Source: Candidatus Adlerbacteria bacterium GW2011_GWA1_54_10 (GTDB taxonomy: Bacteria; Patescibacteriota; Minisyncoccia; Phycocordibacterales; SBAW01). Taken from it: a DNA stretch of 64,000 nucleotides. A program made the position numbers and the translations under genes. Each line of letters begins with the position of its first letter. Position 1 is the stretch's first letter. The DNA is taken from positions 483-64,482 of the forward strand of contig LCRO01000001.1 of assembly GCA_001004665.1 (NCBI GenBank), in the 5' to 3' direction. This document shows, piece after piece, positions 1 through 64,000 of the stretch. Below the pieces are notes generated by a model. It searched no databases. It was not told the DNA's origin and was given only the letters and a program-made list of their open reading frames with translations.

Positions 1-1358
1 AAAGCGAGGCCGCCGCCGCGGAGCATCTGTCTGCCGCCAAAGCGAGCGACGCCGGACATCGCACCGCCAATCCAGCCGGTCGCTTTCTGCGCCAGCCCGT
101 TGCCTTGCTGGACTACCCAGTCCGCGGCTTTGAGGCCGACGTAAAGGAGTACAACGACGAATGCCATGCGGATAAAAACCCCCGCAATAAGCGCGCCGAA
201 TACGACATCGCCCGGCGATCCGGGGGCGCTCTGCGCGCCCGCCAGCGTCGAGAAGATGTTCTTTCCCTGCTGTCCGTCCATCATTTGCGTAAGGAATGTG
301 GTCAGCAGAAGGAACATAAATAGAAATATTGCGGGATAAAAGGAGAATTTGATCAGGTAGTCCTGCCACGTCTTATAAAACGCCTCGGTCTGCTTGAGCG
401 TTTTGGATACAAGCGCGAGAGGCGATGCTATTATCACGAACCATAAAGCGACTACCCGCATCAGGAACTTGAGCCCCACCTGAAGGAATATGAAGAAAAG
501 CCCGTAAAGTATGAGTCCGAGGGATATGGAGACCACGCTAAATAGAATGACCCCGCTCCAAGTGCCTTTTGCCGCCAGTTTTGCGGATTCGAAACTGCCG
601 GCGCCATAAAGTTTTTGCACTCCGACCGCGTTCATTATGGAGGCTGAAAGGTCTTTGGCGTTTCCGGGGCCGATCCCGGGCGTGCCCGCTGGAACTGGAA
701 TACTGTTATAAAACTGCACTGCCAGTATATTGCCCGCGTCTATTACGACGCGCGTTATAAAGAAGCTGAAGTTTACGATAAGCGCTATCGCTATGACCCA
801 TGCGAGCCGCCGCATGGTGCCAGCGGTCTCGGCGCCCAGCATTATCTCGAATGCAATGTATATAAGAATAAATATGAACGCCATGTTCGCGATGTCGCGA
901 ACGACAGTCCACGCGTCGGTTAAAAACTGTAGGGCATATGCGCTGCTATCTAAGGAAAGTTGGACGATAAGGCCGAGGAAGTATGCGCCGATGAACGCCA
1001 GATAACTTCCGATGCCCGGGAACAACCAGTAAACCATCGCCGCGACGCAATTCGGGAATCGTATGATGAGATTGCAGCGAAAGTCGGTGTCGGTGTTGCC
1101 AGTATCAATACTCGCCACACCCGGATCATTTTGAGCCGCTTTTGTTGGGTCAGAGGGATTATCTAGAACATTACAGTTAACTTGTAGTCCGCCGTTATCT
1201 GGGAGGACAACGCTTCCACCGAGGGCTGTACATGCAGATCGCGCTATACCGTATCGAATACCGGCCTCCGCGTTTGGAGTAAAAATATATAGAGCAAAAA
1301 TTGCCGCAAAGACGACCAAAGTCGCGCCCAGAATATTATTTTTCCTACCTAAACGCAT
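1..1358 (-). CDS. Polytopic integral membrane protein, 3'-truncated at window edge (start ATG at 1358..1356). Candidate TrbL/VirB6-like conjugation/type IV secretion channel protein.
   Basis: Reverse-strand translation is open from 1358 to position 1. It begins MRLGRKNNILGATLVVFAAIFALY, a signal/TM segment, and has at least 6 further hydrophobic helices (e.g. FLGLIVQLSL, MAFIFILIYIAFEIM, LAWVIAIALIVNFSFFITRVVIDAGNILAVQFY, VILFSVVSISLGLILYGLFFIF, VVALWFVIIASPLAL). It is absent from the ORF track only because no stop falls in the window. The family assignment rests on topology and on a TrbL-like loop pattern and is tentative. Confidence 0.55.
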   Translation of the reverse strand, partial: MRLGRKNNILGATLVVFAAIFALYIFTPNAEAGIRYGIARSACTALGGSVVLPDNGGLQVNCNVLDNPSDPTKAAQNDPGVASIDTGNTDTDFRCNLIIRFPNCVAAMVYWLFPGIGSYLAFIGAYFLGLIVQLSLDSSAYALQFLTDAWTVVRDIANMAFIFILIYIAFEIMLGAETAGTMRRLAWVIAIALIVNFSFFITRVVIDAGNILAVQFYNSIPVPAGTPGIGPGNAKDLSASIMNAVGVQKLYGAGSFESAKLAAKGTWSGVILFSVVSISLGLILYGLFFIFLQVGLKFLMRVVALWFVIIASPLALVSKTLKQTEAFYKTWQDYLIKFSFYPAIFLFMFLLLTTFLTQMMDGQQGKNIFSTLAGAQSAPGSPGDVVFGALIAGVFIRMAFVVVLLYVGLKAADWVVQQGNGLAQKATGWIGGAMSGVARFGGRQMLRGGGLA

Positions 1359-3543
1359 TGCATCGTTGTAATTCCGCGGCGGTTTGCTGGTTTAGCGCGG
1401 CCATGCGCGACTGCAGGGCTGCGCGGTCCTGCAGTGTCTGCGTTACGTCTGTTTGTGACATGATTTCTCCCCGTGCTTGCGTGGCTGCATATTCGCGCGC
1501 CACGGATTCGACATCCGTCATGGAAGCGATATATAACACGCGGGTCTGCAGGTCCTGCAGCTTCGCTATCGCCGAATTGGCGCGCGCTATTTGCGCGTTC
1601 TGCCCGTCAATTTCGGAATTAAGCGAATTCTGCTCCGCAAAAGCCGCCGCCGCGTTCTGCGCCGCCTGTAGCTGTCGCGCCATCGAGGTTGCGGTGGAGG
1701 ACGCCGTTTCCCAGCAGTTGACCAATTGCTGGAGCTGTCCCTGGGCGTGGCTCAAGTCGGCAATGCTCCCCTGCGCCGCCGCGCCGAACTGCTGGGCTAG
1801 CACCACGCTCCCCTGCATTCGCGTAAGCAGCGCCTGCCCCTCTGCCTGTGCCTGCTGTTGTTCAGGAGTCAGGTAATCGCCCTGATATCCGCCGCTCCCG
1901 CCGCTCCCGAGCGTGGAGAGTCCCTGTGTAAGCGAACGGGTCATAAGCTGTTGTATCATCGCCGAGATTATCTCGTCGAAATAATTCGCAAGCTCCAGCT
2001 GGTGAAAGCTCGTCTGAAGAGTAGTCTCGAGGGAGCTTTCGACTATTTTACCCGGCGTCGATATTTCCCTGTCGCAAACGCGGCTACCGTTAACAAGCCG
2101 GCAGTTCTTCTCTTTTGTAACCGCAATAAAGCCCCCCGGCGAGAGATTGCGGTTAGCTTTATTGACGGCATTTTGCTGGGCCGTCTGCAAGCCCGCCTGC
2201 GCATAGAAGTAAGCTCCGTAAGGATTGTTTGTCGGCATCGTGGTAAAGGAAAGCAGTCCCTGCCAGCCTCCCTGCGAGAAGTCGCCGTTCATGAAGCCGT
2301 TGATGTTGCGAATGACGCCGGAGAGTGTGCATGACGGGGCGCTGCGGCGCGCGTAGCTCTGCGCGACGGCTATGCGCACCTGTAGCTGGAACGGCGAGCA
2401 CATGAACGAGAGTGCACTGCCCCTTATAAATTCGCTGGCCGCCTGGTCGGCCACGTTGGTGAAAAAGCGCTCGTAATTGGTAACGAAAGACGGCTTGCCC
2501 TGATATCCGGAATTTATCCAATTGACTATGCTCGCGGTCATCTGCTGTAGAGCGGCTTTGGCTATAGTGCGCGTCAGGCAGTCCTGCAGATCCTTGAATT
2601 GATTCTGGGAAAGTTTGCGGTTGGAATTTATGTCATATACGAGCACAAAGCCTACGCCGAGCGCCGCGGCTCCTTCGAGTGCCGATTGCCCCGTGCCGCC
2701 AAGCACTCCGAACACCTGCGAGGCAAGGCATGCGCCCGCAGTCGCGCCCAAAATACCAAGCCCGAGCCCTAAATTTCCGCTCTGTCTCTGCCCTTCTTGA
2801 GTCATCCCGCCGGGAAGCACCGAAACTGTCCCTCCCGTGCCGCTCTGATTAAGCTGGTCCGCGGTACGCGGGACAAAAGTAGTAATGGAACCGCCGCCGC
2901 CAATGTCATTGCCGCTCCCGCCGCGTGCCGGCGGACCGAGCCACTGTGCGTAAGGCACGTAAGAAGTCTCTTTAAGCGGCGTCTGCGTGACAATATTTTG
3001 GCCTCCGCCGTCAATCGTAATATTTTCTTCCGTTCCTCCTGTAGTACCGCTTTGAATAATGGTGCCCGTAAGGATCTGTCCGTTTAAGGTGCCGGTGAAC
3101 GTATTGCCGATAATCGTACCGGTTATATATGCTCCCGAATCGGCAGTGCCGGTAAAGTTGTTTCCGGAGCCAAGCGTGCCGGTAATCATGACACCCGTGC
3201 TTGTTATTCCCGTAAACGTGCCATCCGCGTTAAGTGGAATATTGGTTTGCGCGCCCGCTCCTGCCCCCGTGGTTCCGCCACCGTCGCCGCGCGTTGCCGT
3301 TCCACGCCCCGCCCCGCCTATATCATTTGGAATATTTGTTTGTGTGCCGCGCGTGCTGGTCGCGGAGCGCCCGGCGCCCGAGCCGAACTCTCCGCCCGTT
3401 GTTGCTCCTCCACCCGCCCCTCCTTTCCAGAAAAATAGATACCACAAAAAACCTATGACAAGAACGAACAAAATCGCCGCGAGTACGATAATAATGATGC
3501 GTCGGCTCCGATTCGAGTTCATGAATTTAGAAAGATGCTCCAT
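1345..3543 (-). CDS. Large membrane-anchored protein with an N-terminal TM helix, Gly/Thr-rich tandem repeats of the form (F/I)TGT(L/I)xG (beta-helix/adhesin-like), and a C-terminal Gln/Ala-rich coiled-coil.
   Basis: 732-aa ORF overlapping the downstream membrane-protein gene by 14 nt. N-terminus RRIIIIVLAAILFVLVIGFLWYLFF. About 250 aa of GGAGGGATTGG...FTGITSTGVMITGTLGSGNNFTGTADSGAYITGTIIGNTFTGTLNGQILTGTII repeats. The C-terminal 200 aa have a heptad-like Q/A-rich sequence. Confidence 0.6.
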   Translation of the reverse strand: MEHLSKFMNSNRSRRIIIIVLAAILFVLVIGFLWYLFFWKGGAGGGATTGGEFGSGAGRSATSTRGTQTNIPNDIGGAGRGTATRGDGGGTTGAGAGAQTNIPLNADGTFTGITSTGVMITGTLGSGNNFTGTADSGAYITGTIIGNTFTGTLNGQILTGTIIQSGTTGGTEENITIDGGGQNIVTQTPLKETSYVPYAQWLGPPARGGSGNDIGGGGSITTFVPRTADQLNQSGTGGTVSVLPGGMTQEGQRQSGNLGLGLGILGATAGACLASQVFGVLGGTGQSALEGAAALGVGFVLVYDINSNRKLSQNQFKDLQDCLTRTIAKAALQQMTASIVNWINSGYQGKPSFVTNYERFFTNVADQAASEFIRGSALSFMCSPFQLQVRIAVAQSYARRSAPSCTLSGVIRNINGFMNGDFSQGGWQGLLSFTTMPTNNPYGAYFYAQAGLQTAQQNAVNKANRNLSPGGFIAVTKEKNCRLVNGSRVCDREISTPGKIVESSLETTLQTSFHQLELANYFDEIISAMIQQLMTRSLTQGLSTLGSGGSGGYQGDYLTPEQQQAQAEGQALLTRMQGSVVLAQQFGAAAQGSIADLSHAQGQLQQLVNCWETASSTATSMARQLQAAQNAAAAFAEQNSLNSEIDGQNAQIARANSAIAKLQDLQTRVLYIASMTDVESVAREYAATQARGEIMSQTDVTQTLQDRAALQSRMAALNQQTAAELQRCNAFR

Positions 3544-4409
3544 GCGATCCCCAGGTCTTCTTTATTGAAAATTATACCGCCCGTTCGAAGGCTTTCGGCG
3601 ACATTTGTCAAAAGGCGCGCCTGCTCGCTCATCAAGGAGCGATAACGCTGGTATCCGCTTAAGCCCCGGAGCGGATCGCCTTGAACCAGTCTCATGTCTC
3701 CCAGCGCCTCCGCTATGTGCAAAAAATTGTTAGTCGCCTGCAAATGTAATGGAACAAGAGTGCTCGGCACGGAGAGCCTTGCAAGGTCGCGGGCGAGCGC
3801 GGCGTAGTGCCCGCTTATCGCTTCCAGCGTCTCTATCTCCGTCTCGGAATTGTTGTCCACGGCAAGCGCGAACGCGCGAAAGGCGCTTTCCGAGTTAGCC
3901 TGTGCGTGAGCGCCGAATGTTCCCATGACCTCATTGCCGTATGCACGGAGGGTTTGTGGCGAGGAGGCAACTGCTGCAAGGTCGGCCGCGGTATAAAGCT
4001 CCGGCGCCAGCGTCTCCATGCGCGCGAGGGCATCCCCAACTATCTCATCCTGCGTGGGGATGTCGCCGCCAAGGCCTTCGGTCCTGGCGGCCGTGAGCTT
4101 TATAAGTAGCGAACGGGCCACGGTGGAGGTCATGTTGTCGCTTTTCGCGGAGTCAAGGAGATCCTCTATTTCGCCTTCCGATATGGGCTCCGGCAGAGAT
4201 GCGAACGCGGCGCCGCCCTGCACGTCCTCGAGCATATGTTGCCAGTCCTCCTCTGCACCCTCCGTGGCGCCGGTGCTCACGGCGAGAGAGCCCACATCAT
4301 TTTTTGGCGCGGCCGCGTAGTCGGCCGCAGCGACAAGAGAGCCGGCGACCAGCAGTGAAGCGGCGATGAGGGAAAATTGCCGGCTGGGGAGATACTCCCT
4401 TAGGCTCAT
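3519..4409 (-). CDS. Secreted or signal-anchored alpha-helical protein of unknown function; first gene of the minus-strand operon 4409..1.
   Basis: 296-aa ORF. N-terminal signal/anchor SRQFSLIAASLLVAGSLVAAADYAAA. Overlaps the next gene by 25 nt. Acidic and helical composition. Confidence 0.55.
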   Translation of the reverse strand: MSLREYLPSRQFSLIAASLLVAGSLVAAADYAAAPKNDVGSLAVSTGATEGAEEDWQHMLEDVQGGAAFASLPEPISEGEIEDLLDSAKSDNMTSTVARSLLIKLTAARTEGLGGDIPTQDEIVGDALARMETLAPELYTAADLAAVASSPQTLRAYGNEVMGTFGAHAQANSESAFRAFALAVDNNSETEIETLEAISGHYAALARDLARLSVPSTLVPLHLQATNNFLHIAEALGDMRLVQGDPLRGLSGYQRYRSLMSEQARLLTNVAESLRTGGIIFNKEDLGIAWSIFLNS

Positions 4410-4431
4410 AATAATAGTATATTATGAAAAA

Positions 4432-4749
4432 ATGCACCCCGTATCCCGATTTGCAATAATTATTGCTCTTGTAGCCGGACTTTCCGCTCCCTTGCACGCC
4501 TCGGCGCTCGGATTTTCCTTCGGCGGCCGTGTCATATCAATTCCGGTACCGTGCTTCGGGTTGCCGGGATTCTTCGGGGTAGCGATTATTCCGGCGGGAC
4601 GCTTCTCCCCGTTCTATGTATGGGGTCCGGGAACCATAGGACTGCCCCCTCTTCATCCCGGCCAGCAGATATTAGGCATTTACGACCTGCCGCTACTGTG
4701 CAACGGCGTTCCCGGCTTCCGCATCCAGTACGACGGCGTCAGTATTTAG
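4432..4749 (+). CDS. Small secreted protein (about 105 aa) with an N-terminal signal peptide; hypothetical.
   Basis: Internal ATG of ORF 4366..4749 gives MHPVSRFAIIIALVAGLSAPLHASALGFSFGG..., a classic signal peptide with an AXA site. Gly/Pro-rich mature part. Sits between divergent operons. No recognisable family. Confidence 0.35.
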   Translation: MHPVSRFAIIIALVAGLSAPLHASALGFSFGGRVISIPVPCFGLPGFFGVAIIPAGRFSPFYVWGPGTIGLPPLHPGQQILGIYDLPLLCNGVPGFRIQYDGVSI

Positions 4750-5479
4750 AAAGCGCAAGCCACTGCGCGAGCCCGATGTCCTCCGCGCGTGCGTTCTCCG
4801 ACACCCCGACACTCCGCAGAATGTCCGAATGTTTTAAGGTGTTTTTTAGCTGTTTGCGTTTTTGGGAAAATCCCGCCCGCACAAGCTCGAAAAACTTTTT
4901 TTCGTGTGTGGCTCTCTTAAAATTTTTTCTCGATATGTTTTTGACCGCCAATATGGCGGAATCGACTTTCGGCGCGGGATAGAACGCGCCTCGCGGAACA
5001 GTTTTTATTATTTTGGGCTCACCGTACACCTTTACGGAGAGAGAAAGTACGGATTCTTTTTTGCCTCGCGCTATGCGCTCGGCAACTTCCTTTTGCACCA
5101 AAAAAACCAGGAGCTTGGGCTGCAGCTTTGCGGACAAAAATTTTTTCAGCAATGCGCCCGTGATATAATATGGAATATTCCCGGCCACTTTATATTTCCC
5201 TAATTGATATGATATATCATATCGCAAGACATCCCCTTCTATAATTTTAAATTTTTTTTTATTTTTAAATTTTTCTTTCAGAATCGGTATCAAACGCGCA
5301 TCTTTTTCGACCGCAATCACTTTTGCTCCGCGCGCAAGCAGAACTTCCGTGAGTGCGCCGTCGCCCGGCCCCACCTCGAGAACAGAATCGCCCTTTTTGA
5401 CTTCTGCCGCATCGGCGACCGCATTCAAATAGAATGCGTTATGCAGGAAGTGTTGCCCGAGCGACTTTTTTAATTTCAT
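4739..5479 (-). CDS. rsmA: 16S rRNA (adenine1518-N6/adenine1519-N6)-dimethyltransferase RsmA/KsgA.
   Basis: LGQHFLHNAFYLNAV signature N-terminus. SAM-binding motif VLEVGPGDGALT. 246 aa. Confidence 0.9.
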   Translation of the reverse strand: MKLKKSLGQHFLHNAFYLNAVADAAEVKKGDSVLEVGPGDGALTEVLLARGAKVIAVEKDARLIPILKEKFKNKKKFKIIEGDVLRYDISYQLGKYKVAGNIPYYITGALLKKFLSAKLQPKLLVFLVQKEVAERIARGKKESVLSLSVKVYGEPKIIKTVPRGAFYPAPKVDSAILAVKNISRKNFKRATHEKKFFELVRAGFSQKRKQLKNTLKHSDILRSVGVSENARAEDIGLAQWLALSKY

Positions 5480-7389
5480 TCCAAATATATTGTTTTACCG
5501 ATTCTTTCCGGGGATTCGGATAGTACCAGATTTTCTGGAATGTCCTCAAGAAATTGGGAGGGGCAGGAAGCGTTTTTCTGGCCGAAAAGTGTTCTATAGG
5601 ACGCATATGTCAGGTAAACTTTTTCCTTGGCGCGCGTCAGGGCGACATACATGAGACGACGCTCCTCCTCTTTGTCCTCCGCCTCTCCATCGAGCCTATC
5701 GTGCGGGAAAAGCCCTTCCTCAAGCCCTGTGATGAACACGACCGGGAACTCAAGCCCCTTTGCCGCGTGGACGGTTGTAAGCTTGACCGCATTCTTCTCC
5801 TCTTTTATCTCGTCCTGATCGCCCGCAAGAGCCGCCGCCTCCAGAAACTCCTCCGTTGTTTTGTGGCGGGAGGCGAGCGATGCGAGCTCGCGCAGATTCT
5901 CGAGGCGCTCCTGCCCCCCTCCGCCATATGGATCGTCTTCTTTATAGAAGCGCTCCATTCCGCTCTCTCTAATAACGAATTTAATCAGCTCCTGCGGCGG
6001 CATCTCTCGCGCGGCGACGCGCACGCCAACGAGTAATTTTTTAAAGTCCGCCGCCCTCTCGCCCGGAGGCCGGCCCGAGAGCAGTTTTAACAGCGTTACC
6101 TTGCCGATGCCGCGCGGCGGCACATTGGCGATGCGAGCCACGTCGCCCGCGGTATCGTACAGAGCCGCGCGGATAAACGAGAGCGCGTCCTTGACCTCCC
6201 TGCGCTCGAAGAAGCGCGTGCCGACGACCTGATACGGAATTTCCGCCGCCAGAAAACGCTCTTCCAGAACGCGCGACTGGAAATTCGCGCGGTAAAGCAC
6301 GGCAAAATCGCGGGGCTCTCTCCCTTGTTCCATTTTCTCGCGCACGGCGCGCGTTACGAACGCCGCCTCGTCGGCCTCGTCGAACGCCTGATAAACGGAG
6401 AGAGGATCTCCGTCGCCGTTTTTCGTAAAAAGATTTTTTTCGGGTCGGAATGCGTTTTTGACTATGACCTCATTCGCAGCCGCGAGAATTGTCTTGGTAG
6501 AGCGGTAATTTTCCTCCAGCTTTACCGTCCGACCGCCCGGGAATATTTTATCAAACGATAAAAGATTGCGCACTCGCGCCCCCCTCCAGCTGTATATACA
6601 CTGGTCCACGTCCCCAACCGCGCAGATGTTCTCTCCGGGGCCGACAAGAAGCCGCGCCAGACGCGCCTGTATTTTGTTGGTGTCCTGATACTCGTCAATA
6701 AGCATGTAGCGCCAGCGTTTATGCAGTGCCCCGCGCACCTCGCCATGCTCTTCGACAATTTGCACGGCGCGCAGAAGCAGGTCGTCGAAGTCGAGCGCTC
6801 CCTCGCGACGCAAGGCCGCCTCGTACAGAATCCACGCCCGCGCGATAGCTTTGTCGCGCGGTCCGCCAGCCGGCGGATCCACGCCCGCGGCAAACTCCTC
6901 GGCCGCTATACCCTCTCCCTTGCTGCGGCTTATAACGGCAAGCGCTGAACCAGCGCCCAAATCCTCCGCGCCGGTTTCCCTGAGCGCACGCTTTATCTCC
7001 CGCAGTGAGTCGGCACGGTCGTAAACGACAGGCCGGCGCTTGAGGCCGAGCAACCGATAATTTTCTTTAATAATAGTAAGGCCGAGCGAGTGGAAGGTCG
7101 CTATAAACGGCGCGGAGTTAGGGTGACTCCCTAGACTGGGGCTCCCTAAGGCGTCGTCTTGATTCGTCAGACCTTCGCGCACCCTATCGCGCATCTCTCC
7201 CGCTGCCTTATTGGTAAAGGTGACCGCAAGGACCTGCTCCGGCTCGGCTCCCCTCCTGATAATTTCCTTAATGCGCTCGGTTATAACCCTGGTTTTGCCC
7301 GCTCCGGCTCCCGCCAATACGAGCAGGGGCCCCTCTGTTGCCAAAACAGCCTTTCTCTGCTCTGGGTTGAGGTCGGTGAGATGGTCCAT
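5476..7389 (-). CDS. pcrA: ATP-dependent DNA helicase, UvrD/PcrA (superfamily 1A).
   Basis: Walker A AGAGAGKTRVIT, motifs TFTNKAAGEM, DEYQDTN and VHAAKGLEFPVVFI. 637 aa. Confidence 0.9.
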   Translation of the reverse strand: MDHLTDLNPEQRKAVLATEGPLLVLAGAGAGKTRVITERIKEIIRRGAEPEQVLAVTFTNKAAGEMRDRVREGLTNQDDALGSPSLGSHPNSAPFIATFHSLGLTIIKENYRLLGLKRRPVVYDRADSLREIKRALRETGAEDLGAGSALAVISRSKGEGIAAEEFAAGVDPPAGGPRDKAIARAWILYEAALRREGALDFDDLLLRAVQIVEEHGEVRGALHKRWRYMLIDEYQDTNKIQARLARLLVGPGENICAVGDVDQCIYSWRGARVRNLLSFDKIFPGGRTVKLEENYRSTKTILAAANEVIVKNAFRPEKNLFTKNGDGDPLSVYQAFDEADEAAFVTRAVREKMEQGREPRDFAVLYRANFQSRVLEERFLAAEIPYQVVGTRFFERREVKDALSFIRAALYDTAGDVARIANVPPRGIGKVTLLKLLSGRPPGERAADFKKLLVGVRVAAREMPPQELIKFVIRESGMERFYKEDDPYGGGGQERLENLRELASLASRHKTTEEFLEAAALAGDQDEIKEEKNAVKLTTVHAAKGLEFPVVFITGLEEGLFPHDRLDGEAEDKEEERRLMYVALTRAKEKVYLTYASYRTLFGQKNASCPSQFLEDIPENLVLSESPERIGKTIYLE

Positions 7390-7474
7390 GAAGGCAGTCT
7401 ATCCTTTTAATCGTTATTTTTCAATGTTTTTTGGTACCGATCTTCATGTTTTCCACAGACGGCAAACGAAGTAG

Positions 7475-7504
7475 TTGACTATTCGGAAGCCGACTGGCTA
7501 TAGT
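7475..7504 (+). promoter_or_regulatory. Candidate sigma70-type promoter (TTGACT-18-TATAGT) in the pcrA / LysM-M23 divergent intergenic region.
   Basis: ttgact at 7475-7480, an 18-nt spacer, and tatagt at 7499-7504, read directly from the sequence. Confidence 0.35.
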
Positions 7505-7528
7505 GGGCACATACGGATACGGTGAGCT

Positions 7529-7557
7529 GAAAAGTGGCTCTATAGAGCCACTTTTTT
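7529..7557 (+). terminator. Rho-independent-terminator-like hairpin followed by a T-run (aaaagtggctc-tata-gagccactttttt), immediately downstream of the candidate promoter. Possible short sRNA end or leader attenuator.
   Basis: Perfect 9-10 bp stem, 4-nt loop and a 6-T run at 7550-7556. Lies about 35 nt upstream of the LysM-M23 start codon. Confidence 0.4.
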
Positions 7558-7590
7558 GCGGAAGGCGACAGAATTCAGGGTAAAATCACT

Positions 7591-8607
7591 TTGGACCCAA
7601 CATCTTTAGATCCCAAAAAGCGAATACGCTACAGTGCCGCGATCGGCATTGCACTCTTGGCGTTGGGGATACCCCTTTTGGCTTCCGCAAGTGTTTTTAC
7701 AGAATGGCTGCGAGGGTTCGGGGAGGCGGCCAGCGCCTCTTCTCTAAAGCTTAATTCCCAAACAATCCCTATCCTTGCTCCTGCCACAAATATTGATCCG
7801 CACCCGACAGGCGGCGGCGATATAGCCATTGTCGGAGGCTCGGCTCTCCTGCCCCAAGGCGGCCCGTCGGGGACCCTTGCCGACATCACCGAGAGCATGG
7901 AGTCTGCACAAATCAGCGTATATACGGTGCACCGCGGTGACACCCTTTCCGGTATCGCTGGAATGTTCGACGTCTCTGTCAACACCATAATGTGGGCGAA
8001 CGACTTAAAGAACGGGAAAATTCAGGAGGGACAGCAACTGGTGGTCCTTCCGATAACCGGGGTGCGCCATACAGTGGTCAAAGGGGAAACGCTGCAGTCC
8101 ATAGCCGAAAAATACAAAGCGGACGGGGATGAAATAGCTGGATTTAACAATATTGACGGCGCAAGCCTTGCGGTCGGGGAGGTGATAATTATCCCCGACG
8201 GGGAGATAACGCCGCGCTCGACTTCTCCGGCGCGCACTGGCGGCAACCGCAATGTCGTCGGATATTACGCCTGGCCCATGCAGGGCGGCGTGATAACCCA
8301 AGGACTCCACGGTTACAACGGTATAGACATAGGAGCTCCTTCCGGTACCGGCATTCTCGCCGCTGCCGCCGGCACTGTGATAATCGCCCGCGATAGCGGG
8401 TGGAATGGTGGCTATGGTAAATATCTCGTAATCAAGCATGATAACGGGACGCAAACGCTCTACTCGCACGCGAGCCGACTCTATGTCTCTGTGGGAGAGC
8501 GCGTGGGGAAAGGCGCCGTAATAGCCACGGTTGGCTCGACAGGAAAATCAACGGGCCACCACCTGCACTTCGAGGTTCGCGGCGCGGCGAATCCGTTTGC
8601 AAGATAA
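7591..8607 (+). CDS. Cell-wall peptidase with two LysM domains and a C-terminal M23 (LytM) metallopeptidase domain.
   Basis: LysM repeats YTVHRGDTLSGIAGMFDVSVNTIMWAN and HTVVKGETLQSIAEKYKADGDEIAGFN. M23 motifs GIDIGAPSGTGILAAAAGTV and GHHLHFEV. N-terminal signal/TM segment. Confidence 0.85.
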   Translation: MDPTSLDPKKRIRYSAAIGIALLALGIPLLASASVFTEWLRGFGEAASASSLKLNSQTIPILAPATNIDPHPTGGGDIAIVGGSALLPQGGPSGTLADITESMESAQISVYTVHRGDTLSGIAGMFDVSVNTIMWANDLKNGKIQEGQQLVVLPITGVRHTVVKGETLQSIAEKYKADGDEIAGFNNIDGASLAVGEVIIIPDGEITPRSTSPARTGGNRNVVGYYAWPMQGGVITQGLHGYNGIDIGAPSGTGILAAAAGTVIIARDSGWNGGYGKYLVIKHDNGTQTLYSHASRLYVSVGERVGKGAVIATVGSTGKSTGHHLHFEVRGAANPFAR

Positions 8608-8700
8608 ATTTAGCGTCTTCCGATAAAGCTTGATTTTTTCTCGCAGGGTGGTTTAATTTAATAATGGTTCCGATGCCCGGGGCCTTCAAGCATGGGAGGT

Positions 8701-8877
8701 TCTTTTTAGCATGTTAAAAAACCGGCGCGAAGTTTTACAGGCCATTGCAGTCGCCACCGGGGTTCTGGGACAAGTTCCCCAGCAGGCCGACGCCGACGCA
8801 GTGAAACCGCTCACGATGTACGATGAGTTTGAGCGGGACTATCCTCGGCCGCCAATGTTGGCCTCGGCCATTATGTA
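8701..8877 (+). CDS. Possible small protein (58 aa); hypothetical.
   Basis: ATG-initiated ORF MLKNRREVLQAIAVATGVLGQVPQQADADAVKPLTMYDEFERDYPRPPMLASAIM. It ends 25 nt before a strong terminator. No family recognised. Confidence 0.2.
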
Positions 8878-8901
8878 GTTGGTTGAGAAGCCGAACCGTC
8901 G

Positions 8902-8937
8902 CACCAATTTTCCTGTTGGAAGATTGGTGCTTTTTTT
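8902..8937 (+). terminator. Rho-independent terminator (caccaat-N14-attggtg followed by TTTTTTT).
   Basis: 7-bp perfect stem and a 7-T run, downstream of the LysM-M23 gene and small ORF. The downstream comM gene converges from the minus strand. Confidence 0.6.
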
Positions 8938-9000
8938 GGAATGCTTTAACGGACTGATGCGTAGCGTATAACCAAGCTATAGCAGGGTTATATACTACAT

Positions 9001-10617
9001 CTAGCTTTTCTTCTCGCGGTACTGGAGCGCTTCCAATATGTGCGAATCGTTGACGTCCGGCGATCCGTCGAGGTCCGCGATGGTGCGCGCCACTTTTATT
9101 ACGCGATGGTAGGCGCGCGGCGATAGGGAAAAGCGTGCGCCCGCTTTCTCCAGCGTGGCGCGCACCGAGCCCGTGAGCGGCACCAAATCATCGAGCTCGC
9201 GCGGCGAGAGATCACTATTTAGCTTGAGCGAAGTCGAAGCCTTGGTTTTATCCGTCGCTTTGCTCTTTTTAAATCTTTCCTTCTGTGCTGCGCGTGCGTT
9301 TAGAACGCGTTCGCGCGCGTCGCGCGTCTCGCTCCCCTGCACCGCGCGTCTTCCGAGCTCCTGAAGCTCGACCGGTCCCATCACGCTCCAAAGATCTATG
9401 CGATCGGCTATCGGTCCCGAAAGCTTGCGGCGGTACTTCTCGAGCGCGAACGGGCTACATGTGCATTCGATCTCCGGATGACCATAGTTGCCGCACGGGC
9501 ACGGATTCATCGCCGCGACAAGCGTAAAGCGCGCGGGGAAAAGAGCGGTGCCTTTGGCCCGCGCGATCGCTATAACGCGGTCCTCAAGAGGCTGGCGCAG
9601 AGCCTCGATGACGCGCCGCTCGAATTCCGGGAACTCGTCGAGGAAAAGTACTCCCCTGTGCGCTAGCGTCGCCTCGCCGGGACGCGGATTTGCGCCGCCG
9701 CCTACAATGGAAACATATGAGGAAGTGTGATGCGGCGCGCGAAACGGCGGCATCGTCATAAGCTCGTCCATGAGTGCGCCGGCTACCGAGTGTATGCCGT
9801 TTACTTCGAGTGCCTCGTCAAAGGTAAGCGGCGGCAAAATCGAGGCAAGCGCCCGCGCGAGCATGGTCTTGCCCGTCCCCGGTGGACCCGAGAGCCCCAT
9901 GTTGTGGCCTCCTGCCGCGGCGATAACAGCCGCGCGCTTTGCCGAAGCTTGTCCGCGTATGTCCTCGAATGCGAATTGCGATTCGCCGAAATCCGCTTCC
10001 AGTTTGGTTTGCGGCATGGGCTGGATTTTAAGGTTCGACCTTGAGGAGCCTTTTTTTAAGGTCAAACCTTGCGGGGTTTGGGTCAGGCGCCTCTGTTTCG
10101 TATTTACGTGCCCGACGACATCGAGGAGCGACCCCGCCCCGTAAATGTCTATGCCGTGGATGAGCGCCGCCTCGCGCGCATTCTCCAGCGGGACAAAAAT
10201 TCCGCGCTTACCCCTTTTCTTCGCTTCGGCGACGAGCTGGAGTATCCCGCGCACGCCGCACAGCCGCCCGTCAAGGGACAGTTCGCCTATGAAAAGATAC
10301 GGCTCCGGGTCGAAGCGTATGTCGCCTGCCGCCAGCAGATATGAGAGCGCAATGGGCAGGTCGAACATCGGCCCCTCCTTTTTTAAGTCCGCAGGCGCGA
10401 GTGATATGACAGTTTTTTCGTTTTTTACTTTCGGGGACTTAAAACCGCTGTGCTTTATAGCCGATGCGACCCTGTCCCGCGCCTCTTCCACAGCCTTATC
10501 CGGCAGGCCGACAATATCGAATTTGTGCAGTTGGCCCCCGGATATATCCGTCTCGACCGTTACTATATGCGGCGATAAAAGCGAAGTCTGCGCCCCGTAC
10601 ACTCTCGCGTACTGCAT
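9001..10617 (-). CDS. comM: Mg-chelatase-like AAA+ ATPase ComM/YifB. Carries an in-frame palindromic insertion encoding ...LTLKKGSSRSNLKIQP... in the linker.
   Basis: N-terminal Lon-like domain (DIVGLPDKAVEEARDRV), Walker A GPPGTGKTM, sensor and C-terminal ChlI-like region. 538 aa. Confidence 0.85.
   Translation of the reverse strand: MQYARVYGAQTSLLSPHIVTVETDISGGQLHKFDIVGLPDKAVEEARDRVASAIKHSGFKSPKVKNEKTVISLAPADLKKEGPMFDLPIALSYLLAAGDIRFDPEPYLFIGELSLDGRLCGVRGILQLVAEAKKRGKRGIFVPLENAREAALIHGIDIYGAGSLLDVVGHVNTKQRRLTQTPQGLTLKKGSSRSNLKIQPMPQTKLEADFGESQFAFEDIRGQASAKRAAVIAAAGGHNMGLSGPPGTGKTMLARALASILPPLTFDEALEVNGIHSVAGALMDELMTMPPFRAPHHTSSYVSIVGGGANPRPGEATLAHRGVLFLDEFPEFERRVIEALRQPLEDRVIAIARAKGTALFPARFTLVAAMNPCPCGNYGHPEIECTCSPFALEKYRRKLSGPIADRIDLWSVMGPVELQELGRRAVQGSETRDARERVLNARAAQKERFKKSKATDKTKASTSLKLNSDLSPRELDDLVPLTGSVRATLEKAGARFSLSPRAYHRVIKVARTIADLDGSPDVNDSHILEALQYREKKS
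10027..10072. repeat. Palindromic mini-element copy 1 (tttaaggttcgaccttgaggagcc-ttttttt-aaggtcaaaccttg), in-frame inside comM.
   Basis: Inverted repeat aaggttcgacctt / aaggtcaaacctt. 22/23 nt identical to the copy in pnp. Encodes GSSRSNLK on the coding strand. Confidence 0.7.
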
Positions 10618-10725
10618 TAAACAACTCTAGCATGAGTTCTTCACAGCGAGCGAAGCAAAAGTTCCTTGCGGAGGAGTAGGGGTCGTGTTCATCTCTCCGG
10701 AGCGAGGAATCTTTTGCAAAGCGAG

Positions 10726-11082
10726 CTACATATGCTCTTTGCAGGTGCGTGCGGCGGGGTTTGCCTCGAGACGATCCTCTCCTATCGGCTCGCCGCAGAC
10801 CTCGCACACGCCGTACGTTCCTTTTTCTATTTTCCCCAACGCCTCGTTTATCTCGCGCAGGCGAATTTCCAGCTGGTTTGTCTCCTCGCGCCTCTCCCCG
10901 TATTCTTCCAGCTTGTCGGCCGCCTCATTGCTGTCCTGGATGGGGCTCATGGTCTCAAGACTGCCTCCGGTCGCATCCCAGTCGCCAGGTACGCTCGGAT
11001 TCTCGCGTCCCAATTCTTTAAGCTGGCCCTCGACCACGCCCCTCTCCTCCTCGAGCTTTTGCTTAAAGTATTCAGTATTCAT
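10726..11082 (-). CDS. dksA: DksA/TraR-family C4 zinc-finger transcription factor.
   Basis: Coiled-coil N-terminus and a C-terminal CEVCGEPIGEDRLEANPAARTC four-Cys finger. 118 aa. Confidence 0.75.
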   Translation of the reverse strand: MNTEYFKQKLEEERGVVEGQLKELGRENPSVPGDWDATGGSLETMSPIQDSNEAADKLEEYGERREETNQLEIRLREINEALGKIEKGTYGVCEVCGEPIGEDRLEANPAARTCKEHM

Positions 11083-11106
11083 GCAAAAGAGTATATCAAA
11101 TCCGCG

Positions 11107-12267
11107 TTACTGCGCGAGCGGGACTATGGGGGAGCTCGAGAGGCGGGATATTACTTCGCGCAGGGTGTATTCGTTGGTCGTTATCAGTATCGTATTGCGG
11201 GACAGGAAGGTCCATAGCAACAATATATCGCCGCCCTCGTTCTGAATGACGCGCGCATCGCGGTTCTCTACGATTTTGTCGGTAAAACCGGACGACAGGA
11301 CCGCACTCGGAGACGTTGAAGAATTGGTTAAAGTCTTCTGTTCCGCCGAAGGAGTTGCCGCACGCAGAGGAGCCTTGCGATCGAAAAGCGGCGAAAGGTC
11401 GCCCTGCATCGTGCGTTCCCACGCGAGCATGCCCGAGAACCCTTGCTCGTATGAGTCGACGCGCAAAATGAGAAGCGGCTGATTCTCGTCAAAAATATGT
11501 ATGCCAAGCAGATATGCCGGCTCCAGAGTCCGCACTAATTCCCCAGGCAGATAGGGTGCGAGAATATCAAGAAGCCGCGGCGCGGTAAGAAGCTCGGGCA
11601 CGCCGTCCTCCTGCTCCGCGGGAGTGGCGGGATACAGCCGCGCCACAGATCCAAGGGAAAGTGACTCGCCCTTGCGCGCCGCGTCGAGTTTTTGAATCAA
11701 AGCCGCGCGCGTATCCTCTCGCGCTACCTCGATAATGGTCGTATCGTCCACAAAGATAAACGGTGCCTGCAGTTGCCCTGCTATGGGTACAGAAGTATCG
11801 CGCGTCAGAACGAGATACAGCGCCCCCGCCGCCGCGGCTAGCAACAGAATCCCGCCAATAGTGAGAGCGGTCCTTTTGAGAAGCGTGTTTTGTTCCGGAT
11901 GGGGTGCCGCTTCTTTTTGCGAAGTTCCGCCTTGCGCCCTCCTTTCGGCCTCCGCGGCCGCGACGGAAACTACCGATACGTTTTTCTGCTCGATGACCCT
12001 CTCGATGTCTCTTTGATAGGTTTGTATCGGCTTTACGCCGTCCTCCCGCGCGGGCGAAGCGGCAGAGCCCAAGGGCGACGCCTTGGGGAGCCCCGGTGTT
12101 AAGGCGTCGCCTTGAATGCCGTCCGCTGGCTTCAGCGTAGCTTTTTGCTCTTGTTCCAAAAGAGCCCCGGCATTTACCCGCTGGGCGCTATCGGGTGAAA
12201 CCGATTCCTTTTTTGGAAGCAGGATTTTATCAAGATCTATCTTGTCTCCGCCCGTTTGGTCCGCCAT
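11107..12267 (-). CDS. Hypothetical membrane-anchored protein.
   Basis: 386-aa ORF with a central TM segment LTIGGILLLAAAAGALYLVL and no recognisable domain. The 5' end overlaps the pnp 3' end, so the true start may be an internal Met. Confidence 0.45.
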   Translation of the reverse strand: MADQTGGDKIDLDKILLPKKESVSPDSAQRVNAGALLEQEQKATLKPADGIQGDALTPGLPKASPLGSAASPAREDGVKPIQTYQRDIERVIEQKNVSVVSVAAAEAERRAQGGTSQKEAAPHPEQNTLLKRTALTIGGILLLAAAAGALYLVLTRDTSVPIAGQLQAPFIFVDDTTIIEVAREDTRAALIQKLDAARKGESLSLGSVARLYPATPAEQEDGVPELLTAPRLLDILAPYLPGELVRTLEPAYLLGIHIFDENQPLLILRVDSYEQGFSGMLAWERTMQGDLSPLFDRKAPLRAATPSAEQKTLTNSSTSPSAVLSSGFTDKIVENRDARVIQNEGGDILLLWTFLSRNTILITTNEYTLREVISRLSSSPIVPLAQ

Positions 12268-14431
12268 TGTTTTCTGATGTCTTAAGCCCCTTGCGAAACG
12301 CGAATTCCGGATCCGCGGCTTTTATGGAGAAATTGATCCGGCCCTTCTCGTCTATCTCTTTTATCATAACCCGCACTTTGTCCCCAACAGAGACCGCTTC
12401 AGAGATCTTTCCGATGCGGAACGGCGCGACTTCGGAAACATGAACAAGCCCCTCGGCATCCTTTGACGGCCCTATCTTGACGAATGCGCCGAAATCCATA
12501 AGCCGGGTCACTTCGCCCTCGTAAACTTCGCCGGGCATATACTCCTTTACTATCTGTTCTATCATCTCGCGTGCTTTTTGCGCCGTGCCGCTTTTGCCCG
12601 TGATATAGACCGAGCCGTCATCCTCTATAGTGATGTCATCCACGCCTGCGGAGTCCCTTATTCCGTTTATAGTTTTGCCTCCGCCGCCGATGACAAGCCC
12701 GATCTGGTCGGGGCGCACGCGCATTGAGATTATCTCCGGAGCGCGCGGGCTTAACTTGGCGCGCGGGGCGGGTATCTCCTTTTCCATAAGGTCCAAAATC
12801 TGCATGCGCGCGGCGCGCGCGCCTTCAAGCGCTTCCGTCAATATCGGCACCGGCACGCCGCCGAGCTTGATGTCCATTTGAATGGCCGTTACCCCGCCGC
12901 GCGTGCCGGCGACCTTAAAGTCCATGTCGCCATGGCTGTCTTCCGGACCCTGAATGTCGGTAAGAATTTTATAAACATTCGCGCCTCTCATCATTAAACC
13001 CATCGCTATTCCCGCGACCGGCGCTTTTATGGGGACGCCGCCGTCCATAAGCGCGAGAGTCGAAGCGCAGGCCGAACCCATCGAGGTACTGCCGTTGCTG
13101 GCAAAGCATTCCGAAACGAGGCGGATTGTGTACGGGAACTGCTCCTGGCTCGGCAGGACAGGCTCAAGCGCCTTTTGTGCGAGCGCGCCGTGTCCTATGG
13201 CGCGGCGATTGATGCCGCCCATCCTCCCAGTCTCTCCACCCGAGTACGGAGGAAAGTTGTAATGATGCATAAAGCGCCGCTTCTCCTCCTGCGATTCCAT
13301 GGTATCGACGAGCAGGGAGTCGCCGGGTCCGCCCAAAGTAAGCGCGGTGAACACATGCGTGCCTCCGCGGTAGAAGATACCCGAGCCGTGGAGAACGGGA
13401 GAGATGCCGCCGGCTTTTGCAAAAAGCCGGCGTATCTCGCCCATGCCGCGCCCGTCGGCGCGCTTGCCCTCCTCTATCGCCCCGCGATGTATTTCTTCGT
13501 CTATTTTGTCCTCGAAGTATCTGTCCGCGATCTTAAGGTTCGACCTTGAAGAGCCCTGGTCTGAGGTCGAACCTTGGGTTTCAAGCGCCCCGGCCTTCTC
13601 CAGCCACTCCTTTTTAAGCGCGTAAATATTTTTCTTTCCCGCCTCGCCGCAGAAGACCGTCTCTCCAAGGCGAGGGGCGAACTCCGCCTTGAACAATTCG
13701 GTAAGTGCGGTGGACAATTCGGGCTCCGGCGCGGGGCGCTTTTGCTTCCCGACCTCTGCGATTATGTCCTCTTGCCATGCGAGCAACTTGGAGTGCTCGG
13801 CGACCGCGCTCTCGAACGCCGCCGCTATCGTTTTTTCGTCCGCCTCCTTCGCCGCGACCTCTACCATGTTTATTGTCGTGTCTTTTCCGCAGGCAAGTGT
13901 ATCGAGCGAGGCTCTGTCGCGCTGTTCGTAAGTCGGATTAATCACAAAGGCGTCGCCTTGAGAAATCAGTCCGATACGCACGGCCGCGACGGGCCCGTTC
14001 CACGGGATATCGGAGGTCGCAAGAGCAAGAGATGCCGCGTTTACCGCCACCTGCGCCGGGTCGTCCTCATCAAGCGAGAGCACGGTGATTATGACCTGTA
14101 CCTCGTTGCGGATGTGGCCTGGGAAAAGCGGGCGGATGGTGCGGTCGACGATGCGTCCGGAGAGTATGGCCTCTTCGCTGGGCCTCCCTTCGCGGCGCAT
14201 AAAGCGCGAACCGAGTATGGCGCCAGCCGCATAGAAGCGCTCCTCATAGTCTACGGTGAGCGGAAAGTAGTCGATGTCGTCGCGCGTCTTTTCGGACATG
14301 ACCGCGGTTGCGAGGACCGTGGTGTTTCCGTAGCGCAGTAGGCACGAGCCGCTTGCGTTCTCCGCCAGATCGGTAAACTCGGCGGTCATGGTTTTGCCGC
14401 CGATGTCTATGGAATAACTTTTGCTTTGCAT
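12230..14431 (-). CDS. pnp: Polyribonucleotide nucleotidyltransferase (PNPase). Carries an in-frame palindromic insertion encoding ...ETQGSTSDQGSSRSNLKIADRY...
   Basis: Two RNase PH domains, a KH domain and an S1 domain. N-terminus MQSKSYSIDIGGKTMTAEFTDLAENASGSCLLRYGNTTVLATAV. 733 aa. Classic rpsO-pnp neighbourhood. Confidence 0.92.
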   Translation of the reverse strand: MQSKSYSIDIGGKTMTAEFTDLAENASGSCLLRYGNTTVLATAVMSEKTRDDIDYFPLTVDYEERFYAAGAILGSRFMRREGRPSEEAILSGRIVDRTIRPLFPGHIRNEVQVIITVLSLDEDDPAQVAVNAASLALATSDIPWNGPVAAVRIGLISQGDAFVINPTYEQRDRASLDTLACGKDTTINMVEVAAKEADEKTIAAAFESAVAEHSKLLAWQEDIIAEVGKQKRPAPEPELSTALTELFKAEFAPRLGETVFCGEAGKKNIYALKKEWLEKAGALETQGSTSDQGSSRSNLKIADRYFEDKIDEEIHRGAIEEGKRADGRGMGEIRRLFAKAGGISPVLHGSGIFYRGGTHVFTALTLGGPGDSLLVDTMESQEEKRRFMHHYNFPPYSGGETGRMGGINRRAIGHGALAQKALEPVLPSQEQFPYTIRLVSECFASNGSTSMGSACASTLALMDGGVPIKAPVAGIAMGLMMRGANVYKILTDIQGPEDSHGDMDFKVAGTRGGVTAIQMDIKLGGVPVPILTEALEGARAARMQILDLMEKEIPAPRAKLSPRAPEIISMRVRPDQIGLVIGGGGKTINGIRDSAGVDDITIEDDGSVYITGKSGTAQKAREMIEQIVKEYMPGEVYEGEVTRLMDFGAFVKIGPSKDAEGLVHVSEVAPFRIGKISEAVSVGDKVRVMIKEIDEKGRINFSIKAADPEFAFRKGLKTSENNGGPNGRRQDRS
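13533..13577. repeat. Palindromic mini-element copy 2 (ttaaggttcgaccttgaagagccctggtctgaggtcgaaccttgg), in-frame inside pnp.
   Basis: Inverted repeat aaggttcgacctt / aggtcgaacctt. Encodes GSSRSNLK, identical to the comM peptide. Confidence 0.7.
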
Positions 14432-14583
14432 CTTCGCGTTGGCGAAGCCCGCGGATTTCAGATTTCAAACTTTCGCTTGAAACCTACCTATCCGCGCGCT
14501 TCGCGATTATCTTTTAATCCGGTCCAAACCGATAAAACTGTAGCAAAAAAATAGGCCCGGCGCCATAAAAAACGCAAGTGATG

Positions 14584-15213
14584 TTATTCTTCCTCGCCCG
14601 ACATTCTTATCGCCGGATCGTCGTCCTCGCGCGGCTCGTTATTGCTTTCCGCTCCGTTACCGTTTGGCTTGCCTCCGAATCCGGGTATCCATCCGCGGCC
14701 GCCGCGGTATCCTATGAGATAGTTTTTCGGGTCCTCGCACATGTCTATAAAGTCGTCCGCCGCCTCGCGCAACTGACCCGACGCCGATTTGCTGAAGGCG
14801 ATGACCTCCACCTGTATTCCGTACGTATATTTAAGGTACTCGACCAGCGGAACGAAATCTCCGTCGCCGGTCGCCAGAATAACGGTGTCCAGCTTCTGCG
14901 CCATCGCTATTGCGTCTATCGCCATGCCGATGTCCCAGTCGGCCTTTTTTGCGCCGCCGGCAAAGACGCGGATGTCCTTGACCCGTGTCTCAATACCGAG
15001 TTTGTTGAGCGCCTCGAAAAATCCCTTCTCGTCCTCGCTCTCCGTCCTTATAACGTAAGCCATGGCGCGTATCAAGGTGCGGCCTGCAAGCGCCTCCTTT
15101 ACCACCTGTCCGAAGTTCACCTTCGCTTTGTAAAGATTTTTTGCGCTGTGATAAAGGTTCTGCGTGTCTATAAAAATGCCGACGCGCTGGCTTTTGTGCT
15201 TGATTATAGCCAT
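14584..15213 (-). CDS. NYN-domain (LabA/PIN-like) protein; putative RNase.
   Basis: RVGIFIDTQNLYHSA ... ILATGDGDFVPLVEYL motifs typical of the NYN/LabA family. Gly-rich acidic C-terminal tail. Located between rpsO and pnp. Confidence 0.7.
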   Translation of the reverse strand: MAIIKHKSQRVGIFIDTQNLYHSAKNLYKAKVNFGQVVKEALAGRTLIRAMAYVIRTESEDEKGFFEALNKLGIETRVKDIRVFAGGAKKADWDIGMAIDAIAMAQKLDTVILATGDGDFVPLVEYLKYTYGIQVEVIAFSKSASGQLREAADDFIDMCEDPKNYLIGYRGGRGWIPGFGGKPNGNGAESNNEPREDDDPAIRMSGEEE

Positions 15214-15265
15214 ACGAAAAACAATCTAGTTTTTAAAAAATAGAACCAGGCTTCAGTATACCAAA

Positions 15266-15532
15266 TTATTTCTTCAGCCCCAGTTTTTTGACTATTGCGC
15301 CATAGCGCCTTTTGTCCTTGGTCTCCAAATATTTAAGATGCGAGCGGCGGTCTGCCACAATTTGCAAGAGGCCGCGCCTCGAATGCTTGTCTTTGGCGTG
15401 CTTTTTAAGATGGCTCGCAAGCTCGTCTATGCGGCGCGTAAGTAGCGCGATCTGTACCTCGGAAGATCCGGAATCCTTATCGTGAACCGCGGATTCCTTG
15501 ATTATTTTGGTCTTTTTCTGCTTGGTAAGCAT
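15266..15532 (-). CDS. rpsO: 30S ribosomal protein S15.
   Basis: 88 aa with GSSEVQIALLTRRI...LSHLKKH...KDKHSRRGLL S15 signature. Confidence 0.9.
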   Translation of the reverse strand: MLTKQKKTKIIKESAVHDKDSGSSEVQIALLTRRIDELASHLKKHAKDKHSRRGLLQIVADRRSHLKYLETKDKRRYGAIVKKLGLKK

Positions 15533-15599
15533 GAAGGAATAGTATCACGGCTATCTTAAAAACGCAAGAGCCGGCGACCGACTTCATTAAAACAAAGTA

Positions 15600-16505
15600 T
15601 TGTGCGACACTAAACAAATGAAAGATCTGAAGTTCTTCAAAAACGAATTTCTTGAATATTTGGAGATCGAAAAAGGCCGGTCGGTAAAAACGGTAGAGAA
15701 TTACGATAGGTATCTTGTCCGCTTCCTGTCGCATGCCAATGTCGGCAAGCCGGATGAGATAAGCGAAAAAGTTATCCGCGAGTTCCGCCTGCATTTGAAC
15801 AGACAAAATCTAAAACTAAAAACTCAAAACTTCTACCTGATCGCCTTGCGCGCCTTTCTCAAATTTTTACGCAGGCGCGAGATCGGAAGTTTGAATCCGG
15901 AGCGGATAGAACTTGCAAGGATAGGAGCACGCGACCTCGATTTGATATCCTCCGACGAACTCGATCGCCTGATGCGGGCCCCAACGGGCGGTACTCTGGT
16001 TTCTTTCCGAGGCCGGGCCATATTGGAGCTCTTATTTTCTACCGGTTTGCGCGTCTCGGAACTTTGCCGGCTCAATCGAGACTTGGATCTGTCTCGCGAC
16101 GAGTTCTCTGTCCGCGGCAAGGGCGAGAAGGTACGCGTCGTTTTTCTCTCCTCCGCCGCCAAGAAGGCCGTCAGGGATTACCTAGACAGGCGCGGCGACA
16201 TTGACGAGGCGATGTTCGTCCAAATGGCCAGAAATGCCGGCGATGGCGATTTGCGGATAACACCGCGCAGCGTGGAGCGCCTTGTCAAACACTACGCCGT
16301 CAGGGCGGGCATCACGCGCAAGGTCACTCCGCACGTAATAAGGCATTCTTTCGCGACCGACCTGCTTGAGAACGGCGCCGATCTCCGCTCGGTGCAGGCA
16401 CTGCTCGGCCACGCCAACATAGCGACGACGCAGGTTTACACGCATGTCACTGACAGACACCTGCGCGAGGTTCATAAAGCCTTCCACGGCAAAAGAAGAA
16501 AATGA
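15600..16505 (+). CDS. xerD: Tyrosine site-specific recombinase XerC/XerD family.
   Basis: N-terminal SAM-like domain (FLEYLEIEKGRSVKTVENYDRYL). Catalytic motifs RHSFATDLLENGADLRSVQALLGHANIATTQVYTHV. An alternative start at 15618 is possible. Confidence 0.85.
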   Translation: MCDTKQMKDLKFFKNEFLEYLEIEKGRSVKTVENYDRYLVRFLSHANVGKPDEISEKVIREFRLHLNRQNLKLKTQNFYLIALRAFLKFLRRREIGSLNPERIELARIGARDLDLISSDELDRLMRAPTGGTLVSFRGRAILELLFSTGLRVSELCRLNRDLDLSRDEFSVRGKGEKVRVVFLSSAAKKAVRDYLDRRGDIDEAMFVQMARNAGDGDLRITPRSVERLVKHYAVRAGITRKVTPHVIRHSFATDLLENGADLRSVQALLGHANIATTQVYTHVTDRHLREVHKAFHGKRRK

Positions 16506-17308
16506 AACTTGTATCTTGGAACGTCAACGGACTGCGGAGCGTGCATAAGTGCGGACTGTTTGTGCCGTTCGTGCGGGAAATCCGTCCCGACATTTTATGC
16601 TTGCAGGAGACAAAAGCCGAAAAGGGCCAGGCGGAGATCGACTTGCCGGAGTTTGAGGAATATTGGAACTCCTCGACGCGCAAGAAGGGCTACTCCGGCA
16701 CCGCGATTTTTGTAAAAAAAGAGTTAAATCCGAAAGCGGTCGTACTAGGCCTTCCGGAAGATATCTGCAAAAAATATAAATTGCATGATGACGGTTACGG
16801 CGACCCGAACACCGAGGGGCGCGTTATGGCGGCAAAGTTTAATGACTTCTGGCTCGTCAACTCTTATACGCCCAACTCGAAGCCCGACCTTTCGCGCCTG
16901 AAGCTCCGGCACGAGCGGTGGGACCCCGCATTTCTGGAATATCTGCGGAGGCTCAATAAAGAAAAGCCAGTGATTTTCTGCGGCGACCTCAATGTTGCAC
17001 ACACGCGGAACGACTTGGCGAATCCAAAAGAGAACGAGGGCGAGCACGGATTTACCAAAGAGGAGCGGGAGGGCATTGATAAAATAGTAGAGGCTGGCTT
17101 TATAGACTCGTTTCGGCATTTTGTCCCCTCCGGCAACGGGCACTATACGTACTGGGCACCGTGGCGGATGTTGCGCGAACGCAACATCGGTTGGCGCATC
17201 GACTACTTTTTTGTATCAAAGCGTTTGTTGCCCAAAGTTGCAAAAGCGGAAATACTTCCCCATATCTTGGGTTCCGACCACTGCCCTATTGTGTTGGAAT
17301 TACGCTAG
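16502..17308 (+). CDS. xth: Exodeoxyribonuclease III (AP endonuclease, Xth family).
   Basis: MKLVSWNVNGLRS ... LCLQETK ... GDLNVAH ... SDHCPI motifs. 268 aa. Confidence 0.9.
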   Translation: MKLVSWNVNGLRSVHKCGLFVPFVREIRPDILCLQETKAEKGQAEIDLPEFEEYWNSSTRKKGYSGTAIFVKKELNPKAVVLGLPEDICKKYKLHDDGYGDPNTEGRVMAAKFNDFWLVNSYTPNSKPDLSRLKLRHERWDPAFLEYLRRLNKEKPVIFCGDLNVAHTRNDLANPKENEGEHGFTKEEREGIDKIVEAGFIDSFRHFVPSGNGHYTYWAPWRMLRERNIGWRIDYFFVSKRLLPKVAKAEILPHILGSDHCPIVLELR

Positions 17309-17330
17309 TGAAGTAATATGAAAATTGAAA

Positions 17331-17356
17331 ACCGCCCTTCCGAGCGGAAGAGCGGT
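17331..17356. terminator. GC-rich hairpin (accgcccttccg/cggaagagcggt) between convergent xth and cca. T-rich run on the minus strand; likely bidirectional terminator.
   Basis: Stem of about 10 bp with one mismatch. The minus-strand reading is followed by ttttcaatttt. Confidence 0.4.
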
Positions 17357-17611
17357 TGTGCGCTGGTATTTCCTAAACTGGGAGAGAAGCTCCTACCTAG
17401 CTAGCGTGTCCGCGAACCACATTTTTGAACTAAAAGCGGGGGTTCGCACAGTAGCATCGGGGTGACAATGAATTTGGGAAATAGCGCACTATGCGCGCAT
17501 TGGGCAGCTACCCTACTGGCAAAGTGGATAGTTACACCTAATGAATGAAAGAACTAATGTTCCGAGTTTTCGCTCATGACGAGCTTTGACCAGGAAATCC
17601 GTCTGGAATGA

Positions 17612-17700
17612 TTGTAAAGGACATAAAGGACATTGTAAAGGACATTATCCACACAATGTCCTTTATACGAAATATTTCTTCTGGATGTCCTTTATCTCCT
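17612..17700. repeat. Cluster of AAAGGACAT direct and inverted repeats (three direct taaaggacat, two inverted atgtccttta) at the 3' end of cca.
   Basis: Read directly: gtaaaggacataaaggacattgtaaaggacattatccacacaatgtcctttatacgaaatatttcttctggatgtccttta. Further copies at 19446-19470 (perfect palindrome ataaaggacat-tttt-atgtcctttat) and 19911-19933 (two direct copies). Confidence 0.6.
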
Positions 17701-19165
17701 GATTCTCCGCTTCCTGTTTCTTTTCCTTGCCGCCCTCTCCAAGCTCGCGGAGGCTGTTATCCTTTTGCTTCGACAGTTCCCCTGCCCTTTTTTCTAAATA
17801 CTCCTCTGTATTTTTTGCCGGGTCATCCAGCACCTCTTCCAGCAAGGCGTGTAATATCCATCCGATTCTAGGACCTGATGGTTCACGTGTAACATCCATC
17901 AGGCGTTTCCCGTCAATTTTAAGCATTCCTACTGAAACGGGGTCTCGGAGAGCCTGTTCTATCATTGATTGATACTTTCGCAGGCGAAACGGCTGTTCTT
18001 TTGGCCTACCAGTGCCTACGCGGTCGCATATTCTAAGATTGACAAGATCCCAGACATGCTCTTTCCCTACATTTGTGATTATACGCCGAACGGCGGAAAG
18101 TGTTATCTTATCCGGATCGCTGAAAAACATGTGCCAACGTACGAGACTTGTTACATTAGTAACGATTTCACGTGAAAACTTGAGCTCATCGAGCCTCTTC
18201 TTGGCTATTTTTGTTCCGACTATCTCATGACCATAGAAAGTCCAGTCTTTTTTATCTTCCGCAAAACGCCTACTCTTTGGCTTTCCCAGATCGTGGAAAA
18301 GCGCCGCGAGTCGCACTTCAAGCTCCCATCCCTTGTCGGCGGCATGTTGTAGAGAGCGCAGGCTGTGCTCAAAAACATCGTATCTGTGAGCCTGATTTTG
18401 CTCGATATCCACTGCCTCCTCTAGCTCCGGCACAATGTATCTCAATATACCTATTTCGCGGCTTAAAATAAGGGCTTTCATGGGCTGTGGAGAAAGAATA
18501 ATGCGCACGAATTCATCTCGTATCCTCTCCTTTGAGATTTTTTGGAGCTGTCCCGCGCACCTTTCCATGGCGGCTTGGGTCTCTGGCTCTATGGCAAAGT
18601 CCAACTCGGCGGCTATACGCACCGCCCTCAATATCCGCAAGGCATCTTCCTCAAACCTGGCTGTAGGATCCCCCACCGCACGGATCGTTCTATCGGATAT
18701 GTCCTTTATACCGTCATAAAGGTCAACGAGTTGTCCTTTAGATGGGCTATAGGACATGGCGTTTACCGTAAAGTCTCGGCGTTTAAGGTCATCTTCGAGC
18801 GTTCTGCCCCACTCCACCGTATCGGGCCGGCGCGCATCGCTGTATTTGCCCTCCAGCCTGTACGGCGTCACTTCTATTATTCGCAAACTCTCATCTGTAA
18901 CTTTGTCGCGCTCTTCCATAGCCTCTGGAGAAGGTGGGTTTACTACCCCTACTGTCCCGAATTCGTTGGTATAAAAGGTGTTTTCAAACAAATTTTGTAT
19001 CTGGTCGGGACTGGCGCTGGTCGTTATGTCCCAATCTTTGGGCTTGAGCCCCAAGAGGATATCCCGCACGCATCCGCCTACTATCCATGCCTCGAAGCCT
19101 GCCCTTTCGAGCGAGCTGACGACTCGCACCACTTCCGGCGGTATTTGGCTGGGGCGCAATTGCAT
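17663..19165 (-). CDS. cca: tRNA nucleotidyltransferase (CCA-adding enzyme) with HD domain.
   Basis: Pol-beta NTase head GGCVRDILLG...DWDITT, HD motif LAALFHDLGKP. 500 aa. Confidence 0.85.
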   Translation of the reverse strand: MQLRPSQIPPEVVRVVSSLERAGFEAWIVGGCVRDILLGLKPKDWDITTSASPDQIQNLFENTFYTNEFGTVGVVNPPSPEAMEERDKVTDESLRIIEVTPYRLEGKYSDARRPDTVEWGRTLEDDLKRRDFTVNAMSYSPSKGQLVDLYDGIKDISDRTIRAVGDPTARFEEDALRILRAVRIAAELDFAIEPETQAAMERCAGQLQKISKERIRDEFVRIILSPQPMKALILSREIGILRYIVPELEEAVDIEQNQAHRYDVFEHSLRSLQHAADKGWELEVRLAALFHDLGKPKSRRFAEDKKDWTFYGHEIVGTKIAKKRLDELKFSREIVTNVTSLVRWHMFFSDPDKITLSAVRRIITNVGKEHVWDLVNLRICDRVGTGRPKEQPFRLRKYQSMIEQALRDPVSVGMLKIDGKRLMDVTREPSGPRIGWILHALLEEVLDDPAKNTEEYLEKRAGELSKQKDNSLRELGEGGKEKKQEAENQEIKDIQKKYFV

Positions 19166-19207
19166 TGGCTAATTCTAACAGATAAAGCTAATATTGATTC
19201 ATAGCTT

Positions 19208-19279
19208 GCTCCCGTGGTGAAATGGATATCACGCGACGCTTCGGACGTCGAATTTCGGGTTCGAGTCCTGACGGGAGCG
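19208..19279 (+). tRNA. tRNA-Arg (anticodon UCG).
   Basis: Acceptor gctcccg/cgggagc, D-stem gtga/tcac, anticodon stem cgacg/cgtcg with loop cttcgga, T-arm tcggg-ttcgagt-cctga. Folded by hand. Confidence 0.55.
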
Positions 19280-19310
19280 CAGGAATGGGATATAATTATT
19301 TTTAGAAATT

Positions 19311-19381
19311 GCGGCCATGGTTAAGTGGTATAATGCGTCCTTGCCAAGGACGAGTTGGGAGTTCGATTCTCCCTGGCCGCA
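19311..19381 (+). tRNA. tRNA-Gly (anticodon GCC).
   Basis: Acceptor gcggcca/tggccgc, anticodon arm cgtcc-ttgccaa-ggacg, T-arm gggag-ttcgatt-ctccc. Confidence 0.7.
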
Positions 19382-19513
19382 CAAAAAGGCGATAAAAGAC
19401 ACCCAAATCGCTTGTTTCTGTGGAAAAGACTGTGAAGATGTGCATAAAGGACATTTTTATGTCCTTTATGGTTACTATAGTAACGATTTGTTTTCACGTG
19501 AACCGTATTATAT

Positions 19514-19909
19514 ATGTCCAAGACAGCTAAGCGTCAAACAGGCGATATTGGGGAAGGAGTAGCTTGCCACTGGCTAGAGAATAGGGGATATAAGGTAATC
19601 GAGCGCAATTATTTAAAGCCGTGGGGCGAGATAGATATAGTAGCGGAGAAAGCAAAAAAGCTCTATTTTGTGGAGGTAAAGTCAGTTTCACGTGAATCTT
19701 TTGCCAAATTGGGTTCACGTGAAATGTATCGGCCGGAGGAAAATGTTCATCCATCGAAGCTCAAAAGGCTCCATCGAGCGGTCCAGACCTATTTACTGGA
19801 TAGGAAAGTGCCAGAAAATAGGCCCTGGCAGATAGATGTTGTCTGTGTGTACTTAAACTTTGAGGACCGTAAGGCCCGCGTGGAGGTTTTGGAGAATGTG
19901 ATCCTGTAG
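19514..19909 (+). CDS. yraN: YraN/UPF0102-family endonuclease (restriction-endonuclease-like fold).
   Basis: GDIGEGVACHWLENRGYKVIERNY ... GEIDIVAEK ... YFVEVK pattern. 131 aa. Confidence 0.75.
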   Translation: MSKTAKRQTGDIGEGVACHWLENRGYKVIERNYLKPWGEIDIVAEKAKKLYFVEVKSVSRESFAKLGSREMYRPEENVHPSKLKRLHRAVQTYLLDRKVPENRPWQIDVVCVYLNFEDRKARVEVLENVIL

Positions 19910-19949
19910 CCTAAAGGACATCTAAAGGACATATGATAGAGTGTGCGAA

Positions 19950-20020
19950 CGGGCTGTAGTACACCGGTAGTATGCGTGCTTTGGGAGCACGAGAACTGGG
20001 TTCGATTCCCAGCAGCCCGA
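19950..20020 (+). tRNA. tRNA-Pro (anticodon UGG).
   Basis: Acceptor cgggctg/cagcccg, anticodon arm cgtgc-tttggga-gcacg, T-arm ctggg-ttcgatt-cccag. The D-arm pairing is imperfect in my hand fold. Confidence 0.55.
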
Positions 20021-20023
20021 ATT

Positions 20024-21163
20024 TTACCGCCCGTCGAGGGCGGAGATGAGTTGTGCAGTAAGGCCGGGGACGACCGTGGCGTTAAAAAGCGCAGCTTTTG
20101 CCGCAAGATCGCCGGAGAGAAGCCCTTTTATACCCCCGTGTCCCGCGCTTTTCAGGCTCTCATCAATGTGGGAGAGAGTTATGGCGCGCAGATCGCGCTC
20201 GCCAGTAGAACCTTCAAGTATTGCGGTCGAAATTATCCCGCCGAGCCTGCCGCTTTTAAGTGGTACTGCGGCTCCGCCCGAAGAACCGCTTTGGGAGAGT
20301 ATTGTGCCGCCTATGGAAAAAAGGTCAATGTCGTCCGCCGTGCCCTCGAAGGAATAAAGGCGGGTTAGATAGGCGAGCGCCGAGCTTGCATAAAGGTTGG
20401 TTGCTATCGTCTCGCCGGAAAGAAATCCGGCCGGATAGGCGGCAAGAAGTATTTGTTCGCCAAGCGTCCGCTCGCCTATGTCAGGCTCAAGAGCAGGGAA
20501 GTGGGAAGGCAGGGGATTTTTGGGGTTATACGGGCCGGTAATAAGCAAAAATGCATAATCCCTCTCGCCCGTGCCGAGGGCCCGCTGCTCTGCAATTTGG
20601 GGGGCGTTCTCCGCCACCCATGTAGGCGGGAGATAAAGCAGGGCGGCGCGGTATTGCGGCTCGGCTGGGCTCCCAGCGCGCACGATGCAGTCAATATTAC
20701 CGGGCATGCCGTAGTCGCGCAAAAGGAAATATTGCGCGACGTGTGCGGCTGTCAAAATTACGCCGCGGCTGTCCACGATAACGCCGCTGCCGGAAATGGG
20801 GTTGAGATAGCCGCCGCGCAGTGTGGTGCAGACAATATTTATCAGCGCCGCGCGCGTTTCGGTATTTAACTGTGAGAACGACTTCGCGGGCGCGTCGGCA
20901 GGCTCCAGCGGTTCCGGGATTTTCGCCGCGGGAGTGACAGAAGGCAACTCCTCGCCCGCTTGCGGAGAGGTGTTGCCTTGAGGGGCTGTAAGTTGCGGCT
21001 CCGGCTCTTGCATGGTTACTCGCGTTGTCGTCGCTATATCCTGCGTCGGCGCTGGAGCTTGGGTCACCACCTGCGGTGCCGCGCCAAAAAGCGTAGCAAT
21101 TGCAACAATCACTACGGCAAAAAACCTTGCCACGGCGTCAATTAATCCGTAGATAAATTCCAT
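20024..21163 (-). CDS. Secreted trypsin-like (S1 family) serine protease.
   Basis: N-terminal TM/signal VVIVAIATLFGAAPQ. His motif GVILTAAHVAQ. Ser motif GSSGGAAV. 379 aa. Confidence 0.7.
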   Translation of the reverse strand: MEFIYGLIDAVARFFAVVIVAIATLFGAAPQVVTQAPAPTQDIATTTRVTMQEPEPQLTAPQGNTSPQAGEELPSVTPAAKIPEPLEPADAPAKSFSQLNTETRAALINIVCTTLRGGYLNPISGSGVIVDSRGVILTAAHVAQYFLLRDYGMPGNIDCIVRAGSPAEPQYRAALLYLPPTWVAENAPQIAEQRALGTGERDYAFLLITGPYNPKNPLPSHFPALEPDIGERTLGEQILLAAYPAGFLSGETIATNLYASSALAYLTRLYSFEGTADDIDLFSIGGTILSQSGSSGGAAVPLKSGRLGGIISTAILEGSTGERDLRAITLSHIDESLKSAGHGGIKGLLSGDLAAKAALFNATVVPGLTAQLISALDGR

Positions 21164-21250
21164 GATTAGAAGTATTATACTAAATTGAGTTTTTCCGCCC
21201 TAGCGGACTAGCGGGCTTGCCCGCCGAAGTCACGCTATGGCGGGACGAAG

Positions 21251-21321
21251 GCGGGATTAGTTTAGTGGCAAAACGACAGTTTTCCAAACTGTAGTCGGGA
21301 GTTCGATTCTCCCATCCCGCA
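21251..21321 (+). tRNA. tRNA-Gly (anticodon UCC).
   Basis: Acceptor gcgggat/atcccgc, anticodon arm acagt-tttccaa-actgt, T-arm gggag-ttcgatt-ctccc. Confidence 0.65.
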
Positions 21322-21408
21322 CACTTCGACTCGAGGACTCGCTCAGTGTAAACACTGAGCCATAGTAAAGTGGAGAAGTACCCCGAGTTCTATCGAGGGG
21401 CTCCTAAT

Positions 21409-21663
21409 ATGAAATGGTTTGTATACATAGCACAAGCGGCTTCTGGTTATTACTATGTTGGGATTTCTCCTAACCCGAAAGAACGTATAATTTGCCATAA
21501 TGCCGGCGCTGGTTCTCAAATGGCAAGACAGCACGGGTCTTTCGAGTTAGTGTATTCTTCCGCACCCTTTCCAAATAAATCTGAGGCTCGAAAGCGTGAA
21601 ATACAACTCAAAGGCTGGAGTAAAGAAAAGAAATTGAAGTTGATAAAAGGCGAATGGAAATAG
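21409..21663 (+). CDS. GIY-YIG nuclease-superfamily protein (UPF0213-like).
   Basis: WFVYIAQAASGYYYVGISPNPKERIICHNAG...FELVY...LKGWSKEKKLKLI. The start is taken at the internal Met (MKWFVYI) of ORF 21370..21663. Confidence 0.7.
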   Translation: MKWFVYIAQAASGYYYVGISPNPKERIICHNAGAGSQMARQHGSFELVYSSAPFPNKSEARKREIQLKGWSKEKKLKLIKGEWK

Positions 21664-21815
21664 GTGAGCCCGCGCGCCATTAGCTTCGTTCAAAAAATGT
21701 TCGGATTTCGGCTCCCCATTTTTCCAAGGCATTTTATCGAGTAAGGAGACTTGAGTGGGACACCAAACCAAAAGCCCCCGTTCGGGGGCTTTTGGTTTTC
21801 CGGAATTTTTAGGAT

Positions 21816-22088
21816 TTACTTTACCGCCTCTTTAAGCGCTTTTGCGGGCTGGAACTTGGGCACGCGCATCGCCGGCACTTGCACCGAAGCGCCCGTGCGC
21901 GGGTTGCGGGCCGTGCGAGCGGCGCGCATTTTGGTCTTGAAGATGCCGAGGCCCGCCACCGAAACTTCCTCGCCCTTGCGCAAGCACCCGACGATGCAGT
22001 CTATCATCGCCTCGACGGCGCGCTCGGCGTCGGCCTTGGTGGTTCCAAGGACGCCGTGGACCTTTTCCGCAATGTCCTGCTTGTTCAT
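21816..22088 (-). CDS. hup: DNA-binding protein HU.
   Basis: 90 aa. MNKQDIAEKV...GLGIFKTKMRAARTARNPRTGASVQVPAMRVPKFQPAKALK signature arm. Confidence 0.9.
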   Translation of the reverse strand: MNKQDIAEKVHGVLGTTKADAERAVEAMIDCIVGCLRKGEEVSVAGLGIFKTKMRAARTARNPRTGASVQVPAMRVPKFQPAKALKEAVK

Positions 22089-22197
22089 AGATTAAAAGGT
22101 TACTATTAAAAGCCTCCGTAGTATACCTCCTCCAAAAAAGCCTGCAATAGAGCCATCCCCAAATGCGGCGGTCCGTCCAAAACCGCCTTGCCGACCG

Positions 22198-23727
22198 CTA
22201 TCTTGCGAATTCTATTGCCCTTGTCTCCCTTATCACGTTCACTTTTATCTCTCCCGGATACTTAAGCTCGTTCTCGATGCGGAGGGCTATCTGCCGCGCC
22301 AGCTCGCGCGCGGCGAAGTCCGACATTTCTTCCGGTTTGACGAATATCCTAACCTCGCGGCCTGCGGAAATGGCGTAGGATTTTTCGACGCCTGGGAAGG
22401 AGTTCGCTATCTGCTCAATGTCCGATAGCCGCTTTAGATACTGCTCGACGCTGTCGCGCCGCGCGCCCGGGCGGCCGCCGGAGATGGCGTCCGCCACCTG
22501 CACTATCACCGATTCCACAGTTTCGTAGGGGTACTCTTCGTGATGCGCCTGCATCGCCTTTATGACTTCCTCGCTGACGCCGAATTTTTGCAGGATGCGG
22601 CGGCCTATCTCGACATGTGTGCCTTGCACCTCGTGGTCAAGCGCTTTACCTATGTCGTGGAGGAGCGCTCCGGCGCGCGCCACGGCCGGGTTTGCGCCGA
22701 GCTCCTCGGCTATCATTCCGGAGAGGTGGGCCATCTCGATGCTGTGCTGAAGCACGCTTTGCCCGTAGGACGTGCGGAAGTGGAGCCTGCCCAAAATCTG
22801 CAAAAGTTTGGGGTCGAGATTCAAGACGCCGGCCTCGAAGGCCGCCTGTTCGCCCTTTTCCTTGATTATTTTATTGACCTCCTGCTTGGCCTTCTCTACC
22901 AGCTCTTCTATTTTTGCGGGCTGGATGCGCCCATCTATTATCAAATTCTCAAGCGCGACGCGCGCGACCGCGCGACGCACGGGGTCGTATGACGAAAGCA
23001 CTATGGAACCCGGCGTGTCGTCGATAATGACCTCAACGCCGGTCGCGCGCTCGAACGCCTTGATGTTGCGGCCTTCCTTGCCGATTATCTTGCCCTTAAG
23101 GTCGTCGGAGGGAATGGTGATTGCCGTCGCCATTGTGTCGCTTGCGACGGAATTCCCCATGCGGTGTATTGCGGTCGTCAAGATCTCGCGCGCCCGCCTC
23201 TCCAGCTTCTCCCCGCTCTCGCGCTCGAGCTTTTGCAGGCGGACCATAAAATCGTCGCTCATCTCGCGCTCAAGCTCCGCATAAAGACGCTCCTTAGCCT
23301 CGTCTTTAGTAAGCCCCGCGACTTTGGCAAGCGCGCCGGCGCGCTCCTCGAGCAGCTGCTCGGCGCGCTCTCTGATGGATTTAACGTCCTCGATGCGGGC
23401 TTTTACCGCCTCTATTTCACTGTCGAGTTCGCCCTGCTTCTTGTCTATCTGCTCCTCGCGCTTGAAGACGCGCTCCTCGGCGCGCGTCAGCTTTTCTCCC
23501 TTTTCCTTGAGAAGTTCTTCGCCGACCAGTGAGGCCCTCTTGGCCTCCTCCTGCGTGACCTCGGTTATTTTTTTAGCCTCCTCGCGCGCATCGAGGAGCA
23601 TCTGCTTAACCTTGACTTCTATCGAGCCCTTACGCGATAGGACAAGCAACCAGCGGAATACGTAGCCAATGACGGCGCCACCCAGCCCCGCGGCCCCGAG
23701 GAGCAAAAACAATGTGGTTAATGACAT
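22198..23727 (-). CDS. rny: Ribonuclease Y (membrane-anchored KH + HD endoribonuclease).
   Basis: N-terminal TM helix, long coiled-coil, KH domain (LKGKIIGKEGRNIKAFERATGVEVIIDD), HD domain (LLHDIGKA). 509 aa. Confidence 0.9.
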   Translation of the reverse strand: MSLTTLFLLLGAAGLGGAVIGYVFRWLLVLSRKGSIEVKVKQMLLDAREEAKKITEVTQEEAKRASLVGEELLKEKGEKLTRAEERVFKREEQIDKKQGELDSEIEAVKARIEDVKSIRERAEQLLEERAGALAKVAGLTKDEAKERLYAELEREMSDDFMVRLQKLERESGEKLERRAREILTTAIHRMGNSVASDTMATAITIPSDDLKGKIIGKEGRNIKAFERATGVEVIIDDTPGSIVLSSYDPVRRAVARVALENLIIDGRIQPAKIEELVEKAKQEVNKIIKEKGEQAAFEAGVLNLDPKLLQILGRLHFRTSYGQSVLQHSIEMAHLSGMIAEELGANPAVARAGALLHDIGKALDHEVQGTHVEIGRRILQKFGVSEEVIKAMQAHHEEYPYETVESVIVQVADAISGGRPGARRDSVEQYLKRLSDIEQIANSFPGVEKSYAISAGREVRIFVKPEEMSDFAARELARQIALRIENELKYPGEIKVNVIRETRAIEFAR

Positions 23728-23775
23728 AAAGAAAGATCATAAAATTTGATATGAAACGGACACTGCAATAATGCC

Positions 23776-24381
23776 CTATTTTTTTCCTTTGTGCAAGAAT
23801 ATCTCGTCTATGATTCCGTACTTTTTGGCCTCCTCCGAGGTCATGAAGAAGTCGCGCTCCACATCTTTCTCTATCTTCTCCATGGTTTGTCCCGTCGCCT
23901 TAACGAGAATTTTGTTGAGACGATCTCTCGTCGCCACGATGTGCTTGGCGGTTATCTCGATGTCGGTGGCCTGCCCCTGCGCGCCGCCCCATGGCTGGTG
24001 TATCATCACCTCCGCATTGGGGAGAGCGAAGCGCTTGCCCTTCTGTCCGCCCGCGAGCATTATCGCGGCGCCGGAGGCGGCGATGCCGACGCACACTGTC
24101 GCGACATCCGGCTTGATGTAGTTCATCGTATCGAGCATCGCCAAAGTGGCCGTTACGGAGCCGCCCGGGGAGTTGATGTAGATTTGGATGTCTTTTTTCG
24201 GGTCCTCGCTCTCCAAGAACAGGAGCTGGGCGATGATGAGATTCGCCGTGTTGTCCTCGATGGGGCCGCCGAGAAAAATTATCCGCTCCTTAAGGAGCCG
24301 CGAATAAATGTCGAACGCCCGCTCGCCATAGGGCGACTTCTCCACGACCATAGGAACGAGCTGATTGCTGAAAGTTTGCAT
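23776..24381 (-). CDS. clpP: ATP-dependent Clp protease proteolytic subunit.
   Basis: [38 protein letters not shown]...[10 protein letters not shown] ... Ser-His-Asp triad context. 201 aa. Confidence 0.92.
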
Positions 24382-24593
24382 GGAAGTAGTTTAGCCTTGA
24401 CTCTCTGACTTATCAAGCGCATTCTCGAGTGCAGATAGTTTCATGGAGGTCGATATGACAACCAGGCAGGAACTCGATGTCTTGTTTCTGGACATCAAGA
24501 CGTATGACAGGCTCGTAAGCGCGGCGATAAAAGCCGGGGCCAATATTTTAGAATACAATCGCATAACGGACGGCGAACGCTTGCCCGCTCTTT

Positions 24594-25502
24594 TTATTTG
24601 TGTTTCTCACCCTCCAGAAGCTTCAAAACTTTTTCGTTGCGGAGGACGGTTTCGATATGGATGCGCAGTAGGTCGCGCTTGGCGTCCGGGAAATGCTCAA
24701 GGGCGCGCTTTACTTCCGTCTCTGCCGCGTCTTTGTCCGGCTCTATTTTTTCCTCCTGCGCTATCTTATTGAGGACGAGCTGGAGCTTGGCGCGCCTCCG
24801 CGCGCTCTCGCGCAGCTCGCTGCGCATCGTTTCTTCCGTCTTGTTTATTTTTACCAGGTATTCGTCGAACGAAAGCCCGAAACGCTTAATATCCTCGCGC
24901 ATTTGCGCCAGAATTTTTTCCTGCTCGCTCTCGATGAAAACTCGCGGCACTGCAACGGCCGATTTCGCCATGAGCGAGTCAATTAGCTTAGCGCGCCGTG
25001 CGCTGTGCGCCATGTACTCTCGAGCCTTCTGCTCCTCCTTTGGGGACGGCGGCGGATCGGACTTTGGCAATTCTCCCGCGTATGGCTCCTGCGGTATTTT
25101 CTCGTGCAGTTCCATCCAGTTGCGCGGGAGGGTGACTTCTGGGAGCGCGCATACGCGCACTGAAATACCCACAGGATTACCCGTTGCGAGCTTTGTAATG
25201 CGTATTTCCGGCCGGCCTACGGCATCAATTTTGTGAGCCGCGATGAGCGCGGGATAAAAGTCTTTTATAAAAAATTCCACGGACTCTTCCAATACGGCGA
25301 TCTCCCCGGCCTTTTGCAGGGCGATCGCGCGAGGCACCTTGCCGGGGCGGAATCCTGGCAGTTCCAAATGTTCTGCGATGTGCGCGAGGGCGCGGTCGCG
25401 ATAGGACGCGACTGCCTCGAAAGGTATTTCGCCCGCAAACTCGACTTCGGACTCGGGAAGATTTTTTAGAGAAAGATATTTCGCCAGTTCCTCATGAGAC
25501 AT
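24594..25502 (-). CDS. tig: Trigger factor (short form, ribosome-binding plus chaperone arms).
   Basis: GFRPGKVPRAI ribosome-binding motif. Immediately upstream of clpP as in the canonical tig-clpP arrangement. 302 aa, shorter than typical, with a reduced PPIase region. Confidence 0.7.
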   Translation of the reverse strand: MSHEELAKYLSLKNLPESEVEFAGEIPFEAVASYRDRALAHIAEHLELPGFRPGKVPRAIALQKAGEIAVLEESVEFFIKDFYPALIAAHKIDAVGRPEIRITKLATGNPVGISVRVCALPEVTLPRNWMELHEKIPQEPYAGELPKSDPPPSPKEEQKAREYMAHSARRAKLIDSLMAKSAVAVPRVFIESEQEKILAQMREDIKRFGLSFDEYLVKINKTEETMRSELRESARRRAKLQLVLNKIAQEEKIEPDKDAAETEVKRALEHFPDAKRDLLRIHIETVLRNEKVLKLLEGEKHK

Positions 25503-25511
25503 CCGGCGATA

Positions 25512-25784
25512 TTACAACGATTGTTCCAGATTTGAAAACTCTCCTTCGATATTCGCATCTCCGGTTGCGTTCAAGTCCGCCTCGATGTTGCGGAGCTCGT
25601 CCGAGGATGAGTCCGCTGATGCGCCGCTCTCACTTACTACCAACTCGTTCTGCGACTGCAGTATAAAGAAATATGCCCCGCCGGCTGCGAGGAGCAGGAC
25701 AACGATGATTATGCCGATTATCGCACCGACGCCCCCGCCGCTGTGCGGCTGGGGCGTCGGGTCCATGATAGGGGCGGCTTCCAT
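25512..25784 (-). CDS. Small membrane protein, hypothetical.
   Basis: 90 aa with one TM segment GAIIGIIIVVLLLAAGGAYFFIL and an acidic C-terminus. Confidence 0.4.
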   Translation of the reverse strand: MEAAPIMDPTPQPHSGGGVGAIIGIIIVVLLLAAGGAYFFILQSQNELVVSESGASADSSSDELRNIEADLNATGDANIEGEFSNLEQSL

Positions 25785-25788
25785 AAGA

Positions 25789-26400
25789 TTATTCTACATC
25801 CGCACCCGCGCCGACCTCCAGTCTTATGCTGCGGATAACTGCCATGAGGGATCGCGCCGCTTGCCGCAGAGCGTCCTGCGCCGCTTCAATTGCCGTGCGC
25901 ACCGCGCCCATATACTCCTTCGGCGTAGGACTCGCGAGCGCCGCGTCAAAGGCCGCGCTGACCGCGAGTCCTTTCTCCGCGGCGACCTCGATATCGGCGT
26001 CGGCCCGCGCAAGCAGGTCTGTCGAGCTCGCCATGGCAAGGCCCTGCACCTTCAGCTTCCCTATCTGCGTTTCAAGCCGCATGGAAGCGTTTTCCAGTTT
26101 GTCTACCGAGCGGTCGAAGTGCTCGAGAATGTTGCCCAAATGCATTTGGGCCTTCTCCCCCCAGCGCCCGCGCGCCTTTTCCTTGATCTCTCCCTTGTGT
26201 TCGCTTATCGCGCTCTTGATTTGTTCTACACGCGCTTTGACCGTAGTCGAGGCATCGCCCCGAGCGTCCAAATTTATTTTTTTAATAACCGGCCCGAGCT
26301 TTATTGTCGACGATGCATTTACCGAAGCCTCGGTTCTCGCGCCGGCAAGGGCTGGCGCGGCGAGCCCCAAGATTGCGAGATAAATAATCAACTTTTTCAT
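25789..26400 (-). CDS. Secreted coiled-coil protein, hypothetical.
   Basis: Signal peptide MKKLIIYLAILGLAAPALAGA. Helical Ala/Glu/Lys-rich body. 203 aa. Confidence 0.45.
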   Translation of the reverse strand: MKKLIIYLAILGLAAPALAGARTEASVNASSTIKLGPVIKKINLDARGDASTTVKARVEQIKSAISEHKGEIKEKARGRWGEKAQMHLGNILEHFDRSVDKLENASMRLETQIGKLKVQGLAMASSTDLLARADADIEVAAEKGLAVSAAFDAALASPTPKEYMGAVRTAIEAAQDALRQAARSLMAVIRSIRLEVGAGADVE

Positions 26401-26471
26401 ATGCTTGCCTGCAATTATATAATAAGAAGCCCGCCGTCTATGACGGCGGGCTGTTCATAACCTTACGATGC

Positions 26472-27011
26472 TTACTTGCCGAACTTTTGCCGATACAGTT
26501 CGAGACCCTCCTTTATTGCGCCCTTCGCGGCCTCTTTACCGTCGAATCCGGTAACCATTACCTCTTTATCTTGCAATTTTTTGTATGTTGAATAGAAGTG
26601 CTCTATTTCCTTAAGCGTATGCTTGTTGATGTCGCCGAGGTCTCTTGTCTCGGCCCAACGCGGGTCGTCCTTAGGGACAGCGATTATTTTGTCGTCGCGC
26701 TCGCCAGAATCCACCATATGCATTATCGCAACCGGCCGCGCCTTTACCAAGATACCAGGCAGAATGGCGTAGGTGGTTAAAAGCACCACATCAAGCGGGT
26801 CATTGTCGTGCCAATAACTTTGTGGAACGAACCCGTAGTCGAATGGGAAATCCTGTGCGGTATGAGCGACTCGGTCGAGCGCGATGATACCGGTCTTTTT
26901 GTCTATCTCGTATTTGTTTTTCGAGCCCTTGTTAATCTCGACGATAACATTGAACTCGTCGGGAGTTTTATCACCTGCCGAAATTTCGTGCCACAAATTC
27001 ATATTTATCAA
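26472..27011 (-). CDS. ppa: Inorganic pyrophosphatase (family I).
   Basis: EINKGSKNKYEID...DRV..FPFDYGFVPQSYWHDNDPLDVVLL motifs. 179 aa. Confidence 0.9.
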   Translation of the reverse strand: MINMNLWHEISAGDKTPDEFNVIVEINKGSKNKYEIDKKTGIIALDRVAHTAQDFPFDYGFVPQSYWHDNDPLDVVLLTTYAILPGILVKARPVAIMHMVDSGERDDKIIAVPKDDPRWAETRDLGDINKHTLKEIEHFYSTYKKLQDKEVMVTGFDGKEAAKGAIKEGLELYRQKFGK

Positions 27012-27013
27012 AA

Positions 27014-28225
27014 CTACTTCGTTTCTTTAGTTTCCGCAACTTCTGTTCCCGTTTCTTTAGGCTCGCCGCTCTCGTCAGCCTCGGCGACTTTTTCGCCGCC
27101 TATAGACTCTATGTCTATGCGCCATCCCGTAAGTTTGGCCGCAAGGCGCACGTTCTGCCCGCCGCGGCCTATCGCCAGGCTCTGCTGGTCCTCGGCGACC
27201 TTGACTGTCGCCTTGTGCTCCCCATCGTCTATGTTTACGGAAAGAACGCGCGCCGGCGATAGCGCTTCCTCGATGAAGGCCTTTGGATCCTCCGACCACT
27301 CGACAATGTCGATTTTTTCGCCGCCGAGCTCCGATGTTACGGTCGAAACGCGCACCCCGCGCTGGCCCACCAGGGAGCCGACAGGGTCCACATGCGCATC
27401 CGCCGACGCGACTGCGACCTTCGAGCGGCTGCCGGCCTCGCGCGCGATGGCCTTAAATATAACGGTGCCGTGCGCCGCCTCGGGAGCCTCCATCTCAAAA
27501 AGTTTTTTGAGAAAGTCCGGATGCGCGCGGCTGAGCCTCAAGTAAATGCCGCGCGGCGACTCCTCCACCTGGTACAGAAGCGCGCGAATGCGCTCGCCCT
27601 GCCGGTACCGCTCGCCTGGTATCTGCTCCTCGTAAGGCAAAATGCCGGTCGCGCGGCCAAGGTCCACGTAAAGGTTGCCGCGCTCCATGCGTTGCACACT
27701 GCCGGAGATTATCTCTCCTTGGCGCTTTCCGAACTCCGCCACGACAGCGGTCTTCTCCGCCTCGCGTATCTTCTGGATTATGACCTGCTTTGCGGTCTGC
27801 GCCGCTATGCGGCCGTAGTCGTCTCTCGCCTCAAGAGGGAAGATAAGCTCGTCGCCGACGGACGCATCGCGCTTTATAAGTTTGGCGTCAGCCAGAGTAA
27901 TGTGCTGTTCCTCGCTGAAGCGCGGAAGTGGAGCAATAGGGTTGCCGTCCGCGTCGAGTTCCGGTTCTTTTGGGGATTCCTCTCCCTCCTCCTCGTCGGC
28001 AAAACGCACGGTCGTTTCGTCCGCCACCGTTTTTATCTGCGAAAATTCCGTCTTGCCGGAGTTAAGGTCCACATGCGCGCGGATGACTTGCCCCTTTTTG
28101 GCGTACTCTTTTTTATACGCGGTCGCGAGCGCCATCTCCATGGCCTCTACAACCTTGGCGCGCGGAATGCCGCGCTCATCCTCGAGCTCACTTAGTACGG
28201 AATTGATGACTTTTAAATCAAACAT
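27014..28225 (-). CDS. nusA: Transcription termination/antitermination factor NusA.
   Basis: N-terminal NusA domain MFDLKVINSVLSELEDERGIPRAKVVEAMEMAL, S1 and two KH domains. 403 aa. Confidence 0.9.
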   Translation of the reverse strand: MFDLKVINSVLSELEDERGIPRAKVVEAMEMALATAYKKEYAKKGQVIRAHVDLNSGKTEFSQIKTVADETTVRFADEEEGEESPKEPELDADGNPIAPLPRFSEEQHITLADAKLIKRDASVGDELIFPLEARDDYGRIAAQTAKQVIIQKIREAEKTAVVAEFGKRQGEIISGSVQRMERGNLYVDLGRATGILPYEEQIPGERYRQGERIRALLYQVEESPRGIYLRLSRAHPDFLKKLFEMEAPEAAHGTVIFKAIAREAGSRSKVAVASADAHVDPVGSLVGQRGVRVSTVTSELGGEKIDIVEWSEDPKAFIEEALSPARVLSVNIDDGEHKATVKVAEDQQSLAIGRGGQNVRLAAKLTGWRIDIESIGGEKVAEADESGEPKETGTEVAETKETK

Positions 28226-28337
28226 GATATCTTCGGTTCGCTTTTAAAAGGAGAACCGCCCTCTCGGGGCGGTTTCCAGACTATATTATCCTACTGCGGT
28301 CCATGTATAAAGTCAAACATTCTTATATAATGCAACC

Positions 28338-29762
28338 ATGTACGCGGAGGAGGCGCTTAGGGATTTTTTAATTGATGTGGGACTTGTGTCGAAAAGTCAA
28401 ATGGAAGTCCTTGGCGGCGAGAAGGTTTCGCGGTCGCTCATTGAGCGGGGAATACTATCCGAAGACGAACTATGCAAGGCGCTCGCGCACGTGCACGGCA
28501 TACCTTTTATCGAGCTCGACGTGGACGATATTTCGCAGGACGCACTTGCCGTTATACCCGAGCCGCTCTCGCGGGGACATTCGATAATAGGATATCGAAT
28601 GTCGGAAAACAAGCTCGAGGTTGCCCTGCTCGACCTTGTCGCGCTTGAGGAGCTGGAATTTTTGCGTCCGCGTTACAAAATTTTGCCGCGCCTGACCGAC
28701 AAAGAATCGATAAAACGCGGACTTCTTGCGTATCAAAAGTATCTGCGCGGGAAATACGGCAAGGCGCTCAAGGAGGAGGGTGACCCCGATCGCATGGCGC
28801 GGCATCTGCTCGCCCACGCGCTCGCGCAGGGCGCGAGCGCGGCGCATTTAGAGCCCGGCGATTCCGGTGTCTTAGTGCGCCATCGCATCAATGGCGCCTT
28901 GCGCGACGCGATTCTGCTTCCGCAAAGCATGCAGACGGCTCTGGAGGGTATATTCCCCAAAGACGGATGGATAGCGGTGGACATCGGCGTCGGCTCGGAC
29001 ATCAAAGTGCGCGTAGCGCGCCCTGGCGGAGGAAAGATCGTTCTCAATCTGCGCGGTGCCGCTTTTGAGCCTCTTGGGTTTCATGGCGAGGCGCTCGAGC
29101 AGTTAGAGCGCGCGGTTTCGCGCCGGCACCTGCCTGCGCAGGCAGGCGGAGTCGTCGCAATAGAGGGCGAGGGCAAGTCTATGCTTTTGAGAACCATAAA
29201 AGAGATCGTTTCGGCGCCCGATATTTCGATCGCAGATGTCGGCTCTTCCGCCGCGGCGCGCGTCGCGCTTAAAGCCGATCCGGACGTTATATTTATGAAC
29301 GGCATGCGCGACAGCGAGAGCGCCGCTCTCGCCGCAAGCGGCGCGGCGCGCGGCATATTCGTCGTCGTCGCGGTCGAGGGTGGGGGGTTGATCGGGGAGG
29401 CGCTTATAGTTCGGCAGGCGCTGGCGCGCAGGCTCTGCCAAAAGCAATTTTTTGACAAACGGCCTCTATCGCGGCTTGAGCAGAATGCACTCGAGCCTCA
29501 TGCAGATTTCATCCGCGTGCTCTCCGCGCTAAAAGAAGAGGGTGTTGTAGGAAAAGAAACGCCTTGGAAGGAAGTCAAATTCGCGCGCGCCGTGCCCTGC
29601 AGCGAGTGCCGCGGAGGATATGCCGGCGACATAGGCCTGCAGGAGGTTTCCGCCGGCGGAACTCGCATAGGCCTTAATTTGGCGGAAGACGGTCTCTTCA
29701 AGTCCGCGCAAGGGCAGACGAGCCTCGAGGAGGTATTGTCCATGCTGTATGATGGCAGGTGA
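28338..29762 (+). CDS. PilB/GspE-family (type II secretion / type IV pilus assembly ATPase) paralog with degenerate catalytic motifs. Putative pseudo-ATPase with an N-terminal MshEN/GspE_N-like domain and a C-terminal zinc-ribbon.
   Basis: Family motifs retained: DIKVRVARPGGGKIVLNLR (RvS...GEk.VlRiL), ADPDVIFMNGMRDSESAALA, RQALARRLC, C-terminal CSECRGGYAGDIGLQEV. Walker A reads AIEGEGKSM instead of GPTGSGKTT. The Walker B Asp/Glu and His-box residues are not recognisable. Confidence 0.65.
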   Translation: MYAEEALRDFLIDVGLVSKSQMEVLGGEKVSRSLIERGILSEDELCKALAHVHGIPFIELDVDDISQDALAVIPEPLSRGHSIIGYRMSENKLEVALLDLVALEELEFLRPRYKILPRLTDKESIKRGLLAYQKYLRGKYGKALKEEGDPDRMARHLLAHALAQGASAAHLEPGDSGVLVRHRINGALRDAILLPQSMQTALEGIFPKDGWIAVDIGVGSDIKVRVARPGGGKIVLNLRGAAFEPLGFHGEALEQLERAVSRRHLPAQAGGVVAIEGEGKSMLLRTIKEIVSAPDISIADVGSSAAARVALKADPDVIFMNGMRDSESAALAASGAARGIFVVVAVEGGGLIGEALIVRQALARRLCQKQFFDKRPLSRLEQNALEPHADFIRVLSALKEEGVVGKETPWKEVKFARAVPCSECRGGYAGDIGLQEVSAGGTRIGLNLAEDGLFKSAQGQTSLEEVLSMLYDGR

Positions 29763-30592
29763 TGAACAGATTCCCCAAGTCGCGGCGCATAGTGATAGCC
29801 AACTGGAAGATGTATTTGGAATCTCCCAAGGAGGCGGTTAAGTACGCGCAAAATTTGCGCAAAAATGCGAGAAATTTCAATGGAGTGGAAGCATGGATAG
29901 CGGCGCCGTTTACTTTGATACCAGTCGTGGCACAGGCGCTAAAAAATTCGAGCATAAAAATAGGTGCGCAGACGGCGTCGCCTTTCAATGCCGCGCAAAG
30001 TGGAGTGCATACAGGCGAGGTATCGGCGGCGATGCTCAAAAATGCCGGAGCCGGCTTTGTGCTTGTGGGACACTCGGAACGTCGGGCAATGGGCGAGTCG
30101 GAAGAAACCGTGCGTGAGCAGTCAGTGCGCGCGCTTTCCGCGGGGCTTACCGCAGTTCTCTGCGTAGGGGAGGCGGAGCGCAGTGCGGAGGGCACACACT
30201 TTGGATTTATAGAATCACAGTTGCGGTCGGCGTGCGAGGGACTGCAGGCGTATGCGGGGCGGGCGGCTGTCGCGTACGAGCCGATATGGGCCATTGGCAA
30301 GTCGGCAGAAGACGCCATGAGCCCGCCGGAAATTCAGGAAACGGCCATCTTCATAAAAAAAGTCCTTTCGGATGCGCTCGGCCGCAGCGCCGCCGCAAAA
30401 ATTCCGATACTGTACGGCGGTTCCGTAGACCGGGCTAACGCAAAAGCGATAATGGAGGAGGGCGGCGTTTCTGGATTTCTGGTCGGGCACGCTAGCGCTA
30501 AGCTGGATTCTTTTGTAGAAATACTGAAAGCCGTTCGACCGCTTCGACAGGCTCAGGGTAAACAAGCTCGCGGTAAGCATGCCGGAAATTAG
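29759..30592 (+). CDS. tpiA: Triosephosphate isomerase.
   Basis: IVIANWKMY, GAQTASPFNAAQSGVHTGEVSAAML, VGHSERR, GEAE motifs. 277 aa. Confidence 0.92.
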   Translation: MMNRFPKSRRIVIANWKMYLESPKEAVKYAQNLRKNARNFNGVEAWIAAPFTLIPVVAQALKNSSIKIGAQTASPFNAAQSGVHTGEVSAAMLKNAGAGFVLVGHSERRAMGESEETVREQSVRALSAGLTAVLCVGEAERSAEGTHFGFIESQLRSACEGLQAYAGRAAVAYEPIWAIGKSAEDAMSPPEIQETAIFIKKVLSDALGRSAAAKIPILYGGSVDRANAKAIMEEGGVSGFLVGHASAKLDSFVEILKAVRPLRQAQGKQARGKHAGN

Positions 30593-31715
30593 AGACATCA
30601 AAGACGCGGACATAGAGAACAAGCGCACATTGGTTCGCGTCGATTTTGACGTCCCTATCGCGGAGGGCCGCATCCTGGACGACGTGCGCATCAAAGCTGT
30701 CATTCCAACTCTTGAGCTGCTACACGAGAGCGGTGCCGCAAAAATTACTCTCATAGCGCACCTCGGCCGCCCCAATGGAAAAACAGTCGAGTCGCTACGT
30801 CTTGTACCCGTAGAAGCGCGCCTGCGCGAGCTGACGAAAGTGCCGTTTGAAATGCGGGAAAATCTGCGCTTCGACCCGCGCGAGGAGGCTAATGACGAAA
30901 ACTTTGCAAAAGAGTTGGCGGCGCTTGGCGATATATATGTAAACGAGGCCTTCGCCGACAGCCATCGTGCGCACGCCTCGATCGTGGGCGTACCGAAATT
31001 CCTTCCATCATATGCGGGCCTGCGCTTTATGAAGGAGGTCGATAAGTTGCGCGAGGCGCAGACACCGCCGGTAGGCTCCGTGGCCGTCATCGGCGGAGCA
31101 AAATTCGAGACTAAGGAACCGCTCTTGCGCAACCTGCTATCCGCGTACTCGCAGGTCCTGCTTGGCGGAGCGCTGGCAGACGACGTACTAAAGGCGCGCG
31201 GCATGCCAGTAGGCGAGTCGCTTGTAGCGGAAGTTGGCGTGCCGACGGAGCTTGCGGGTAGCGAACGCATTCTCGTACCGGCCGATGTGTATCTCGAGGA
31301 AGAGGACGACAAGGGGAGCGCCCGGGCGGCAATGACCGGCGATGTGCGCAAGGAGGAGCGGATAGTGGACATAGGCCCCTCCACGGCCGCGACATGGGCG
31401 CAAAAAATTTCCGAGGCTCCTTTCGTGCTTTGGAACGGTCCCATGGGCATTTACGAGGAAGGATATCGCGCTGGCACGGATGCTCTGGCTGTAGCGCTCA
31501 TCAAGGGCGGCGCAAGGGCAATAGTTGGAGGCGGCGACACTCTAGCCGCTTTGCGCTCCATACAAGATTCTACCTTAAAACAAGGTTCATCGAGGCCGGA
31601 CCTTGATGAAATCGAAAAAAGCGGCCGTATTTTCTTTTCAATGGGCGGCGGGGCAATGCTTAAATATCTCGCCGAGGGCACTCTTCCGGGGCTTGAGGCT
31701 TTGACAAGACGCTAG
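30579..31715 (+). CDS. pgk: Phosphoglycerate kinase. Carries an in-frame palindromic insertion encoding ...STLKQGSSRPDLDEIEKS... near the C-terminus.
   Basis: RVDFDVP, IAHLGRP, GGAKFETKEP, GGGDT and SMGGGA motifs. 378 aa. Overlaps tpiA by 14 nt in a different frame, so it is not a fusion. Confidence 0.92.
   Translation: MPEIRDIKDADIENKRTLVRVDFDVPIAEGRILDDVRIKAVIPTLELLHESGAAKITLIAHLGRPNGKTVESLRLVPVEARLRELTKVPFEMRENLRFDPREEANDENFAKELAALGDIYVNEAFADSHRAHASIVGVPKFLPSYAGLRFMKEVDKLREAQTPPVGSVAVIGGAKFETKEPLLRNLLSAYSQVLLGGALADDVLKARGMPVGESLVAEVGVPTELAGSERILVPADVYLEEEDDKGSARAAMTGDVRKEERIVDIGPSTAATWAQKISEAPFVLWNGPMGIYEEGYRAGTDALAVALIKGGARAIVGGGDTLAALRSIQDSTLKQGSSRPDLDEIEKSGRIFFSMGGGAMLKYLAEGTLPGLEALTRR
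31581..31608. repeat. Palindromic mini-element copy 3 (caaggttcatcgaggccggaccttgatg), in-frame inside pgk, in opposite genomic orientation to copies 1 and 2 but the same coding orientation.
   Basis: Core ggttcatcgaggccggacctt matches the reverse complement of the comM/pnp core ggctcYtcaaggtcgaacctt at 16/21 positions. Stem caaggttc/ggaccttg. Encodes QGSSRPDLD. Confidence 0.55.
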
Positions 31716-31823
31716 ACTAGTTTTCGCGATCGCAATCCACAGATTTTTGTGTAATTTTCGGGTGCGGGGAACGAGGCTAGTCCCTATACTATAGGGACCT
31801 TTATAAATTAATATTTATTTTCC

Positions 31824-33992
31824 ATGCCCCGCACAGAAGCTCCCATGCCTGTATCCATTGTCAAGCGCGACGGGCGCACAGTGCCATTTAATTCCGACAA
31901 AATAGCCATGGCGCTGGAGCGTGCTTATGCGTCTTTGGGACAGGAGCGCCCGGACATGGTCGCGATAATCACGAACGCAATCGCAGGCTCCCTTGCGGAG
32001 CGCAAGGAAACACCGACTGTCGAAGAGGTGCAGGACATGGTGGAAAAGTCCCTTCTTACCATGCGGGAATTCGAGGTCGCCAAGGCGTACATGCTGTACA
32101 GAGAGCAGCATTCCGCGATGCGGCGCTTGCGCGGCGAGCAAGGCGGGGGGATGCTTGTCGAGAAATACCTGGGGAATGCCGACTGGCAGGTCAAGGAAAA
32201 CAGCAATATGGCCTTCTCTCTGCAGGGACTCAACAATTACGTCGCTTCCGACATCAGCAAGCGCTACTGGCTGGAGTCCATTTATCCCAAAGAGGTGCGC
32301 AGGGCGCATGAGGGAGGAGACTTCCACATGCACGACTTGCAGACGCTGTCCGTATACTGCGTCGGGTGGGACCTCATGGACCTTCTTATGCGCGGCTTCG
32401 GCGGTGTCCCGGGCAAAGTGTCGAGCGCGCCGCCGAGGCACTTCCGCAGCGCCTTGGGACAGGTAGTCAACTTTTTCTACACCCTGCAGGGCGAGGCGGC
32501 GGGGGCGCAGGCATTCTCGTCCCTCGATACCCTGCTCGCGCCTTTTATCCGCTACGACGGCTTGACTTATGACGAGGTCAAGCAGGCCCTGCAGGAGTTC
32601 GTATTCAACCTTAACGTTCCGACTCGCGTAGGTTTCCAAACGCCGTTCACCAACGTTACGCTCGATGTTGTCGTGCCGGAGTCCTTGCTCGGCACGCCGG
32701 TGATTCGCGGAGGCAAAATGCAAAAGGAATGCTACGGCGAATTTCAGGACGAGGTTAATACTTTCAATCGCGCATTCGTCGAGATACTGCGCGACGGCGA
32801 TGCCTCCGGAAGGGTATTTACCTTCCCGATTCCTACATACAACATCACCCGCGACTTCAATTGGGACAACCCGGCCCTGGAGCCTCTGTGGGAGGCCGCG
32901 GCGAAGTACGGGATCCCGTACTTTTCCAATTTCGTCAGCTCGGACATGAATCCGGAGGACGCGCGCTCTATGTGCTGCCGCCTGCGCATAGACAACCGAG
33001 ACCTAGTCAAGCGCGGCGGGGGGCTCTTCGGAGCGCATCCGCTTACGGGCTCGGTCGGCGTCGTAACCATCAACATGCCGCGCCTCGGGCTCATATCCAA
33101 AAACGAGGAGGATTTCTTCGCAAGGCTCTCGCGCCTGATGGAGACGGCAAAGACGAGCCTCGAGATAAAGCGCAAAATGCTCGAGCGCCTTACGGAAGGC
33201 GGGCTCTATCCGTATACCCGGTACTATCTTGGCAAGATCCGCGAGCAGAACGGCTCATACTGGATGAATCACTTCTCCACCATAGGTCTAGTCGGAATGA
33301 ACGAGGCAACGCTCAATTTGTTGGGCAGTACAATCGCCGAGCAAAGGGGAAGGGAGTTCGGCGAGCGTGTGCTTTCCTTCATGCGCGAGAAACTTTCCGA
33401 TTTTCAGGAGGAAACAGGCAACTTGTACAACCTTGAGGCGACGCCGGCCGAGGGCGCGGCGTACAGACTTGCGCTCATTGACCAGAAGCAGTTTGAGAAC
33501 GCCCGTTTTGCAAACGGGGCGGGAAAGGATGTCCAGCACCCCTTCTACACCAACTCAACGCACCTACCCGTCAATTATACCGACGACATATTCGAGATAC
33601 TTGAGCTTCAGGACAATCTGCAGACCAAGTATACGGGCGGCACGGTGATACATTTTTTCATCGGCGAGCGAGTGAAGGACCCGCGCGCCGTGCGCGAGAT
33701 GGTGCGTATCATCTGCAACAATTACCACTTACCGTACTTCACCATCACTCCGACGTTCAGCGTCTGCTCTTCGCACGGTTATCTTGCGGGCGAATGCCAG
33801 CGCTGCCCGACCTGCGGCGCTACCTGCGAAGTTTACTCGCGCATAGTCGGATACCTGCGGCCGACGGCGCAGTGGAACCAGGGTAAGCTCGCGGAATTCG
33901 GCATGCGCGAGACCATCCCGAGCGAGAAGGTCGGCTCTCCCTCCCATGCGGATGCGGCTCTCAATCCTGTAGGCGAGGCGGTATGCGCATAG
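31824..33992 (+). CDS. nrdD: Anaerobic ribonucleoside-triphosphate reductase (class III RNR).
   Basis: N-terminal ATP-cone (VKRDGRTVPFNSDKIAMALERA). Glycyl-radical C-terminus with CQRCPTCGATCEVYSRIVGYLRP. 722 aa. Confidence 0.9.
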   Translation: MPRTEAPMPVSIVKRDGRTVPFNSDKIAMALERAYASLGQERPDMVAIITNAIAGSLAERKETPTVEEVQDMVEKSLLTMREFEVAKAYMLYREQHSAMRRLRGEQGGGMLVEKYLGNADWQVKENSNMAFSLQGLNNYVASDISKRYWLESIYPKEVRRAHEGGDFHMHDLQTLSVYCVGWDLMDLLMRGFGGVPGKVSSAPPRHFRSALGQVVNFFYTLQGEAAGAQAFSSLDTLLAPFIRYDGLTYDEVKQALQEFVFNLNVPTRVGFQTPFTNVTLDVVVPESLLGTPVIRGGKMQKECYGEFQDEVNTFNRAFVEILRDGDASGRVFTFPIPTYNITRDFNWDNPALEPLWEAAAKYGIPYFSNFVSSDMNPEDARSMCCRLRIDNRDLVKRGGGLFGAHPLTGSVGVVTINMPRLGLISKNEEDFFARLSRLMETAKTSLEIKRKMLERLTEGGLYPYTRYYLGKIREQNGSYWMNHFSTIGLVGMNEATLNLLGSTIAEQRGREFGERVLSFMREKLSDFQEETGNLYNLEATPAEGAAYRLALIDQKQFENARFANGAGKDVQHPFYTNSTHLPVNYTDDIFEILELQDNLQTKYTGGTVIHFFIGERVKDPRAVREMVRIICNNYHLPYFTITPTFSVCSSHGYLAGECQRCPTCGATCEVYSRIVGYLRPTAQWNQGKLAEFGMRETIPSEKVGSPSHADAALNPVGEAVCA

Positions 33993-34669
33993 GGGGTTTC
34001 CAGGGGAGCTCGCTCATCGATTATCCCGGCAACGTTTCCGCGGTCATATTTACCATAGGATGCAACTTCCGCTGTCCCTACTGCCACAACCCGGAGCTTG
34101 TGCTCGAGACTCCGGAGCGCGAGATACCGTCGGAGGAGATAATCAAGTTCCTCGATTCGCGGAAAGGGGTTTTGCCGGCCGTAGTTATAACGGGCGGTGA
34201 GCCCACCATGCACGATGACCTGCCGGACTTCGCGCGGAGGGTAAAAAGCCTCGGATACCTGGTCAAGCTCGACACCAACGGGACTAACCCCGCCATGCTT
34301 AGGAAACTGATTGGGGAAAAACATGTAGACTATGTGGCCATGGACATAAAGGCGCCGCGAGAAAAGTACCCGCAGATCGTAGGGAGCGCTGTCAACGCCG
34401 CGGCCATTCGCGAGTCTATAGATTTTCTACTCTCCAACACCGTGGATTATGAGTTCCGCACGACCATTGTCCGCTCCCAACTCTCCCCCGAGGATCTAGA
34501 GCAGATAGGGGTCGAAATAGCTGGAGCGAGGCGATATTTCCTGCAGGAATTCTTGCCGGGGAAGACCCTGCATCCGGCATTCCGTAACAAACTCTCTTAC
34601 GGACGTGGGGAACTTGAAAACATTGCAGAGTCGCTTAAAAAACATGTTACACATTGCGAAGTCCGATGA
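33983..34669 (+). CDS. nrdG: Anaerobic RNR activating enzyme (radical SAM).
   Basis: CNFRCPYCHNPEL radical-SAM cluster motif. Adjacent to nrdD. 228 aa. Confidence 0.88.
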   Translation: MRIGGFQGSSLIDYPGNVSAVIFTIGCNFRCPYCHNPELVLETPEREIPSEEIIKFLDSRKGVLPAVVITGGEPTMHDDLPDFARRVKSLGYLVKLDTNGTNPAMLRKLIGEKHVDYVAMDIKAPREKYPQIVGSAVNAAAIRESIDFLLSNTVDYEFRTTIVRSQLSPEDLEQIGVEIAGARRYFLQEFLPGKTLHPAFRNKLSYGRGELENIAESLKKHVTHCEVR

Positions 34670-35852
34670 TAACGGCAGACTTTATTTAGACTACGCCGCA
34701 GGCGCGCCGCTCTCCACCTTTGTTGCCGCACAGATGGCGCAGGCGAGCACCATTCATGGAAATCCATCCTCGCTTTACGAGGAGGGGAGAGCGGCGCGCG
34801 CGGCTCTCGAGGGCGCAAGAGAGTGCGTCGCGCGCGCGCTTGGCGCGCGCGCGAGCGAAATAATATTCACCGGCTCGGGTAGCGAGTCGGACGCCCTGGC
34901 TCTGTGCGGTGCCGCGCGCGCTCTCTCTCGCGTTGGGCGACACATAATCGTGTCTTCCATAGAGCATAAGGCCGTGCTCAAGTCGGCGCGCGCGCTGGAG
35001 AAAGAAGGATTTTCCGTGAGCTATCTGCCGCCGGATAAAGAAGGATACATAAGCCCAGACACGCTCGCTCGCGCCGTGCGCGCGGACACTGTTCTTGTTT
35101 CTGTAATGTACGCGAACAACGAGATAGGCACGGTGGAGCCTGTGCAAAAACTTGTCGATGCCGTCCGTGCGCGCGCGCCTCGCGTGCTCTTCCACACCGA
35201 CGCATGCCAGGCGCCCGGCCAGTTGCCTGTAGACGTGAACTTGCTCGGGGTAGACCTCATGAGCGTCAACGGATCAAAGGCTTACGGACCGAAAGGAATC
35301 GGCGCTCTTTTTGTGCGCGAGGGCGTGCGTCTCGAGCCCATAGTGCATGGCGAGCAGGAGATGGGCATTCGCGGCGGGACTGAAAGTGTCTTATTAGCTG
35401 CCGGGCTTGCCGCGGCGCTTAATGAGTCGGAGGCTCTGCGCAAGATGGAAGCTCCTCGGCTGGAGCGCCTGCGCGACCTGCTTATATCGCAGGTCGAGTC
35501 GCGCATAAGCGGGGCGCGTCTGCACGGTCCAAGGGAAAACCGCCTGCCCAGCAACGTGCATTTTTCCTTCTCCGGAGTCGAAGGCGAAGCCATGCTGCTT
35601 ATGCTCGATGCGCGCGGCATTTCGTGCGCGACTGGCTCGGCGTGCAACTCCCTCGACCTCGCGCCGTCGCACGTTCTGCTCGCCATAGGTGAAGATCCGG
35701 AGCTTTGCCACGGCTCTGTGCGCATGACGATAGGGCGCGCGACAAGCGAGGAGGACATTTTTCGCGCAACCCGCGAGCTCGAGGATGTGGTCGCGCGCCT
35801 GCGTTCTATTTCTGCGTTAACTATTATGAAGCAAAACTGTTTTGAGAAATAA
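34605..35852 (+). CDS. iscS: Cysteine desulfurase (class V aminotransferase, IscS/NifS-like).
   Basis: YLDYAAGAPLS, HIIVSSIEHKAV, SVNGSKAYGPKGIGALFV (PLP-Lys context), ATGSACNS (catalytic Cys). The true start may be the internal Met at 34644. Confidence 0.88.
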   Translation: MGNLKTLQSRLKNMLHIAKSDDNGRLYLDYAAGAPLSTFVAAQMAQASTIHGNPSSLYEEGRAARAALEGARECVARALGARASEIIFTGSGSESDALALCGAARALSRVGRHIIVSSIEHKAVLKSARALEKEGFSVSYLPPDKEGYISPDTLARAVRADTVLVSVMYANNEIGTVEPVQKLVDAVRARAPRVLFHTDACQAPGQLPVDVNLLGVDLMSVNGSKAYGPKGIGALFVREGVRLEPIVHGEQEMGIRGGTESVLLAAGLAAALNESEALRKMEAPRLERLRDLLISQVESRISGARLHGPRENRLPSNVHFSFSGVEGEAMLLMLDARGISCATGSACNSLDLAPSHVLLAIGEDPELCHGSVRMTIGRATSEEDIFRATRELEDVVARLRSISALTIMKQNCFEK

Positions 35853-36267
35853 ATACAATATGAACACTCAAACACCGTGGGCGTACACGGAAACTGTCAA
35901 AGACCACTTCTTCAGTCCGCGCAATTTTTTGCGGGACGGGGAAAATTTTGATTCGGACGGCACCGGTGTCGTCGGAAGCCCCGCGTGCGGGGACGTAATG
36001 ATGGTCGCGATACAAGTCAGGGATAACCGCGTCGCCGCGTGCAGATGGAGGACTTTCGGCTGTGCGTCCGCCATCGCTTCTACTTCCATGATGTCGGTAA
36101 TGGCTACCGAGGACGGCGGTATGCCGCTTACTCGCGCAAAACGCATTAAACCGGAAGAAATTTTGGAGCGCCTCGGCGGTCTGCCGGAGCGCAAATTCCA
36201 CTGCTCGGTCTTGGGGCAGGAGGCCTTGCGTGAAGCGGTACTCGATTATGAGGCTTCGCATGAATAA
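35842..36267 (+). CDS. iscU: Fe-S cluster assembly scaffold IscU/NifU (N-terminal-domain type).
   Basis: VGSPACGDVMMVAIQV...RTFGCASAIASTSM three-Cys scaffold motif. 141 aa. Confidence 0.85.
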   Translation: MRNKYNMNTQTPWAYTETVKDHFFSPRNFLRDGENFDSDGTGVVGSPACGDVMMVAIQVRDNRVAACRWRTFGCASAIASTSMMSVMATEDGGMPLTRAKRIKPEEILERLGGLPERKFHCSVLGQEALREAVLDYEASHE

Positions 36268-36949
36268 CGAATATAGACCTTACATAGTATACGCGAAGCG
36301 GCGCGAGACGCCGACTGTAGTTGAGCTCTCGCTCGAGCCGCAGGATGGCGTTCGGCCGGATTTCATACCGGGGCAGTTCGTCAATATTTCCCTTCCGGAA
36401 GTCGGGCCTGAAGCGAAGTCCTATACCATAGCAAGCACTCCGCTCGATGAGCTCATTGTCGTTGCCGTACGCGAGGCCGGCGATTTTTCGCAAGCACTAT
36501 GTGGACGGAAAGTGGGAGAAGAAGTCTTGCTTTCGGAGCCGCTGGGCTATTTTTATCCGGAGGATGCCCAAACACCGCGCGTCTTTGTGGCCGGCGGGAT
36601 AGGCGTAATGCCATTCGTTTCCATCGCGCGCGCCGGCAGCGGCGCATCGACAATACTTCTTTACAGCAATCGCGCCGCGCACGATGTTCCTTTCCATGCC
36701 ATGTTGTCGGAGCTGGAGCGGGAGAATAAAAATTTTTCGGTCAAGCATTTCATCACGCGGGAGAACAGTCCTCTCCATGGCGCAGTAAACGGCCGCATCG
36801 GTCCGGAGCATTTGGCGCGGGCCCTACAAGATTATCCGGAAGGTAATTTCTTCCTCTGCGGCTCCATAATCTTTGTCCGGGATATGCGCTTAGTCCTCAA
36901 GGATCTTTTTGTGCCGGAAGAGAGGATATACACAGAGTCTTTTTTCTGA
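36230..36949 (+). CDS. FAD/NAD(P)-binding oxidoreductase (ferredoxin-reductase-like fold).
   Basis: FAD-binding RxYS-like motif KSYTIASTP. NAD-binding VFVAGGIGVMPFVS. 239 aa. No Fe-S motif, so the specific function is not assignable. Confidence 0.6.
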   Translation: MKRYSIMRLRMNNEYRPYIVYAKRRETPTVVELSLEPQDGVRPDFIPGQFVNISLPEVGPEAKSYTIASTPLDELIVVAVREAGDFSQALCGRKVGEEVLLSEPLGYFYPEDAQTPRVFVAGGIGVMPFVSIARAGSGASTILLYSNRAAHDVPFHAMLSELERENKNFSVKHFITRENSPLHGAVNGRIGPEHLARALQDYPEGNFFLCGSIIFVRDMRLVLKDLFVPEERIYTESFF

Positions 36950-36977
36950 CCGTCGCTACTTGATATAGTTACAGAAT

Positions 36978-37445
36978 ATGAACAAAGCATATTTGGCCAC
37001 TGCGGCTCTCCGCATTGTGCTGGGCTGGTACATGTTATTTGCCGGCATAGAAAAAATTCTTGATCCCGGCTGGACGGCACAGGGTTTTCTTATGGGAGCC
37101 AAAACATTTCCCGAGTTTTATGCATGGTTCGCCGCTCCAGCCCAGTCGTGGTGGGTGGATCCGCTCAACGCGTGGGGCATAACTTTGATAGGGGTCGCCC
37201 TGCTCCTAGGCGTCTTCGTGCGCCCGGCCGCGCTCGCGGGCGCCGCGCTTATGTTCCTATACTATTTCCCGCAGGTGACATATCCGTTCACTCTGCCGCA
37301 CGGATTCATTGTCGATGACCACATAATAAACGCCGCGGCGTTCCTGGCAATCGCATTCTCTCCGATGGCGCGGCGCTACGGGCTCGCCCAAAAACTGCAG
37401 GAAACTTTTATTGCGCGCATTCCGCTTATCCGCTCGCTAGTTTAG
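36978..37445 (+). CDS. DoxX-family membrane protein.
   Basis: LRIVLGWYMLFAGIEKILDPGW and further TM helices typical of DoxX. 155 aa. Confidence 0.7.
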   Translation: MNKAYLATAALRIVLGWYMLFAGIEKILDPGWTAQGFLMGAKTFPEFYAWFAAPAQSWWVDPLNAWGITLIGVALLLGVFVRPAALAGAALMFLYYFPQVTYPFTLPHGFIVDDHIINAAAFLAIAFSPMARRYGLAQKLQETFIARIPLIRSLV

Positions 37446-37768
37446 AATTCCGGTGCTGTAGCGAATGTGCGCGGCAAGAGATGAAAATGCACGTGAGGTA
37501 CGTCCTTCCCGACTATGGATACTTGCACAAGGTCGGCTCCGTGATTTTCTTTCAATTCCCGAGCGAGCCGTTTCGTTGCGCGGAAAACATGATCTGAAAG
37601 TTCGTCCGGCATTTCATAAAACCAGCGATAGTGCGTTTTTGGAATGAGGAGCGAATGTCCCGGCGCTTTAGGGTGGATATCCAAAAACGCCAGCACTTCC
37701 TTGTCCTCATATACTTTGGTCGATGGAATCTCGCCTGCGACAATTTTGCAAAAAACGCAGTCTTGCAT
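37442..37768 (-). CDS. HIT (histidine triad) family hydrolase.
   Basis: MQDCVFCKIVAGEIPS... and the HxHxHxx motif VHFHLLP. Start placed at Met-130 of the 237-aa ORF 37442..38155. The upstream 129 aa are Arg/Ser-rich low complexity, with no support as coding. Confidence 0.75.
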   Translation of the reverse strand: MQDCVFCKIVAGEIPSTKVYEDKEVLAFLDIHPKAPGHSLLIPKTHYRWFYEMPDELSDHVFRATKRLARELKENHGADLVQVSIVGKDVPHVHFHLLPRTFATAPEF

Positions 37769-37785
37769 GCCGTATACTATAGCAA

Positions 37786-39543
37786 ATGGCGCAATACAAA
37801 TTACGGGAGCGGCGGCATGAGAATTTGCTTGACGATCTGTTGCTTGCCCGAGGCGTCGCGCCGGAGGAGAAAGAAATTTTTTTGAATCCCGATTTCGAGC
37901 GCGACTCACATGACCCGCTTTTGCTCCCCGATATGGGGTGTGCGGTCGAGCGGATACTGTCCGCGAAAAAAAATAACGAAAAAACGGCGGTTTGGAGCGA
38001 CTACGACTGCGACGGCATACCTGGCGGCGCGATGCTCGCGGAATTTTTGCGCACGCTCGGTATGCAGGTCGTCCATTACATCCCGCATCGGCATGAGGAG
38101 GGGTACGGTTTGAATGTATCGGGCATAGACAAGCTGAAGAAGCAAAACGTATCACTTATCATTACCGTCGACTTGGGCACTGCCGACCATGGATGCATTT
38201 CGCATGCGAAAAGTGAAAATATCGACACAATAGTTACCGACCATCACCTGGTGCCGATGGCAAAACAAGCCGAGACGAGCATTGCGCAGCGCGACGGCGC
38301 GAGCATAGCAAATTTCCAGCAGGAAATTATGCGCGCGAGGCGAGGCTTGGTTTTGCCGGAGGCTTTAGCGGTCATTAATCCAAAGCGTGCAGACAGCAAG
38401 TATCCGTTCCCCGACCTTTGCGGCGCGGGGGTCGCGTGGAAGCTGATACAAGCGATATTGCAAAAAATTAGAGCGTCGGGGCAACCCTTCGACTACGCTC
38501 AAGGTAAAGAAAAATGGCTTTTGGATTTGGTCGGGCTCGCGACGCTCTCGGACATGGTGCCCTTGCTGGGAGAGAATCGCATGCTCGCGCATTTTGGCCT
38601 GCGCGTCCTGCGCCGAGCGAGGCGCCCCGGTCTTTCGGCGCTCTTTAGCCTTCTGCGCATTAAGCCCGCAACTCTCACAGAGGACGACGTCGGCTTTATG
38701 ATATCGCCGCGCATAAACGCCGCATCGCGAATGGACTCTCCCGAGCTGGCCGCGCGCCTGCTTATAGCGCGCAGCGCAGAGGAAGCGCTCCCGCTTGCCA
38801 AGGAACTCGACAAGATCAATGACGAGCGCAAAGGGCTTGTCGCGGCCACGGTCAAAGAGGTCAACAAGCGCCTCAACCTTGCCGGAGCGGTGGGCGACCT
38901 AGTGGTGATGGGGAGCCCAAGTTGGCGTCCGGGCATACTGGGCCTCGTGGCTAACTCGCTGGTAGAGCATCGCGGCGGCACGGTGTGCTTGTGGGGGCGC
39001 GAAGGGGGCGAGATGATACGCGGCAGCTGCCGAAGCGGCGAAGTCAATATAGTGGAGCTGATGGGCGAGGCGGGCGGGCTCGAGGAGTTCGGAGGGCACC
39101 GGGGGTCGGGCGGATTTTCGGTCGGCGAGGGGCAGGTACACGAGCTTTCGGCGCGATTCTCCGCCGCGTACGAAAAGGTTCGCGCGCAAACGAGCGCGGC
39201 GCAGGAAATATTTATAGACCGCGAACTCGATCTTGCCGAGGCGTCTCACGCGCAAAAAAATCTGGAGCGCCTCGCTCCGTTCGGGATCGGTTTTGAAAAG
39301 CCGCTGTTTATCTTCCCTGGAGTTTCCATAGGAGGCATTCGTGCATTCGGCAAACAGCAAAATCACTTGGAACTGCGTCTCTCGCGCCACTCGACCCCGC
39401 TTGGGATAAACGGCATAGCATTTTTCTCGGGTATTGATTCTTTTTCCAAAAAAATTGCGGCGGGAGACAGCGCCGACATAGTGGGGCACATAGAGCGCGA
39501 TTGGCGCGGTGCCCCACGTCTGCGCATCGTTGATGTTATTTGA
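37786..39543 (+). CDS. recJ: Single-stranded-DNA-specific exonuclease RecJ.
   Basis: DHH motifs VWSDYDCDGIPGGAML and ITVDLGTADHGCISHAKSENIDTIVTDHH, plus a DHHA1 region. 585 aa. Confidence 0.88.
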   Translation: MAQYKLRERRHENLLDDLLLARGVAPEEKEIFLNPDFERDSHDPLLLPDMGCAVERILSAKKNNEKTAVWSDYDCDGIPGGAMLAEFLRTLGMQVVHYIPHRHEEGYGLNVSGIDKLKKQNVSLIITVDLGTADHGCISHAKSENIDTIVTDHHLVPMAKQAETSIAQRDGASIANFQQEIMRARRGLVLPEALAVINPKRADSKYPFPDLCGAGVAWKLIQAILQKIRASGQPFDYAQGKEKWLLDLVGLATLSDMVPLLGENRMLAHFGLRVLRRARRPGLSALFSLLRIKPATLTEDDVGFMISPRINAASRMDSPELAARLLIARSAEEALPLAKELDKINDERKGLVAATVKEVNKRLNLAGAVGDLVVMGSPSWRPGILGLVANSLVEHRGGTVCLWGREGGEMIRGSCRSGEVNIVELMGEAGGLEEFGGHRGSGGFSVGEGQVHELSARFSAAYEKVRAQTSAAQEIFIDRELDLAEASHAQKNLERLAPFGIGFEKPLFIFPGVSIGGIRAFGKQQNHLELRLSRHSTPLGINGIAFFSGIDSFSKKIAAGDSADIVGHIERDWRGAPRLRIVDVI

Positions 39544-39547
39544 AAGC

Positions 39548-39970
39548 ATGGAGAAAATAATTATCTACACCGACGGGGGGGCGCGGGGGAATCCTGGACC
39601 CGCGGGCATCGGCGTGGTGATTCAGGACGAAAATGGAGAAACGCTGAAAGAAGTTTCCGGATATATCGGTGAGACTACTAATAATCAGGCCGAGTACGAG
39701 GCGCTTGTACACGCCCTGGGGGAAGCAAAAAAAATTTTTGGCGCAAAGCTGCGCGAGATGCAAATAGAAGTGCGCATGGACAGCGAACTTGTGGTGCGCC
39801 AGCTCTCCGGGCTTTACAAGGTCAAGGAGCCCGGGCTCAAAGAGCAGTTCGCGCGCGTCGCGAGGATACGGCTTGAGGACGCCCCTAATATCATTTTTAC
39901 CCACGTGCGCAGGGAAAAAAATAAGCAGGCTGACAAGCTGGTGAACAAAGCGATTGATGCGGCGCAATAA
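39548..39970 (+). CDS. rnhA: Ribonuclease HI.
   Basis: IIIYTDGGARGNPGPAGIGVVI ... TNNQAEYEALVHAL ... D-E-D-D active-site pattern. Start taken at MEKII inside ORF 39509..39970. Confidence 0.85.
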   Translation: MEKIIIYTDGGARGNPGPAGIGVVIQDENGETLKEVSGYIGETTNNQAEYEALVHALGEAKKIFGAKLREMQIEVRMDSELVVRQLSGLYKVKEPGLKEQFARVARIRLEDAPNIIFTHVRREKNKQADKLVNKAIDAAQ

Positions 39971-41294
39971 ACTCGTTCTACTGTTTTTGCTCGCCGCGAC
40001 GATTTTTGTTTTTCGCATTGAATTCTTTTTGCAAAGCGAGCGAGAGCGCTCGGTCGCGCCGTATATAGGACCGGCAGTTGTCGAGGGAGAGGTCGCGGGC
40101 GACCCCGAGCGGCGCGCGTCAAGCCTGCATGCGCAGATAGAAGTCTCCAGGGTAAATAACGGGCCAGCGGCCGGAAGACTGCTTTCGATATTTCCACCCG
40201 GGGCCGCGCTCTCGTACGGAGACCGCGTTACAGTGCGCGGAAAAATAGAATTGCCGGAAGCGTTCGAGACGGATACGGGCAGAGTCTTCGATTATTCCGG
40301 CTACCTGCGTGCGCACGGAGTTTCGGCTCTCATGCAAAATGCGACATTGGTAAAGCGCGAAGCAGGAGGATGGTCCGTGCAGGTGGCGCTGTATGGACTA
40401 AAGCACTCGTTCGAGCGCGCGATAGAACGCGCTCTGCCCGAGCCGCAAAGCTCGCTACTCCAAGGAATAACTCTCGGCGAGAGGCGCGGCATATCCGAGG
40501 AACTCAATCGGGCGTTCGTAGTTTCCGGACTCGTGCACGTGGTCGTGCTCTCCGGCTATAATATCTCCATAGTCGCGCTGGCGATTTTTTATTTGTTCGG
40601 TTTTTTGCCGCGTCGCGCCGGGCTTTTCGCGGGCGCATTCGCGATGATTTTATTTGTCCTTATGATAGGTGCCGGAGCGACAGCCTTGCGCGCACTCTTA
40701 ATGGGCCTAATAGGGGTGCTCGCGCAACTTTTGCGGCGGCCTCGTCTTGCACTGCGCAGTCTCGGAGCGGCTGGCGCGGCGATGTTCCTCTGGAATCCGG
40801 CAGTATTTTACGATCCTTCTTTCGTACTCTCGATGCTTGCGACCTTCGGCCTTATCACGCTCGCCCCGTCGGTTGAGAAAATATTTTCTTTTCTTCCTGA
40901 ATGGGGAGTTCTACATGCACGCTCCATCGCCGCTTCGACCGTTGCCGTGCAGATCTATATTCTGCCCGCACTCCTTTATTACATCGGCGTACTTTCTTTT
41001 GCCGCACTGCCGGCCAACATGGCGGCGCTGCCCGTTGTCGCTGGCGCGATGTTCGGCGGCTTTATTACCGGCATTTTGGGAATGATAAACGGCACGCTGG
41101 CGTTCCTGCCCGCGCTCTTGACCAATATGCTCTTGCGCTGGATCGAGTTCGTCGCCACAACGGCCGCGTCATTTCCGCTCTCATCAACCGTTATTCCCGC
41201 ATTCCCAATGTGGGCTGCAGTAGTTATTTATGTGCCACTGACTTTTATTGCGACGAGGCTTTATCGAAGCGCTTCTCCATCACGCCCCAATTAA
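39954..41294 (+). CDS. comEC: ComEC/Rec2-family DNA internalisation channel (competence domain only).
   Basis: DUF4131-like N-terminal domain, then the competence domain with AFVVSGLVHVVVLSGYNISIV and multiple TM helices. 446 aa. No C-terminal metallo-beta-lactamase domain. Confidence 0.8.
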   Translation: MMRRNKLVLLFLLAATIFVFRIEFFLQSERERSVAPYIGPAVVEGEVAGDPERRASSLHAQIEVSRVNNGPAAGRLLSIFPPGAALSYGDRVTVRGKIELPEAFETDTGRVFDYSGYLRAHGVSALMQNATLVKREAGGWSVQVALYGLKHSFERAIERALPEPQSSLLQGITLGERRGISEELNRAFVVSGLVHVVVLSGYNISIVALAIFYLFGFLPRRAGLFAGAFAMILFVLMIGAGATALRALLMGLIGVLAQLLRRPRLALRSLGAAGAAMFLWNPAVFYDPSFVLSMLATFGLITLAPSVEKIFSFLPEWGVLHARSIAASTVAVQIYILPALLYYIGVLSFAALPANMAALPVVAGAMFGGFITGILGMINGTLAFLPALLTNMLLRWIEFVATTAASFPLSSTVIPAFPMWAAVVIYVPLTFIATRLYRSASPSRPN

Positions 41295-41838
41295 GATTTT
41301 TGAAGAACGCGTCAATATATTTGCCCTTGCCCTGCGCGCCGCAGTCAAGAATGTACGCATGCTCCCAGACGTCGAGCGCCAAAATGACGGGCAATGTTAC
41401 AAAATGTCCCCGATGCTGCTCTCCCGAAAATCCCATGTGGAAAATTTTCGCCTCCGGATCGAAGTAAAGCAGGGCCCACCCGGGGCCGCGCATAAGGCCG
41501 ACGTTTTTCATAAACGCGATGACCTGCCCGAAGGAGCCGTACTGCTTCTCAAGCGTTGTCTTGAGGGAGCCCCCGGAAATTTCTCTCGCCCCACCCTTCC
41601 ATTGCGCGAAATAGAGCTCGTGGAGCCGCATTCCGCCGAATTCGAACGACAGCCGCCGCTCAAGCTCCGACAATGCATGCGCATTTTCCTCCGGATCGGC
41701 CATTAGCTTCCCCATGAGCGCGATCATACCGTTGAAATTTTTTACGTAACCCTCATATAGCCCGAGATGTTCCTCGACGGATTTTTGCGAAATACCATCG
41801 AGCGCGGGCAAGTCGAACTTTTTTTCTAAATATTGCAT
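41245..41838 (-). CDS. sodA: Fe/Mn superoxide dismutase.
   Basis: FDLPALDG N-terminus. Metal-binding DVWEHAYILD motif. ORF extends to 41901 but the SOD-like start is MQYLEKKFDLP at 41838. Confidence 0.85.
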   Translation of the reverse strand: MQYLEKKFDLPALDGISQKSVEEHLGLYEGYVKNFNGMIALMGKLMADPEENAHALSELERRLSFEFGGMRLHELYFAQWKGGAREISGGSLKTTLEKQYGSFGQVIAFMKNVGLMRGPGWALLYFDPEAKIFHMGFSGEQHRGHFVTLPVILALDVWEHAYILDCGAQGKGKYIDAFFKNLNWGVMEKRFDKASSQ

Positions 41839-41901
41839 ATGCCTTAAGAGTAGCAAAAATACACTTAAAAATAAGGTGAATTTGGGGATATCCGAACCCA
41901 C

Positions 41902-42174
41902 TTGCGCTGTATTATGGATTGTGATATAATAGTAAAAGGTCCGCAGGAGGGGAGAGAAATGAAGTTTTTTGTTATTGTTACGGTCGCGGCCATATTTGGG
42001 TTGGCAATCGGCTTCTCGCCGATTGCGCCGGCGTTGTTAGTTACGTTCTTGCTGGTTCACAAACCAGCGCGAGCGGAAGTTCCTCCGCCGATACAGTTTA
42101 TCGACCGAAGTAAAAAAGGACCGCGGCTGGACTACAAGCCGCGCATCTGGTCGTCAGCGAGGGAGTATGCTTGA
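41902..42174 (+). CDS. Small membrane protein, hypothetical.
   Basis: Contains MKFFVIVTVAAIFGLAIGFSPIAPALLVTFLLV TM hairpin. 90-aa ORF; the start is probably at the internal MKFF. Confidence 0.3.
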   Translation: MRCIMDCDIIVKGPQEGREMKFFVIVTVAAIFGLAIGFSPIAPALLVTFLLVHKPARAEVPPPIQFIDRSKKGPRLDYKPRIWSSAREYA

Positions 42175-42177
42175 TGT

Positions 42178-42846
42178 ATGCTCCCGCCACCCAAAAGCGC
42201 TCCGATATTGATTGTCGGCGCGCTTTTTTTATTTTGTGTCGCTGTTTGGAGTATTGCACTTGCACCCGCGTCCGATGCGGTCAAAAAAATCGACGCGCGC
42301 GTGTTCGGATCGCCGACCGACGAAAGCCGCACGCGCATGGACGTTCTGCTTGCGGAGCACATAGGCGGACCGGAGCTCGCAAAAAGGAGCAAAACATCCG
42401 GCTGTGCCGTGCGAGGCCCGTTTCCGGACCGCGCATGCACGCCCGGCTCGGTGTTCGAGAGCGCGACGACAAGCGTGATATGCGTTTCCGGCTACACCAA
42501 AAAGGTGCGCAGTGTCTCCGATAAATTGCGCAGGCAAATTTACTCCTCGTACGACATAGCGTATCCACAGCCCACAGGCTCTTACGAGCTCGACCATCTT
42601 ATCCCGCTCGCGCTCGGCGGCGACAACAGCACCGCGAACCTGTTCCCCGAGGCGGCGGAACCCGCGCCGGGGTTTAAAGAAAAAGACGTTGTGGAAGTCT
42701 ACTTGTACGAAGAGGTTTGCGCCGGCCGGCTCCCGCTTGCGGCGGCGCAGAGGCAAATAGCCGCGGACTGGCTCTCCGTTTACAAAGCGTTGGACCCCGC
42801 TGTCGCCGCGCGGATAAAACAAAAATACAGGAGCTGGTCGAATTAA
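42178..42846 (+). CDS. Membrane-anchored protein with a C-terminal HNH-nuclease-like motif; putative extracellular nuclease.
   Basis: N-terminal TM ILIVGALFLFCVAVWSIALA, Cys-containing middle region, and YELDHLIPLALGGDNSTANLFPE, which matches the HNH His-Asn-His core. Confidence 0.55.
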   Translation: MLPPPKSAPILIVGALFLFCVAVWSIALAPASDAVKKIDARVFGSPTDESRTRMDVLLAEHIGGPELAKRSKTSGCAVRGPFPDRACTPGSVFESATTSVICVSGYTKKVRSVSDKLRRQIYSSYDIAYPQPTGSYELDHLIPLALGGDNSTANLFPEAAEPAPGFKEKDVVEVYLYEEVCAGRLPLAAAQRQIAADWLSVYKALDPAVAARIKQKYRSWSN

Positions 42847-43085
42847 ATAACGCCAGCCTCTTTGAGCGCCTTATAAGCGCCTTTTTTTTGGAGGGTGCGC
42901 ATGCCCTTGGTAGAAAGCGTCAGCGCCACCGTGCGACCGAGCTCCGGCACGAAGATGCGTTTTTTCTGCAGGTTGGCCTTCATCCGGTATTTGCCGGAAG
43001 GATTGAATTTGGTTGCGCGAATGCGGTTGCTGTATTTGCCCGCAACCTTCGAGCTTTTTTTGGTGATGGGGCAGATTTTGGCCAT
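42843..43085 (-). CDS. rpmB: 50S ribosomal protein L28.
   Basis: 80 aa. MAKICPITKKSSKVAGKYSNRIRATKFNP... L28 signature. Confidence 0.88.
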   Translation of the reverse strand: MAKICPITKKSSKVAGKYSNRIRATKFNPSGKYRMKANLQKKRIFVPELGRTVALTLSTKGMRTLQKKGAYKALKEAGVI

Positions 43086-43165
43086 GTTTTTTAAAAAGAC
43101 GACACCTTGCGGCTTGCCGAAAGGTGTCGCCTTGACGGCTCGAATGGTATCATGTTTCCAATCGT

Positions 43166-43804
43166 ATGCAAATAGATATTGTCTTTGGGATAGTCATACT
43201 CATTTTTTCCGTGATACTACACGAAGTAGCGCACGGCTATATGGCGAATTATCTCGGCGACCCAACTGCGCGGCTTATGGGGCGCCTGACCCTTAACCCG
43301 TTTCCGCACATAGACCTGCTCGGCTCAATAATTTTGCCTGCCGTGCTTGTAATCGCCGGCTCGCCGCTCCTTATCGGCTATGCCAAGCCCGTACCGTATA
43401 ACCCGTACAATCTTCGCGGGCGCTTCGGCGAGGCACTAGTGGCATTTGCCGGCCCGGGGACGAACATCCTGCTTGCGGTAATATTCGGCCTGCTCATACG
43501 AGTCTTCGGGGCGGGGCTCGACTCGGGGCTCCTTGATGCGCTTGCGACCATTGTTTACATAAACATGCTGCTCGCGCTCTTTAACCTGATACCCATACCT
43601 CCGCTCGACGGCTCCAAGATACTGTCCGGCATACTGCCGGAGGCGCTCGGGCGCGCGTATGACAGCTTCCGCTTCAACTTCGAGCAGTTGGGGGTCCTGT
43701 CCGGCACGCTCCTTATATTGATAGTATTCTACTTCCTTGCGCCGTACTTTTTTGTCTCCATTTTACTACCGATATTCAGATTTTTGACAGGAGGAGGATT
43801 TTAG
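43166..43804 (+). CDS. Site-2-protease-class zinc metalloprotease (peptidase M50).
   Basis: HEVAHGYMA HExxH in a TM helix and LFNLIPIPPLDGSKIL (NxxPxxxLDG) motif. 212 aa. Confidence 0.85.
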   Translation: MQIDIVFGIVILIFSVILHEVAHGYMANYLGDPTARLMGRLTLNPFPHIDLLGSIILPAVLVIAGSPLLIGYAKPVPYNPYNLRGRFGEALVAFAGPGTNILLAVIFGLLIRVFGAGLDSGLLDALATIVYINMLLALFNLIPIPPLDGSKILSGILPEALGRAYDSFRFNFEQLGVLSGTLLILIVFYFLAPYFFVSILLPIFRFLTGGGF

Positions 43805-43845
43805 GGTAACTTTTCCTTAACGCGCGCCGCGCGTTTTCTTTAGAA

Positions 43846-44253
43846 ATGGCACGAATATCCCAGCTTGCCCGCAAGGGACGCAAACAATTTAACCGGAAAT
43901 CGAAGGCGCCGGCGCTCCAGCGCGGCTTCAACACGCTCAAAAATCGCCCGGTCTTCTATCCATCGCCCTTCAAGCGCGGAGTATGCACTAAAGTAACTAC
44001 GACGACACCGCGCAAGCCCAACTCCGCCATACGTAAAATAGCGCGCGTGCGGCTTACCAACGGGCAGGAGATAACGGCTTATATTCCCGGCGAGGGGCAC
44101 AACCTGCAGGAGCACTCGGTGGTCTTGGTCCGCGCGGGGCGAGTCAAGGACATCAATGTGCGCTACCAGATAGTGCGCGGCAAGCTCGATGCCGCGGGCC
44201 TAGAGAAGCGCCGCGTGTCGCGCTCGCGTTATGGCGGCAAGAGGCCGAAATAA
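43846..44253 (+). CDS. rpsL: 30S ribosomal protein S12.
   Basis: [48 protein letters not shown]-type signature. Heads the str operon. Confidence 0.95.
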
Positions 44254-44287
44254 TCCTTCGACAAGCTCAGGATAAATTAAGAAATTT
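44254..44287 (+). repeat. Conserved intercistronic motif copy (ccttcgacaagctcaggataaattaagaaatttATG) upstream of rpsG.
   Basis: One of four near-identical intergenic segments in the ribosomal operon; the others are at 51342, 52634 and 54949. Confidence 0.7.
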
Positions 44288-44758
44288 ATGCGCAGACCCG
44301 TAAAAAACAGAAACATCGTCGGCTCGGACCTTAGATATAATTCGACCAAAGTCGAGAAGTTCATCAATTCGCTCATGTGGAGCGGCAAGAAGTCGACCGC
44401 GCGCAAAGTGGTGTACGACGCATTCGATATTGTTAAGGAAAAAACCAAGACGGAAGACCCGCTAGAGATATTCGAGACGGCTTTGCGCAATGTCGGACCG
44501 CAGATGGAGGTGCGTTCGCGCCGCATCGGCGGCGCCAACTACCAAGTGCCCCGCGAGGTGCGCCCCGAGCGCAAGCAGGCGCTTGCGTTCCGGTGGATAC
44601 TCACGGTCGCGCGCGGCGGCAAGAGGGGGCCCATGGCGGAAAAATTGGCCGCGGAGATAATCGCCGCGGCCAATAATGAAGGCTCGGCTGTAAAGAAAAA
44701 AGAAGATACCCACAAAATGGCCGAGTCCAACAAAGCCTTCGCCCACTTCGCGTGGTAG
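44288..44758 (+). CDS. rpsG: 30S ribosomal protein S7.
   Basis: 156 aa S7 signature ([15 protein letters not shown]...), positioned between rpsL and fusA. Confidence 0.95.
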
Positions 44759-44788
44759 ATCGCCCCCAATATTTATAGGATTTTACTT

Positions 44789-46939
44789 ATGCCAACACGG
44801 GACTATCCGCTCGAAAAAGTTCGCAATTTCGGTATCATCGCGCATATAGACGCGGGCAAGACGACTACGTCCGAGCGCGTGCTTTTTTATACCGGTAGCC
44901 AGCATAAAATCGGCGAGGTGCATGAGGGCGAGACGACGACCGACTGGATGGAGCAGGAGAGAGAGCGCGGCATCACGATAACCGCGGCGGCTATCACCTG
45001 CTTTTGGAGCAAGACCGGAGAGACCGATAAGAAAGATATATCCAAGAAGTACCGCTTCAATATTATAGACACGCCGGGGCACATAGACTTTACAGCCGAG
45101 GTGAAACGCTCCATGCGCGTCCTAGACGGCGCGGTCGTCGTCTTTGATGGCGTGGCTGGCGTCGAGCCGCAGAGCGAGACCAACTGGCGCTATGCCGACG
45201 AGGCCCAGGTGCCGCGGATCTGCTTTATAAACAAGCTCGACCGCATGGGCGCGTCTTTTGAAAAATCCTACGCGTCCATTCTGGACCGGCTCTCAAAAAA
45301 CGCAGTGCGGATGCAAATGCCGATAGGCGCGGAAGAAAAGTTCGAGGGCGTCATAGACCTGCTTTCGATGAAGGCGTACAAATTCGAGGGCAGGATGGGA
45401 GAGGATGTTGTCGAAACGAAGATTTCGGAGAGTTATAAGAACGATGCCGCCGCGTACCGCGCGGAGCTTGTCGAAAAAATAGTCGAGCAGGACGACCGAC
45501 TCCTGCAGGATTATCTGGAAGGCAAAGAGCCGACGATGGATCAGTTAAAGACCACACTTCGCAAGGCGGTCATAGACAACAAAATTTTTCCCGTATACAC
45601 GGGCTCGGCTCTTAAGAACAAGGGCGTACAGTTGGTGCTCGACGCGGTGGTGGATTATCTCCCTTCCCCACTCGAGATACCGCCGGTAAAAGGCATCAAT
45701 CCCAAGACCGGCGAAGAGGTGGTGCGCCATGCATCCGACGAGGAGCCGTTCTGCGCGCTCGCCTTTAAACTGCAGGCGGACCCATTCGTCGGTCAGCTTA
45801 CTTTCTTCCGAGTGTACTCCGGTACCATAGAGGCCGGTTCGTATCTTTACAACTCGACCACGGGCCAGAAAGAGCGGCTCGGCCGCATTGTGCGCCTGCA
45901 GGCGAACCAGCGCGAGGAAGTGAAAAAAGTTTACGCCGGCGAGATAGCGGCGGCGGTGGGGCTTAAGGACACTAAGACCAGTCACACGCTTTGCGACGAG
46001 AACAGCCCGATAGTCCTAGAGCAGATAAAATTCCCCGAGCCTGTCATATCCCTACGTATCGAGCCGAGGACCAAGGCCGACCAGGAGAAAATGGGCATCG
46101 CGCTAAAAAAGCTCTCCGACGAGGACCCGACCTTCAAGGTTACGACAGACCCCGAGACCTTGGAGACGCTTATCTCCGGCATGGGCGAGCTCCATCTGGA
46201 AATTCTGGTTGACCGCATGAAGCGCGAGTTCGGCGTCGAGGCGGACGTGGGCAAGCCGCAGGTCGCGTATCGCGAGACCATCCAAAAAGAGACCGAGGCG
46301 GAGGGCAAGTACATCAAGCAGACCGGCGGCCGCGGTCAGTACGGACACGTGCGGCTGCGCCTCAAGCCGCTTGCGCCCGTGGTGGAAGGCAAGAAGATAA
46401 GCAAGAACACGACGCGCGAAGAGCACTTCGAGTTCGTCAACAGCATAAAGGGCGGGGTTGTGCCGCAGGAGTACATACCCGCGGTCGAAAAGGGAGTGCG
46501 CGAGGCGATGGAGCGCGGCATCGTGGCGGGCTTCAAGATGGTGGACATTTCCTGCGAGCTCTACGACGGCTCCTATCACGATGTCGACTCTTCGGAAATC
46601 GCCTTCAAGATTGCGGCGTCAATGGGTTTTCAGGACGCGGCCAAGAACGCCAGACCCGTTCTGCTCGAACCGATAATGAAAGTTGAGGTCGTCGTGCCGG
46701 AGAAGTTCATGGGCGATATCACCGGCTCCCTAAACAGCAAGCGCGGGCAGATAGAGGGAATGGAGGAACGCGGCCTCGCGCGCGCCGTCAAAGCCAAGGT
46801 TCCGCTTGCGGAGATGTTCGGCTACACGACCGCATTGCGGAGCATGACCGAGGGCCGAGCTTCCTTCACTATGGAGTTCGACCACTATGAGGTCGTGCCT
46901 CCAAACGTTGCCCAGACGATAATTGCGGCGAGGAAATAA
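44789..46939 (+). CDS. fusA: Elongation factor G.
   Basis: G-domain motifs [21 protein letters not shown]; domains II-V. 716 aa. Confidence 0.95.
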
Positions 46940-47016
46940 ACCGCGCCGCGGCTTGTCAAAATTCGTAAGATATGGTAAGGTAATTACTCCTTATAAATTA
47001 AGGATTTATTGCTATT

Positions 47017-47985
47017 ATGAAAAATAAAGCATACAAAGCCATTTTTTCCATAGTGGCCGGCGCGGCATTTTTGTTCGCCGCCGCCCCCGCCTTTGCGCAG
47101 TATCAGAACTGGTATCCCTATTATTCTTCATCGTATCAGCCCTCGTACTCATATCAGAATTGGTATCAGTCCAACTGGTACGACCCGTACGCATACGGCG
47201 ATTATTCATACGGATGGAATGACTACTATCAACCGTCCGTTCAATATGACTATTGCTATTACGCGCGCGATTGTTACAACTACGGGACGCTCTCAATCGC
47301 GAATGTAAGCGGTCCAAACTCGCTTACCGTCGGACAACAGGGAACATGGACCGTGCGCGTCAGCGGCTCAAGCGGCTATCTTTCTTATTCGGTTATATGG
47401 GGCGACGAGCAGATAAACCCCTATATGCAATCCGCCAGCGCACAGCAGATGTCTTCTTCCGGAACATTCACCCACACATACCGGCAAGCAGGGACATATT
47501 CGCCGCGCTTTACTGTAACTGACTCTTACGGACAATCGCAGAGCGCGAGCGCTACGGTGACCGTATCAGGCGGCGGGACCATTTGCGGAACGACTTACAG
47601 CTATCCTGTCGGAAATTCTATTTACTGTCCGCTCCCGCCACCTGTATCAGGAAATTTTTCTGCCATCCCGACCTCCGGCGCGGCGCCGCTTGCGGTGATA
47701 TTCGGCATTCAAGGCAGTTTCTCATTCTATACCATTGACTTCGGCGACGGACAAACTACGAATGGCGCTATTTTGGATACCGACTGCTCGGTCGCGGGAC
47801 GCTGCACGAGTACTCACACCTACGCCTCCGCCGGAACCTACACCGCGATACTGTATCAAGGCGGCAAAACGTCAACGCAGCCGGTGCGGACGCTAGGTAC
47901 GGTAACCATAACGGTATCCGGCGGATACGGCGGCGGCTGGTATTGCGGTTACTATCCCTGGCTGTGCTACGGGTGGCAGGAATAA
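47017..47985 (+). CDS. Secreted protein with a Tyr/Trp/Ser-rich low-complexity N-region and two PKD-like domains; hypothetical. Inserted between fusA and tuf.
   Basis: Signal peptide MKNKAYKAIFSIVAGAAFLFAAAPAFA. Then YQNWYPYYSSSYQPSYSYQNWY... Then PKD-like WGDE...HTYRQAGTYSPRFTVTDSYG and IDFGDGQTT...HTYASAGTYTAIL. Confidence 0.7.
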   Translation: MKNKAYKAIFSIVAGAAFLFAAAPAFAQYQNWYPYYSSSYQPSYSYQNWYQSNWYDPYAYGDYSYGWNDYYQPSVQYDYCYYARDCYNYGTLSIANVSGPNSLTVGQQGTWTVRVSGSSGYLSYSVIWGDEQINPYMQSASAQQMSSSGTFTHTYRQAGTYSPRFTVTDSYGQSQSASATVTVSGGGTICGTTYSYPVGNSIYCPLPPPVSGNFSAIPTSGAAPLAVIFGIQGSFSFYTIDFGDGQTTNGAILDTDCSVAGRCTSTHTYASAGTYTAILYQGGKTSTQPVRTLGTVTITVSGGYGGGWYCGYYPWLCYGWQE

Positions 47986-47992
47986 GAATTTG

Positions 47993-48021
47993 CTTGCGGC
48001 TTTTGGCGCTGTTTGCTAATA
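47993..48021 (+). promoter_or_regulatory. Candidate sigma70-type promoter for tuf (TTGCGG-17-TAATAT).
   Basis: Hexamers read directly. 80 nt upstream of the tuf start codon. Confidence 0.3.
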
Positions 48022-48101
48022 TGAGCTTCAATCGCGTATGGGCGTGGTCATGTCGTGTTCGCTGTCATTAATCATTAATTGTAAATCGTAAGTTTATCTA
48101 T

Positions 48102-49295
48102 ATGGCAACATTCGAGAGGGCGAAGCCGCACATAAACGTCGGCACCATAGGACACGTCGACCACGGAAAAACGACGCTCACTGCGTCTATTCTCCACGTA
48201 CTCGACATGGCAAAGGCAGAGGGTTATGGCGCGCGCGTCGAGGGAGTCGAAGGCATTGACAATGCACCCGAGGAAAAGGCTCGCGGAATAACCATCGCTC
48301 TCCACCACAGCGAATATTGGACTCCGGAACGGCACTACGCGCACATCGATGCGCCCGGTCACGCGGACTACATCAAGAATATGATTACCGGCGCGGCCCA
48401 GATGGACGGCGCGGTTTTGGTGGTTGCTGCAACCGACGGCGCAATGCCCCAGACTAAGGAGCACGTTCTCCTTGCTAAACAGGTGGGCGTCCCGAAGATC
48501 ATCGTCTTCCTCAACAAAGTGGACATGGTCGATGACAAAGAGATGGTTGACCTTGTAGAGGCGGAGGTAAAGGAGCTCCTCGCGAAACAGGGTTACGCCG
48601 ATTCGCCGGTCATAAAGGGCTCGGGGCTTAAGGCGCTTGAGGCGAAAGACCTGAACGACGAATGGGCGCAAAAAGTGCTCGAACTCGTCAAAACCATAGA
48701 TACTTACATCCCCACCCCGCAGCGTGACGTCGATAAGCCTTTCCTCATGCCAGTCGAGGACATCTTCTCGATCGAGGGCCGCGGCACCGTGGTTACGGGC
48801 CGCATCGAGCGCGGCAAGGTTAAGGTAGGTGAGGAAATAGAGATAATCGGGCTCCATCCGACGCAGAAGACGACAGTCACCGGCATCGAGATGTTCAACA
48901 AATCCCTCGATGAGGGACTTGCCGGCGACAACGCGGGCATTCTCCTGCGCGGCACAAAAAAAGAAGACGTCCACCGCGGGCAGGTGCTAGCCAAGCCCGG
49001 CTCCGTAACACCGCATAGCGAGTTCGAGGGCGAGGTATACGTCCTTAATAAGGATGAGGGCGGCCGACACACGCCTTTTTTCTCCGGTTACAAGCCCCAG
49101 TTCTACGTGCGCACGACAGATGTCACCGGCGAGGTAACTCTCCCTTCGGGAGTCGAGATGGTCATGCCGGGCGATACCATAACCTTCAAGGTCAAACTCG
49201 TGGCGCCCGTGGCTCTCGAGGAGCAGACACGCTTTGCGGTCCGCGAGGGCGGCAAGACTGTTGGCGCGGGAGTGGTTACTAAGATAATAGCTTAA
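48102..49295 (+). CDS. tuf: Elongation factor Tu.
   Basis: [24 protein letters not shown] motifs. 397 aa. Confidence 0.97.
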
Positions 49296-49669
49296 TGGCG
49301 GCAACAAAAGTTAAAAAAACAACTGTGCCGAAGCGTAGCCGCAAGGTTGCCGCAGAAGTTGCCCCGCAACGCTTGCGCATCAAAGTGCGGGCGTACGAGC
49401 ACAAGGTGCTTGATGCGTCGGTCAAGCAGATACTCGACACCGCATTGCGTTACGATGCAAAAGTCGCGGGTCCGATACCCCTGCCGACGGAAATAAAAAA
49501 ATATACGGTCAACCGTTCAACCTTTATCTACAAAGACGCGCGCGAGCAGTTCGAGATGCGCGTGCACAAGCGCATCATCGACATTCTCGACCCTTCCCCA
49601 AAAGTTATCGAGGCTCTTACCAATCTCTCGCTCCCTTCCGGCGTTACGATAGAAGTTAAGATGTTGTAA
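49295..49669 (+). CDS. rpsJ: 30S ribosomal protein S10.
   Basis: QRLRIKVRAYEHKVLDASVKQILD...GPIPLPT S10 signature. ATG overlaps the tuf stop codon. Confidence 0.92.
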   Translation: MAATKVKKTTVPKRSRKVAAEVAPQRLRIKVRAYEHKVLDASVKQILDTALRYDAKVAGPIPLPTEIKKYTVNRSTFIYKDAREQFEMRVHKRIIDILDPSPKVIEALTNLSLPSGVTIEVKML

Positions 49670-49804
49670 TTCGGTGCGCGTTTTTTTTGCTTGCTTGCTT
49701 GCGCGCCGCGGCCGGCTCGTGTATATTCCTTGTAACGCAGAAATAGCGTTGCCGATGTCCCTCCGGGCCTGCCTGCCGGCAGGCAGGGACCAATGACAAC
49801 TTGT

Positions 49805-50416
49805 ATGAAATTCATTCTTGGAAAAAAGGATAAAATGCTCACCGTATTTACGGAAGACGGGCGCGCGCGAGCGGCGACCGTGGTTATAGCGGAGCCCGCC
49901 GTGGTAACGCAGGTAAAGACGGTTGAGAAAGACGGCTACAGGGCGGCGCAGATAGGCTCCGGTTCTACAAAAGAATCGCGGGTCAATAAGGCCCAGCTCG
50001 GGCACGCCAGAGGCAAGGCCTTGAGGCATTTCCGCGAGATTCGACCTCGCGGAGAGGCGCCGGAAGTCGGCAGTGCCATAGATGTATCTGTTTTTTCTCC
50101 GGGCGACACGGTGGAGATTTCCGCAATATCCAAAGGCAAAGGGTTCCAAGGCGTTGTTAAGCGCCACGGCTTCCACGGAGGTCCGCGTAGTCACGGACAG
50201 AAACACAGCGAGCGGGAGCCCGGAGCCATCGGCGGCTCTGGTGGCCGCGCAGGCGGCAGGGTTGCCAAGGGCATACGCATGGCGGGCCGCATGGGTGCAG
50301 AGCGCGTGACGGTGCGCAATCTGTCGGTCCTGCAGGTACACCCGGAAACGAACGAAATGGTAATCTCCGGCGCGATACCGGGCCGGAGAGGAACGCTTGT
50401 TGAGATAAAAGGTTAA
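49805..50416 (+). CDS. rplC: 50S ribosomal protein L3.
   Basis: MKFILGKK... L3 N-terminus (internal start of ORF 49793..50416). Confidence 0.92.
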   Translation: MKFILGKKDKMLTVFTEDGRARAATVVIAEPAVVTQVKTVEKDGYRAAQIGSGSTKESRVNKAQLGHARGKALRHFREIRPRGEAPEVGSAIDVSVFSPGDTVEISAISKGKGFQGVVKRHGFHGGPRSHGQKHSEREPGAIGGSGGRAGGRVAKGIRMAGRMGAERVTVRNLSVLQVHPETNEMVISGAIPGRRGTLVEIKG

Positions 50417-50421
50417 AAATT

Positions 50422-51057
50422 ATGGAAGCGAAAGTTTACAACATGCAAGGCAAAGAGGCGGGAAAAATCGAGTTGCCCGAGAATATTTTCGGCTTGAAGT
50501 GGAACGCCGATTTGATTCATCAGGTAATTACCTCGATGCAATCCAACGCGCGCGCGGGCACGGCGCACACAAAGGGCCGCGGCGAGGTGCGCGGCGGCGG
50601 GCGTAAGCCCTGGCGCCAAAAGGGTACCGGCCGCGCGAGGCACGGCTCTCGGCGCTCGCCGATATGGCGGGGAGGAGGGGTCGCGCACGGTCCGCGTGCG
50701 GAAAAGGACTATTCCAAAAAAATAAGTCGCTCCATGCGCCGGAAGGCTTTGTTCGTCGCGCTCTCGCGCAAATTCAAGGACGGGGAAATCGTTTTTATGG
50801 ATTCGCTCTCGTTTAAGGTGCCCAAGGCAAAACAGGCTCTCGCGTTTCTTTCCGCGCTCAAAATAAGTAGAAAGAGAAATGCCGCGCTTGTAGCCCTGCC
50901 CGCGGCGCATATGCCGACGGCGCGGAGCTTCAGCAATTTCGGCAATGTTGCGGTAGAGGATGTCCGCAACCTCAATCCGGTCTCCGTATTCTCCAAAAAG
51001 CAGTTGATTATTGCAGACCCCAAAATAGCGATAGATATTTTCTCTAAAAAGATATGA
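50422..51057 (+). CDS. rplD: 50S ribosomal protein L4.
   Basis: L4 signature, 211 aa, correct operon position. Confidence 0.92.
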   Translation: MEAKVYNMQGKEAGKIELPENIFGLKWNADLIHQVITSMQSNARAGTAHTKGRGEVRGGGRKPWRQKGTGRARHGSRRSPIWRGGGVAHGPRAEKDYSKKISRSMRRKALFVALSRKFKDGEIVFMDSLSFKVPKAKQALAFLSALKISRKRNAALVALPAAHMPTARSFSNFGNVAVEDVRNLNPVSVFSKKQLIIADPKIAIDIFSKKI

Positions 51058-51341
51058 TCAAGCATCCGTCAAAAATCCTGCTCTCGCCGCGCGTTACGGA
51101 AAAGGGCGCCCACCTCTCCGAGCGCGACTGCTATGTCTTTAACGTCTCCCCGTTCGCGAACAAGCGCGAGATATCGAATGCGGTACGCGAGATATTCAAA
51201 GTGAAGCCGCGGCTTGTGCGCATCGCCCGAGTGGCGCGCAAAAAAGTGCATGCTCGCGGCAATAAAAAAGGTGGCATGACCGCAGGCGGCAAAAAAGCCT
51301 ACGTATATCTTAAAAAGGGCGACAAAATTGAGATAATTTAA
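51054..51341 (+). CDS. rplW: 50S ribosomal protein L23.
   Basis: 95 aa, L23 pattern, overlaps the rplD stop codon. Confidence 0.9.
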   Translation: MIKHPSKILLSPRVTEKGAHLSERDCYVFNVSPFANKREISNAVREIFKVKPRLVRIARVARKKVHARGNKKGGMTAGGKKAYVYLKKGDKIEII

Positions 51342-51377
51342 CCATTCGACAAGCTCAGGGTAATTTTAAGAAAAATT
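51342..51377 (+). repeat. Conserved intercistronic motif copy (ccattcgacaagctcagggtaattttaagaaaaattATG) upstream of rplB.
   Basis: Shares ttcgacaagctcaggRtaaatt with the other copies. Confidence 0.7.
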
Positions 51378-52220
51378 ATGAAGACCTACAAGCCATACAC
51401 CAAATCGCGCCGGCATTTCTCGACGACGACTTTCAAGGGGAAGCTCACGGCACAGGAACCCTATAAGCCGCTCACAGCCGGCCGCAAACGCCATGTAGGC
51501 CGAAGCAACGGTCGCATAAGCGTCCGCCACAAGGGCGGCGGGCACAAGCGCCTTTTCCGCGACATTGATTTTTCGTACCAGAAGCGCGTGCCCGCGCGGG
51601 TAGAAACGGTGGAATATGACCCGAACCGCTCCGGATTCATCGGCCTGCTCCTTTATCGCGACGGAGAGAGACGCTATGCTCTTCTACCGCAGTCGGTAAA
51701 AGCTGGGGACGCTATAGAAACCACGGAGTCCGCGCCCGTATCACCAGGCAACCGCCTGCCGCTCAAGGGCATACCGATAGGCGCGTTCGTCTACAACGTG
51801 GAGCTCAAGCCGGGGCAGGGCGGCAAGATGGGCCGAGCCGCGGGCGCCAACATCGAGGTCCTCGCTCGCGACGTAGGATATGTGGATCTTAAAATGCCAA
51901 GCTCGGAGGTCAGGAAAGTCCTTGAAACATGCTGGGCGACAGTAGGACAGGTAAGCAATGAGGAGCATCATTTGGTGAAAATCGGCAAGGCGGGGCGCTC
52001 GCGCTGGATGGGGGTGCGCCCCACGGTGCGCGGCAGCGCGATGAATCCGGTGGACCATCCATACGGCGGCGGCGAGGGAAGAAGCGGTCGCGGATTGCGT
52101 CGCGCCAAAACCCTTTGGGGCAAGCCCGCCGGCAAGGGACAGAAGACAAGGCGCCCGAAGAAATATTCCAATTATCTGATAGTTTCCCGCCGCAAGGTCG
52201 GCAAGCGCAAGAAGTCGTAA
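51378..52220 (+). CDS. rplB: 50S ribosomal protein L2.
   Basis: 280 aa with [18 protein letters not shown] and [21 protein letters not shown]2 signatures. Confidence 0.95.
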
Positions 52221-52288
52221 AGGCTTGCCTGAAGCGGGTATTTTTAGTACTATCTTTGAATCCCGCTCCGCGGGATTTATTTAAGGAT

Positions 52289-52633
52289 ATGTCACGATCG
52301 CTAAGCAAAGGCCCATATGTAGACGGGAAACTCCTCAAAAAAGTGGGGGGCAAAAAGCCGGACGATGCCGGCGTAATTAAGACGTGGGCGCGGCGCTCGA
52401 TGATACCACCCGAGTTCGTGGGCTTTAAATTCGGCGTATACAACGGCAGGCAGCATATCGAGGTATTGGTTACCGAGGACATGGTCGGACACAGGCTCGG
52501 CGAATTTTCTCCAACGAAGAAGTTCCTCCGCCATGGCGGCAAGATACAGAAGGAGCTTGAGCAAAAGCAAAAGGAGGCGGAGATAGCGGCCGCGCAGGCG
52601 GCCAAGACGGCCTCCGATGCGGCAAAGAAATAA
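52289..52633 (+). CDS. rpsS: 30S ribosomal protein S19.
   Basis: [19 protein letters not shown] ... [17 protein letters not shown]. Start at the internal Met of ORF 52115..52633; Lys/Ala-rich C-terminal tail. Confidence 0.92.
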
Positions 52634-52668
52634 TACTCCGACTTTGCTCAGGATAAATTAAGAAATTT
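52634..52668 (+). repeat. Conserved intercistronic motif copy, diverged (tactccgactttgctcaggataaattaagaaatttATG), upstream of rplV.
   Basis: The 3' half gctcaggataaattaagaaatttatg is identical to the rpsG copy. Confidence 0.6.
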
Positions 52669-53028
52669 ATGCAAGCCTCAACCGCAAAACTAAAGAACTA
52701 CAGACAGGCGCCACGCAAAGTGCGCCTTATCGCCGATACGGTCCGCGGCAAGCGCGCGGACCGCGCGCTAGGCCTCCTCTCGTTGCTCCCCAAGCGCGGC
52801 GCAGAGTCCATGGCAAAACTAATACGCTCCGCGGTGGCGAATGCAAACATGCCTGCAAGCGATCTTTATATTTCGAAGATAGAAGTAGGCGGAGGAGTGG
52901 TCTTCAAACGTCTTATGCCCCGAGCGCGTGGCCGTGGCAGCCAGATAAGAAAAAAGGCTTCTCACATCACGCTTTCGCTTTCAAAAAAATCGGACCCGAA
53001 ATCACAAAAACATGAGCAAGGTAGTTAA
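52669..53028 (+). CDS. rplV: 50S ribosomal protein L22.
   Basis: 119 aa L22 signature in the expected position. Confidence 0.9.
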   Translation: MQASTAKLKNYRQAPRKVRLIADTVRGKRADRALGLLSLLPKRGAESMAKLIRSAVANANMPASDLYISKIEVGGGVVFKRLMPRARGRGSQIRKKASHITLSLSKKSDPKSQKHEQGS

Positions 53029-53683
53029 TCCATTTTCGCATCGTCTCGGTATTCTTCGCGACTGGCGGCATCGCTGGTTTGCCACTGGAAGGGGATACCA
53101 AGACAACCTAAAGGCGGACATCCTTCTGCGCGAATTTTTGCAGAAGGAGCTGCGCGGGATGTATATCGGCGGTATCGAATTGGAGCGCAGCCGCGGCGCT
53201 TTGCGCGTCATCATCAAGACTAGCCGGCCTGGCCTGATAATCGGACGCTCCGGCGAGGGTTCGATGAAGCTCAAAAATTCCATCATGCGATTTTTGCAGA
53301 AGCGCGGCCTCAATGTGCCGGAGCTTCGGCTCGATGTGGAGGAGATACGCTCGCCCGAGAGCAGCGCGGCAATAGTGGCGTACATGGTCGCGGAGGGTCT
53401 TGAGAAGCGCCTTCCTTTTCGCAGGGTGCTCAAACAGACTGTGGAAAAGGTAATGGCGAATCGCGATGTCAAAGGCGTGCGCGTCGGCATATCCGGAATG
53501 CTGGGCGGCGGCAGTATGTCGCGCACCGAGCATCTTAAAAAGGGGCGTATACCACTGCAGACCCTTCGCGCCGACGTCGACTACGCGCGCGAGCGCGCGA
53601 ACTTGCCGCTCGGCGTCATAGGCATCAAGGTTTGGATATACAAAGGCGACGTGTTCGCCGATAAGGGCAAGGGCTCCAAATAA
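53012..53683 (+). CDS. rpsC: 30S ribosomal protein S3.
   Basis: KH domain and S3 C-terminal domain. 223 aa. Confidence 0.92.
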   Translation: MSKVVNPFSHRLGILRDWRHRWFATGRGYQDNLKADILLREFLQKELRGMYIGGIELERSRGALRVIIKTSRPGLIIGRSGEGSMKLKNSIMRFLQKRGLNVPELRLDVEEIRSPESSAAIVAYMVAEGLEKRLPFRRVLKQTVEKVMANRDVKGVRVGISGMLGGGSMSRTEHLKKGRIPLQTLRADVDYARERANLPLGVIGIKVWIYKGDVFADKGKGSK

Positions 53684-53687
53684 AAAC

Positions 53688-54107
53688 ATGCTATTCCCGA
53701 AAAAAGTAAAATTCCGCAAATGGCACACAATGCGCCGCAACCCCAAAAAGGCAAAGGTCGCTACGCGTGGCGTTGCTGTTTCCTTCGGCAGTCACGGTCT
53801 TAAGGCGATTACCCACGCGCGCGTGCGCGCGCGCCAGATAGAGAGCGCGCGCAAGGTCATAGCGCGCAATTTGGGAAAGACAGGCAAGCAATGGGTGCGC
53901 ATCTTCCCCGATCATCCCTACACGCAGAAGCCTCCGGAGGTAAAGCTGGGCAAGGGCAAGGGCGACCCTGTAGGCTACGAGGTCGAGATATGGCCGGGGC
54001 GGATACTGTTTGAGGTTGATGGCGTGCCAGATGGGCAAGCGATCGAGACCCTGATAAAGGCCGGCAAGAAGCTCCCGCTTAAGGTTGCCGTGGTATCAAG
54101 GCGTTGA
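53688..54107 (+). CDS. rplP: 50S ribosomal protein L16.
   Basis: 139 aa L16 signature. Confidence 0.92.
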   Translation: MLFPKKVKFRKWHTMRRNPKKAKVATRGVAVSFGSHGLKAITHARVRARQIESARKVIARNLGKTGKQWVRIFPDHPYTQKPPEVKLGKGKGDPVGYEVEIWPGRILFEVDGVPDGQAIETLIKAGKKLPLKVAVVSRR

Positions 54108-54108
54108 T

Positions 54109-54309
54109 ATGAAAAAACTCGACCTTACAAAGCACACGCAGGAAGACCTGAATAAGCTCGTCGCGCAAAAACGCGAGGAATTGCGGGCCTTGCGTTTTGC
54201 CGTAGCCGGCAGTAAAAATCGCAATGTCAAACTGGCGCGCGTCTTGCGCAAGGAAATAGCGCGGGCGCTGACAAGGTTAAGCCTTAACGCCAGGACTCCC
54301 AAGGTTTAA
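54109..54309 (+). CDS. rpmC: 50S ribosomal protein L29.
   Basis: MKKLDLTKHTQEDLNKLVAQKREELRALRF. Start at the internal Met of ORF 54085..54309. Confidence 0.85.
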   Translation: MKKLDLTKHTQEDLNKLVAQKREELRALRFAVAGSKNRNVKLARVLRKEIARALTRLSLNARTPKV

Positions 54310-54321
54310 CCTTTAACTCAC

Positions 54322-54561
54322 ATGGAAACTAAACTAAAAGAATTTAAGGGCGTTGTCGTGTCGGATAAAATGCAGAGCACCGCTGTGGTCGCCGTCTCGC
54401 GCTATGTCAAGCACCCTAAGTACAAAAAATACATGAAGAAAACCACTCGCCTTATGGCGCACAATGCGGGTGGCCGCGCCAAAGTGGGGGACAAAGTTAC
54501 CGTACGCTCCTGCCGCCCGCTGTCCAAAACCAAGCACTTCGAGATAGTGTTCGAGCAGTAA
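54322..54561 (+). CDS. rpsQ: 30S ribosomal protein S17.
   Basis: 79 aa S17 signature. Confidence 0.9.
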   Translation: METKLKEFKGVVVSDKMQSTAVVAVSRYVKHPKYKKYMKKTTRLMAHNAGGRAKVGDKVTVRSCRPLSKTKHFEIVFEQ

Positions 54562-54567
54562 ACATTT

Positions 54568-54948
54568 ATGATACAAGACCGATCTCTCGTGAATATTACC
54601 GACAACTCCGGCGCCAAGATAGGACGCATTTTCAAAATACCCGGTTCGTCTAAAAAACGGTATGCGGAAATAGGCGAGGTCGTCATCCTATCGGTGCAGA
54701 CCGCGGAGCCGCGCAAGCAGATAAAAAAGAAGGACATTCTGCGCGCTGTAGTGGTGCGACAACGCAAGCCCTTCCGCCGCCGCGACGGCTCCTATGTTCG
54801 ATTTGATGACAATGCGGTCGTCATAATCGAGGGCGCCGGCAAGAATCCCAAAGAGCCGCGCGCAGGGCGCATCTTCGGACCCATACCGCGCGAATTGCAG
54901 GAACTCGGATACCAGACGATTATTTCCCGCGCCCCCGAGGTTGTTTAA
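54568..54948 (+). CDS. rplN: 50S ribosomal protein L14.
   Basis: MIQDRSLVNITDNSGAK L14 N-terminus. 126 aa. Confidence 0.93.
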   Translation: MIQDRSLVNITDNSGAKIGRIFKIPGSSKKRYAEIGEVVILSVQTAEPRKQIKKKDILRAVVVRQRKPFRRRDGSYVRFDDNAVVIIEGAGKNPKEPRAGRIFGPIPRELQELGYQTIISRAPEVV

Positions 54949-54988
54949 CCATTCGACAAGCTCAGGGTAAATTTTCAGGAAAAAACTT
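54949..54988 (+). repeat. Conserved intercistronic motif copy (ccattcgacaagctcagggtaaattttcaggaaaaaacttATG) upstream of rplX.
   Basis: The 5' 25 nt are identical to the rplB copy. Confidence 0.7.
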
Positions 54989-55219
54989 ATGAACATGAAA
55001 TTACACGTAAAGAAAGGCGATACGGTTACAGTGATAACCGGCAACGACAAAGGCAAGAGCGGCAAAATTCTCCGTGTGTTTCCGAAGGACAATCTTGTGC
55101 TTGTCGAGGGTGTCGGCATGCGCAAGAAGCATGCAAAGCCGCGACGTGCTGGACAGCGGGGGCAGATTGTAGAAGTACATCATCCCATACAAGCGTCCAA
55201 CGTTAAGGCAAAAAAATAA
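54989..55219 (+). CDS. rplX: 50S ribosomal protein L24.
   Basis: KVKKGDTVTVITGNDKGKSGKIL KOW motif. 76 aa. Confidence 0.9.
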   Translation: MNMKLHVKKGDTVTVITGNDKGKSGKILRVFPKDNLVLVEGVGMRKKHAKPRRAGQRGQIVEVHHPIQASNVKAKK

Positions 55220-55222
55220 AAA

Positions 55223-55774
55223 ATGGAACTGATACAGCAAAAGCAAAAAAAGGCATTCGAAGCGCTCAAGAAGGGGTTTGAGTGGAAAAATGCCATGCAA
55301 ACGCCACGCATAGAAAGGGTAGTGGTTTCCGCGGGCATCGGCAAGTTTATGAAGGATAAGAAAAAAACGGAACTCATCGCCGACCGTCTGGCAAAGATAA
55401 CTGGACAAAAGGCGGTGCCTCGGGGCGCCAAAAAGTCCATAGCGAGCTATAAGACCCGCACCGGCGACACGGTAGGCTATCAGATAACTCTGCGCGGCAA
55501 AAGGATGCAGGACTTTCTTAACAGGCTTATCCATATAGCCTTGCCGCGCACCAAGGATTTCAAGGGCTTGCGATCCGCCGGCATAGACGAGATGGGCAAT
55601 TACACGCTCGGCATGCGCGAGCATGCCGTCTTCCCCGAGACCTCCGACGAGGAGCTGAAGGACGTCTTCGGCATCGGCGTAACGGTCGTAACTTCCGCCA
55701 AGGACAAAAAAATCGCCAAGGCCTACCTCCAACACCTCGGCTTCCCGTTCAAGAAGGACGTTTCGCAAAAATAA
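55223..55774 (+). CDS. rplE: 50S ribosomal protein L5 (last ribosomal gene in the window; rpsN/rpsH/rplF are not found downstream).
   Basis: 183 aa L5 signature. Confidence 0.92.
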   Translation: MELIQQKQKKAFEALKKGFEWKNAMQTPRIERVVVSAGIGKFMKDKKKTELIADRLAKITGQKAVPRGAKKSIASYKTRTGDTVGYQITLRGKRMQDFLNRLIHIALPRTKDFKGLRSAGIDEMGNYTLGMREHAVFPETSDEELKDVFGIGVTVVTSAKDKKIAKAYLQHLGFPFKKDVSQK

Positions 55775-55948
55775 CGTTATATATTGGCCTACAAGGATAT
55801 TTCCTTGGTCGGTCTCAAAACTTCATAATTGTTCCTGAGACGTTAAGTCTTGCCTATCGAGACGTAACCACTGGGGTACCATCGGAGGAAACTAATTCCA
55901 TATTTTGGGCTCACTCTCTGTTGATAGGCAGATGCCTTTCCTTAATTC

Positions 55949-57901
55949 GTGGTGGTACAATTTAGGTGTAGATTTCATACAACTATGCCTCCCCAACAAC
56001 CCAACCCTGTCCCTACTACTCCGGCTAGTCCACCTCAGTCTTTCACACCGTCCACTCCTCCCAAACATCATCATTCGTATTGGTTATTAATTGCCGCTGG
56101 TGTAGCAATTGCTATTTTGACGTATCTTGGAATAAGCCAAGTTACTTCCGCCCCGGTGTCTATCTTTGCTCTGTTTACTAATCCAGAAATGGGTGGATAT
56201 GCACTATTCCTGCTTCCTGCTGTAGTGGTTAGTCTTATATTGATTTTAATTAGCTGGCGATGGGGACGGAATATATACAGAAAGGAAAATAGACCGGTGC
56301 AGGGATTTTTCTTCGGCACGTCGCTGTATCTACTCCTCGTCTTTTTAGCGCTTGGAATTACAAATGTACTACTTGTTGGTTACGCACATACAGTGGCGGA
56401 TGATGTTTCCTTTGCAGTAGGATTGATATTCTCTATCTTTTTTATTACTTCCATACAGATTTTATACGTCGGTCTGCTTATCTGCATGGGGCTTCTTATT
56501 TACTCAACCCGCTCATCTCCAGAAGAACCATCTCAGGCACCTTCTCCATTAGCCATACAGTTTCGTTATGCGGTTATGGGGGTCATGATTATTTTTGCGC
56601 TCTATATATTTGGGCTTGCCGCACCGATTGCCACTGCTACCCACCAGCAATGGCTTTGTAATTTGGTATACAGCAGTCGAGCAAAAGCAGACTGTCTTCT
56701 TAACACTTCTGCTATCGCGGCCTCTGAGAATGCCGCTCAAAATTCGGGTAACTCAGGGACTTTTACTATTGTTAAGACTGACTACAAACAAATTAAAGAC
56801 CTCCACGAGGTAGGAGGAAAGTTGGCCTACGCATTTGAAAATAATGATGGCACTTCGGGGGTGGCATATGATGGCCAGGTGGTGAGTGGTGCTTATCAAA
56901 AAGTGGGTATTCTGCCGATTGCAGAGGTTGGAGGAAAACTCGCGTATGAGGCATACAAAGGCGATAAAGAAATTATCGTTTGGGACGGACAGGAGTTTGG
57001 GACATCTTATAACCGGGCAAGCCAACCAACTGATATAGGCGGCAAGCTCGCTTTTGTAGCGGAAATAGGAAAAAAATATTTTGTGGTGTACGACGGAAAA
57101 GAATATGGTAGAGAGGCCGACGGGGCGGGGAGACCCACGTCAATACAGGGGAAGCTTGCCTACGCTGCCGATACGAATATTAATGGCGGGCAATATGTAG
57201 TATTTGACGGAAAACAAGTGGGTGGCCGCTATGGCAGAGTCGAGTGGATAAAAGATGAGGATGGTCACTTGGTGTTTGAAGGGGTAAATGGAAATGGAAC
57301 CTTGCTCGTGGTCGACGGAAAAGAGTATGGCTTTGGATATGGGCAAATACAAAACCATGTTTTGATTGATGGGAAACTCGCCTTTTCTGCCCAAAAGGAT
57401 GGCAAGACAGTCATTGTCTATGAGGGCACAGAAATCGGCACAGGCTCCTCATATGAGGCTGGACCCTATAACATCAAAGGCCAACTTGCGTATATTGCTG
57501 CAAATCCCGACGGAACCTCCCAGCTTATGGTAGGAGGACAAGCGGTTGGGCCGGTTATGTCAGGAAGTGTCCGCAATGTGGATGTTTCAAAGGGCGGGAG
57601 AGTGGTTGTACAGATTGATGACGGTAGCAAGCAATGCAGAGGCGTAGTGCACGGTCCAATATATCTTGATGGGGAAAAAGTATATGAAGGCTGTAGCAGC
57701 AACCCATTCGGCTTTTTTGGAGAGAAATTATTGTTCTGGACACAAGAGGGCGGAGATAAGGCGTTGTGGTACGACGGTAAAAAAATTGGCCAAGGATTTT
57801 ACGGATATAACTACTTCGCAGTGGTGGATGGGAAGTTGGCTATCGCCGCCTTTGCTTCGGCAGGGCAAGGCGTTCAGTACTCCTTGCTTCTTGAACAGTA
57901 G
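55949..57901 (+). CDS. Polytopic membrane protein with a Pro-rich N-terminus, about 6 TM helices and a C-terminal array of about 40-aa tandem repeats (GGKLAY...DGKEYG..Y), resembling WG/KWG-type beta-propeller repeats.
   Basis: 650-aa ORF; a start at MPPQQPNPV (55985) is also possible. TM helices e.g. YWLLIAAGVAIAILTYLGI, GYALFLLPAVVVSLILILISW, LYLLLVFLALGITNVLLVGY. At least 8 repeats of the type IGGKLAFVAEIGKKYFVVYDGKEYGREADGAGRPTSIQGKLAYAAD. Confidence 0.6.
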   Translation: MVVQFRCRFHTTMPPQQPNPVPTTPASPPQSFTPSTPPKHHHSYWLLIAAGVAIAILTYLGISQVTSAPVSIFALFTNPEMGGYALFLLPAVVVSLILILISWRWGRNIYRKENRPVQGFFFGTSLYLLLVFLALGITNVLLVGYAHTVADDVSFAVGLIFSIFFITSIQILYVGLLICMGLLIYSTRSSPEEPSQAPSPLAIQFRYAVMGVMIIFALYIFGLAAPIATATHQQWLCNLVYSSRAKADCLLNTSAIAASENAAQNSGNSGTFTIVKTDYKQIKDLHEVGGKLAYAFENNDGTSGVAYDGQVVSGAYQKVGILPIAEVGGKLAYEAYKGDKEIIVWDGQEFGTSYNRASQPTDIGGKLAFVAEIGKKYFVVYDGKEYGREADGAGRPTSIQGKLAYAADTNINGGQYVVFDGKQVGGRYGRVEWIKDEDGHLVFEGVNGNGTLLVVDGKEYGFGYGQIQNHVLIDGKLAFSAQKDGKTVIVYEGTEIGTGSSYEAGPYNIKGQLAYIAANPDGTSQLMVGGQAVGPVMSGSVRNVDVSKGGRVVVQIDDGSKQCRGVVHGPIYLDGEKVYEGCSSNPFGFFGEKLLFWTQEGGDKALWYDGKKIGQGFYGYNYFAVVDGKLAIAAFASAGQGVQYSLLLEQ

Positions 57902-58219
57902 ATTATCCCCTAGGACGATTCCCTAGGCGTCTACAATCGTCTCAGAACGTTGGGAAGGGGTCAGTGTATGGTTTCCATTATCCCTGCATAGTTTTACTTC
58001 TAGGAGAGGAGGTATTACCATATCGGTACAACTGAATAAAAAGGGCCTAACCCCAATAGCTTAACTGTTGGGCAAGGCCGAAAATCATGAGGCATAGAAA
58101 ACCCGTCATTCAGGGCATGCCTCATGTTATAGGGGGAAACTCCTATAAGGCCGCAAGGCCTCCTGGTGGCGGGCTTTGTGTTTTCTCACCCACCAGAATT
58201 ACTGGAGTAAGAAACAAAA

Positions 58220-58822
58220 ATGGATGCGGTAAAAAAGTGGGTATTAGTTCCGGTTGCATATCTGGTCGGATTCTTAGTTTTATTAATCCTATTGGCCGTG
58301 CTTGGGGTATGGTTGGGTTTTCTTTGGGGACTACTTATAGTAAGTGCGGCTACCCTTGCTTGCGGAGTTTTTTTAATACCGAAGTTGCACCCAAATAAAG
58401 AGAGGAAGAACCTGATGGGCGGAGTGCTGACGCTGCTAGTGTCTATATGGGCAATAGTTGGTGTTGCAAACCTGGGAGCATGGATTATGACTCCTTCGGC
58501 TTCTACATCTGTAGTCCAATCACAGGAAGTTACTCCAGAAGCGAAAGCTGCCGCACAGGAGCAATTAAATAGAGTAATGTCTCTTGCTAAAAAAGCTAGA
58601 CTCATTACCACATATGAGTTTTCAGATAGTGCAGCAGTAGTTTATGCCGACACGGCTTGGTACATACAAACAGTGCAGTTCAAGAAAGATTTTCTTGCAA
58701 AAATAGGTACTCTCAAAAAACAAATCACAGGCTATCAGCATTTCGAGGTACGCGACGCCTACTCCAACGAGAAAGTTGCGGAGATTACATCTTTCGGTGG
58801 TTCGCTTGAAGTTTACAAATAG
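58220..58822 (+). CDS. Membrane protein (3-4 N-terminal TM helices plus a C-terminal soluble domain), hypothetical.
   Basis: 200-aa ORF. WVLVPVAYLVGFLVLLILLAVLGVWLGFLWGLLIVSAATLACGVFLI then GGVLTLLVSIWAIVGVANLGAWIM. No family recognised. Confidence 0.5.
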   Translation: MDAVKKWVLVPVAYLVGFLVLLILLAVLGVWLGFLWGLLIVSAATLACGVFLIPKLHPNKERKNLMGGVLTLLVSIWAIVGVANLGAWIMTPSASTSVVQSQEVTPEAKAAAQEQLNRVMSLAKKARLITTYEFSDSAAVVYADTAWYIQTVQFKKDFLAKIGTLKKQITGYQHFEVRDAYSNEKVAEITSFGGSLEVYK

Positions 58823-59243
58823 TATTCTTTACCCTGACTTACAGAATGTCTCTCTAGACGTCTAGAGACGTCTCAGAACGTTGGAAAGTAAGGGGTTTAT
58901 AGGTTTTATTGGCTGTGGATTACTCCATCGCTAGGACATAGGAACAGGACGGTCGTAAATACCCTCTAAAAAGACTTTGATTGAAGCCATTTTTATATGG
59001 TCATTTTTGACGTATTTCCATGTATATCTGTCCCTAGTTGGAAGTACATGAATGAAAACACCAGATAACTTTTTACAAACAGGTTTGACGAAAGCTAGAG
59101 TGTCAAAGTGTCCTCGCAGAAAGCAGAAATTAAAAATGAATCCCTGGTCGAGCTTGAATCTGAAAGAGCGTGGGAGCAACTTTTCTGCCTTTTACTTGGC
59201 ACGGATAAAACCGAAAAAACAAAGCCATTAAAAAGTAGTCTGA

Positions 59244-59441
59244 ATGACGATGTCAAACTTACACAAAATTGATCCTTGCCCCGGTTGCTGGAACCGACCC
59301 CATGATGACCTAGCTCTAAATTCAGTCTCCAGGTACGGACACGGTTATATATGCGGCGACTGCGGTCAAAAAGAGGCTATTGAGGGTGACTTCATTAGCA
59401 AACAAAATGAGTTCGTCAGAAACTTACTAGCTGGTAGATAA
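59244..59441 (+). CDS. Small zinc-ribbon protein (CxxC...YGHG...CGxC), paralog 1.
   Basis: 65 aa. CPGCWNRPHDDLALNSVSRYGHGYICGDCGQKE. The motif layout is shared with the adjacent ORF. Confidence 0.5.
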   Translation: MTMSNLHKIDPCPGCWNRPHDDLALNSVSRYGHGYICGDCGQKEAIEGDFISKQNEFVRNLLAGR

Positions 59442-59447
59442 AATCCT

Positions 59448-59705
59448 ATGCCAAAAATTACACCTACCGCTGTCCTAGAATTCCTTAAAGAAAATCCTGA
59501 CTTCTGGCGACAAAATCGCAACCGCTGTGCCGGATGTGATAGGTTGCTTGCAAAAGACAGAGTGAAGTGGATGTTGCGTAGTAGATATGGTCACGGTGAA
59601 CTCTGTGGCGCTTGCCGTTACAGAGATGCCCATTATGACTTCATCGGCATACGACGCAGTAAACCCGCTGGCGATAACGTCAATCCTTATGATGAAAAAG
59701 GATAG
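59448..59705 (+). CDS. Small zinc-ribbon protein (CxxC...YGHG...CGxC), paralog 2.
   Basis: 85 aa. CAGCDRLLAKDRVKWMLRSRYGHGELCGACRYRD. Tandem with paralog 1, separated by 6 nt. Confidence 0.5.
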   Translation: MPKITPTAVLEFLKENPDFWRQNRNRCAGCDRLLAKDRVKWMLRSRYGHGELCGACRYRDAHYDFIGIRRSKPAGDNVNPYDEKG

Positions 59706-60114
59706 GGCGTCGGGACGCAGATTCCCTGGCTTTCCCCATGAATGGGACGAAGAGTACGGGTTTACTCAATACCCCAATATGCTTACCGAATTTTGGGCCG
59801 ACTTGTCAGGGTCGGGCCAAAAAGTTCTGGACTTTATCATTCGGCAAACAATAGGCTGGGAAAAAGATGAGGACACAATAGCGCTGTCACAGTTCAGGAA
59901 TGGAATCCGGGGTAAGTGGAACAACCGGGGGACAGGGTTGTCGGGCTCCCAGGTCCGCAGAGCAATCAAGGAGCTTGAAAACGGTGGCTACATCACTGTT
60001 GAACGGAATCAGAATCGACCCTCCACATTTCGTCTGGTGTTTGACGATGAGTTAAAGGAGGGGGAGATAGAGGAGACAAAAGGGGAGGGGGAAGAAGAGC
60101 AACGACTCTTTTGA
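59689..60114 (+). CDS. Winged-helix DNA-binding protein, possibly a phage replisome-organiser / DnaD-N-like or regulator, with an acidic C-terminal tail.
   Basis: Internal Met of ORF 59587..60114, overlapping the end of paralog 2 by 17 nt. FTQYPNMLTEFWADLSGSGQKVLDFIIRQTIGWEKDEDTIALSQFRNGIRGKW...SGSQVRRAIKELENGGYITVER resembles the replisome-organiser N-terminal winged helix. Assignment is tentative. Confidence 0.4.
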   Translation: MMKKDRASGRRFPGFPHEWDEEYGFTQYPNMLTEFWADLSGSGQKVLDFIIRQTIGWEKDEDTIALSQFRNGIRGKWNNRGTGLSGSQVRRAIKELENGGYITVERNQNRPSTFRLVFDDELKEGEIEETKGEGEEEQRLF

Positions 60115-60441
60115 GTCAACTGTGTTCATTAAGGCCACAAACGTATTCATCTTGGCACTAGGGCTAAACAATATGAACGGCCATTTGTAGTCAAAATGGT
60201 ACCCACAATATATAAACAATAAATAATAATCAGAATATAATATACAGTTTTCCATTTTTCCAAAAATGGATAGCTAGTCCTTCTGAAAGGATTTCTGGAA
60301 GAGGAAAAAAGGGGAAATGAACGACTTTTTTCCGACTCCAGAAATCAGAAAAAGAAACTATTCCGGCCTATCCAAAATGACCATAGCCTTACCAACTATT
60401 TACAACTAACCTAAAGTATGGTAAAATATTAACAGCTAGTC

Positions 60442-60615
60442 ATGAACGACCCTGAAGCTTTACGAGATTACCTTATAGCAGACGAAATTCAGCGCATTCA
60501 AGCGCTGTCCCGAGAAGACCTTGTAAGAGAGCTGATTTCTCTGAGGTCGGAAAAGCTAGAAGGTGTCTCACTCGCAGACCTGCTGAAAGTTTGTCAGTCA
60601 AAAAATGGAACATGA
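60442..60615 (+). CDS. Small acidic helical protein (57 aa) immediately upstream of, and overlapping, the serine recombinase start; candidate recombination directionality factor or regulator.
   Basis: ATG-initiated ORF MNDPEALRDYLIADEIQRIQALSREDLVRELISLRSEKLEGVSLADLLKVCQSKNGT. Below the ORF-track size cut-off. No homology assignable. Confidence 0.25.
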   Translation: MNDPEALRDYLIADEIQRIQALSREDLVRELISLRSEKLEGVSLADLLKVCQSKNGT

Positions 60616-62335
60616 TTCTCCACAGCCAGTAAAAAAGAAGGAACGAGGCGCCGAGTATCTGCGTGTTAGTACAGAAGAACAAAATTCCGAGGGGCACTAC
60701 GGTCTCCAAGTCCAAGAAGAGCGCGTAAAGTCCTGGTGCGAATCGCAAGGATATGTGGTCGCCGAGGGGAATATCTACAAGGACGAAATATCCGGCGGAC
60801 TGCCAGTTGAAAAACGTCCCGGCCTCAGTGCATTGTTCGAGGCAGCTAAACGTGGGGAGTTTGATGTCGTGGTGGTGTACAAAACTGACCGCTTGGCTCG
60901 CAACCTCCGCATACTGGTAAACATCATCCATGAACTAGACAGCTTAGGTGTTGCCTTCCGCTCTGTTACGGAACCGTTTGACACCACTACTTCGTTCGGT
61001 AAAGCCAGCTTCAACTTAGTAGGCACTTTTGCTGAGTTGGAAAAGGAAATGATTCGGGAGAGGACGACCAACGGCCGGATAAAGGCAGCCAAGTCGGGAA
61101 AGTGGGTGGGCTCCACTGCCCCTTTCGGGTATGTGGTCAATAAGACCAGCCGTAGGCTGGATATAAATCTGCAAGAAGCCAAGATTGTGAAGCAGATATT
61201 TAAGTGGGCGGTAGACGACAAGCTCGCCGTCCATGAAATAGAGCGCCGATTGAACGCAATGAAGGTGCCGGCGCCGTGGTCGACCAAAATCAAAACCAAG
61301 GAGACACATAACATCTGGCGACCCTTTACCGTGCGGCGCGTGTTGGCCAACGAAACGCACACGGGTACCTTCTACTACCGCAAGTATAAAAAGCCGTTCA
61401 ACGGATTGACCAGCGTCACCGACCCAACCCGCCTCCGGCCTAAAGAGGACTGGATAGAGCAACATTGCGAGCCTATTATCACCGTGGAGATGTACGAGGC
61501 CGCCAAGCGCCAACTTACACACAACCGTGAGTTTGCTAAACGCAACTGCAAGCGTGAATATCTATTCTCCAAAATCATCTGGTGTAGCCAATGCAAGCAC
61601 AAGATGTTCGGGGGATTCCAGCCTGCTAGAGAACTGGGGGCTCATGAGGGTGGCCGCTACTACCACGGCACCTACCGCAAGGACGATGCCCTAGGCAAGA
61701 CAGCACGGTGCCAGTGGTGTCCTAACTACTCCGAGGCACGCCTGGAGCCCATTTGGGATTTTCTCAGAGATATATTGAAGAATCCGAAGAACATGACCCG
61801 ACCTTTGGAGAAATACATCTATAAGGAATCTGACCCTCTGCCGGTCAAGCAACGCCTTCACGATATTGCCCAGGAGCTGGATACCATACGTAAAAGACGC
61901 GATAGGGTGGACGACCTCTACGTCAGCGAACAAATAGACAAGCAAAAGTACAAATCCTATCAAGCGGAGTTTAAGCTCGACGAGCAGAGACTAAAGGATG
62001 AGGATGTCCGCCTCCGCCAAACCTTGTTGAGCAAAAAAGAGATTACCGACCGCCAGAAGGCGGTAGCCAAGGCATACGAGCAAATCAAAGATCGCTTGGA
62101 CAAAGTGTCCTACGAAGAAAAGGCGAAAATCGTCTCCTACTTTGTAGAGCGGGTAGTCCTCCACGCCAAAGACGACCATGTGGAGGTAGCCTTCAAATTC
62201 CCACTGGATGCCGAGACCAAGGAGGGCAAGTCCTTTCCGCTGGTGCATAAAATCCCTACCATCACGGAGAAGGAACGTCGGGCCACCCTTATGCAGTCGA
62301 ACCCTGAAATGTTTACGCCGAAGGTGCTGGTGTAG
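60605..62335 (+). CDS. Large serine recombinase (resolvase/invertase catalytic domain, recombinase domain, zinc-ribbon and coiled-coil); phage-integrase type.
   Basis: Catalytic N-terminus GAEYLRVSTEEQNSEGHYGLQVQ with nucleophile Ser. RPGLSALFEAAKRGEFDVVVVYKTDRLARNLR. Recombinase-domain motif TGTFYYRKY. Cys cluster CSQCKHKMFG...CQWCPNY. 576 aa. Confidence 0.85.
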   Translation: MEHDSPQPVKKKERGAEYLRVSTEEQNSEGHYGLQVQEERVKSWCESQGYVVAEGNIYKDEISGGLPVEKRPGLSALFEAAKRGEFDVVVVYKTDRLARNLRILVNIIHELDSLGVAFRSVTEPFDTTTSFGKASFNLVGTFAELEKEMIRERTTNGRIKAAKSGKWVGSTAPFGYVVNKTSRRLDINLQEAKIVKQIFKWAVDDKLAVHEIERRLNAMKVPAPWSTKIKTKETHNIWRPFTVRRVLANETHTGTFYYRKYKKPFNGLTSVTDPTRLRPKEDWIEQHCEPIITVEMYEAAKRQLTHNREFAKRNCKREYLFSKIIWCSQCKHKMFGGFQPARELGAHEGGRYYHGTYRKDDALGKTARCQWCPNYSEARLEPIWDFLRDILKNPKNMTRPLEKYIYKESDPLPVKQRLHDIAQELDTIRKRRDRVDDLYVSEQIDKQKYKSYQAEFKLDEQRLKDEDVRLRQTLLSKKEITDRQKAVAKAYEQIKDRLDKVSYEEKAKIVSYFVERVVLHAKDDHVEVAFKFPLDAETKEGKSFPLVHKIPTITEKERRATLMQSNPEMFTPKVLV

Positions 62336-62412
62336 CTACATAAAATGGCCTGTCAGGCCTTATCGCTTTTCCCCAGGGGAAGCACTACAATGTGGGTGCC
62401 TAAAGGCTCCTA

Positions 62413-64000
62413 ATGATTAAATACCTCTACATAAAGAACTTCCGCTCTATCAAGGAGCTAGAACTATTCCCCGAAAATCTATGCAGTCTGCTTGGGCCAA
62501 ATAGTGTTGGAAAGACCAATGTATTAAAGGCTCTGGACTTACTGCTTGGGGAATCGTGGGCAACGAAAGGAAAGATTTCGAGGGAACTTTTCAATGACCC
62601 CAACGAGCCAATAGAAATAGAGGCGACCTTTTCAACTCCCATAAAGTATTCGGACAATTACGGACGAGAGATTGTTGCTGAAGGAGTACAGCTCCGTATG
62701 ACTCTTAGGCCAGAGTTAACTTGCAAGGTTTCGACAACACCCGACGGAAAGTTTTTAAGTGAGGATTTTAAAAAGAAGTGCCACTTTATTTACATCCCTT
62801 CTCAAAGAGAACTATCCGACCAGATGAGGGTGACGGGGTGGACATTACTTGGCAAGCTAATGAAAGAGGTGCATGCAAATTATATTGCAGCATATGGTGG
62901 CGATGAGGAAAAATTAAAAGCAGAGTTGAAAGAAATAATTAAACCGGCCAAAGAGTTTATTGAGAAAGATTTCGATCCATCTGCCACCACCTTTAGTAAG
63001 TTTGTTGAAACATTCAAACGCAATTGTGTGCAGAACAGCGTTGGATTGGCAAACAAGTTTGAGCCCGAATTAAATATCTACAACCTCAACTGGTTTTATA
63101 AGACTCTGCAAATTCAAGTAACAGAGAAGAACGGTCAAGTATTTGATGCGGAGGACTTGGGAAGTGGTCTCCAAAATCTCATTCTCATATCAATATTCCA
63201 AACCTACGCCGAACTTATGGGAGGACGGGTAATATTTGGAATAGAAGAGCCGGAAATATATCTTTACCCTCAAGCTCAGCGAGCACTTTACGAAAGTTTT
63301 CAAGAGCTTTCCAAAAATGGCCAAATCTTTTATACCACTCATAATCCTAACTTTGTGAGTGCATTCAGGGCTCATGAAATTGAGATATTGCAAAAAGACG
63401 ATGAAAAAGGTACTTACGTTTTGGATAAAAACTCGGTTATTACGAAGGATTTCTTACAAGATACTCAATATAAGATTTATTCTCACTTCAATACCCATCG
63501 AAACGAAATATTTTTTGCAAAGAAAACACTTCTAGTTGAGGGGCCGTCCGACAAGATTCTTTGGGAAACACTATGCAAAGAAAAGTGGGGGATTGACCTC
63601 AATAGGTCTGGCATATCTATAATCGATTGTAGTGGTAAGGGTGGGGTTATTTACTTTACTGGAGTATGTAAACTACTAGGTTTGAATTACTTTTCCGTAT
63701 GGGATGGCGATGACGAGGCCCCGCATGAGCTACTTGCTGAGGCCCAGACATCCGGACGGGGTTTGGAAATTGAGGGCAACCTCGAAAAGTTCCTTAAATC
63801 CAATTATGCTGACCTTATTTTCAGTAAGGATGAGGCAAAGAAAATCCAGCAAGCTCATGAGTGGGCAGAAAAGACCACAGAATGGCCGGCGGCATTTGAG
63901 CCAGTCAAAATATTCCTTTCCGACCCAGTACCTGTGGTATCTGAAACACCAGTGGTGCCTGCTCAGCCTGTAGAACCAGACCCTCTGGACGATATATTTG
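62413..64000 (+). CDS. OLD-family ATP-dependent nuclease (N-terminal ABC-type ATPase plus C-terminal TOPRIM domain), GajA/PARIS-like anti-phage defence protein; 3'-truncated by the window edge.
   Basis: Translation is open from the ATG at 62413 to position 64000; it is missing from the ORF track because there is no stop. Walker A LLGPNSVGKTNVLKALDLLLG, ABC signature-like LGSGLQNLILISIF, Walker B/D-loop VIFGIEEPEIYLYP, TOPRIM KTLLVEGPSDKILWE...SVWDGDDEA. Confidence 0.8.
   Translation, partial: MIKYLYIKNFRSIKELELFPENLCSLLGPNSVGKTNVLKALDLLLGESWATKGKISRELFNDPNEPIEIEATFSTPIKYSDNYGREIVAEGVQLRMTLRPELTCKVSTTPDGKFLSEDFKKKCHFIYIPSQRELSDQMRVTGWTLLGKLMKEVHANYIAAYGGDEEKLKAELKEIIKPAKEFIEKDFDPSATTFSKFVETFKRNCVQNSVGLANKFEPELNIYNLNWFYKTLQIQVTEKNGQVFDAEDLGSGLQNLILISIFQTYAELMGGRVIFGIEEPEIYLYPQAQRALYESFQELSKNGQIFYTTHNPNFVSAFRAHEIEILQKDDEKGTYVLDKNSVITKDFLQDTQYKIYSHFNTHRNEIFFAKKTLLVEGPSDKILWETLCKEKWGIDLNRSGISIIDCSGKGGVIYFTGVCKLLGLNYFSVWDGDDEAPHELLAEAQTSGRGLEIEGNLEKFLKSNYADLIFSKDEAKKIQQAHEWAEKTTEWPAAFEPVKIFLSDPVPVVSETPVVPAQPVEPDPLDDIF

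What the first reader, a model, noticed from the sequence alone, without database searches (positions are those of the whole stretch)
62413..64000. OLD-family ATPase-TOPRIM nuclease (GajA / PARIS-like) at the window edge, missed by the ORF track
The open frame from 62413 to the window end has no stop, so it was omitted from the ORF list. It encodes at least 529 aa with an ABC/AAA_15-like ATPase (Walker A GPNSVGKTN, signature LGSGLQNL, Walker B IFGIEEPEIYLYP) fused to a TOPRIM domain (LLVEGPSDKIL ... WDGDDEA).

This is the architecture of OLD / Gabija GajA / fused PARIS AriAB anti-phage nucleases. A partner gene may lie just beyond the window: a UvrD-like GajB for Gabija, or none for class 1 OLD. 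A phage-defence gene riding on a serine-recombinase element in a CPR-like organism is worth noting.
Basis: partly seen in the sequence, partly recalled or inferred. Interest (0 to 1): 0.65.

Follow-up and report, generated by a model that had tools for sequence, protein, structure and literature searches.

The report
Single-gene OLD nuclease with SSB-like tail
The window edge holds a real, intact, single-gene (class 1-type) OLD ATPase-nuclease of a candidate-phyla-radiation bacterium, an ordinary member of a known probable anti-phage family, except that its subfamily ends in a conserved peptide matching the docking tip of bacterial SSB and the gene sits in foreign DNA inserted inside a ribosomal-protein operon.

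Summary
Contigs identical to the window show the gene ends 44 nt beyond the edge (543 aa). The next genes downstream are rpsZ and rpsH, not a helicase.

It is a class 1-type OLD nuclease:
- The best sequence and fold matches are Thermus scotoductus class 1 OLD (6p74) and PADLOC 'Old'.
- It has no GajB, reverse transcriptase or AriB partner.
- Its Toprim domain has no class 2 insert.
- The catalytic residues are invariant across homologues.

Gabija and PARIS are rejected.

The host is Candidatus Adlerbacteria. The gene is the last in a low-GC insert of about 8.5 kb between rplE and rpsZ, next to a large serine recombinase. The att sites are unresolved and the insert looks composite.

- The true C-terminus, cut by the window, is a disordered acidic linker ending NPDDIPF. 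This is the hallmark tip of bacterial SSB. It is conserved in 74 of 121 subfamily members and recurs in distant OLD lineages, but is absent from P2 Old, YbjD and Ts OLD.
- Four of six contexts of this subfamily lie inside restriction-modification operons.

Defence function is inferred, not shown.

The parts
62413..64000 (+). OLD-family nuclease gene, residues 1-529 of 543. The gene continues to about 64044 (including the stop) beyond the window.
   Evidence: L001 11809-13440 equals window 62413-64044; L001 is identical to the window over its last 13 kb.
62413..63447 (+). ABC-type ATPase region (res 1-~345). Walker A G28-T35 at 62494-62517. Signature-like LGSGLQN at 63157-63177. Walker B IFGIEEPE at 63232-63255. 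D-loop position Y285. H-loop H310 at 63340-63342.
   Evidence: AAA_15 / AAA_21 / SMC_N hits. K34, E278-E281, Y285 and H310 are invariant in 32 homologues. Residue mapping to Ts OLD K34/E276/H283/H310 from the alignment and PMC7049728.
62812..63036 (+). Helical insert in the ATPase (res ~134-208), in the position of the Ts OLD dimerisation domain.
   Evidence: AF2 helices 134-138, 145-160, 165-174, 179-184 and 194-208. Ts OLD architecture from PMC7049728. The correspondence is inferred.
63511..63927 (+). Toprim nuclease domain (res 367-~505). E376 at 63538-63540; D380; D431-G-D433 at 63703-63711; N456-L-E458 at 63778-63786; K477 at 63841-63843.
   Evidence: PF20469 hit at res 367-433, 2.9e-17. 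E376, D431, D433, E458 and K477 invariant, D380 >90%. AF2 shows beta1-alpha1-beta2-alpha2-beta3-alpha3-beta4 with no insert between alpha3 (439-446) and beta4 (450-453). The metal B and Lys assignments are inferred.
63922..64000 (+). Start of the disordered acidic C-terminal tail (res 504-543). Only the first pseudo-tip DPLDDIF (63979-63999) is inside the window. The conserved tip NPDDIPF lies 20-41 nt beyond the edge.
   Evidence: full sequence; pLDDT <50 for 508-529; conservation.
60605..62335 (+). Large serine recombinase (576 aa), immediately upstream and co-oriented.
   Evidence: Resolvase 1.7e-38 + Recombinase 4.7e-16. phrog_95 integrase 2.4e-103.
59587..60114 (+). Lambda O-like replication-initiator / wHTH protein (175 aa).
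   Evidence: Phage_rep_O 1.3e-8. phrog_678 1.5e-12.
55775..64000 (+). Low-GC insert between rplE (ends 55774) and rpsZ (starts about 64332, outside the window). It holds a 638-aa ORF, LOOT RNA, a 200-aa ORF, small ORFs, the RepO-like gene, the recombinase and OLD.
   Evidence: Gene order. rpsZ found intact at L001 13728-13913. GC 38-50% vs 52-61% in the flanks.

Best explanation
The frame encodes a complete, catalytically competent, single-gene (class 1-type) OLD-family enzyme. It has an N-terminal ABC ATPase with an inserted helical (dimerisation-type) segment, a C-terminal two-metal Toprim nuclease, and a disordered acidic tail ending in an SSB-like tip (NPDDIPF).

Most likely mechanism, by analogy with the studied class 1 OLDs: the protein sits as an autoinhibited oligomer. 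Its ABC ATPase senses aberrant nucleic-acid structures made by an invading phage or plasmid, such as replication-origin ssDNA or unprocessed ends. ATP-dependent rearrangement then opens the Toprim site. That site cuts nucleic acid (tRNA anticodon stems as in P2 Old, or DNA nicks as in Vc OLD), blocking replication of the invader or aborting the infection.

The tail probably docks onto proteins that normally read the SSB C-terminus, or onto the enzyme's own basic surface. Either way it would tie the nuclease to replication or ssDNA sites, or keep it off until triggered.

The gene was acquired horizontally as the last gene of an insert carrying a large serine recombinase, between rplE and rpsZ of a Candidatus Adlerbacteria genome.

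Shown: domain architecture, class, intactness, conserved residues, tail conservation, genomic position, foreign composition. Inferred: defence role, trigger, substrate, tail function, recombinase-mediated mobility.
For: Family and class:
- Pfam AAA_15 5e-36 + OLD-like_TOPRIM 3e-17.
- PADLOC 'Old' 5.7e-50 is the top hit; the best GajA model scores 1.8e-35.
- PDB: phmmer 6p74 (Ts class 1 OLD) 7e-45, aligned 1-447 to 1-446, vs GajA 1e-10.
- AF2 model pLDDT 79.8. Foldseek top hit 6p74 at 1.2e-24 vs GajA 2.5e-16.
- No insert between Toprim alpha3 and beta4.
- P2 Old is a detectable relative: 23% identity over residues 7-433, E 2e-21.

Catalytic residues: K34, E278, H310, E376, D431, D433, E458 and K477 are invariant in 32 homologues. 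They map onto Ts K34/E276/H310/E377/D431/D433.

Single gene: upstream is the recombinase; downstream are rpsZ and rpsH.

Defence-type neighbourhoods of close homologues: inside type I R-M operons, inside a type III R-M operon, next to a rolling-circle Rep.

Mechanistic precedents: P2 Old tRNase activated by DNA structures (PMC12445682; bioRxiv 10.64898/2026.07.10.737580). Vc OLD nickase blocking phage replication.

Tail: 74/121 members end [DE]-D-I-P-F, with P and F invariant. 18/150 diverse representatives carry it, including exact DDDIPF. The SSB tip DDDIPF is documented in PMC5872125 and PMC3632105.

Foreign origin: GC 38-46% vs 52-61% in the flanks.
Against: - No experiment exists on this protein or any close relative. 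The nearest characterised proteins are only about 23% identical (Foldseek 23% to Ts OLD; blastp 23% to P2 Old).
- The D-loop His that is essential in Ts OLD (H283) is an invariant Tyr here (Y285), so ATPase mechanics may differ.
- The metal B and catalytic-Lys assignments (N456/E458/K477) could not be confirmed by alignment to P2 Old.
- Studied class 1 OLDs differ in substrate (tRNA vs DNA), so the substrate here is open.
- E. coli YbjD does not need its Toprim domain for its phenotypes (abstract), and archaeal Cran1 is a non-defence OLD ATPase (abstract). Family membership therefore does not prove defence.
- This copy has no neighbouring defence genes.
- No close (>30% identity) copies are found in sequenced phages or plasmids.
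Confidence: 0.75

Rival explanations
1. It is GajA of a Gabija system (class 2 OLD), whose GajB helicase lies just beyond the window.
For: PADLOC GajA models hit at 1e-35 to 1e-21, and GajA structures are second-best in PDB searches. This is expected from shared family ancestry.
Against: The sequence beyond the window is known. After the stop come 287 nt of non-coding DNA and then rpsZ, rpsH and rplF; there is no UvrD/PcrA-like gene on either side. Ts class 1 OLD and PADLOC 'Old' score far better. The model lacks the class 2 Toprim insert.
Confidence: 0.02
2. It is a fused PARIS AriA-AriB (class 4 OLD) that senses phage anti-restriction proteins and cleaves tRNA.
For: The PADLOC AriA model hits at 5.4e-38, but only over the generic ATPase part, res 124-315. 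Four of six subfamily contexts are R-M operons, which would suit a sensor of anti-restriction.
Against: The Toprim is the OLD-like type (PF20469). No DUF4435/AriB-type hit appears even at E<=1. The whole length aligns to Ts class 1 OLD. The AriA hit does not extend beyond AAA_15-like positions.
Confidence: 0.04
3. It is not an immune gene. It serves the mobile insert itself or the cell, for example as an addiction or exclusion factor for the element, a replication or recombination accessory working with the RepO-like protein and SSB partners, or a Cran1-like cell-cycle ATPase.
For: It sits beside a recombinase and a replication-initiator-like gene. An SSB-type tail suggests contact with replication and repair proteins. 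Cran1 and YbjD show that OLD ATPases can have other or Toprim-independent roles. This copy has no flanking defence genes.
Against: Close homologues are mostly embedded in R-M operons, which is a defence context. The full nuclease catalytic set is invariant. The family is patchily distributed across unrelated phyla at 50-70% identity, as is typical of defence genes. The recombinases near two OLD copies are unrelated, at 24% identity.
Confidence: 0.15
4. It is a RecF/SbcC/SMC-type repair ATPase with no real Toprim domain.
For: Weak N-terminal hits to SMC_N (1.2e-8, below the gathering score) and RecF (32 bits vs a cutoff of 172).
Against: Those hits cover only the first ~60-75 residues (the P-loop strand) and fail their cutoffs. 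The Toprim hit is above the gathering score, with invariant E and DxD.
Confidence: 0.01
5. It is a decaying relic, a pseudogene or inactive passenger of an old insertion.
For: The insert is fixed and clonal in the population and no excised form was found. The neighbouring RepO-like gene is a short fragment-like protein.
Against: The ORF is a full-length 543 aa with every conserved residue and the conserved terminal motif intact. It is identical on 23 contigs.
Confidence: 0.03

Closest known systems
Thermus scotoductus OLD (PDB 6P74), the structural archetype of class 1 OLD nucleases
   Same: Same length class (543 vs ~528 aa). Colinear alignment of 1-447 with 1-446. Top fold match. Single gene. 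ABC ATPase with a helical insert plus a Toprim domain lacking the class 2 insert and C-terminal helical domain. K34, Walker B Glu, H310, E376/377 and D431/D433 sit at almost identical positions.
   Different: Only about 23% identical. The D-loop His (Ts H283) is an invariant Tyr (Y285). There are 25 residues between DxD and the downstream Glu, vs 47 in Ts. It carries a ~40-aa disordered acidic tail ending NPDDIPF, whereas the Ts model is ordered to residue 525. Ts OLD has no known biological target.
Phage P2 Old (class 1; abortive-infection tRNase against lambda)
   Same: Single-gene ATPase-Toprim on a mobile element. Detectable homology: 23% over residues 7-433, E 2e-21. It is the best available mechanistic model: a DNA-structure sensor that activates a Toprim nuclease.
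   Different: P2 Old is 586 aa, ends ...EDFIKWI with no SSB-like tip, and has Asp/His at Walker B and the D-loop. tRNA cleavage is not shown for this protein. The carrier here is a recombinase-bearing insert without virion genes, not a P2-like prophage.
Vibrio cholerae Vc OLD (class 1; DNA nickase that blocks ICP1 replication)
   Same: Bacterially encoded single-gene OLD on horizontally acquired DNA. Defence depends on the ATPase and nuclease residues.
   Different: Vc OLD co-localises with DarTG in a defence island. No sequence comparison was made here. No SSB-like tail is reported in that paper.
Gabija GajA (class 2 OLD)
   Same: Same two-domain family, giving second-tier sequence and fold matches.
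   Different: GajA requires the GajB helicase next door and has a helical insert in its Toprim domain. Both were tested here and are absent.
Bacterial SSB C-terminal tail (intrinsically disordered linker + acidic tip DDDIPF)
   Same: A disordered, acidic, low-complexity linker ending at the very C-terminus in D-D-I-P-F. The subfamily consensus is [DE]-D-I-P-F, and some distant OLDs end in exactly DDDIPF. The SSB tip is documented in PMC5872125 and PMC3632105.
   Different: It is attached to a nuclease, not to an OB-fold ssDNA binder. Binding to SSB-interacting proteins is untested. The host's own SSB could not be examined.
PrrC anticodon nuclease embedded in the EcoprrI type Ic R-M operon (own knowledge, not checked here)
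   Same: An ABC-type NTPase-nuclease inserted between R-M subunit genes. Four of six contexts of this OLD subfamily show that arrangement.
   Different: The nuclease domain is different. The Adlerbacteria copy itself has no R-M genes nearby.

Membership tests
OLD family (ATPase + Toprim nucleases) | N-terminal ABC/AAA_15-type ATPase with Walker A Lys, Walker B acidic residue and H-loop His | tested here: met
   AAA_15 125.5 bits vs cutoff 32.1. K34, E278 and H310 invariant and aligned to Ts K34/E276/H310.
OLD family (ATPase + Toprim nucleases) | C-terminal OLD-type Toprim domain with conserved Glu and DxD (metal A) | tested here: met
   PF20469 63.4 bits vs cutoff 23.2. E376, D431 and D433 invariant, equivalent to Ts E377/D431/D433.
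OLD family (ATPase + Toprim nucleases) | Metal B ligands and a catalytic Lys/Arg after Toprim beta4 | tested here: inconclusive
   D380 >90% conserved; E458 and K477 invariant, lying just after beta4. Alignment of this segment to P2 Old D541/E543/K550 is not significant. No coordinates were available to measure the geometry.
Class 1 OLD | Stand-alone gene: no UvrD/PcrA/Rep-like helicase, reverse transcriptase/ncRNA or separate Toprim partner adjacent | tested here: met
   Upstream is the serine recombinase; downstream are rpsZ, rpsH and rplF. No RT or helicase domains in the island ORFs.
Class 1 OLD | Toprim without the helical insert between alpha3 and beta4, and without the class 2 C-terminal helical domain | tested here: met
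   AF2: alpha3 at 439-446 is followed directly by beta4 at 450-453, with only three short helices after it. Definition from PMC7049728.
Class 1 OLD | Closest relatives are class 1 proteins | tested here: met
   6p74 7e-45 vs GajA 1e-10. Foldseek 1.2e-24 vs 2.5e-16. PADLOC 'Old' is the top hit.
Class 1 OLD | Homodimer via the helical domain inserted in the ATPase | not testable with these tools
   Helices at 134-208 occupy the corresponding position. The oligomeric state cannot be computed here.
Class 1 OLD | Metal-dependent nuclease and ATPase activity; anti-phage phenotype | not testable with these tools
   Needs biochemistry and phage challenge.
Class 2 OLD / Gabija GajA | UvrD-like GajB gene immediately downstream | tested here: not met
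Class 3 OLD / retron effector | Adjacent retron reverse transcriptase and msr/msd ncRNA; match to Eco8-type effector models | tested here: not met
   retron_eff_Eco8 41.7 bits vs cutoff 250. No RT in the insert. The only structured RNA is LOOT, 4 kb upstream.
Class 4 OLD / PARIS AriAB | AriB-type (DUF4435) Toprim, separate or fused | tested here: not met
   No such Pfam hit at E<=1. The AriA model matches only the generic ATPase segment 124-315.
SSB-Ct-type docking tail | Disordered linker ending at the extreme C-terminus in an acidic run + I/L-P-F | tested here: met
   ...GGGEDDINPDDIPF*. pLDDT <50. P and F invariant in 74 tip-bearing homologues.
SSB-Ct-type docking tail | Binds the SSB-tip pocket of SSB-interacting proteins | not testable with these tools
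   Needs peptide binding assays or complex modelling.
Integrative element mobilised by a large serine recombinase | Recombinase with resolvase catalytic domain + recombinase domain + Zn ribbon | tested here: met
Integrative element mobilised by a large serine recombinase | Definable attL/attR, an empty attB in relatives, or a circular attP form | tested here: inconclusive
   The candidate att repeat is not significant. No empty site was found in any relative. No viral-contig relatives. All population contigs carry the insert.

The most novel reading that the evidence does not exclude
A widespread set of single-gene OLD nucleases has borrowed the SSB C-terminal docking peptide ([DE]-D-I-P-F on a disordered acidic linker). 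These immune nucleases would then plug into the SSB interaction network. They could be recruited to replication forks or SSB-coated ssDNA of an invader, act as bait for phage proteins that hijack host SSB, or be held inactive by the tail folding back as a DNA mimic. This would be a previously undescribed targeting or regulation principle for OLD enzymes. Because it occurs in genome-reduced CPR bacteria and often inside R-M operons, it could explain how a one-gene system tells invader replication from the host's own.
Probability: 0.35. Interest if true: 0.7.

Novelty: new variant of a known kind. Interest (0 to 1): 0.45.

Why it matters
On its own, the gene is one more class 1 OLD nuclease. It is useful mainly for correcting a 'hypothetical protein' annotation and for recording a defence-type gene in a CPR bacterium.

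The added value is a concrete, cheap-to-test lead on an open question in the field: how single-gene OLD nucleases find or sense their targets. A conserved SSB-type tip is a ready-made handle for peptide pull-downs, tail-deletion mutants and complex modelling.

The repeated embedding of this subfamily in type I and III R-M operons suggests a two-layer arrangement like PrrC with EcoprrI.

Separately, the rplE-rpsZ junction of Adlerbacteria seems to tolerate varied foreign cargo inside the most conserved operon in bacteria. That matters for ribosomal-protein-based phylogenomics and binning of CPR genomes.

Tried and rejected
1. **Candidate attL/attR repeat in L001.** ACGTTATATATTGG vs ACGTGATATATTTTGG: a local alignment is no better than shuffles (127/1000 reach the score). 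Dropped.
2. **attR-like hit in L021 at ~4349.** It lies inside a coding sequence (DADIFCLQE, an EEP-type motif). Chance match.
3. **Empty rplE-rpsZ site.** The exact-L5 look-up and four relatives at 76-84% L5 identity all had inserts or a contig break. No empty site was found.
4. **Scan for the shared 30-nt left-end core.** Metagenome contigs returned only the L021 species; viral contigs returned nothing. The metagenome scan also missed this genome's own contig, so the negative is weak.
5. **Recombinase relatives in viral contigs.** None. The recombinases near two OLD copies are only 24% identical, so there is no evidence of co-travel.
6. **The 638-aa and 200-aa island proteins.** No Pfam, PHROG or PDB match. 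Homologues of the 638-aa protein sit in ordinary chromosomal contexts.
7. **LOOT RNA.** Not found near those homologues or in other OLD loci. The discovery paper's main text does not describe it.
8. **Aligning the C-terminal Toprim segment to P2 Old** to fix the metal B and Lys residues. Not significant.
9. **Host SSB for comparing tips.** Not in the window or in any fetched locus.
10. **The tail against PDB sequences.** Nothing. Literature searches linking the SSB tip to OLD or defence proteins found nothing.
11. **Strain polymorphism to look for selection.** The population is clonal.
12. **Genome-contig scan with the OLD protein.** It gave one distant locus only and did not return the source genome.
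Full report
**1. Observation**

Translating 62413..64000 (+) gives 529 codons with no stop. The ATG at 62413 is the first start after an in-frame TAA at 62401-62403. The frame is absent from the mechanical ORF list only because it runs off the window.

**2. What lies beyond the window**

The complete upstream gene (60605..62335) was looked up by exact protein sequence and is carried by more than 24 public contigs. Two of them (L001, L005) are base-for-base identical to the last 13 kb of the window, so L001 serves as its continuation (window coordinate = L001 coordinate + 50604).

The ORF ends 14 codons past the edge, at 543 aa. After the stop come 287 nt of non-coding DNA, then an intact 61-aa Zn-ribbon S14 gene (rpsZ), followed by rpsH, rplF, rplR, rpsE, rplO, secY, adk and map. 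No helicase, reverse transcriptase or other partner gene is present, and there is no frameshift. The exact 543-aa protein occurs on 23 contigs. NCBI labels it 'hypothetical protein' and UniRef 'AAA domain-containing protein', in Candidatus Adlerbacteria MAGs from the Rifle aquifer. The CPR guess was correct.

**3. Family and class**

- Pfam gives AAA_15 (5e-36) plus OLD-like_TOPRIM (3e-17), both above the gathering scores. SMC_N and RecF hits cover only the first ~60-75 residues and fail their cutoffs.
- PADLOC ranks its 'Old' model first (5.7e-50). GajA models come later (1.8e-35 at best), and AriA matches only the generic ATPase segment.
- Against solved structures, Thermus scotoductus class 1 OLD (6P74) aligns colinearly, residues 1-447 to 1-446, at 7e-45. 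GajA scores 1e-10.
- An AlphaFold2 model built on 32 homologues (pLDDT 79.8) retrieves 6P74 first (1.2e-24), eight orders of magnitude ahead of GajA.
- The literature defines class 1 as single genes lacking the class 2 Toprim insert and C-terminal helical domain. Class 2 has an adjacent UvrD-like helicase, class 3 sits in retron cassettes, and class 4 is the split AriA/AriB pair. In the model, Toprim alpha3 (439-446) is followed directly by beta4 (450-453) with only short helices after it.

All testable class 1 criteria are met. The criteria for classes 2, 3 and 4 were tested and not met.

**4. Catalytic residues**

In 32 homologues (54-74% identical), the following are invariant: K34, E278-E279-P280-E281, H310, E376, D431, D433, E458 and K477. 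D380 is >90% conserved. The alignment and the Ts OLD paper match these to Ts K34 (Walker A), E276 (Walker B), H310 (H-loop), E377/D431/D433 (metal A) and D381 (metal B).

There are two caveats:
- The D-loop His that Ts OLD needs (H283) is an invariant Tyr (Y285) here.
- The second metal B pair and the catalytic Lys/Arg (Ts S478/E480/R487; P2 D541/E543/K550) are assigned to N456/E458/K477 only from invariance and position. A direct alignment of that segment to P2 Old is not significant. The Ts OLD authors themselves report that sequence alignment fails in this region.

**5. A conserved SSB-like tail, cut off by the window**

The true C-terminus is ...SDPVPVVSETPVVPAQPVEPDPLDDIFGGGEDDINPDDIPF. 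The model has pLDDT <50 from residue 508.

Of 121 subfamily members, 67 end in an acidic residue plus [ILVMF]-P-F, and 48 of those end in exactly DIPF. With a slightly looser definition, 74 carry the tip. The terminal logo is [DE]-[EN]-I-N-P-[DE]-D-I-P-F with Pro-Phe invariant, sitting on linkers of variable sequence. Tip-bearing proteins have a median length of 530 aa, against 514 aa for those without it.

A full HMMER scan of 1.84 billion representatives found 373 clusters at E<=1e-30 and about 6,000 at E<=1e-10. Among the 150 best, mutually diverse representatives, 18 carry the tip, including distant proteins ending in exactly DDDIPF or EDDDIPF. Seven of eight of these distant tip-bearers best match the single-gene 'Old' model.

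DDDIPF is the documented, highly conserved C-terminal hexapeptide through which bacterial SSB binds its partner proteins (PMC5872125, PMC3632105). P2 Old and E. coli YbjD lack it, and the Ts OLD model is ordered to residue 525. Searches of the held literature found no paper linking this motif to OLD or to other defence proteins. That library is incomplete, so the novelty is provisional. The tail's function is inference only.

**6. Contexts of the subfamily**

Full-length homologues at 50-74% identity occur in Paceibacterota, Saganbacteria/WOR-1, Bathyarchaeia, Ignavibacteria and Flavobacterium. That patchy spread is typical of horizontally transferred genes. The six independent neighbourhoods examined were:

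| Copy | Context |
|---|---|
| P0015 | type I R-M: hsdR-fic-hsdM-OLD-Mrr-hsdS |
| P0017 | type I R-M: hsdS-hsdM-OLD-hsdS-KilA-N-hsdR |
| L019 | type I R-M: hsdM-hsdS-OLD-hsdR |
| L012 | type III R-M: mod-OLD-res, flanked by serine recombinase genes |
| P0004 | next to a rolling-circle Rep gene |
| this locus | alone, next to its recombinase |

None has a helicase or RT partner. The R-M embedding recalls PrrC in EcoprrI (my own knowledge). It supports a defence role for the subfamily, although the review literature describes class 1 genes as not lying near other defence genes. Sequenced phages and plasmids hold only distant (<30% identity) relatives, P2 old among them.

**7. The carrier**

The gene is the last in an insert of about 8.5 kb between rplE and rpsZ, two genes that are normally adjacent in the spc operon (established knowledge). 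GC is 38-50% in the insert, lowest in OLD itself, against 52-61% in the flanks.

The insert contains:
- a 638-aa ORF
- a LOOT RNA
- a 200-aa ORF and several small ORFs
- a lambda O-like wHTH protein
- a 576-aa large serine recombinase (phrog_95 integrase, 2e-103)
- the OLD gene

It has no virion genes. A strong hairpin with T-runs follows OLD, and a TTGCGC-17-TATATT promoter-like element precedes rpsZ (read by eye).

The att sites could not be established. The 638-aa gene has chromosomal homologues elsewhere in Patescibacteria, so the insert is probably composite. All population contigs are clonal, with zero differences in OLD. 'Riding on a serine-recombinase element' is therefore plausible but only partly shown.

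**8. Mechanism**

The best-supported model transfers what is known from class 1 OLDs:
- P2 Old is an autoinhibited tetramer. It is activated when its ABC ATPase recognises ssDNA hairpins at a phage origin or unprocessed DNA ends, and its Toprim domain then cuts tRNA anticodon stems.
- Vc OLD nicks DNA and blocks phage genome replication.

For the Adlerbacteria protein, the architecture, intact catalytic set and defence-type neighbourhoods of its relatives are shown. The trigger, substrate and role of the tail are inferred.

**9. Verdict**

The OLD-family call is right, and the protein is class 1-type, not Gabija or PARIS. As such it is a new member of a known family. The conserved SSB-type tip and the frequent R-M embedding make the subfamily a new variant worth a specialist's attention, so interest is moderate.

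Noticed in passing
window 55775-64000 and beyond (L001 5171-13727); relatives L021/L027, L026, L023, L020: The rplE-rpsZ junction, inside the normally contiguous spc ribosomal-protein operon, is occupied by different cargo in every Adlerbacteria-like lineage examined. Here it holds the 8.5-kb insert. In L021/L027 it holds 2.8 kb (Ser-hydrolase, an EEP-like ORF, a MerR/HTH_17 protein). In L026 it holds at least 3.3 kb (NYN, NTPase_I-T, small ORFs). In L023 an unknown ORF follows rplE. In L020 the contig breaks 2 nt after the rplE stop. No relative with rplE directly followed by rpsZ was found.
   Followed up: partly
window 55752-55829 (L001 5148-5225) vs L021 3565-3642; L026 4030-4063 and 6164-6197: A 78-nt block spanning the rplE 3' end and the start of the insert is 82% identical between two species whose flanking r-protein genes are about 69% identical in DNA. 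L026 has a 34-nt direct repeat of the rplE 3' end bracketing a 2.1-kb segment. A hairpin follows the rplE stop in L021 and L026, with compensatory changes between the two L026 copies; it is weak in this genome. This looks like a recombination or attachment hotspot but is not resolved.
   Followed up: partly
window 55757-55774: This genome's L5 has a 5-residue C-terminal extension (…FPFKKDVSQK*), where relatives end …FPFKK*, …KKS* or …K*. The ancestral stop position reads GAC here.
   Followed up: partly
window 58044-58161 (+): Full-length LOOT RNA (Rfam RF03000): 79.3 bits vs gathering score 46.4, all four stems supported. It lies in the gap between the 638-aa and 200-aa ORFs of the insert. 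It was not found in other OLD loci or next to homologues of the 638-aa gene. Function unknown.
   Followed up: partly
L001 13580-13611 and 13663-13691 (window-equivalent about 64184-64215 and 64267-64295, outside the window): A strong 13-bp hairpin with T-runs on both sides follows the OLD stop. A TTGCGC-17-TATATT promoter-like element sits 37 nt before rpsZ. Relatives L021 and L026 share a TTGCAC-17-TAGTAT element about 170 nt before rpsZ (read by eye). This suggests the operon is split into two transcription units at this junction, which would explain why insertions are tolerated there.
   Followed up: no
window 55985-57901 (+): A 638-aa ORF with a Pro-rich N-terminus and internal repeats of about 36-38 aa (DNA repeat families D1/D2). 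It has no Pfam, PHROG or PDB match. Homologues are chromosomal in other Patescibacteria, and distant ones carry PD40/WD40 and peptidoglycan-binding domains. It is probably a surface repeat protein rather than a mobile-element gene.
   Followed up: partly
window 63265-63267 (residue Y285): The ABC D-loop position, a His essential for ATP hydrolysis in Ts OLD (H283) and mutated in P2 Old (H306), is an invariant Tyr in this subfamily.
   Followed up: no
L012 5219-18123: In a Peribacteria MAG, the OLD homologue sits between the mod and res genes of a type III R-M system. The block is flanked by a truncated serine recombinase and a full 593-aa large serine recombinase. That recombinase is only 24% identical to the Adlerbacteria one.
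   Followed up: partly
window 19208-21322 (+): A cluster of four tRNA genes: Arg-TCG, Gly-GCC, Pro-TGG and Gly-TCC. Ordinary.
   Followed up: no
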